The notes below the pieces were generated by a model. It saw only the letters and a list, made by a program, of their open reading frames with translations, had not been told where the DNA came from and searched no databases. From NCBI RefSeq assembly GCF_021028975.2, contig NC_059436.1, positions 36,022,001 through 36,086,000 on the forward strand: a DNA stretch of 64,000 nt. The letters run 5' to 3'. The position numbers were made by a program, and so were the translations under genes. Positions 1 through 64,000 of this stretch are shown here, in pieces; the first letter of the stretch is position 1, and the number at the start of each line of letters is the position of its first letter. The DNA is from Sphaerodactylus townsendi. Its lineage: Eukaryota.

Positions 1-132
1 TTTGTGCCAGATACAAAATCACTCAGAACTTTTACCTATTCAAACTAAATATTTTACATTTATTGTAGGAACATTTCTAGATAGGATAGAATAGGGTGTA
101 TAAAATTTCCTAATCTAGTCTGACTAGGGTGG

Positions 133-410
133 AGAGAGAAGAGTTTGGATTTATAGCCCACCTTTCTCTCTTGTAAGGAGACTCAAGGTGGCTTACAAGC
201 TCCTTTCCCTTCCTCTCCCCACAACAGACACTTTGTGAGGTGGGTGGAGAGTTCCAAAGAACTATAAATAGCCCAAGGTCACCCAGCAGGAATGTAGGAG
301 TGCGGAAACCCATAAGGTTCACCAGATAAGCCTCTGCCACTCAGGTGGAGGAGTGGGGAATCAAACCCAGTTCTCAAGATTAGAATCCACCTGCTCTTAG
401 CCACTACACC
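133..410 (-). mobile_element. tRNA-derived SINE (Squam3-like)
   Basis: Reverse strand carries A-box (GTGTAGTGG) and B-box (GGTTTGATTCC) and a CTT-rich tail. Multiple copies occur in the window. Confidence 0.8.
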
Positions 411-1139
411 TTGTTGGCTCAGATGGAGAAGTATGGATGTGTGCAAGTGGAGGTATGAGAAGAAGCAGGAAGGAAGGATGTTTCCCTGAGAGTGGCAGTC
501 TGCACATCAAATGAATAATGACAGAGCAGCAGATAAAGAATGCTCAGTGTCTTGACTTCTCTATCTGTCTGACTCTTACTAGTCAAGTTCCTCTCTGAAG
601 AGACAGAACAAAGTCCTTCACTTCCTATAAAACCAGCATGAGTAAATGCAATCAGTATCAACACAACATCAGCAGCACTGATAATCTGAACCATAAAAAA
701 CAGCAGCAGATCAATACACACAGAGAAATCTTAGGCTAGGAGATGAGAGGGATGGATGAGAGGGATGACCAGGATAATAAAGTGGTCCAGCAGGAGGCCA
801 AGCCAAGTCCCATATTGCTGCTACTGACCAAGCCTTAGCCAGATGGCCATACAGGGATATCAGCTTTATTGTGGCTTGGTTTGCAGCTAACTGCTAGTGG
901 CCTCTTGAGCAACAGCCTTCTTCACACCTTAAAGGGCCTGTCTCCCTTTGCTGATGAAGACTTTACCAATGACATGAAGTAATGTCGTTGTGTTGACGTT
1001 GTGTTGATACTGATTGCATTTATTCACAGTCGCAGTGCTATGCCAGTACAAACAGCATGGTTTTCAGACAACCTGTATGCCAGGTTTTCTAAAGGGGAAT
1101 AAGGTCTGCTTGAACCCACCATTATTGTCTCTTGCCTAG

Positions 1140-7750
<6,611 letters not shown>

Positions 7751-8637
7751 CCCTAAGAGACCAGCTACCATGGCGAACTATGGCATCATGAGAGAATGTG
7801 CAGTGTATGGATAGATGGGGTAGAAATCTGCATTGGGATGTGTGGCAATTTCATGAAACGAAAGCAGCAATGGATAAGAAGTCTTTCATGTTGAGTTTTG
7901 TGCTGCTGTTAACGTAATGCAGGGGCTCAACTGGTGGAGGTGGCTGGCCTTATAGTGGCCAGGTCCAGTCAGCAGAGACCTGAGGGCTCTTTTTGCTGAT
8001 TGAAGCACAGCAAAAACATACCTCATGGCAGAGCAGTGCCTTGTGATTCGTCCACAGTTCACACTGCTTCTACCTGGACAGTTCTTTAAAAATGCAATAG
8101 CAGGTGGATGGTATAGATTAGTTACTGCCCTGTTTCTCTCCACCCAAAATTATTTAAGTCGGTCAATCATAGTTATATTTCACTGTTTCAAGGAATGCAG
8201 GGTGCTCTACCAGGAATGAGATAATCCCATTTCAGCCCTCACAATAGCCCTGGTCATACCCAACAAGCTTCATGGTTCAACTGGGCACTTAACTTATTTT
8301 TGGAAATTAGAATGTCCAGTTATAAACAGACAGACATGAGTTCAAATTCCCATTCTGCATGAAGCTCATTGGACCCATCACTTCTTAACCTAATTTACCT
8401 CACAAAATGGAGGAGGGATAGCCACATATGCTACTTTCAACTCCTTAAGGGATAGGTATATGTGTGAGGGAGGAAATCTAACAAATTACATTAAACCTGA
8501 ATATCCCCAATCTATTATATCTTTGTTTTTTCCTTTCTTCAAGAACTTCAAGGCTGTATATGTGGGATTATACCACTTTATCTTTACACCAGTGAATGGG
8601 TTAATACAGGGAATACAGGGGAATCTGAATACCTGGC

Positions 8638-11074
8638 ACAGACAGAAATTCCCAAATACTCATACTAAGATCACAGTATAAAGCTTTAATTAGGCAGAAG
8701 AAAAAAGCATATTCTAGATGCCAATGGGAAGCACTGGCCCAAGCCGTGACCGAGAAAAACGAAGCCCATTTTTGGGCATTGGTCTCATCTGGGATGGGTT
8801 CATGCTGCACAGTTTTAAATGCACAGATACCTGGTGACATTTGGTTTAAGCATTTCTCCCAAATTTTCGATTCCTCCTTGATCCCTAAGTTACTCCCAGA
8901 CTTAACAAGAAAGGGTGCTTTTGATGACCTGCGCCTATCTCCAAATTGGCCTTCAGTAAGGGAGAAAGAAATAGAGAACTTGATCAGTTCTATTAAAACC
9001 GGGAAAGCTCCCGGTGAAGATCTGATTCCGAATGATGTGTTCAAAACATTTCCATCCTGGTGGGTACCAATTCTTGCCAAACTTTTCACCCAGATTAACA
9101 ATACTGGCAATTTCCCTAGTGGATGGAAAACCAGCATAATTGTCCCTATACATAAAAAAAGGAGACAAAAATGACCCAAAGAACTATCGCCCAATAAGCC
9201 TATTGAACACGGCCTCTAAAATATATGGCAAATATCTCCTTGGAAAATTAGAAGATTGGGAAATTGAAAATCACATAATACATCCACAACAGGCAGGATT
9301 TAGGAAGGGACAAGCTACAGTTGATCACTGCCTTGTATTATACCAACTAGCTCATTCAGCCATAAGAGGCCCAACGAAGCCTTATATACGGCATTTGTTG
9401 ATTTGGCCTCTGCTTTTGACTCAGTATGTAGAGAAAGACTCTGGTGGAAACTGCTGAACACAAATATGGATAAACGCTTACTTCTCCTTATTAGAGAGCT
9501 GCACGAGGACACATGGATCAAAAGTCAGAGTAAATACATCAGGCTCTCTAACAGATGGGTTTAGAGCAGGAAAGGAGTCAAGCAGGGCTGTTTACTTGCC
9601 CCCACCTTATTCAACCTTTTATATTAATGACATAATTCCCAAACTGACCGCCATGAATTTGTTGCCTCGCTAGGAAAACAGAAAATTTCAATTCTGCTAT
9701 ACGCAGATGATATGGTCCTAGTTTCACTTACAAGGAATGGTTTAAGGAGACTCCTATATGGTTTGGGTGAGTATTGCAGAGAGGAGGCCCTCTCCATAAA
9801 CTATTCCAAAACTAAGGTAATGGTGTTCAAGAAAAGACCAAGAAAATACAGTTGGAACATCCATAATATTCCTATAGAGCAATGCAATAATTTTAAATAT
9901 TTAGGAGTTACATTCAGTCCTTCACTAAATTGGAATGCCCATTTAGCAGTGGTCAAAGCAGCTGCTCAAAAAATCTGTTAGCAATAGTGAGATTTTATCA
10001 TACAAAAGGAGGTCATTTAGTTGATCCAGCCCTAAAAAATTTTAAAATTAAAGTTATACCTATGCTACTCTATGCTATAGAGATTTGGGGATGGAATGTA
10101 CAAGTCCTACATAAAATAGAAACTATTCAAAACTTCTTCCTTAAACGCATTCTGCTACTCCCCCAAGGAACGCCAGCTGCCCTCCTCAGGGCAGAACTCG
10201 GTTTGCCTTCTATTAAAGCTCGAGCTGAATTGGCAATCTTGAAATACGCTAAAAAGAGTTCACTAAAACCAACTTCGTTTGGGAATCAAAGTTTGCAGAT
10301 ACTACTTAAGGCCTCGAATTACATAATACCCCCTAAATAATATATTGCTCAGTTATTCTGTTCCAGATCATTTATTCTCTTCACCAATTTTAAATCACGA
10401 CCTTCGGGACTGGATATTCAAAGGGGATAACTGTATGGACAGAGATATAATTTTACATTCCAAGTTTGCTCCCTGGTATAGTCACCTTAATTGGTATCAT
10501 CACAGAGCCCCCTATCTTGCTGGCATTACTCAGTTTAAGATAAGGAACGCTATGACAGCATTGCGATTTCAAACAATGCCAACAAATTATTTAGAAGGCA
10601 GATATGCCAAAATACCAGCTGAACAACGAATTTGTATCTGCAAACAGGAAGTAGAGGATTTACCTCATTATGTTCTGAACTGCCCCTGTAAGAGCCTAGG
10701 GCTAAGTTTTTGAATAGTTTTATATCCCTGTCCCAGGTATATTATGACTCAGACAAATTATACCTTCTCCTTGCGGATTTGGATCCCTATATATCCTATA
10801 GGGTTGGCCTATTCGCCTTGGCAGCTACAAAGATTCGCTCCAACAATGTAATAAAGCAAATGATCAAACCTAAACTGGTTTAAGTTAGGTGGGAATACAA
10901 TTCAGACATATTGTAGGGGGGAAAGTGAAAGATTTAGTGTTCAATGATGGATTTTTAGTGAATTTTTTTTCTTTTTTTTCTTACCTGTTGGAATAACAAG
11001 TTGGCTCAGAAGTTGTAATGTAACAATATTGTAATACTGTAATGGCCTATGGCTTTCAATAAAATTGATGATGA
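8638..11074 (+). mobile_element. 5'-truncated non-LTR retrotransposon, probably RTE-X clade, with frameshifted RT
   Basis: RT pieces GKAPGED, NYRPISLL, QAGFRKG, GVKQGCLLAPTLF, LLYADDMVL and FKYLG, plus C-terminal RICICKQEVEDLPHYVLNCP. It ends in AATAAA plus a (TGA)n tail and has a 12-bp TSD TGAATACCTGGC at 8626-8637 and 11075-11086. Confidence 0.85.
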
Positions 11075-11231
11075 TGAATACCTGGCTGACAACAGGTGAA
11101 TAAAGAAGGAGTCTGTACACTTAAAAATTGGCAGTCTTAATCTTTGAAACTAGCAGATCCACTAGTCTTTTTTAACCAGCTTTATAGAGGCCAAGAATGC
11201 AAAATTAATAGATGCAGCATGCTGTATAAAA

Positions 11232-11397
11232 AAGTGGTTCTCAACCTTCCTAATGCCACGATCCTTTAATACAGTTCCTCATGTTGTGGTGACCCCCAAC
11301 CCTAACATTTATCCATTTTACAGATGTCTTAGGCGACCCCTGTGAAAGGGTTGTTCGACCCCCAAAGGGGTCGCGACCCACAGGTTGAGAACCGCTG
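11232..11397 (+). mobile_element. SPIN/URR1-like hAT MITE
   Basis: TIRs (c)AGTGGTTCTCAACCT...AGGTTGAGAACCGCTG, internal TTTAATACAGTTCCTCATGTTGTGGTGACCCCCAACC, and an 8-bp TSD GTATAAAA at 11224-11231 and 11398-11405. Confidence 0.88.
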
Positions 11398-12497
11398 GTA
11401 TAAAAGATGACACAGACCCTCAGCAAACCAGACAAATAAGTATTTCTGTGCAAATTTTACAGGGAGTGCCCCATCAAATAATTTTCAATACATTAATTTC
11501 CAAGTTTTTTAAAATTAACCCATCACCACACACAAGCTTCCCTTACAATAGACAGCATTCCAAAATTCTCTACACAATTAGCCACGTGGTAAGACTCAGG
11601 TGTCAAGATCAGATCTGCGGAATAGATTAGTTTCAGGTATTCAGGGCACCGCAGCAGCATCTACAGTTAGTGGGTAGGTCCATTCGGAGGTTCAGAGTTG
11701 TTCAGTTCTTGGTAAGAGAGTGGGGAGGGGGCATTTCTTGGGTCTTTCATTGGTAGGTAATGATGGTGCTTTCCCAGAGGTGGTAGAGCTGTCACACCTC
11801 TTCATTCCAGCTATGCAGACTCAAGAGTCAGATCACTTGTCTATTTAGCTGAATAACCCCCACTGTGACTGACAGCAGCTCTCCAAGGATGCCTCCGGCC
11901 CAGCAATTTGAGATCCTTTAACCTGGAGAAGTTGAGAGGTTAGAGCTCCTCCTTCCCTACTGCATTGTGTAAGTGCATAATACAGGACAGCCTGAGAATA
12001 GTAGCCCTTGATTTTTTATTTAAAAAAATAGTTTCTAGTCCACATAGTTGTAAAGTTCGGCTTGAAAGCCAGTTGACCATACCTGGTGGAACCTCACAAG
12101 CAACCAGTAGACTGAGCAGAACTTCCATGGTTTTAAAGGTGCCAGACCTGTGGTTTGTCGTCATTCCAGAATTCTGCAATACATGATACTTATTTTGGAC
12201 TAATTTTGTTTTAGAACCGAACACCCCCTCTTCTCTTGAATATTTAAAATGGATCCTTGACCGTGCACTTACCAAGAGCCATTACCTCTCCTTCCTATAC
12301 TGAAGGCTCAGTAGGAAACAACAAATTTACTCTAAAACGTAGAGACAGCTGATACAGGCCCAAGTTGCCAGTGTCTCCCAAGAAGGAAAATGCAGCTGGT
12401 CATTTACACCTGCCTGGTATACATTTGCGCGTGCACACACACAAAACCCTTCAAGCCAGGTACTGAAAATAAACGTTGAAGGAAACTCTGAACCAAT

Positions 12498-13085
12498 CTA
12501 GACACGGTGTGGCAACCCAAGAATCAGAGCTGCAGGCAGTATTACCAACACAAAGAGCAGGGCAGCAGCACAGAGAACAGTGGGGTAGTTTTCCAATAGA
12601 AGACGACCCACCTCCCGATATACAGATCTGCGGGGTTGAGTGCTAATGAAGTTCTGGGGTCGATTGTCTTGGGAGATGGCTTTGTACAAATCCACTGTCA
12701 CGAGCATCTGCACGCCCGGCTCGTTAGAGTCCCCTGGGAGCTTTTTCAGCCAGCACAGGTGAAATCCATCCATCCAGACCTCTTCAAGCTCTCGCATCCA
12801 TGGAGGGAACTGCTGGATGACTTCCATGTTAGCTGGGAAGCTGGGGACCCCTTTCTGGGGAAGAGGGATGCTCTCTCGGCAGAGGGGGCACTGAAAGGTC
12901 TGGTTTGGCTTCAGGAAGGCACATAGTCTGGCCAAACACTCGAAGCAGAAGGTGTGAGAACATGGCAAAAGCAAAGGGGTGTTGAACACGTTGTTGTAGG
13001 CAAGGTAGCAAATGGGACACTCGGGAGTAGATGCCTCCGTCTGCTCTTGCCCAGTTTGGTTTGCAGGAGTAGCAGAAACATCCAT
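12498..13085 (-). CDS. Intronless RING-HC E3 ubiquitin ligase with C-terminal transmembrane helix (RNF183/RNF223/RNF225 family paralogue), 195 aa
   Basis: Intact ORF with C3HC4 RING (CPIC...CSHTFCFEC...CPLC), family motif VWMDGFHLC and hydrophobic tail TVLCAAALLFVLVILPAALILGL. A minus-strand AATAAA lies at 12015-12020. Confidence 0.85.
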   Translation of the reverse strand: MDVSATPANQTGQEQTEASTPECPICYLAYNNVFNTPLLLPCSHTFCFECLARLCAFLKPNQTFQCPLCRESIPLPQKGVPSFPANMEVIQQFPPWMRELEEVWMDGFHLCWLKKLPGDSNEPGVQMLVTVDLYKAISQDNRPQNFISTQPRRSVYREVGRLLLENYPTVLCAAALLFVLVILPAALILGLPHRV

Positions 13086-13955
13086 CGCTTACCTCTTCCC
13101 CCTGTCCATTTCAGCAGCTGCTTAGTACCAATTGGGCTCAGAGCTATTTTCCAGACTTCCAGGGGATGAATGCTTCTCTCTATTTCAGCGCTGTTGCTGA
13201 AATGATAATCTGCTATATTCCTTCAATGGCCTTTTCTTCTCCTCTCACAAGAGGAGGTCTCACCAACCACAAATTCAGATGGCCAGCAAAACATCCCTCT
13301 CATCTGTCAACACATCTGCAGATTCTAGCAGTACTGGGAAGGTCTTATGAGGGTCTTCCCAGCTGCTTCGTATATCCAATATTCCACAGGAGCACAGACG
13401 TTCCAGATGCCAAGGTTACCTCTGACTGCTCTATGGATCTCTGAAGCTCTCCAGTCCAATTCTCAAGCCCAGATCCTGGGCCTCCAATCTGTTGGAGAGT
13501 CTTGGCAACAGATAGTTAGCTCCAAATGTTTCTTTCAGCTTGAGCCAATAAGTTCCTCTCCTAAGCAACCGGGACTTGTCCAAGCTAGCTTGTCCGGTCT
13601 GGCATGATGAGGCAGAGAGAGCAAGCAAACAAAGCAAGTCAGTTATGACCAGGGCCAGTTATTCCATAACAGAAAACTGCTGCCAATCCTGGGGAGTAGC
13701 TGTGGGTTTGCATGTTTGTTGCATTCACACTTTAAACGTGTCCCTAAAAATGTAACCAGGGAGACACACTAAGCATGTGCCCAAGGAAAACCAAGGTAAG
13801 ATGCAAAATCATCTGCCTTACATACATTTAAAAATATCCAGTTTCCAACATACTGTGAACACACTAGCAAGACAAAGCAACAAATCTCACAGTGATGCTG
13901 TATAGATTAATGGTTAGAGCTATGCTGCTAGAAGCAAGTCTGCATCAAAATGGTG

Positions 13956-14603
13956 TGACCACACTTGGAGTACTGTATTCAGTTCTCGTCGCCACATCTC
14001 AAAAAAGATATTGAAGATATAGAAAAAGTGCAGAGAAGGACAACGAGGATGATTGAGGGATTGGAGCAACTTCCTTATGAGGAGAGGCTGCAGCGTTTGG
14101 GACTCTTTAGTTTGGAGAGGAAACATCTGAGGGGGGATATGATTGAAGTCTATAAAATTATGCATGGGGTAGAAAATGTTGACAGAGAGAAATTTTTCTC
14201 TCTTTCTCACAATACTAGAACTAGGGGGCATACACTGAAAATGCTGGGGGGAAGAATTAGGACTAATAAAAGGAAACATTTCTTCATGCAACGTGTGATT
14301 GGTGTTTGGAATATGCTGCCACAGGAGGTGGTGATGGTCACTAACCTGGATAGCTTTAAAAAGGACTTGGACAGATTTATGGAGGAGAAGTCGATCTATG
14401 GCTACCAATCTTGATCCTCCTTGATCTGAGACTGCAAATGCCTTAGCAAACCAGGTGCTCAGGAGCAGCAGCAGCAGCAGCAGGCCATTGCTTTCACATC
14501 CTGCATGTGAGCTCCCAAAGGCACCTGGTGGGCCACTGCGAGTAGCAGAGTGCTGGACTAGATGGACTCTGGTCTGATCCAGCTGGCTTGTTCTTATGTT
14601 CTT
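13956..14603 (+). mobile_element. CR1 LINE 3' fragment
   Basis: ORF2 C-terminus EYCIQF...LEKVQRR-like...YEERLQRLGLFSLE...RGDMIEVYKI, a (TTCTTATG)n tail, and TSD AAAATGGTG at 13947-13955 and 14604-12 equivalent position 14604-14612. Confidence 0.9.
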
Positions 14604-15170
14604 AAAATGGTGGAGGCCACTAAAGGTAGGAAGAAGGCTTAGCTACTACTAAGTAAGCATTCTCAATCCCCAGCAGCAGCTCTGGCAGCAGCTCTCCAGG
14701 GTCCTAAGCAGAGAAGGGTCCTTCCCAAGAGATATGTCAGGGATCCACCCTGCATTTTCTATCCACAAGACAGGTGCTCTGTCAAAGCCTTTCCCTGCTA
14801 GCCTAACTTTGGCAGAGGAAGTACTCAATCTCTTCCAGTCTCTGTCAATAAAACTTGCTGGAATTTAACAAACACTGCAGCTGGTCATAAATCCTAGCAA
14901 AGTGTATATTCGACAGACAGTCCCCAAGGATACCAGATAAACATGAGCAATCAAAGACTTCTGCTCCTACTGCTACTCCAGGTTGAGCCAAGGTACAGGT
15001 TACAGCAAACACACAAGTGGCAGCGAGCGATAAGAATCCCTTCCTTGTGCAACAGACTATTTGGGGGCTTTCCCGCTTGGGTGCCTTTGCAGGAAATAAA
15101 TGTGGTACAGGTCAATCAAGGCCGTAAATTAGACAAGTTGTGCATTATGATGTCACTTTAATTCTTAAAA

Positions 15171-15463
15171 AGCCAGCATGGTGTAGGGGTTAAGGGCAGG
15201 TGGATTCTAATCTGGAGAACTGGGCTTGATTCCCCAGTCCGCCTGAGTGGCAGAGGCTTCTCTGGTGAACCAGATGTGTTTCTACACTCCTACATTCCTG
15301 CTGGGTGACCTTGGGCTAGTCACAGTTCTTCAGAACTCTCTCAGCCCCACTTGCGCACAAGGTGTCTGTTCTGGGGAGAGGAAGGGAAAGGAGCTTGTAA
15401 GCCACCTTAAGTCTCCTTGCAAGATAGAAAGGTGGGATATAAATCCAAATTATTCTTCTTCTT
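15171..15463 (+). mobile_element. tRNA-derived SINE (Squam3-like)
   Basis: agccagcatggtgtaggggttaag...ataaatccaaattattcttcttctt. Confidence 0.8.
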
Positions 15464-17313
15464 AAGTCTACTCAGAGAAGACCAATGGCCAGAATCTATG
15501 GGGTCTTGGTGGCAGGAACCTACAGAGGAGCCTCATGCCTGAGATTCCATGGAAGTCAGATGTGGGGGATGAGACAGAGAATTCGGCATTTAACAAATCT
15601 TAAACTTTCCTTTTTAAAAAAGTTCTAGCCCTTATGCGTATTTGTTTGGATTTCATTTTTTAAACACGGAGAATGCACACTGTTCCTCCAGGAATTAAAA
15701 AGCAGCCCTGCTTGTCTTCTTCCGCACACCACACAGAGGACAATCTCAGTGTACCTGAGAAAGGGTCACCGTGGCCTGGTCCCTTCAGCATCTCCATGGC
15801 AGCCTTGGCCCGCCCTGTTCTGCCTTCCTCTGCTCCTCCAGTGGCAGGTCTTTGCAGTAAACAACAGCTGCCTACTAACCTCAAAGAGCAGAGAACCAAG
15901 CCTCGCTCAAGGGACAAGGTCCCTTGGCAATGGAAAGGGGAGGGTGAATACCCTCAACTTCAACGCTGCCAGCTAAGAAAGCTTTGGCCCTGGCAAGGCT
16001 TCCTGTCCCCTTCCCAGCTGGAATCTGCTCTCCAGGTGAACTCTGTTCCTGCCAGCAGTTAAAACATCAAAACAAAGAGCAATCCAGAGCACAAAGGGGA
16101 AACACAATGGAGGAGCAGGCAGCAGTGTCTGCTACACAGCTCCTTTGAGTCTGCCAAGCTGCCACAGTTTTCTTGGGTATCCAGGCAGGCTGAAGCCGCA
16201 CAGACCACGTCCTGCTTTCATGGTAAGTTTTATGGGGCAAAAGCAGAATAGGGCAGTATGGGAGATGGGTGGCTTGAGACAATCACAAGTTGGCCATGTT
16301 GTCAGACCCACTCCAAACAAAAGGCATTTGGCTGGGGCCAAACACTCGTTCTGCCGACGCTTATTAATGCAGGACTGTCAATGGACATGAGAAAACTGAG
16401 AAGCAAAAGGTCAAGCCTCTGTCTCTGAAGATAGACTAAACATTCCAGAGGGGCAGGGATGATAGTCTGGTATAGTAAAGAATCCTGAAGACTACTATCT
16501 TTGTATTGTAGAAGGCTTTCACGGCCGGATTCAACTGGTTCTGGTGGTTTTTCCAGGCTGTTGTTGGGAGTGGAAGGAAAAGGAGCTTCAAGATCCACCA
16601 AACCACAGTCACACAGCCTGGAAAACCCACTAGAACTACTACCTTTGTTAGGAAAGGAACTGTTGGGAACATCAACCCACTTCAACATATACATGAAGTG
16701 TGTCCCCACACAAGCACCGAAGGGGGAGAAATTCTTACCAGTTTGTCATTTAACCAGCTTTTGACTGATCTGTTTTTGTCTTGCCACGGGTTTGTGTGAA
16801 TCAGCCAACTGACAACACGTTTCATATATCTGTTGAAGGGACTCTATTGCAGCCATGATCTAAGTTGCACAGGCTCAGTAGCAGTGAGGTTTTTTTTAAG
16901 TACTTCTGTATTTTCTGAGGGTCTGAAAACCGGTTCCACAACTGAACTCAAAAGAATCCCTGAGTCCAGTTCTCCTCTCATGAAACAACGAGAAAAGTCA
17001 GTTCCAGCCATTTCTGCAGGCAAGATGCATAGCTTAGCTGTTACCATTCACTGAATTTTACACAATACCTGAGTTGCCTCACCAGCTGCCTCTATCATTT
17101 GTGCTTGGTTTAACTGCAGCTGGCATTCTGAAATTGATGAAGGCTATTTTTTAGAAATATATCGTTTTAAAAATCCATCTAGTTGATGTGCTTATTTTTC
17201 TGGTATTCAACATCAGACAACGTAGAGTGGCTACCAGATGGTCTTTAAAGAGTGGATTGCACACACTTATAAAGAACCATTCTCAGCCAGAAAATTTAGC
17301 ATGAATACAGTAA

Positions 17314-17391
17314 AAATCCTAAGGAGAGTTACTCCAGTCTAAGCCCATTAATTTCAATTGATTTAGATTGGAGTAACTCTGCATAGGATTG
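17314..17391. repeat. Small palindromic element (MITE-like)
   Basis: aatcctaaggagagttactccagtctaa...ttagattggagtaactctgcataggatt. Confidence 0.65.
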
Positions 17392-17661
17392 TGCCGATAA
17401 AAGTGCAGCCCTGGGTAAATATGCACAATCTCTGGTTGCATTTTTGCTTACTGTTGATTTTCATTTACTGTTTTGAATATTTTATTCTGGTTTTGCTGGA
17501 TACAGGAAGGAGCAAGGCATTGTGGAGAGCACTGAACTGCTGCCTCCCATCCTTTCTGAGGTTTCTGTGGGCATTAGCTGCATACTTTCAAGCACAGCTA
17601 TGTAGACTATAAACTTCTTAAACCTTTAAAATGGCTGGATACTGGCGTTAAGAGACCATTT

Positions 17662-17955
17662 AGAAGAAGAGTTGGATTTATATCCCCCCTTTCTCTCCAA
17701 CAGGAGACTCAAAAGGGGTTTACAAACTCCTTTCCCTTCCCCCCTCACAGCAGACACCCTGTGAGGTGGGTGGGGCTGAGAGAGCTCAGAAGAACTGTGA
17801 CTAGCCCAAGGTCACCCAGCTGCCGTGTGTTGGAGTGTACAGGCTAATCTGAATTCCCCAGATAAGCCTCCACAGCTCAGGCGGCAGAGCGGGGAATCAA
17901 ACCTGGTTCCTCCAGATTAGAGTACACCTGCTCTTGACCACTACGCCACTGCTGC
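17662..17955 (-). mobile_element. tRNA-derived SINE (Squam3-like)
   Basis: Full-length copy, near-identical to 23860-24160. Confidence 0.85.
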
Positions 17956-18126
17956 ATAGAACATTTACCATGTTCTATGCTCTTTTATAACCATATATTA
18001 AAGTCCTGCGTATGAAGATTGGTGTTTTTATGTGAACAGTTCACCAAAAACTTCTTTGTCTTTCCCAGGCAGTATTCTAAATGTACCAAGTCTGCAGCCC
18101 AGGCTGGGCTCCTGTTCATCTACAGC

Positions 18127-18711
18127 ATGACTGAGAAGCAGAGCCAGGGGCCAGCAGCTGACTGCCCCATTTGCTGGAATCCCTTTGACAACACTTTCTG
18201 CACACCCAAGGTGCTCCAGTGCCAGCACTCCTTCTGTATCGAGTGCCTGGCTCACCTGAGCCTGGTGTCTACAATGCGGAACAGGCTGCAATGCCCACTC
18301 TGCCGCCACCCCACCGTGCTCCCCTCCAACCAGACCATTACCGAACTGCCCACGAACGATGCTGTCTTGCGCCTTCTGCGCTTGGAGCCCAACCACATCA
18401 TCCTGGAAGGTCGGCAGCTGTGCCTTAAGGAGCAGCGCAAGAGCAGATACTTCTTGCGACAGCCAAAGGTCTATACCCTCGACCTGGGCCCAGAGACAGA
18501 CTCGAGCTCTGCAAGCCGCCAGGATCTGACCCCCCTGGGGGGCACTGCCACCACAATCACCACCCAGCCCAGTAGCACTTCACTCCTGAATTGTGTCCGT
18601 GACCCCCAGTTTCGCCTTTTCACCTACTTAATGGCCATCATCTTGAGTGTGACTTTGCTACTCATATTCTCCATCTTCTGGACCAAGCAGATTTTTTGGG
18701 GCATGGGCTGA
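18127..18711 (+). CDS. RNF183: E3 ubiquitin-protein ligase RNF183, single coding exon, 194 aa
   Basis: MTEKQ...CPICWNPFDNTFCTPKVLQCQHSFCIECLAHLSLV...LLRLEPNHIILEG...SRYFLRQPKVYTLDLGP...PQFRLFTYLMAIILSVTLLLIFSIFWTKQIFWGMG* closely matches human RNF183 as recalled. A splice acceptor tttcccag ends at 18068 and the true ATG is at 18127. Confidence 0.95.
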   Translation: MTEKQSQGPAADCPICWNPFDNTFCTPKVLQCQHSFCIECLAHLSLVSTMRNRLQCPLCRHPTVLPSNQTITELPTNDAVLRLLRLEPNHIILEGRQLCLKEQRKSRYFLRQPKVYTLDLGPETDSSSASRQDLTPLGGTATTITTQPSSTSLLNCVRDPQFRLFTYLMAIILSVTLLLIFSIFWTKQIFWGMG

Positions 18712-20157
18712 GTGGGGATTGAGGGGCAACTCAGGGGCTTTTGTAATGGACATGTGCAGAAAGGAAGCAGAAGTCCTAGATTTGGAGAGGTCTCTGTGGA
18801 ACGTGGGTGTTTTCTGCTGCCAAACATGATGAAGAGGAGCAAATGAGAGGGTGCGCTTGAATGGGCGCCTTCCCTTGTGCCAAAACCTCACGGATCCCTA
18901 TTCCTCTGTTGAAAGCAGAAACTTGGAGCAGGAGGGAAGGAGATCGAATCACTAAAGCTTTTCTGATGCTAGATCTTACCTTCTACCCCAACTCTATTCT
19001 GAGCACAGATGCAGCCCCCTGAACATGGATGCCTTAACCAGACTGAAAAACCCATTATGCTGTTTGTTTTCATTGTAAACATGCCGCACCTATTCGTGAC
19101 CTGCTTGATCTCCTAATCCACTCCAACTCCATTCAGTGAGCTCTACCTCAGGTGGGATTTCCTGGTTCACAGGGTCTTGTGCTAGGATGCTTTCTGTAAG
19201 GAGACAGCATCAGCAGTTGGGAGAAACCACTCAACTCCCCAAGAAGAAAGCAGTTATTCCAGGTGTTCCCAAGCCTATTTTTAATGGGCTCTTTAGTGTA
19301 TTGGCGCAAAGTGATGCTACAAACTGAAGGCAACAAAAATAGTATAAGGGAGGAGTGATACCAAAGTCTATGAGAATAATAAGCAAGATATCACTATATA
19401 AAACCTAAATAGTGTTTTATATATATAATATAAAATATATATATATTATTCACTTCATGGATTAACATGTAAAGTATTCATACTATTGAATACTTGTCTG
19501 GGTAAATATAGCAGTTACTTCGTGTGTAATAAATGGAATTATGTTTTAATCATAGGTTTTTAAAGAAACTGCATATTGTGTACTTTACTTTGTTTGGAAA
19601 TCAGGGTTAAGAATCTGAAAGAGTTCTATGGAAGCAGGTAAGGTTCTTTTGAGTGATTTAAAATCACAGATTTCTGAGGAAACAACTGAGAAACAAGGAA
19701 GACTCGTGAAACCTTGTCAAGAAGTATTGCTTGGATATTTGAGAGGTTGTTTGCAAAAGTAGCATTTCTTAGATATTCACTGCCAGTCAACAAAAAGATT
19801 CATGAAGACTTTGGATGTCAATCTATGAAGGCAATGGATAAGTGCTTTTATTTTAATTAGCGTCTTTGGATATCTGAAAGGTGTATTGCAAGTTTAGGAA
19901 AATATTTCAATTGTATGAAGAATTTAAGAATTCATCTTAATCCATGAAGTTAATGGTTCAGCATTTTTATTTGTGATATATATATATCGATCTATGCACA
20001 TGCATGTATAAAAGGTTTTGTATAATGGTCTCTTGCTTATTATTTTCACAAACTGAAGGCAAGCTGCCAGCTTCCCAAGTTCAAGAGAACATTTAAAAGC
20101 AGATGCTTAATCAATCTTCTCTAATGGCAGCAGTTGTTTCTACAATTCAGCAACAGG

Positions 20158-20378
20158 ATTTATGGAGGAGAAGTTGATCTATGGCTACCAATCTTGATCC
20201 TCCTTGATCTCAGATTGCAAATGTCTTAGCAGACCAGGTGCTCAGGAGCAGCAGAAGGCCATTGCTTTCACATCCTGCATGTGAGCTCCCAAAGGCACCT
20301 GGTGGGCCACTGTGAGTAGCAGAGAGCTGGACTAGATGGACTCTGGTCTGATCCAGCTGGCTCTTTCTTATGTTCTTA
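20158..20378 (+). mobile_element. CR1 3'-UTR fragment, same family as 13956-14603
   Basis: Near-identical to 14374-14603 and ends in ttcttatgttctta. Confidence 0.85.
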
Positions 20379-21812
20379 GGATCTGGAGGAGGGAAGGAAA
20401 AAAGAGGCTTTTCCCAATGCAGGAAGAAATTTTACAGAGCCAATTCACAGGGCCAAACTAACTTGTGCAAAGGGAAGTGGGGCTGAGCACAACCCAGGTG
20501 GTAGACATTTCCATGATGCAACTATCTCAAAAGAAGGGCCCACAGGGAGAAGTTAGCCACGGTGGTAGGATACAATAAGCCCCAGATCTGAAGCACTAAA
20601 GAAACAGCTAACTACAACGCAGAGGGACCTGGCAAAATCTAGGTAGAACCAGTGGCCTAACTGCAGGGAGCGAAGACAAAAGGCATTTGCCTCTTCGCTC
20701 TATCATTGCATCAAAGGTTGTGGGAAAACAGCAATGCAAGCTGCTGTTCACACTAAGTATTCCTACATTAAGCCTGAAAAGACAAGCAGGCACAAAGAGG
20801 CACGATTGGGCCCCTGCCCACTCACTTGTGACTGCCCTTGGCTGAGCAGCCAAATGACCTGCTGCAAGAGCATCCATCCACCCAAACTGAACCAAGTTCC
20901 CCAACTCTTCATCATAGCTCCTTCAAAGCTAGAGAAAATTATCTTTTTGGGCTACAGCTCAGTGAAAACAGCATCTGATCTTGCGAGCAGAAGGTTCCTG
21001 GTTCAACCCTCAGCATTCTCCATTTAAAAGATCTCAGGTCTTTCCCAGCACCTGTCTCTACCTGGGACCTGCTGCCAGCCAGAAGAGGAAGTACTGAGCT
21101 AGATGGACCAATGGTTAGACCTAAAATAATGCAGTGCTCTATGTTCATGCAGCAGCCCATACTGTGACGGCTTCTTCTCCCCACTTAAAAGGGTTGTGAT
21201 CACTCCATAAACTGGGGTAGGGGCACACAGATGCAAATGAGAGCATGGCAGACAGCATGTAGGTGAGCATTGCACTAGGAGAACACCCAGTTCTCTACGA
21301 CTTTGAAGGCAAAGTCATCTGGCACCGAACACAGCAGCCTCACTTTGCAGTGGGACAAGAGTACATTTGTAGGAAAGAATACCAGCCAAGGATTTGCAAT
21401 TCCAGCAATGACACTGCTTTAATATCTCAAAAAGCCTCTGTTCAATGGGGCAACGGTTCCTACCACAACCATCTAAGAGGCAAGCCTCCACTGGCACAGG
21501 ATGTCACCAATGGTGGCAAGGATCAGTCTGGGCATCCAAGCTCCAAATTGGCAAGAAGGGCATTCTTGCTGCAGTTGGTCAAAGTCATAAGAGCATGCCC
21601 CAAGTCTGTTGGCAAGGGAAGGTGGGGAGGGACAGTACAAAAATAAAGCCTCTCGGGGGCAAGGGTTCTCAAACGCAGTCTAGCTTGATCAAGGCGTGTG
21701 GAGCACCACCTTTGGCCCCTGATCCTACTGGAAGCCAAGCACTGCCAGCAGTGGAGCCCAGGTTGTCACATCAGGTGTATGCAACGGGAGCTGGGAAGAA
21801 CCAGCCCTGCAC

Positions 21813-33392
<11,580 letters not shown>

Positions 33393-33676
33393 CTCGTCCC
33401 TCAGCTCTTTGCTTAGACCGAAATAAGCTGCCCAACACCGACAAAGCAAACTTCTTCCGGGTCTCCGGAGCGGCCGCTTCCCAGCAACGGCGGCGTTCCC
33501 ATTCAATCCGTGCGGCGCGCCGTCCTAGGCTTGTTTTCTCTATGACCAGGCCGCGGGCCGTTCCTCACAAGCACTTCCGGGTGCCTGGCAGCGTGGTGGT
33601 CAGAGGCCCCGAAGGCGAATGACGGAGTGGGAGGCGATCGTGGTTGCTCTGCGGATTGTTGAGAAGCGCCGTCAAG
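33393..33676. promoter_or_regulatory. Bidirectional CpG-island promoter shared by PRPF4 and CDC26
   Basis: Only 284 bp separate the divergent ATGs. The interval is CpG-rich, has ETS/GABP-type CTTCCGG at 33454-33460 and 33574-33580, and a YY1-like AGATGGCGGC overlaps the PRPF4 start. Confidence 0.85.
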
Positions 33677-35346
33677 ATGCTGCGGCGGAAGCCGACGCGT
33701 CTGGAGCTAAAGTTAGATGATATCGAGGAATTCGAGGGCGCCAGGAAGGAGCTGGAGGTAAGAGGCGTGGTTGCTAGACTAACAGATTTAGAGCAAAACG
33801 TTATACAGCAGCGGCGTAGTGGTTAAGAGCAGGTGCATTCTAATCTGGAGGAACCGGGTTTGATTCCCCGCTCTGCCGCTTGAGCTGTGGAGGCTTATCT
33901 GGGGAATTCAGATTAGTCTGTGCACTCCAGCACATGCCAGCTAGTCACAGTTCTTCAGAGCTCTCTCAGCCCCACCTACCTCACGGGGTGTTTGGGGGGG
34001 TGGGGAAGGGCAAGGAGATTGTCAGCCCCTTTGAGTCTCCGTCAGGAGAGAAAGGGGGATATAAATCCAAACTCTTCTTCTTTTACGGAGGCTTGATATG
34101 CGTGAATGCAATGGGCAGCTTTTCGTGACGTGGTAAATAACACCCTGTGAAGAAAGTGTATATATTCTTTTAAATTTACTTGAAGATCATTTATATTGTA
34201 TACTAGGTCTTTTATGAGGCAACCAGGTCATTTACAATGCAACCATTTGGCCTAAAGTTGTAAACTGGGTTTGTGTTTAGTTTAAGTAGTGTTATTCTTT
34301 AGAGAACGGAATTGGCTTTAACAAGGCCACATTCTATTTAAGCAGACAGATAGGTCTTAATTGCTGAGAATGCTCAGGTGACAACCAATTGGTTAATTAC
34401 TGATCAAATTATCTATTCTAGATGATTCAATTCTATAAAACCCCTGACACCATTTTAAAGAAGATTCATTCTAAAAGAGATTAATTCATAAGGATTCTCC
34501 TGCCTTAGGCTGTATAGCCTTGTATTGTATTGTTTTTATACTTGGACCTGTCTAGAGCTAAGAAAGAGGTGATTCTAGCATTTTTTCTTTCTTTTTAAAT
34601 TTTTTTTAATTTCAGCAGTTTGAGAGTATTTAGTAAAGAACCCTGGTTTTGGTACATTACTGGGAAGGCACCTAGCTTTGGGTAACCTTTTCACACACCC
34701 TACTCAGCTCGTAATAAAGGAGCAGGAAACATTTTATCTAGTCAGTTAACTTTATGTGAGTGTGTGGACAAGGTGCCCTCGAGCATGCGCAAAGAGCCTA
34801 AAGGGATTTCAACCTGAGCATTTCTGTGTGCAACGCAGATATTCTGCTAATCATCCACATCCTCTTTGTTACATACACAAAATAGGAAGCTTGTGGTAGA
34901 ATACATTTTGTTAGTTTTGAAGATACCACGTGCCTCACATCTTTGTTTAGAAAAGGTTTTGTTGCTTCTCTCAGCTATCTGCTTAAGGCAACTGTTACTT
35001 TCATGCTAGTGATGTTTGTGGCGCCCTACAAGAAATTACCTTAATCTAACAAATTTAATATGTCAGTCTTATATGTGGAAACTACCTCATGTTGAGTCAA
35101 GCCAGGGATTGGACCTGAAGGTCTTTTGCGTGCAGAGCTTTACCACTTTTTTTTTTTTTTTTTGGGCAGAGTCGTAAGAAGCAGCGCGAAGAGGTGGATG
35201 TAGTGGGAGCCAGTGATGGCGAGGGAGCTCTGGGACTAAGTAATGACCATAAGAGCCGGGAACAGATGATACACGACCGCATTGGCTACAAACCACAACC
35301 CAAACCAAACAATCGTTCTGCTCAGTTTGGAAATTTTGAATTCTAG
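33677..35346 (+). CDS. CDC26: Anaphase-promoting complex subunit CDC26, 85 aa: join(33677..33757,35170..35346)
   Basis: [27 protein letters not shown] | [19 protein letters not shown]...[29 protein letters not shown]. Donor is gtaaga, acceptor is poly-T followed by cag, and AATAAA lies at 35500-35505. Confidence 0.96.
33807..34083 (+). mobile_element. tRNA-derived SINE (Squam3-like) in the CDC26 intron
   Basis: cagcagcggcgtagtggttaagagc...ccgggtttgattcccc...ataaatccaaactcttcttctt. Confidence 0.85.
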
Positions 35347-35499
35347 AACATGGGAACTTTGAGCAAAGTAGGACTCTATTCATGGTTATGGAAAGCTGTT
35401 TTGGCCTGTCTTGGTTTTGCCCAAGCGGGCCAAGCCTTTCATTTATGTGAAACTAAGACTGGATCCTCTTCATTTGAAGCTGTCTGTCTTGCAACCTTA

Positions 35500-35505
35500 A
35501 ATAAA
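35500..35505 (+). terminator. Probable CDC26 polyadenylation signal
   Basis: AATAAA about 150 nt after the stop codon, followed by a T-rich tract. Confidence 0.6.
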
Positions 35506-35559
35506 TGTGCTTTTTAAATTGGGAGCGCACTGGCAACACAGAAGCTCCGAGATGGAGAG

Positions 35560-37874
35560 CAACTTCTCACACTGAAGATGGATGTGGTTAAGACTGTGGA
35601 ACTTTAATCATACTAATTTAAAACAGTGCTCCCTAAACTCTACCAGCGTGTCGGGTGCCCCATAGAGAACCCAATGCATTGGATAAAGTGTATACCAACA
35701 TCAAGGATGCCTACAAGGTGATACAATTACCACACTTGAGTCAGTCAGACCATTTATCACTGTTTCTGGCCCAGCATATATCACCCTTGGGACGCGGGTC
35801 TTGCCTGTAATAAAGACTGTAAAATCCTGGCCTGATGATGCCTCTAAACTACTTCAAGATTGTTTTGAGACAACAAATTGGGATGTTTTTCTACCACCAG
35901 ATCTGGAGGAGTATACCACTGCTGTTCTGAGTTATATCACCTGCACAGACACTCTTACTGTGGATAAAGCATCCGGATTTACTCAACCATAAACCCTGGA
36001 TGACAAGGGAGGTTCAGCGACTTTGCATGACAGGAATATTGCTTCAGATCTGGTGATGAGGCAAAAGTATATGATGCGGCGAGAGCCAGTCTCAAGAAGG
36101 CATTGACAAGCCAGATGAGTTATAAGAGAAAAATTGAAGATTATTTTAATAATAGCAACATGAGGCAGGTGTGGCAGGGAATTCAACAAATTACCAGCGT
36201 AACCAAACAATGACATTTCTGTGGATGGGGATTCTTCTCTGGCCCGGAGGAGCTAAATCACTTTTGCCAGCTTTGAAACAGGAGTCTATCAGAAGGAGAT
36301 GACACACACAGCCACCAGGTGATTACGCTCACACCTCACTGTGGAGGAACATGAGGTGAGAGGCAAGTTTTGAGGCTGTGAATCAAGGAAGGCTGCTGGA
36401 CGGATGGTATTCCGGTCGAGATTGATGAGAATCGTAACCAACTGGCTGGTGTTTTACTGGGATCTTTAATCGATCTTTATCCCAGTCCACCATTCCATCT
36501 TGTTTGAAAGCTTCCACCATTGTTCACTACCAAAGAGATTTCCTGCTGACCAATCTTCAGGATTATAGACCAGTGGCACTCACCCCATCATCATGGTGTT
36601 TTGAAAACTGGTCCATAGGCATATTAGTTCTTGCCTTCCAGATACATTTGATAAACATCAGTTAAGCATATCGGACTAATAGATCTGGGAGGGCGCCATT
36701 GCCATTAGCCTCCACACAGCTTTGGCATCTGGAACAGCAGGGAATTATGTCTTGAATGCTCTTCGCGGACTTTAGTTCCGCATTTAATACAATCTTCATA
36801 CAAAGCTGGTGACAAAACTTGTGGATCTTGGACTCTCACATTCAATCTGTTTGTGGATTAGGGACTTCTTGTCTGGCGTTCCCAGAGGTTAGACTGAAAT
36901 CGGGTTTCCTCAGTTCTTACTCTAAATATGGGAGGCATACAGGGCTAATAATGTTGGAGCCCTTTACTGTTCACCCTTATACATATGGTGTACTCCTGTC
37001 TATCATAGTAACACCATTATCAAATTTGCTGATGACACAGCGGTGGTGGGAGGGCTCATCTCTGGAGAGGATGAATGCCTATCAGATGAAGTGGACCCGA
37101 CTGCTCTCATGGTGCGGGAAAATAACCTGGTTCTTAACACTAACAAGACAAAAGGCTCATAGTGGACTATAGAAGATAGCTCAGAAATTCAGCCCTTGAC
37201 TATAAATGGAGATCCAAGTGGGCCCGGGTGGCTAGTTTTAAATTCCTGAAACGTTATGATTAAAGAGGATTTGACCTCAGAATTACAGGCTACATGATTG
37301 GTTAAGCCCAGCAAGACTGTACTTTCTGGGAGGACTTTTAAAAGGAAGCAGCAACAACTAGATGGAAAACCACAGTGTCCTTTTACGCTGTGCTATAGAG
37401 AGTGTCTAACCCTACTGCATCTGTGTATGGTTCTCCAGTTGCACAGTAGGCGAATAGAAGCTCAAGGGTGATCAATACTGCACAAGGATTATCGGCTGCC
37501 CTCTCCCTCCTTGGAAGAAATCTATAATGCCCGAAGTCTAAATAAAGCCCAAAATATTCTAAGGGACCCGTCTCATCCAGCACCTCTCTTTTTTAAACTG
37601 CTACCATCTGGCAGGCGATACAGAGCCCTCAGAACTAGGACAAAAGAGGCTTAGAGACAGCTTCTACTCTAGAGCTGTGGCTATGCTAAACTCCGCTGCT
37701 TCATATTGATGTATTTGGGGCTATGTAGGGATGGGTGGAGGATGATGATGTATGAGTCTGAAATTGCATGAGTCTGAAATTGTATGAGTCTGAAATTGTG
37801 TGCATCGAGGAATGCTGCTGTAAATTTCGTTGTGCGTGCACAATGACAATAAAATGCTTATGCTTATGCTTATG
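35560..37874 (+). mobile_element. Rex1/Babar-like LINE, heavily frameshifted
   Basis: RT remnants DYRPVALTPII, DFSSAFNTI and KFADDT, ending in AATAAA plus a (ATGCTT)n tail. The 5' boundary is approximate. Confidence 0.75.
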
Positions 37875-38809
37875 GTGGCATTACAGGCTATGCCAAAGGA
37901 AAGGGTTGTGACTTAGCTTTAAACCACATGCTTTTCATACAGGAGGTTACTGATTGAGTTCTGTTAAAATGGATCTCGGATAGTTGGGGTGATCAAGAAA
38001 TGTTAACAGTTATAAACAGATAATTGGCTAGATCATGGGTACTGGCTCTATAGATTATGGAGAGCCACACTGGAGAGCAATCCCATCAACCAAAAGAGCC
38101 AAATAACTACTGTATGTTCTGTGCTCTACCCCAAATTACCAGAGTACCACTGAGCATCTAGAAATATCGTACGCCATTACTGGGAGCTTTTTTCTTTCTA
38201 AATGAGCTAGCATTTAACAGTGGTATCTGTTACACCAGCAGCTGACCTAGCTTCAAACACAAAACCTCCGTATCTGCACAGCCTTGCATATAATGATCAA
38301 GGGCAATTTGTTTTAAAACTTTTATCTTAAGACCACAGTAATATTGAAATTACTCCAATCAGTAAAGTAATTGCCTACTTTTCTGGGGCATGGGGAAAAG
38401 TGTTCAGAAGAGCCAGGGTACCACTGGGCTTGTCACCATAAAATAACCTTGTATATCTGTGTGGACAGAAGCAAGATTGAATTCTTGTCCAGCTTCCTTT
38501 TACAAGTTTACAACCCACCTCACTTTCATTTGAGGAAGTTAACTTGCATTCTTCTCCAGCTTATGAATACTACACAGTTATAGGCCAAATGCTACATCAG
38601 TGAGGTAGGAGAAGCAAGATCTTTAGTTAACTTTTGGAGGTGTCAAAGGAGGTTTCTTCTCATCAAAATCTTACTGCATTGTGATTTTCATTACCAGCTG
38701 GTAAATAAGATGCTTCCCTTTTAAAGCTGCTGTTATAATTTTTCTCCATGTGGCATAAGAGACTGATCAGTTCATGGTAATGTAATAAAGAGGCTAGCAA
38801 TGCCTATGC

Positions 38810-38941
38810 CTATGGCATTCCAGATGTTATGGACTACAATTCCCATCAGCCCCTACCAGCATGGTCAATTGGCTGTGCTGACAGGGGCTGATGGGAATTG
38901 TAGTCCATAACATCTGGAGTGCCAAAGGTTTGCCACCACTG
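38810..38941. mobile_element. Short palindromic hAT MITE, related family
   Basis: ccagatgttatggactacaattcccatcagccc and its reverse complement, with GCCTATGC repeated on both flanks. Confidence 0.7.
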
Positions 38942-39991
38942 GCCTATGCGTATATATTTGTGGTCATTAGCAAACTGTGGTAGAGTTTCATTTTTAAAGA
39001 AGCCAGTTAGGGATAGCCACTTAGCTAGTCATACAACATTTTCAGTCCATTAACGGTTAACTGATCAAGTATTTTCCAAGACAAAAAAAACCAAAATGAA
39101 GTTTGGTATGCTGCTCACAAAAATAGGTATTTCAAGAATAAAAAATAACCATTAGTTTTTAAAAATTGGAAAAGGTTATTGAAATTGGAAGATTGGCTGA
39201 ACAGTTGTTTAGTATCTAAGCCTGCTGTCGTAGGGAGAAAGGGGGGGCAGTCAGTTCTTCCTGTTTGGAGAGGATTGTGGGGTTGGGAGATTTTCACTGA
39301 ACAGCTTTGCCTGGCCCATGCCTATTGCAGGTGTCAAGCAGCCCTGCTTCTGCTAGAAATGATATAATGTACAAAAGGGAAGCTGCTCCCTGCATCGGGG
39401 CTCTTTTTGGCTTTATGAAGCCTGACTGCAGTTAAATAACAAGTATTCAAAAAAGGTGAGGTAATGCATAATAAATAAGTCACAGAGAGACCTGCAGGGC
39501 TGGCTAATTAGTCACAACAGCCCATGAAATTCTAAAGTATGCATATTCATGGTCTGTTGCAGTTAAGTAACAGGCTGTTGATTGACAATGTCTGACTGTT
39601 CAACTGACTTAATGTGTTAGTCTTAAAGTTGGTACACACTTACCGCCTTGTCTGTTACTAATAAAGAAACACAAAGTATATGTAAAACTTTTTCTATACA
39701 GCCCATATGTCTAAATGGAGATAATATGAGCTGTGTGATTATCTTTTGATGTGTATACCAGGGAGGGAGAGAGGTGCGTGTTTTAGCTGCATCATACAAC
39801 TGCTCAAGTCTGTAACCGTGTTGCATGTACACCCAGAGAAAGGGACCCATTTGCTACTGTGAAATGGAAGAGGTCAGCCTCTGAAAAATGCTAGAACTCA
39901 AACTCTAAACTCATGTGTCCAATGGAGCTGTTTGTGCATCTTAGGAGAGCTTAAATACAACCCACATGTCCACCACTAAAAGATACTCTGC

Positions 39992-39997
39992 TTTATT
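39992..39997 (-). terminator. Candidate distal SLC31A1 polyadenylation signal (alternatives near 43320)
   Basis: tttatt on the + strand is AATAAA on the minus strand, about 4 kb downstream of the stop. It cannot be confirmed without transcripts. Confidence 0.3.
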
Positions 39998-41183
39998 AAT
40001 GACATACAGACTGATTCAAGCATTTATACAGTAAGATAAGATTGGCAGTCTCAAGACCACGGATTTGATAATATGCACCAACCCTGGCCTATGTTTGAAA
40101 AGGCACCTTTGACACGTTTGCCTACAACAGCAAGCCAATTCTTTATGATCCAGGATGGGCTAGCCTAGATAAACACAGCATTACGTTGCGTCCAGCATCA
40201 TATACAAGACACACTTTGATAAATAGTGGGAAAAGACAGATTTTTCTAAGTACCCAGTGAATCCAAAGATATGTGCCCTTTGTATACAGATGTATAGAAG
40301 ACAGCAACTAGAGAACTTGAAAACTTAGACTCTCCCTTGAATAGTTTTGTTCATTTGTGTCAGGTATCAGGTAACCATTTGCCGTGGGATGACAACTGAT
40401 GAACTTGCGTAGGCCAGGGCATCCACCATTACAGGCGGCTGTAGTGTTTCAAACAGTGCCTCATACCATAGAGTGGCAGAGGTACGGTTGATTTAACTCA
40501 TGACACATTATAGATAAAATTCTTGTGCGATTCCAGGTAATCTGGAGCTTGATTGTAATAGGGTAGTGTAACTTCTACGGTGATCTGCTCATATTTACGA
40601 CTGTAACTCATTTGTACCACACTCGGGGCCTGAAAGCCATCTTCCTATTTACAAAAGTTTTGCTTCCAGGCAGCATGCAAACAATGCACACTCAATTTAC
40701 ATGAGAGGCTTTGTACAAGACCAATTTGTAAGCTGCTGTGATCAAGCCAACAGTCCTCTCCATTCTACTCTTTTGTCTCTGTGAGGCGGGAGGAAGAAGC
40801 CGTATAAGCAGAGGTCACTGCTCAAACTTGTTTAGCTGAGGGGCTGAAGTAGGTGGAAAGATCAAACTGAGATGCACCAAACAATTCGATTTGGTTTAGC
40901 AGACTCACCACCATAGTCACACTGCACTTCAAGCTGAGATTCCTTCCTCAGAGAGGAAAGGGATGTTTACAGTGCTTTGTTTTGGTCCTAACCTGATAAT
41001 GAGCATTTGGTTCAAAACACTGCTGAGAAAGCACATTATTTTCCTGTACCCAGACCGAGTTGAAGGTTTTTTATGTCAATACAAATTAATGTTGTTTTCC
41101 ATACAGAACAAATGTCAGAATACTAAATATATGAGACTCTTTTATGAGACTAAATATATGAGACTCTTTTGAAATCTTTAGAC

Positions 41184-41293
41184 CAGGAGTCTGCAACCTG
41201 CAGCTCTCCAGATGTTCATGGACTACAATTCCCATCATCCCATAGGAATTGTAATCCATGAACATCTGGAGAGTCGTGGGTTGCAGACCCCTG
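41184..41293. mobile_element. Short palindromic hAT MITE, related family
   Basis: Inverted arms with near-TSD CTTTAGAC/CTTTAGGC. Confidence 0.75.
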
Positions 41294-42464
41294 CTTTAGG
41301 CTAAGGAATGTATTGCTGCATGTATTGCACAAACATCCATGAGCCATAGCTCAGAGGACATCTTTGTAGAAACACCTTTAGTCTTCTACAAATGTCATCA
41401 CACCTGTGTCTTTGCCCCAAGCAGCCAGCAATGATCGGAAGGCTCTTGCTAGTCCTTCCTAGAAGGCAGGGGAAATCAACCCAGCTGCTCAGAGGACACC
41501 CAACCAAAAGTGCAAACACTGGCTCTGCTCTCTAAGAAATCTACATAGCTGATGTGGTTGCCCCTGGGAATTTTGCATGCACACACACAACTAATTCACC
41601 TTAAACAGGCCTGATCTTGCCTGTAAACATCTGAATCATTGTTGGTTGACCATCTTGTAAGGCAGGACAAACAAGGGCCAGTCCAAGCCCAGTTTGACTT
41701 CTGTGTGCTGCCACTTCATTTCTATGCTGTTTAACAGCTGAGGCAAGTAATCATTCTCTCCCATGCTCCCTCAAAAAACTGAGAAGGAACTGTCCCGCTC
41801 CCAAATGTTTCCTTGCTTACATTTTTGCTACAGATTAAAGCTTAACTGACTCAAAGCGGAATCAAGCCAATGGGAATCTACCAGGTCCCATTCAAAATGC
41901 TTTCAGCTAAGCCACCAGAGATTAAAACAGCACCTTGCAAACACCCAGCAAAGAAACATTAAATTGGTGCCACAATCTCTGCAGTAGCTGGATTTGTAGA
42001 CTTGGCTCCAAGTCAGCTCTTTTTACCATTTCTAGAAGAAATATGAAGTGACCAAAGGCATAGAACACTGTCAAATCCAAAAGGCAACTTTCAGCGCCCT
42101 CTTTTCTCCTTGCTACAAGCCTAGTCTCTGTAATCAAATTGGAAGGATGGGAAGTTTGTGCTTCTGTATTTTTGTACCTTGCAATGCAGGGTGATTTAGC
42201 CTGAGTAGAATCAGCAGAACCCTGCAGCCTTCTTGAAGAGAATCTGTGTACTGAGGGTCACTTGAGATCTCACTTGGAACTCAGATACAAAAAGATCTGA
42301 TTATTTAAACTTCAGAAGAGCTAGACCAGACTTTGACAATATCATACAACTACACAGCACCGTAACAGAAACTTAGAAGCAAGGAATTAAAATTTGTAGT
42401 TACCGAGTCAGCTCTACTGCTTACCATAATTTCTGAGGAACCTGAGGGTGGGTAGAATGACTTA

Positions 42465-42605
42465 GGCCCCTTCTGCACATGCAGAATAATGCACTTTCAA
42501 TCCACTTTCACAACTGTTTGCAAGTGGACTTTGCTATTCTGCACAGCTTCAAAGTGCATTGAAATTGGATTGAAAGTGCATTATTCAGCATGTGCGGAAG
42601 GGGCC
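42465..42605. mobile_element. PIF/Harbinger-type palindromic MITE
   Basis: GGCCCCTTCTGCACATGCAGAATAATGCACTTTCAATCC...GGATTGAAAGTGCATTATTCAGCATGTGCGGAAGGGGCC with a TTA TSD. Confidence 0.8.
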
Positions 42606-44073
42606 TTAGAGGAAAAATGCTTGCCTCAATGTAGATGAAATGTTTAAGGGATGAATATTATCACTCTGCAGGAAATCTAAGATGCCTGACAAGAAATACA
42701 CAAAGACAGAGTGTTTTCCAAGGTTACATCTGAAAAAATGCTGGAAATAGCTGGGTCTACAAGTCATCTAGGGTAGTTCATCAGGGTCCATATTCTGGGT
42801 TTTGACAATGGAAAAGAACCTCATAACAGAAGGGAACTACATCTCTCATGATGTTCCTCATAACTATGGGGCCATGAAGGAAACAGTCTCCTGCAGACTT
42901 TCTGTCAGTAAAATAGATCTACTTCTAAAGCTGGAGTAAAACGCCAGCAAAATGGCATAAAATGGATCTACTTCTAAAGCCAGTAAAATGGATCTACTTC
43001 GAAAGTTGGAGGTCTTATTTGCATATGATTCCTGCGCTGCTTTCTATCCATACAGATTGAACACACAGAAAACCACTACAAAAATGTACCAAAATAAAGG
43101 GACACCTGCCAATTGTAACTGCACATACGGCATAAGGCTGTTTAACCCCAGTTTTACATGAGGTAGTTCTAGTAGTGGATGTAAATAACAGACTCCCTTG
43201 TATTACAAACAAAAATGCTCTTTTCCTGCCTACAAACCAGAACGAAATCAGGGCTTGTTTCCATCCATTTATTTAAAATAGGACTTCTTCTTCTTTTTTT
43301 TAAAAAAAGATTGTATATGTTTATTCATTTCAGAAGCTGCAAGTCACAGCCAGCCAGCAAATCACACTGACCCCAGAACAACCCATAGGTAATGTGTAGG
43401 ACCCCAAGGGCGTTTGAGAAAAGCAGGCATTAGAGCTGTGCTACATCAGAAGCAGCCTGATGGTACCGCTTGACTGGCTAGAGCCAAAACCCCAGGTATC
43501 ACTGCTGCGGGAGGGACACAAAACCAACCTTTGCCCTAGCACAAACAAATGACCAGAAGCCCCCTGCGCTGGATGGCACAGACCTCTGCTGTGTAACCCC
43601 AGAGAGGTCATTGTGCTAAGAGGGCAGCAACTTTATGACTCCCATCAATAGCAGATTAAGACCTCCCCAAAAGCTCCCTCTCAAGCAATCCAAGCGTACG
43701 TTGCTTGAGGTTATTATAAAATAACGTAGAGCTAATTATTGTCTACGTTAGCCTGCTAGCTGATTCAATCGTAGTAGGTTCTAAAAAAAAAATCAAAATC
43801 AAAAACACTAATTGTATCTATTACATAATAAGCCAACTACCCACAGTAAGCCACACCTCAAGACAATGGCTCCTTTCCCACCAGCAAGAAGCCGCTTCCT
43901 AAGGAAGGAGTGGGAAACGAGAGGCACTGCGGGGGGTGGGGGGCAGGGTCACATCCCTTGAAAATTAGAAAGAAAGCACCCCATGGATTTTTTTGGCCTG
44001 GCTTCCAGTATGCTTGGCGGTGACCCTCGCCCTTCCAGAGGTTACAGGGGGAGGCTCAGACTCACTGCCAGTG

Positions 44074-46951
<2,878 letters not shown>

Positions 46952-47206
46952 CCTGGCTCCTGAAGTACCACAAAAGGCTGATGAGGTTAAAGGAGCCTGG
47001 AAATAAAAACAAAAGCCATTAGGAAGAGAGGCATAGGGAATCTGAGCACCTCTTGAGAAAGCAGCTTTAAGAACCTGAAGGCTCCTCTGCCCTTGGATCA
47101 AGACTGGGCACGTTCTGAGCATTCGACACCAAGTGCTACCTTCCAAGAAGGTCAACTGTCCATTTAAAATGAAAGCAAGTTTTTAGACAAGAGTGGGCAA
47201 CTCAGC

Positions 47207-47581
47207 TTGGGAGAAATCTATAATGCCCGAAGCCTAAATAAAGCCCAAAATATTCTGAGGGACCCGTCTCATCCAGCACACTCTCTTTTTAAACTGCTAC
47301 CATCTGGCAGACGATCTACATTCCCTCAGAACTGAGGGACAGTGAGGGGTTTTAGGAGGACAGGCTTCTACTTCCTAGGAGTCAGTGGCTATGCTAAACT
47401 CCCTGCTTCATATTTCTGGATGCATATTTGGGGCTGTGGTGAGGATGCAAGGAGGATGATTTTGATGCATGAGCTTGAAATTATGTAAAAGTGCATCAAG
47501 TGGAATGCTGCTTGTAAAATTTCTGGCTTGTATGTGTACAGCTGACATCAATAAAATGCTTATGCTTATGCTTATGCTTAT
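47207..47581 (+). mobile_element. 3' fragment of the same Rex1/Babar-like LINE
   Basis: Aligns by eye with 37510-37874 (aaatctataatgcccgaag...ctgctaccatctggcag) and has the same (ATGCTT)n tail. Confidence 0.8.
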
Positions 47582-47907
47582 TATACACAGATACCAGCGC
47601 TTTGTAGTAGCATGCAGAAAAGATCCTGTAACCCTATTTTTGACCTGCTTACAGCTGCCCTTCTGTACCTGCAGACCTCTCCTGATAGAAGACAGCAGCA
47701 TTTACTGCTTGCCTGCCCACACCCTTGCTCCACAGCATGCTATAGGGTTATCTGAGATCCTTTAGACCTGGGAGAGGAAACCAAGGTTGTCCCATGTTTC
47801 TTGATCACAACAAGAGGAAAGGGGCATTGTAGAGATATGGTAGGCATCTCTGCTGTTCCTCACCCCTTTAAACAACCAAAAAACAGCACATACAGCTCAC
47901 TAAACAG

Positions 47908-48208
47908 AGAGCCAGCATGCTACAGTGGTTAAGAGCAGGTGCACTCTAACCTGGAGAACTGGTTTTGATTCCCCACTCTGCCACTTGAGCTCTGGAGGCT
48001 TATTTGGCGAACCAGATTAGATTGTACCCTCCAACACATGCCAGCTGCGTGACCTTGGGCTAGTCACAGTTCTCTGGAGTTCTCTCAGCCCCACCCACTT
48101 TGCAGGGTGTTTGTTGTGGGGGGGGGAGGGAAAGGAGATTGTAAGCCTCTTTGAGTCTTCTTACAGGAGAGAAAGGGGGGGATATAAATCCAAACTCTTC
48201 TTCTCTTC
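47908..48208 (+). mobile_element. tRNA-derived SINE (Squam3-like)
   Basis: Full-length copy. Confidence 0.8.
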
Positions 48209-49093
48209 TACATAATTCTTTTCCAGAGCTGGGGAAATCAGTGCGAGGTAATCCCAGCTGCCTCTCAGTTGTTAAGGGTTAGAAGCAGCCACCGCCACTT
48301 CTAGCTCTTGGAGGCAGGGAAGGAGGGAAGAGGTGATGGTGACAGCAACCAGGGACAGCAGGACAGGGCAGCATGGCAGACAGGCAACCTTTCTGTAATT
48401 TTCCACAAGGGCTGCCAGAGTTGTACTGACCACAAAGGAGACTGAACAGAAATCAGTGAAGTGGTGATGTGTCAAGAAGGTGAATTTTTAATGAAATTCA
48501 GCCAACTCTCAACACAATAATAAATAAGGTTAACTGGGCAGCCAGAGGGTTTAATTGTGCCCATGGCTCATTTTAAATTGCATCAACTCAAGAATCAGAC
48601 GAGCAAAAGGTTTTGTTCCCTCTCCGCTTTCCTAAAAACAGCTGTACATTTTACTGAGAAGAGAGCCCTACAATTGCATCAGTGCAAAGAATTAACCAAG
48701 TCGAAAGGTCCCCCAGTGCCCCTGGCAATCCAGTTCTCAGAGCTCTTCAGAATGGCACTAGATGAGAAGCGATAAGCACACAGGGGCTGGAGACAGAAAT
48801 CCACAAAATCATATTAACACTGATTAAAGTAAAACTCGCAGCCAATAAGGGCAGCGGGAGATCTCACCCTCCAGCTTTCAGAATACCAGGGGTACAAGCA
48901 GGAACCCGTTGAAAAGCTTTCCACACAGTGGCTCACCCTGTAAAGGGCGAAGGGATGGAAGGGCTACACGATAAGCCTGAGAGCATCATCACTGGCAGCT
49001 GCTGGGAAGACTAAGAAGAAAGAAACGGCCAGAAGCCCCAAATGACCCCTCCCTATTATAATCACTTCTAGTTTTTCAGTGTTGCCTATATGG

Positions 49094-49219
49094 CAGAGGT
49101 ATCCAACTCTGGTGCTTCAGATGTCCATGGACTACAATCCCCGGGAGCAGGGACTGCACGAGGGGCTGATGGGAATTGTAGTCCATGGACATCTGAAGCA
49201 CCAGAGTTGGACACCCTTG
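49094..49219. mobile_element. Short palindromic hAT MITE, same family
   Basis: Inverted arms with an 8-bp TSD CTATATGG. Confidence 0.8.
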
Positions 49220-49751
49220 CTATATGGCCTCCACTGTGCTGCTGCTATGAAAATTAGGATTTGAGGATTCAAAGTATTCCATATATACTTCTAATGACAC
49301 TTCTAACAACTCAGCAATATAGGCTAATATTGCTGTCATATTGAGGAAGAAGCCAGGGAAGTCTGGCCTTTAAAAAGGGATTCTCCCCCGCCACAAAGTG
49401 ATTACAAAATCTCTCCAACCTACCCTAAACTGGAAAAGGATGAATATCAGTGATTCAAGTTTTGATTTCATTGCATTCCAGCCTATCTTGAAATTACTAT
49501 AATTCTCAAAGACTCACAGCAAACTACCAACTATTTGGCAATCCAGGCAAATTTAAATACACAAATAAGATGAAAAGTATGGTTTTTATAATCAAGAAAT
49601 ATATTCACCTCAGCAGTAAGTGAACTAAGAAGTTAGTAAACACGGGTAGCAGGGCACCGTTTCCTGCCCACCCATCCTCGGTCATAGTCCAGGTAACCAG
49701 ATGAGAAAACCACAGAAATGGGAATTAGAACTGCCCAAAACATGCTGCGCA

Positions 49752-49949
49752 GGAGGGAAGGTGACATGGCATAGCCTGGTCTCACCAGATCTTGGAAGCT
49801 AAGCAGGGTCAGCACTTGGAAGGGAGCCACCAAGGAAGATTCTGCCAAAGAAGGAAATGGCAAACCACCTCAGCTTCTCACTTGCCTAGAAAGCCCATTG
49901 TTGGGGCCATGATAAATCTACTGTGACTTGACAGCACTTTACACACACA
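49752..49949 (+). mobile_element. 5S rRNA-derived SINE with Sauria/BovB-like tail
   Basis: gcctggtctcaccagatcttggaagctaagcagggtc...cttggaagggag resembles the 5S internal control region, followed by ggcaaaccacctc...gtgacttgacagcactttacacacaca. Confidence 0.65.
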
Positions 49950-52900
49950 AAATGTGCTACATAATGCTGAGCATATGCATGAGAACCTATCCAAAGCCCC
50001 CTGCATGTGGATACCTAGCAGGTCGGGGAGAAGGCTTCTAGAACGTTCAAACTAGCAATCCCTTCATGGGCTTTGGCGAAAAAGACGAGTTTGCAGGTTA
50101 AAAAAAGGAAACGCTTTTACACAGAATGAACTGCGCTAATATATCATTCAGACCAAAACGACCCATCTACCTAGTACTTTCCACCATGACTGGCAATTAT
50201 TATTTTCCAGCCCTGCCGAGCAGCCTTCATCTAGAGATTAAAATATACCATATAGTGCCATCTGTTGCACTTTGAGGACTGGCATGAGCAAGAGGGTGGG
50301 GCATCCTTGCCCCAAGGAGCTTAATATTCAAATTTTAATTGTGGGCATGCGAGTGGGGAGTGACAAAAAAAAGGGTAAGAAGTCAGGTAACAAATAATGA
50401 ATGCAAGCAAACTCAGCACTTAATGAGTGAGCAATAGCAGCAGACACGCAGCTTTGTGTGCAAAAGGAAGAATGCTCTTCTCTCCTCCCCGCAATCCCAA
50501 GGCCTGAGTCCCACCCAGTGGTGTCCCAGTCAGTGCTCCAAGGATATCTGGGGTTCTTTCAGCCTTGGGGAAGACAGCAGCCTGCATGAGCAAGTCAAGG
50601 GAGAGCACAAGCAGAGCTGCACGTCCCAAAAAAGGCGTGTGCCCCCTTGACAGGAAGAGTATGGTCTGGAAGGCCCTTACTGTCTCTCCTGGAAGGAACT
50701 TCAAATAGTCTTGGAAGTCCAACCAGACACACTGGATAAACTTCAGAGAGTTCCATCTGGACAAACCATTTGCTCACTTGGTCTGTCCTGCACATTAGCA
50801 TAAATTATGGACCAGCATTCACACCAAGAGCCAGCCGAAGCATCGTTCCACGATGTACTCAGAAGCATTCCAAGGGTTGTCAAATTCTGAGCAGAATACA
50901 GGAGCATAAACTGGAACCAGTGACATAATTCAACAATAGAATCAAAATTTTACCACCATTTGCCCACTCCATCCAGGGGCTGTAGACCACAAAACTGAAA
51001 AAGACAGGACTGGAAATACATAAACTACTCAGTGAAATTTCACAAGGAGTTAGCTGAGCAGGGTCTCTGGTGACTGGGGTGCCCTGCCTAGCTTCTGCCG
51101 TTTTCACTAAAATAACTGGACACGTTATTCAGAGGTGTTATATATTGGCAGTTCATTGTGGCAAGTTTTCTTATCTCATTGACTTCATTCTTGTGGTTTA
51201 GCCTTTATACATAATTTACATTTAGTCTTCTGACTTTGAAGCCAAAGCATAGCACTGTGTTTATGATTACTGAGCTATCTGCACTTCCCCACCTTATTTG
51301 TTGGATCATCTCCCCTGGCCAGCAGAATTTATTTATTTACTCAATTTATATCCCACCCTTAGCATATTAAGTATGAGGGCCACAGTATTTGACTGAATTG
51401 ATCATTTCATTATTTTGATCAACTGAAGTAAGCAGATGAAGCTAGCAGATTTAAATGTTTTGAAATAAAAGTACTTTTAAAAACGGCAGAAGGCAAGCAC
51501 CATCTTAAAATCGATATTCCCTCTGGAGAGAGAAAGAGGGATATGTGCCAAAGTACAAGCACATATCACCTAAAAATTAATTATGCTTTTCTCTCTACAG
51601 CTAGTTTTTCTTGAATGCAAAATGTAAACCGTTACTTAACTAAATGAAGCTCATATAATTACAGCCGAATCTAGATTGGGGGGGCAAATGGGCTGTGGGA
51701 GTGGCAACAGGCTGTGCTCATGCAGTTGGCCTCTCTGCCGGAAAAAGGGGATCCCCACCAGTGGTTAGGGCAAAGCCGCCACCAGCCAGGCACTCCACAA
51801 CTCTGTGGCAGTGAAACCCGAAGTGGGTGTCACCACAGATCAGATGCTGGCAAAAAGGGTAGCCAGCAAGGGCATTCCAGGGGGTGGATCCACCTGGGCT
51901 TCAGGGCCAGGAATGCTGCGGCCAGGACTTAATAACTCAATTAAGCCCTGTGGAGGGCTTCCAGACAGCCAAGGTTTTATTTCTTTTAGCTGCCGCCCTG
52001 CGTTGCTTGGAAGCCCTCTGGAGGTGGTGCAGCAGCAGTTCTGTTCCTGGCCACCTCAGGATCTGGACTGGCCTGTTAATCTAAGTTTCTTTAAACAGAG
52101 GATAGCCTCAGTAAGCCTTTTACATTGGTCACATAACTCACCTTTGCCTTTTGGTACAACATTTTTGATTTAGAAAACTCATAGCCAGAGTCCAGAGAAT
52201 CACGGGACTAGTTCTGTGAGCTGTGGGTTTAATGCTCCTTCCCAAAATGCCACATGACAAACTGCTTTTGAAAGCAAGTGGATATTTCAAAAGCAGTTTG
52301 CAATGCAGTACATTGTTCATCTGTTACAAGGACAAACATCTCACGGAGAGTACAAAAACCGTTGGATAACTCTCCTGTAAGCATACCTGGATTCTCACCA
52401 ATATATATATATATATATATCATCAACAAGAAAAAAACACCAAACTATATTAAATCTCTACAGCCTTCACCGGCCAAACAAGCTATTTCAATGTACATTA
52501 GTTAAAAAGGAGCCTGTTGAACTACATATTTGATTGGATTACAGCACAGTACAGTTCTTCAAATAAATAAATACAAGAAGGCTTCCTTCCCTTAACACAA
52601 TACCTTGAAAGAAGCACATACCAAAGGCTTTTGTACTCTCACAGTGTTTACTAGCGAAGAACACAATAGGATGGTTTAGCCTTTCACGCAGGGATAAAAC
52701 TTAATCATTACTCACAGTTCTTCTCTGGTTTCCATTGCACCAGGGTGATGCAACCCCCACACCTGAAGCCTTGCACTATGTCCAAAGTCTGGAAAAACCA
52801 ACAGCCGACACCAGCCCTTCTGGGAGGCTGCCAGGAAGCAGTGGATGGCTGTAACAGGAAGTTCATCTTTCACATTCTCCCTGAACAGTCAATAAGTACT

Positions 52901-54406
52901 GGGAAAGGGTTGATTGATCCTAAGATTGTCCTATGATGCAGATAGTTTTAATGGTCTGTTAAAATTTTAAATCTGTCTGCAAAGCTGGCAACGAGCACAC
53001 AAACGCATACTCAAAAGTTTTGCTCCTGAGAAAGAGAATGCAGCCAAACCTCCAGCAGATATTAGCCAGTGTCTCGTCTCCCTCTGCTAGCAATTCCCTA
53101 CTGTACATGCAAGACAAGAAACAGCAGCAGTAAAATACTAATGAGGCATCAGGAGCCTTTCTTCAGCTGACTGTCAAAAGACATTGTCCTTACCTCTTTT
53201 TAGACTAGTTTTCAATGAGCCACAAAGATCAGACAGAGCCAAACATTCAGTTCATTCACTGTCTCGCCAACTGCAGTGGATACCATAAGCCCAGCATCAT
53301 GAGACCAGAATGCTGCTCTCAGTTTATTCAATTTCCTGATACTCTTTGGAAATTTTAATTGGTTCCTCTCCAAAGCAAACGCCCTCCTCCCTGCTGCTCA
53401 AATATTTTGAACACTGCAAAAAGAGCTAGCAAAGGAAACTATTTACAGGAAGAGGGATAGGGATTTATTTGTGTGCATGTGCTATTGCAAACATTCAGAA
53501 AAAGACAACTAAAAGAGGAAATGGCCTTTGCCTCCTTATAACTGGGATAAACTTCTCATATTTTCAATCTCCTTCCTTTTATTTTATAGACTGCATTGCT
53601 TTGTTCATGCCCTCCCAATTTCCATTTGGCTGTTGAGTTTCTCTCTCTTTCTGGATCCATGTTGACTCCTCCACTTTGAAATTTACACTACAAATTGTTT
53701 GAAGCGTGAGCCTTTACAAGACATTCAGTACACAACCATGCTCTCCCTTCAGCTGTCCTTGAATGCTGAAACAGGAAGATTTTTAAAGGTTCAGCTGTAC
53801 CAAACAAACTATAAAGATTCCTTATCAGGAGAGACAACTTTCCTGTGAATCTGCACACATAGAAACAATAGAACATGTATTTCTCCACTGTCAGTACTAT
53901 AAAGATATACATTAGCTTTATTTTGCCATTGCTGCATAGACTTCCAGATTGAACATGACAATTTTATGCTTTTTTGCTACTTACAGATACCAATCTTGAT
54001 ATGAAATATAGTGTTGCTAGGTTTTGCATAGCAGCACTTGAAATATGTTGTAGGATGATCTGTGCTATAAATCAGGCTCAGTGAATATTATGGTTGTGTT
54101 ACTAGAGTGCACTGTGATTTGATAGTTACAGTCTTTTATCTGCCAATTCCATTGTTCCGCTATGCCTATTTCCCCATTTTTGTTTAAGTTTTGTTTCTTT
54201 TTAATATTTATTTTTTTCCCATTTCCTTTATGTTTGTATACCTTTCTTGTGTTCCCATTTTTTCCTATAGGTTCTTTAAAATATATATTTATTGTTTTAA
54301 TAGATTTTATCTTTTTAATTGATGTATCTTATCTACTTTATGCTGGTCTTATGACCATAATAAAGATTAGTAGTACACAACCATGTACTTTTGGGTAGAG
54401 CTAGAT

Positions 54407-57400
54407 CAGTGGTTCTCAACCTGGGAGGCGAATGACCCTTTCACGGGGGTCGCCTAAGACCATCAGAAACGGTCTTTTTGAGCTTCTGGTGCGACTTCCG
54501 GGAGTTTTTGCATTTTACTACCCACAGGGGTTCAGAGTACAAAAGAACCCCCATAGAGGACCTCCGGCTGAGTTCCACGCTCCGGGAGACGGCAGGAGCG
54601 TCAGGCAAAGCCGCAGACGTGGGCGGCCCAGGAGCGGACCAGCCGGGGTGAGTGGCGAGACGCGCCACCGGTTCCCCGGGCAGGGCAAAGAGGTGGACCC
54701 CCAAGAGGTGGGAAGGAGTCGGGGTGCCGACAGGTGCCAGTGCGGGAGGGCCAGGACAAAGACAGTCCCCACTACAACCCGAGATGGAGCCAGGACTGAT
54801 CTGAGAAGCGACGGAGCAGGGCGTGGGGCAGCAATCTCAGCGGCAGCGGGAAGGCGGAGACAGCCTAATAGGCAGCCCAGCTGAGCTACAGAGCCAGTAG
54901 GCAGAGCTCTCTCCGGAGCGCATTTTGAAAATATATTAATGTAGTTTAAATGAATGTTTAGTGATCTTTTCAAGCCAGTACATACCAAGGAACTACTGGG
55001 AATACAAACCACAGTGGTAAAGAAACAAAATTAAATCCTGCAGTGCCCTTGAAATTTTTGTATGACTTATATTCTTGCGCCAGTCTTTCTTGTTTGTGGT
55101 CTCATCCTTTGTGTTTGTGGCTTTGGGAGTCAAGTGAAATTATCTATAAAGAATGACACCCAGGTAACAAAATCGTGCACAATCAATGCACCACCCAAAC
55201 CAAGGAAACCAATCAAACACACTGGACAAAATTAATATAAATGATGTTTGGTTAAAACTGGAACAAATAGCAGAAACAACATCAGAGACAAATAATCATG
55301 TGAAAAGACTGGAAGAAGAGCTGATGAATATAAAACAGGAAATTTAAAAATTGGCATGTTAGAACCAGGAATGAATCAAGTCAAAGAAGATTTGAAACAA
55401 GTGGACAAAAGATTGGAACAAGTAGAAGGGAAAATGGGGAATATAGATGCTGAAAGAGAAGTACTGGAAATGGACAATTTAAAATGAGAAAGTAAATTTA
55501 AAGAAAGATTCTTGAAGTTTAGAAAAATCCCTGAACAAGAAAATGAAAACCTGATGAATAAAATGATAGAAATATTGGCAGAATTTGTAGGAAAATCACC
55601 CCAAGATGTAGAATTTGAGTTGGATGAGGCTTTCAGAATCAATTCTAAGATTGCCAAGGAAAGAAACTTACCTAGGGATATACTAATAGGTTTCACCAGA
55701 AAAAATCATTTAGAAATGAAATATTACGTAGACATTATGAAAAAGCTTTAAAGGTAGAAGGGAGAGAAATCATCATTATGAAGGAAGTACCAACAAAAAT
55801 TCTGAATATGAGAAAGGACTCTGTAGATTTAACTTCAAGCTTAAGAAATAAAAATGTATACAAGCGGGAGATCCTTCCTCATATTCAAAATTTTTGGAAT
55901 AAAATGGAAGCAGTAGAATTCTTGAAAAAATTCAGAAAAGAATTGAAATAATTTGAGTACTGTATATTGAAATAACAATTAGAGGGGAAAAATTTCTCAA
56001 TAGCAGTTCCTGGAGATTTAAAATGGAGGTTTGGTACCCATAATATTAAGTTATTAAAGGCTACAAGATGTATAAAGATGGGTTTTTTCTGTTTTTGTTG
56101 GTATGGTATTAACTCTGGCTTGTTGAGATGTGGAGTGTAACATCTTTGGTATTGTGAAATAGTAGTTACTGACATACCGTGTATTTAAGTGTGATTTATT
56201 ATTATAAATTTCAATTATTTTAATTATTAAATAAAATGAACAAGATAAAGTGTATAACTTGGAATGTTAATGGGATGAATAATCCCATTAAAAGGAAGGT
56301 GTACAACTTTTTAGAAAGGCAAAAACACAAGTGGTTTGCCTGCAAGAAACACATATAATTGAGAAAGATTGCAGTTTGTTAAAGAACAACAAACTAGGCA
56401 TAAACTTTGTGGCTGCTAGAGAAAAGGGAAAAAATCGGGAATAGTTTTGTATATGGATAGAAATTTGGGACCGAACATACGTTACAAAGATAAAGAAGGA
56501 TGCCTTATTATAGTAGAGGTGATCTTAAATGGAGTAAAGTTACTTTTAGTTGGGATATATGCACCTAATACCGGGAAGCAAGAATTCTATGACAAAGTAT
56601 TTAGAAAAATAATAGATACAACAGATAATCATGAAGATTTAATGATAATGGGAGATTTGAATGGTTTTGTTAATCAGGATTTAGATTAAAAATATGGAGA
56701 AAAGAGGATAAGGATAAGGGGAAATTACCAGAAACCTTCTTTGAAGGAGTAAAATATTTTAATTTGGTTGATGTATGGCGATTTAAGAATCAGAAAGAAA
56801 AGGAGTTTACTTATTATTCCCCAAAATACAAAACCTGGTCTAGATTAGATATGATGTGGCTTTCAACAAGTGTATTAATGTGGTGTGACAAATCGGAAAT
56901 TCAAGTTAATACAATATCAGATCACAATCCAATGATAATAGAATTGGATGGGAGAAATAAGATGAAGGAAAGAAACTGGAGATTAGATAATTATTATTAG
57001 ATGATGCTGTAATTTCAGATTGTAGAAAAAAATAGAAAGAATTCTTTGAAATTAATACGAAAAATTATGAGAAATGGAATGTGATATGGGATGCTTTTAA
57101 AGCTCAAGTGAGGGGTACCTTTATTGAAATAAAAGCAAGAAAGAAAAAAACAAGAAAAGTAGGTTAGAGGAACTGGAGAAAGTTTTAAATGACAAAGAGA
57201 ATGAATTCATGAAATAAAAAAATTACAGGAAGAAATATATTTTATCAGACATCAATATGAGGTAGCACTATCAGAAGAAATAAATAAGGGTATCTTAAGG
57301 ACTAAAAGGTTTTGGTTTGAACACGGAAATTAAAACAAAGAAAAGCGGAGAATTTTATCCATGAAATAAACATTAATGGTCAGAAAACCAAAGATAAAGG

Positions 57401-60276
57401 ATAAAACAAGAATTTAAAAACTTTTATACAAAATTATATAATAAAAAAGAAAGTCTTAGCGAAATTAATTTAATAAATAATGTGAAGCTAAAAAACTACA
57501 AATGGGATAAAATAGATGAAGATTTTAAAATTATTAAATAAAGATATTACTAAAGAAGAAATTATTGCAGCAATTAAAAATTAAAATTAAATAAAACACC
57601 GGGCCCTGACGGCATCTCGAATTTATTTTATAAAAATTCACAGAGGATATTATAGAAATATTAGTAATAGTATATAATAATATTGTTCAAAATGGTGTAC
57701 CTGAATCGTGGAGAATGGCGAACATCACATTGATACCAAAGGAAGGAAAAGATAAATCAGAGACTATAAACTATAGCCCAATATCTCTTTTAAATTCTGA
57801 TTACAAGATATTCACTTCAATTTTGGAAAATAGATTAAAAGAGGTTCTTCTATAAATAATCAAACTGGCTTCCTTCCAACAAGACACATGAAAGACAATA
57901 TCCGTACAGTAGTGAACATTATAGAGTTTTATGAAAATCATACGGATAAACAAATGGCTTTATTTTTCTTGGATATGTTTAAAGCTTTTGACAGCCTCAG
58001 TTGGAACCTGATAAATGAAGTTTTATGTAGGAAAAACTTTGGAGAAATTTAGACAGTGGATTAAACAAATATACTCGGCACAATATGTGAGAATTATAGT
58101 AAATGGGGAAAAAACAGAAAATTGTGAAATAGAATGTGGAACCCATCAAGGCTGTCCCTTGTCCCCATTATTGTTTATTTTAGTGTTAGAAATTTTGATA
58201 GATAAAATTAAAGAGACTGATAGTATAAAAGGGACTAAAATTAAAGGGGGACAATTTAAGATCCAAGCATACACGGACGATTTAGTAATTATTTTGGAAG
58301 ACCCGATAGGGTCTATAGTGGAATTAAAAAAGATATTAGAAGAATTTGAGATAATATCTGGTTTAAAAGTGAATAGGGATAAAACACAAATATTAGTTAA
58401 AAATAGGAGGAATAGTGATAAAACACTTTTAGAAGCTATATGGCAGGGACAGGCGAAGAAAGTGAAGTATTTAGGTATTAACTTAACTGCATCAAATTTA
58501 AGACTATTTGAAAATAATTATTCAGTAATGTGGAATAAGATTAAAAAAGATCTTAAAATCTGGGGGAAATTAAATCTGTCTATATTAGGCAAAATAGGAG
58601 TATTAAAAATGAACATGTTACCAAGAATGCTTTTTTTGTTTAATAATTTACCAATATTAAAATCCGAGAAAATTTTCAGTACTTGGCAAATAGACAATTT
58701 GAAATTCCTTTTTTGGGGAGGGGGGAACCCCGGGTTAAATATAAAGTCCTTACAGATAATAAGGAAAGAGGAGGCCTGGCAGCTCCAAACTTAAAATTAT
58801 ATTATGAAGCATGCTGCCTGGTCTGGTTGAAGGATTGGTTCTTAATTAAGAATAAGAGATTATTAGCAATTGAGGGGGCGGATCTGAGATCTGGAACACA
58901 TGCATACCTGTGGTTTCATAAAGAAAGGCTGAATAAACAATTTTTTCAGCATCCCTTTAGGTTTGCTCTGTATAAAATTTGGGACAAATACAAAAATAAA
59001 TTGTACAGGAATGTGCCATGGTGGATATCTCCCCATGAAGCTCTTTTGAACAAGAATGTTTTGGAGAAAGGATGGTTAAAATTCTATGATTTATTAAAGT
59101 TGGTTCAGACAGAAAAAGGGCCACGGGTAGAAATTAGAACGATGGAAGAATTAGAAATGGCTGGATGGAAAGTGAATTGGTGGCTACATCAACAACTGTA
59201 TAGCATTATAAAGAAAGAATTGATCCCACTGTGGATTCAAGGTTTTGAAGATACACTTTATTTAAATCTTTTGAACAAAAATGATCTAATTAAACGGATG
59301 TATAATCTGTGTTTAGAATTAGATAGGGAAGACGAAGTAGTAAAAGAATACATGATAAATTGGGCCAGAGACATTGGTCACACAATCCCATTGGAAAAAT
59401 GGGAAAAAGTATGGAAATCAGGATTTAAAAATATTATTAGTAATGCTATTAGAGAAAATCTTTACAAGATTTGGTTTAGGTGGTACATTACACCAAAACA
59501 ATTGGCTAAATTCATTTGTACATCCAACAAATGTTGGAAATGCAAGTTGGAAATAGGAAGTTTATATCATATGTATGGGAATGTAAGAAGGTTAAGAAAT
59601 TTTGGTGTGGTGTACACAAGGAAATTCAGAAAATTTTAAAGGTAAATATAAAATGCACTCCTGAATTATATAAGGAATGTGTGACAATAGGCAAATAACT
59701 GAAAACAGAACATTATTTCAATACTTATCAACGGCTGCTAGGATTACGCTAGCCAGATATTGGTGTCAACAGACAATTCCCTCGATATTGGAGTGGCGAC
59801 AGAAAGTAATGGACCTAGTTAAAACAGCAAGTCTATCAGGATGTGAAAAGTTGGAGACTAATGGGAAATTGAAGAATTTATGGTTATTATGGATTAAATA
59901 TATCGAGAAGTCAAAACAAAAATATGTGATCTTAGATATAATTTAAGAAGTATAAGAAATAATAGAAATACAAAATAAATATAAGTATTAGAATAAAGTA
60001 ACAAACGTTGTTAGGTTGGTATGTAATTGCGGAAGCTCATTAAGTTTATGTTAAAATGAAAATGGAACAATATGGTAATGTTATAATATATTAGGACCTT
60101 GTAAATAGATCATGATTTTATTTTGGATGTATATGTGAACACTTATAACTGTAAATACAATAAAGCAATTTAAAAAAAGAAAAAGAAAACGGTCTTTTTA
60201 TATTTTATATATACCAATTTTATGGTTGGGGGTCACCACAACGTGAGGAACTGTATTAAAGGGTTGAGAACCACTG
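54407..60276 (-). mobile_element. SPIN/URR1-like hAT MITE split by the L1 (halves 54407-54479 and 60187-60276)
   Basis: TIRs CAGTGGTTCTCAACC and GGTTGAGAACCACTG with an 8-bp TSD AGCTAGAT at 54399-54406 and 60277-60284. The internal sequence is the reverse complement of the 11232-11397 copy. Confidence 0.88.
54480..60186 (+). mobile_element. Full-length L1 LINE (~5.7 kb): CpG-rich 5' UTR, ORF1 about 55150-55955, ORF2 56236-59946 (EN, RT, CCHC) disrupted by frameshifts and stops, poly-A tail
   Basis: ORF1 has a coiled coil and RNLPRDILIGF. EN motifs are WNVNG, CLQETH, IYAPN, GDLN, SRLD and SDHNP. RT motifs are QGCPLSPLLF, YTDD and KYLG, followed by CWKC...H. AATAAA and an A-tail end the element, with TSD AAACGGTCTTTTT at 54467-54479 and 60187-60199. 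Confidence 0.93.
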
Positions 60277-62537
60277 AGCTAGATAAATAACACACCACAA
60301 GACCAAAAGGGAAACAATGGGAAAGTCTCAATTTTTCATTGATGCATCCAGCCTATTCACAAATAAAGCAGGAATGCTATCCATTCATCACATTTGTCCA
60401 GCTGAAGAGTGAACATGGAAAGGAGGCTTGGGGAAAAGCCAGGGTTCAGGTTCCTTCTGCTCATTTTTATGTAAAAAGCAGCCCCCAACCGTACCTCTCA
60501 TCCACCCTTTATACATGAACTGGGCCCTTATCAAACATGGACGTCCCTGTCACATCCAGTTTTGCCAAAGAGAATTCTGGGTATTAGGATTGGTACAGCT
60601 GAACCTTTAAAACTGTAATTTATTGGAAGGGTATCAAAAGGATGTGAACTGTGACCCTCCCTGGCCACAAAGGGGCTTTTACTTTTGCCACTGCTAATGG
60701 AGAAACCTAGGATTCAATGAAAGAAGCACGTCACCAGGGTATCTTTATGAGATAATATTTGAACAATACGATATTATTATTATATGATAATATGAGATAA
60801 TATTTTAATGCAGTCAACTGACCATCCTCCCAAGTCTGTTAGATATCCTCTTGAAACTTCACTGAATCCAGTTAGTTCACAAGTCAGGAGTAAAGGAGGA
60901 CTTTGTGACTATCTCCTTTCTTGGAGCACCCTGATGTTGCTTGTTGTAGGTTACACCTGGAAACCAGGTTCCAGGTGCACCGGACTGCACATGGCTGTTG
61001 CTTTCTTTGATACCTACAGCAAACCACCAGCTCAGGAATGATTGATGATGGGCCATAACAGGGAAGAATGCATTGCAAGGACATACTCCATAATTAATGG
61101 GCAGTTCATATCCATCTCTGCCAAAGCGAGCCACAGGGCTATGTCCACTTTTAGGTACCGGTTATACAAGTTTAGTCAGGACACAGATAAAGTATCTTCA
61201 GTCACCCTTTCATTACCTCACTCCCGTGCTACAATTCCACACCTGATGCTGTTATTTATTCAGATATTTATAGGCTGCTTCTGTCTCCAGTGGGGACCCA
61301 AGGTGGCCGACCACTTCATTCTCCTCTCCTCCATTTTATCCTCACAACAGCCCTGTGAGGAAGGTTAGGCTGAGAGGGGGGGCGCCAAATAGGTGAGTTG
61401 AGATTCAATCCTGGGTCTCCCAGATCCTACTTTGGCACTCTGCTGCATGAGCAGAGAATGATGTATCTGGACAGACCTGCCTTTATTCTAGCTTCTAAGT
61501 CTGAAACTCACGAGACTTTACAAATCCTTCTGCAACAGACACACAGTGCAAATTTAATCCTGAAGTATGGTCCCACACTCTTATTTCTATCATTCCAAAC
61601 TATCCCTTTGGAGCACAGGACATGCAAACGTACGCATCAGGCATTGGGCCAATAATTCCTTGGAAAAGTCACCTTGTTTAGAATATGGTGGTTAAGTTTT
61701 TAACCAGAGCGTATTCAACAGAACCAAAGAATAACTAGTATCTAAAAACTCCAAGCACAATTCAATGCGTTGGTCAATTAACTTTAAAGTACTAAACCAG
61801 GGGTGTCCAACTCTGGTTCCATCAGCCCCTGCTAGCATGGGTCTGTTAGAACAGCCCTGTACTAAACTGTCTGGGACCCAGATATCTTCTTCCATATGAC
61901 CCTGGTCAGCTGCCAAGTCCATCATCTGAGGTTCTTTTTTTGCACCTGGCCACTACAGAGAGGGAATTCTCTGTAGAAACAATCTGCACATGGAGCTCCC
62001 TCTAATGAAAATACACCTGGTAACTTCCCTCTGATGCTTTTTGGCACCAGTCAAAGCCCACCCCTGGTTTCTCCATGCTTTTGGTATTAAGCTGGCTGCC
62101 TTCCAAATGAAAGTTTATTTTAATTCACTGTTACTTCTACCTGCTGCTGTATTTTCACTTCTAAACAAAGCGCAATTGCACTGAAAGTGCCCTGCAGCAT
62201 GAAAAGCTCTCTTCAAAACCCTAATAAAAACACTAAGTGTCTCAATATTGTCACAAAGTATACAGAGTATTTCGCCATAGACTCTCTGGCTTATATTGTT
62301 TACCAAATTAAACATTTGCTCACTATGCTCAGGTAAGAACATTCGCACACTACGCTCTGGTAAAAGCTTCTCCATCTAGTAGACAAAACACACATAGCTG
62401 CTTATATCGAATTCAACTATTAGTCCACCTCAGTTAATATTGGCTATACATACTGGCAGTGGCTCTCCAGGGTCTAAGGCACAGGTCTTTCATAGCACGA
62501 ATCTTACCTGATCCTTTTAGTTGGAGATGCTGTAGAC

Positions 62538-62683
62538 CAGGGGTGTTCAGTTCTGGCGCTTCAGATGTTCATGGACTGCAATCCCGATCAGCCCCTGCTG
62601 ACATGCTCAATTGGCCATGCCAGCAGGGGCTGATGGAAACTGTAGTCCATGAACATCTGAGGCACCAGAGTTGGACACTCCTG
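62538..62683. mobile_element. Short palindromic hAT MITE
   Basis: CAGGGGTG...CTCCTG inverted arms (agatgttcatggact/agtccatgaacatct) with an 8-bp TSD CTGTAGAC. Confidence 0.8.
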
Positions 62684-64000
62684 CTGTAGACTGAACTTGA
62701 GATTCCTACCTACCAAGCAGATGCTCTATCACTGAGCTGTGTCTGCATACCTGCTACAGCAATCATCCCTTTAAGCAGCAAAGAGCACTATGGTGCTCTT
62801 TCCAGCCCAAACTGCAGTGAGAGATCCACCAAACTGGGGAAAGCCAAAATATGCAGCCATGGTAAACACTGTAGAACTCCCTTTCTGAGCAAGGAGAATG
62901 GCTGTGATCTTGTCTGGCCTTTTCTAAAGCTGGAAAACAAACAGGAGAACAGGCTAGATGCTCATCCTTTCCAACTGCAGACCAAAAACCAAAGGCCAAG
63001 CAGTGGGAGGAAGAGAGGAAAGTATCACGTTCCACCTCCTGATGGGAAAGAGGTTTCTGCAGTTTGATTTCAGAAGGCAGGACGACTGGCAAAATAAGCA
63101 CCTGACATCAGGTGTGGTAGGACTATCAGAGGCAAAGCAAGGTTGCAAGGGATCTGAGTGCTTCTTATCCTGCCACTCCACAGAATATCACTGATATTCT
63201 ATCCTCTGAGAAAACAGCACAAGTCTGCAAGGTTAGATTACCAAATAGCACCTTGGGCTGAGACAAAGAAACCCTGCAGAGGGGCATGCTGTTATAGAAG
63301 ACCATGGATACATGCACCTCCAGAACCAGGGTCATTCGCTCCTACTGCAGAAAATTCATTTTCTCAGGTGTGGCTCTTACATTTTCCATGGATTTAAACA
63401 CATTCTGCCACATAAAAGAGATAAACATGCAATTATCCCCTGTGTTTTGATAACATTTGTTCATGGACTAACAATAATCAGATACCACCATGTTAATTTC
63501 ACAAGCAGCCACTGGGAAAAACAATTGGGTTTTAGTGTCGTTCACCTTGGTGTCATTCACTTACCTAACAAGGCATTGCAGCAGGCAGCCAGGATCCAGC
63601 TGGCAAAGTCCAATTCTGTGGCCCATATCTGACCCCAGAAAAGCAGTTAAACCTGTTCACGCTGAGGTTCAAAGGAATATTACCACCATGACAAGAATAT
63701 AAGAGCAGTATGATTGAGATAGGGACGGTCACTGCCTGCCTGCAGACCAAATCCAGTTTCCAGTCCTCTTTTCAGTTCCAGGTTGAAAGGAACCTCTTTT
63801 GGTGGGTTCCCCAATGGCCTCTACCTGACTTTTCATTTCCACTGGAAAGAGTAACTATCAGCGCATTCAGCCCAGGTGCTGGACTCTCCTCAGTCACATG
63901 AATCAAGGGAAATGAGTAGACATTCTGGCTCCTGTGAAGTTGGCTGGGATCAGTTCCCAAACTGATGCTGGTAGTCAACTGCTATCACAAGGACATTGGG

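Follow-up and report, generated by a model that had tools for sequence, protein, structure and literature searches.

A RING finger gene beside RNF183 in a gecko probably belongs to a separate vertebrate lineage of membrane-anchored ubiquitin ligases at least as old as sharks

Does the DNA between a WD40 gene and RNF183 in a gecko hold an additional RING-type ligase gene and, if so, to which gene of other vertebrates does it correspond? The question arises in the window, the 64-kb stretch of Sphaerodactylus townsendi DNA analysed here, where an open reading frame (ORF) on the minus strand had been read as an old tandem paralogue of the RNF183/186/223/225 family, retained in reptiles and lost in mammals. 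We consider it probable that its product, P0001, represents in the gecko a separate RING lineage, at least as old as sharks, and that it is likely a membrane-anchored ubiquitin ligase. We will refer to this lineage as clade X. The coordinates of the relevant features are given in Table 1.

Table 1. Features of the window around the clade X gene (positions are those of the 64-kb stretch).
Feature	Position	Strand	Evidence or remark
Exons of the upstream WD40 gene (ends unmapped)	1140..6680	plus	homology
AATAAA, candidate poly(A) signal, 477 nt 3' of the stop	12015..12020	minus	sequence motif
Coding sequence of the clade X RING-transmembrane gene (RNF223-like; protein P0001, 195 aa)	12498..13085	minus	ORF reading
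Single transmembrane helix predicted near the C terminus, residues 170-188; tail of 7 residues	12522..12578	minus	hydropathy, model
Post-RING module, residues 79-133, a putative surface for substrates or partners	12687..12851	minus	alignment, predicted structure
C3HC4 RING, residues 23-69, and Arg70	12876..13019	minus	Pfam, alignment, model
RNF183 orthologue (P0002, 194 aa)	18127..18711	plus	tree; identical over 194 aa to Sphaerodactylus townsendi record P0039
PRPF4 exons (partial mapping), other flank	22956..27706	minus	best natural match human Prp4 419-457

The 588-nt ORF runs from ATG to TAG without any internal stop, so the 195 codons of the original prediction are intact; the absence of introns that it also claimed holds for the coding sequence only. 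Contigs from 3/3 sequencing runs, all of one study and at least one of them possibly the source of the window, span the ORF free of gaps, and the ORF is no assembly artefact. The DNA of a single relative has one listed change in the ORF (Q15K) and nine listed in 1,263 bases of the flanks, numbers too small to test. Upstream on the minus strand, a branch-point-like CTGAC with a pyrimidine tract and a CAG ends at 13599, approximately 510 nt from the ATG, and together with the AATAAA this acceptor-like site would imply that the terminal exon measures about 1.6 kb. The site is followed by four upstream ATGs, the last of which opens an in-frame ORF of six codons (13092-13110, minus strand) that ends just 5' of the main ATG, across a donor-like AG/GTAAGC. 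With the NFAT5/TonE consensus, we counted one such motif in 6.7 kb versus 1.5 expected, which is no signal.

Regarding the neighbourhood, we take the WD40 gene at about 1140-6680 to be WDR31, and the order WDR31, RNF183, PRPF4 is presumably the same as at human 9q32. The clade X gene and RNF183 are divergent, with their ATGs 5,042 bp apart, in agreement with the predicted distance of around 5 kb. P0001 and the RNF183 of the window share 34% identity across 100 residues (E 7e-18) and show no meaningful alignment elsewhere, as expected from the earlier description of an RNF183-like RING in an otherwise very different protein. Searching the 64-kb window for further RING-transmembrane copies or relics by tblastn with all stored proteins below 450 aa, and with four clade HMMs, we found none.

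The predicted complete C3HC4 RING at residues 23-69 was confirmed by Pfam (zf-RING_UBOX, E 9e-9; zf-C3HC4 exceeds its cut-off) and by the ligand spacing of 2-15-1-2-2-15-2, which is followed by Arg70. All eight zinc ligands and the arginine after the last cysteine are kept in 69/69 clade X members examined, that is, the 78 clade X proteins minus nine (fused, truncated or N-terminally over-extended models and one duplicate). We assume that Arg70 occupies the position of the RING ‘linchpin’ and that, by established RING chemistry, I25, L51, P67 and R70 make the contact with E2~ubiquitin. Four clade-specific residues, L38 (K in RNF223), C55, F57 and F64, are 91-98% conserved in clade X; they mark a surface unlike that of all relatives, where partner choice may be set.

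Our structure model, built from 139 sequences, has a mean pLDDT of 85.7, with residues 21-110 at 94-98; an earlier model from 24 sequences (pLDDT 66; no Foldseek match at E 0.001) was discarded. The modelled RING matches those of TRIM23, TRIM2 and TRIM32 with Z scores of 11.7, 10.5 and 10.2, respectively (rmsd 2.3-3.2, 74-79 residues). The RINGs of TRIM2, TRIM3, TRIM23 and TRIM32 (PDB 8a38, 8ams, 5vzv, 5fey) are the nearest solved folds and sequences for residues ~13-97, and the structure of the TRIM2 RING was solved together with UBE2D~ubiquitin. Unlike the TRIM proteins, P0001 has no B-box, coiled coil or NHL/ARF domain, and presents a predicted membrane tail instead. This tail agrees with the C-terminal transmembrane helix first proposed: the 19-mer 170-188 is the sole hydrophobic stretch of the protein (Kyte-Doolittle 3.0) and lies in a modelled helix at 167-190, with an amphipathic-looking helix at 154-165 ahead of it. 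A 19-mer with a Kyte-Doolittle value of at least 1.6 is present in the C-terminal half of 68/69 clade X members, and the median tail has 6 residues.

Between the RING and the tail, the model shows a module with a short helix and three beta strands (103-106, 109-115 and 126-132). Its VWxxGxxLC motif is common to clade X and RNF223, and the two clades have the same majority residue at eight positions (G79, P81, P94, V103, W104, G107, L110 and C111). This segment had been compared with RNF223 and RNF225 alike; the eight shared majority residues uphold the first comparison and not the second, since RNF225 and its sister clade carry R at 104 and 107. Besides, the G79/P81/W104 motif is missing from RNF183. 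No Pfam family matched the module. Among structural look-alikes, RNF183-family clusters rank first with weak similarity (TM 0.53-0.57 over ~50 residues), and no solved fold matched it when the whole model was the query. Because RING matches filled those lists, we do not claim a new fold.

The gene tree suggested as a check sets clade X apart from RNF183, RNF223 and RNF225. By FastTree, with 341 of the 372 stored proteins, clade X has a support of 0.996 and is not joined with RNF223. By IQ-TREE, with 57 rows, the support values were 100/99 for X, 100/99 for RNF183, 91/95 for RNF223 and 100/99 for RNF225 together with clade Y, and the proposal of an old, separate paralogue of the RNF183/RNF223/RNF225 group is thereby sustained. 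The 57-row tree and the AU tests were run under LG+G4, a simpler model, and long branches that meet between RNF183 and RNF225/Y prompted a warning from the program. In an earlier quick tree with distant outgroups, long rows fell inside clades and the support for X was 69; it was rebuilt without those rows. Named RNF186, RNF222, RNF227 and RNF228 sequences are outside the tree rows. Clade Y groups with RNF225, as its sister or nested in it, and has members in turtles, amphibians and teleosts; no copy of it was found within the 64-kb window.

Three known genes were considered as the orthologue of P0001 and rejected. P0001 falls outside the RNF183 clade, and the RNF183 of the window is P0002. Placing the gecko genes inside RNF223, and with it a 1:1 RNF223 orthology, was rejected with an AU p=0.002, and the chimaera carries both genes. 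RNF225 forms a separate clade in the trees and differs in its post-RING residues. The chimaera Callorhinchus holds X, RNF183 and RNF223 as three separate genes and, therefore, the split is older than the divergence of sharks and bony fish.

Members of clade X are found in NCBI as ‘RNF223-like’, ‘RNF183’, ‘RNF183-like’ and ‘RNF186-like’. The platypus protein XP_039767902.1 (P0017), with the NCBI name RNF183, has 54% identity with turtle X versus 37% with koala RNF183, and was rejected as a true RNF183 (AU p=0.026). Monotremes may be without RNF183, or it may be unannotated or missed. Regarding teleosts, proteins named RNF183 (P0364, P0369 and P0252) fall in the RNF225 or Y clades and, as there is no true teleost RNF183 among the matches listed, the teleost ‘rnf183’ labels may be wrong. 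We also noticed faulty models and labels: the poison-frog model P0007 fuses two tandem X copies, the sturgeon model P0040 has three RNF225-like repeats, and the turtle X protein P0187 carries the label ‘tau-tubulin kinase 1’.

The taxonomic range comes from a single-sequence search, which gave 36 proteins, and from a profile search, for which the best 120 of 267 matches were listed. Clade X accounts for 75 of those 120, and the listed matches extend beyond it into RNF223 and others. Among fishes, its carriers are chimaera, sharks, rays, bichir, reedfish, sturgeon, gar, bowfin and two elopomorph teleosts (eels); among tetrapods, they are salamanders, many frogs, turtles, 4/4 crocodilians seen, geckos, skinks, lacertids and platypus. 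Amphibians have two X copies, each of them grouping frogs with salamanders, and bowfin and bichirs also have two. Hence, the gene is not one retained by reptiles, as first thought, but a jawed-vertebrate gene, given its presence in chimaera, sharks, gar, bichir and amphibians. In squamates it is patchy, being found in sphaerodactylid geckos, skinks and lacertids, with none named in nine toxicoferans that have RNF183 among the matches listed; the squamate record P0006, a member of clade X, could be toxicoferan.

In this word-index search of annotated proteins, no named therian, bird, snake, iguanian or anguimorph was in clade X among the matches listed. At the protein level, platypus is a carrier, and the 75 X rows listed include neither a named therian nor a named bird. 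An exhaustive search of 50% cluster representatives, under which a therian member could hide behind a non-therian representative, returned X on top (except for the triple-repeat sturgeon model) and RNF223 next. As a control, we ran a profile search with RNF183, and 103 of the best 120 of 211 matches listed were RNF183. Among those listed, 42/103 are mammalian (34 of them named therians) and nine are named toxicoferans, with no named bird and no monotreme in the 103 rows. Since no named bird appears there either, the absence of X from birds is not controlled by the RNF183 search, and birds may have lost both X and RNF183 of the interval. A kiwi RNF225 is present in the same protein collection, which lacks a named bird X or RNF183 among the matches listed.

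Judging by these sequence searches, the X lineage likely disappeared from therians, from birds and from most teleosts, as it perhaps did from snakes and iguanians. Platypus keeps X and, therefore, the mammalian loss is therian. The loss in mammals proposed at the outset thus stands for therians, with none among the matches listed, and fails for platypus; birds seem to be without X too.

Part of this picture was already in the literature. Hara et al. 2018 described 469 ‘elusive’ genes that reptiles retain and that representative mammals and birds lack (PMC5901865). Row 493 of their Table S10 (Additional file 9), ‘RING finger protein 223-like’, is the orthogroup 0003842_sub_002, with Alligator mississippiensis XP_014458145.1, A. 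sinensis XP_006022769.1, Pelodiscus XP_006117440.1 and one gar gene; a wider search across 112 mammalian and 68 avian gene sets added 1 mammal and 0 birds to this row, which names RNF223 as the non-elusive paralogue (PMC5901865). The three accessions are our P0390, P0391 and P0201, respectively, and are assigned to X by margins of 141-156 bits; the crocodile clustermate P0013 is in a 99/98 amniote clade with P0001. Clade X is this elusive orthogroup, the two sharing the pattern of 0 birds and 1 mammal, and we infer that the unnamed mammal of row 493 is platypus. Table S10 counts 0 human, dog and opossum genes in the group and keeps the gecko, alligator and turtle RNF223 separate (PMC5901865); we found no human orthologue among annotated proteins either, and the claim that the gene has no counterpart at the human locus is upheld as far as searched.

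The table also gives zeros for both geckos, anole, snakes, green turtle and Xenopus (PMC5901865), and three lineages with such a zero do carry X here. For coelacanth, lungfish, caecilian and several lizards, the annotated proteins yielded RNF183 without X; these species and the zeros for two geckos in the table indicate that missed annotation is real. Compared with clade X, row 493 holds four genes and is without lizard, amphibian and cartilaginous fish members, and the rows of the table give no synteny, duplicates or function (PMC5901865). According to this, the gene cannot be called uncharacterised as regards its orthogroup, catalogued in 2018, and can be called so as regards function, as far as searched: no functional study of the clade X lineage was found in the literature covered, in which subscription papers are largely missing. 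Kuraku and Kuratani 2011 is chicken-anchored, and its text does not mention RING (PMC3296468). What is new here is the extension of the range to cartilaginous fish, the presence in lizards, the synteny with RNF183, the duplicates in amphibians and basal ray-finned fish and the mislabelled platypus protein. Because the architecture, the ‘elusive’ pattern of a paralogue and the orthogroup with its losses (the 2018 table row) were already known, the surprise for specialists is modest.

Linkage to RNF183 was judged from record metadata in 25 named species whose X and RNF183 records could be compared, a set that covers amphibians, turtles, crocodilians, skink and bichir, with cartilaginous fish and platypus outside it. 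Both genes are linked in 23/25 species, 21 of them on contigs of equal size and two more by near-adjacent tags. The scaffolds of equal size include some as short as those of Lerista (0.2 Mb) and Terrapene (2.4 Mb), and the match in bichir is at chromosome level only. The tags or accessions of X and RNF183 are 1 apart in Chelonia (UY3_14559/14558), 2 apart in Alligator (KYO23054/23056) and Hymenochirus (014750/014752), 3 in Ascaphus (005328/005331) and 5 in Lerista (015265/015260). The two mismatches are both Xenopus, and the RNF183 record of X. tropicalis is on a 3.3-kb contig. From this pattern, X and RNF183 have been neighbours at least since the origin of tetrapods, and their neighbourhood is likely older than tetrapods. 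In Pleurodeles, the clade Y gene NDU88_011824 (P0091) is on the same contig as the X gene NDU88_011819 (P0047), five locus tags away; this arrangement, seen in one species, hints at an older three-clade cluster.

As for its origin, we lean slightly towards X being the whole-genome-duplication sister (ohnologue) of RNF223, with its adjacency to RNF183 coming from an older cluster of RING-transmembrane genes that was duplicated as a block. RNF223 (human E7ERA6, presumably located at 1p36) is the nearest clade in the best tree (88/65) and shares with X the RING, the GxP...P...VWxxGxxLC motif and a C-terminal hydrophobic helix; it differs in forming a separate clade since the pre-shark split, and it is X that adjoins RNF183. 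The pairing received 92 SH-aLRT in the outgroup tree, but two long outgroup rows fall in that branch. The RNF223 HMM also gives P0001 the highest score (121 bits versus 99 for clade Y and 88 for RNF225), the clade Y member five tags from X in Pleurodeles would suit a duplicated block, and Hara et al. pair X with RNF223 as well (PMC5901865). However, the join is weakly supported and absent from the FastTree tree, X with RNF183 has an AU p=0.42, and the shared motif residues may be ancestral.

That same AU value, together with the conserved adjacency and the local duplications at the locus (two X in amphibians, bowfin and bichirs), speaks for the tandem origin of the original prediction, in which X is a local duplicate of RNF183 predating the split of sharks and bony fish. 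This is a plausible reading, if a somewhat doubtful one: P0001 is 31% identical to primate RNF183 versus 35% to sloth RNF223, RNF183 is devoid of the G79/P81/W104 motif, and the best tree puts X elsewhere. The term tandem paralogue is, hence, right as to paralogy, while its tandem part competes with a weakly favoured sister relationship to RNF223.

Among amniotes, X diverges more quickly than RNF183, with identities of 50% versus 72% between gecko and crocodile and of 53% versus 73% between gecko and skink. Relative to chimaera, X is better conserved than RNF183 (46-53% versus 42-44%). This quicker amniote divergence fits a trend reported by Hara et al. (PMC5901865) and could mean a weakening constraint. 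It is also compatible with a lizard X that is intact but decaying or silent, heading for loss, as are the lack of a named copy in the nine toxicoferans with RNF183, among the matches listed, the four upstream ATGs that follow the best acceptor-like site and the in-frame stop just before the ATG. We regard such a decay as improbable, as both named geckos, two further gecko-like records, skinks and lacertids all carry an intact gene that keeps the eight zinc ligands and Arg70, and P0001 is 80% identical to the X of Euleptes, with the RING core almost unchanged. Finally, it is very improbable that X is a moved or diverged orthologue of a named therian gene (RNF223, RNF225, RNF186, RNF222, RNF227 or RNF228), an idea favoured by the NCBI labels and by RNF186, RNF222, RNF227 and RNF228 being outside the trees, but opposed by the rejection of RNF223 membership, the separate RNF225 clade, the absence of therians from the 75 X rows listed and the Hara table, which separates RNF223 and has 0 human, dog or opossum genes in the group (PMC5901865).

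To contextualize the possible function of a separate lineage, we compared P0001 with the RNF183 family (RNF183, RNF186, RNF182 and RNF152), described as tissue-specific, ER/lysosome-localised K48/K63 ligases of membrane and signalling proteins, with substrates that include Na,K-ATPase beta1, DR5, occludin and RagA (Okamoto et al. 2020, PMC7313026). By the same description, these proteins have an N-terminal C3HC4 RING, as does P0001, and one or two C-terminal transmembrane helices, of which P0001 has one, predicted, at a size of ~190 aa in both (PMC7313026). The close homology that defines the family (PMC7313026) extends to P0001 in the comparisons with RNF183, RNF152 and RNF182, and P0001 has a single coding exon in the window. 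Atlas placed RNF183-like (0.97), RNF152-like (0.94) and RNF182 (0.86) clusters nearest to P0001. RNF183, RNF222-225 and RNF228 figure as human RING entries (PMC13061254), and RNF223, the nearest relative of X in sequence, is itself barely characterised (PMC8551701).

Because RNF183, RNF186, RNF182 and RNF152 act in this manner (PMC7313026), we propose for X a tail-anchored E3 that would down-regulate membrane proteins in a restricted tissue; the family-wide tissue specificity, lysosome or ER localisation and ligase activity are ascribed to it by analogy. The RING would very probably bind a UBE2D-type E2~ubiquitin, with Arg70 holding the closed state for transfer, and confer E3 activity. The C-terminal tail is expected, with good confidence, to serve as a membrane anchor. 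Insertion into ER, Golgi or endolysosomal membranes with the RING in the cytosol, along a secretory-lysosomal route, seems reasonably likely, and the predicted ligase would then likely mark membrane proteins for disposal by the lysosome or the proteasome. For the post-RING module as the part that selects the substrate, we see about even chances, and a tissue-restricted, epithelial expression like that of the relatives could go either way.

Clade X is, according to these results, a vertebrate gene hidden by human-centred naming, with four different database labels. Sharks, lizards and platypus are among the lineages that keep it, whereas human, mouse, chicken and zebrafish seem to lack it. Once its identity is settled, the orthology of RNF183 is corrected, as the platypus and several teleost ‘RNF183’ records belong to other clades, and a predicted E3 becomes available for tests in Xenopus, where it is present in two copies. 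More speculatively, and in our view rather unlikely, the WDR31-PRPF4 interval would have held an ancestral jawed-vertebrate cluster of membrane ligases (X, RNF183 and an RNF225-like gene) that was reciprocally sorted, with therians keeping only RNF183, monotremes only X, birds having lost both and most teleosts both true genes. If this were true, X would add a fifth, so far unstudied, member to the lysosomal E3s of RNF183 type, one that escapes notice in human, mouse, chicken and zebrafish. The tonicity-induced kidney ligase RNF183 would then be missing from one mammal, platypus, and comparison with it could test what RNF183 does in the urine-concentrating medulla.

Elsewhere in the window, the ORFs at 8601-9174, 14049-14414 and 58015-59639 resemble what we take to be decayed LINE reverse-transcriptase fragments, and the last of them sits in the block at 56-60 kb, where the sequence is AT-rich and strongly skewed.
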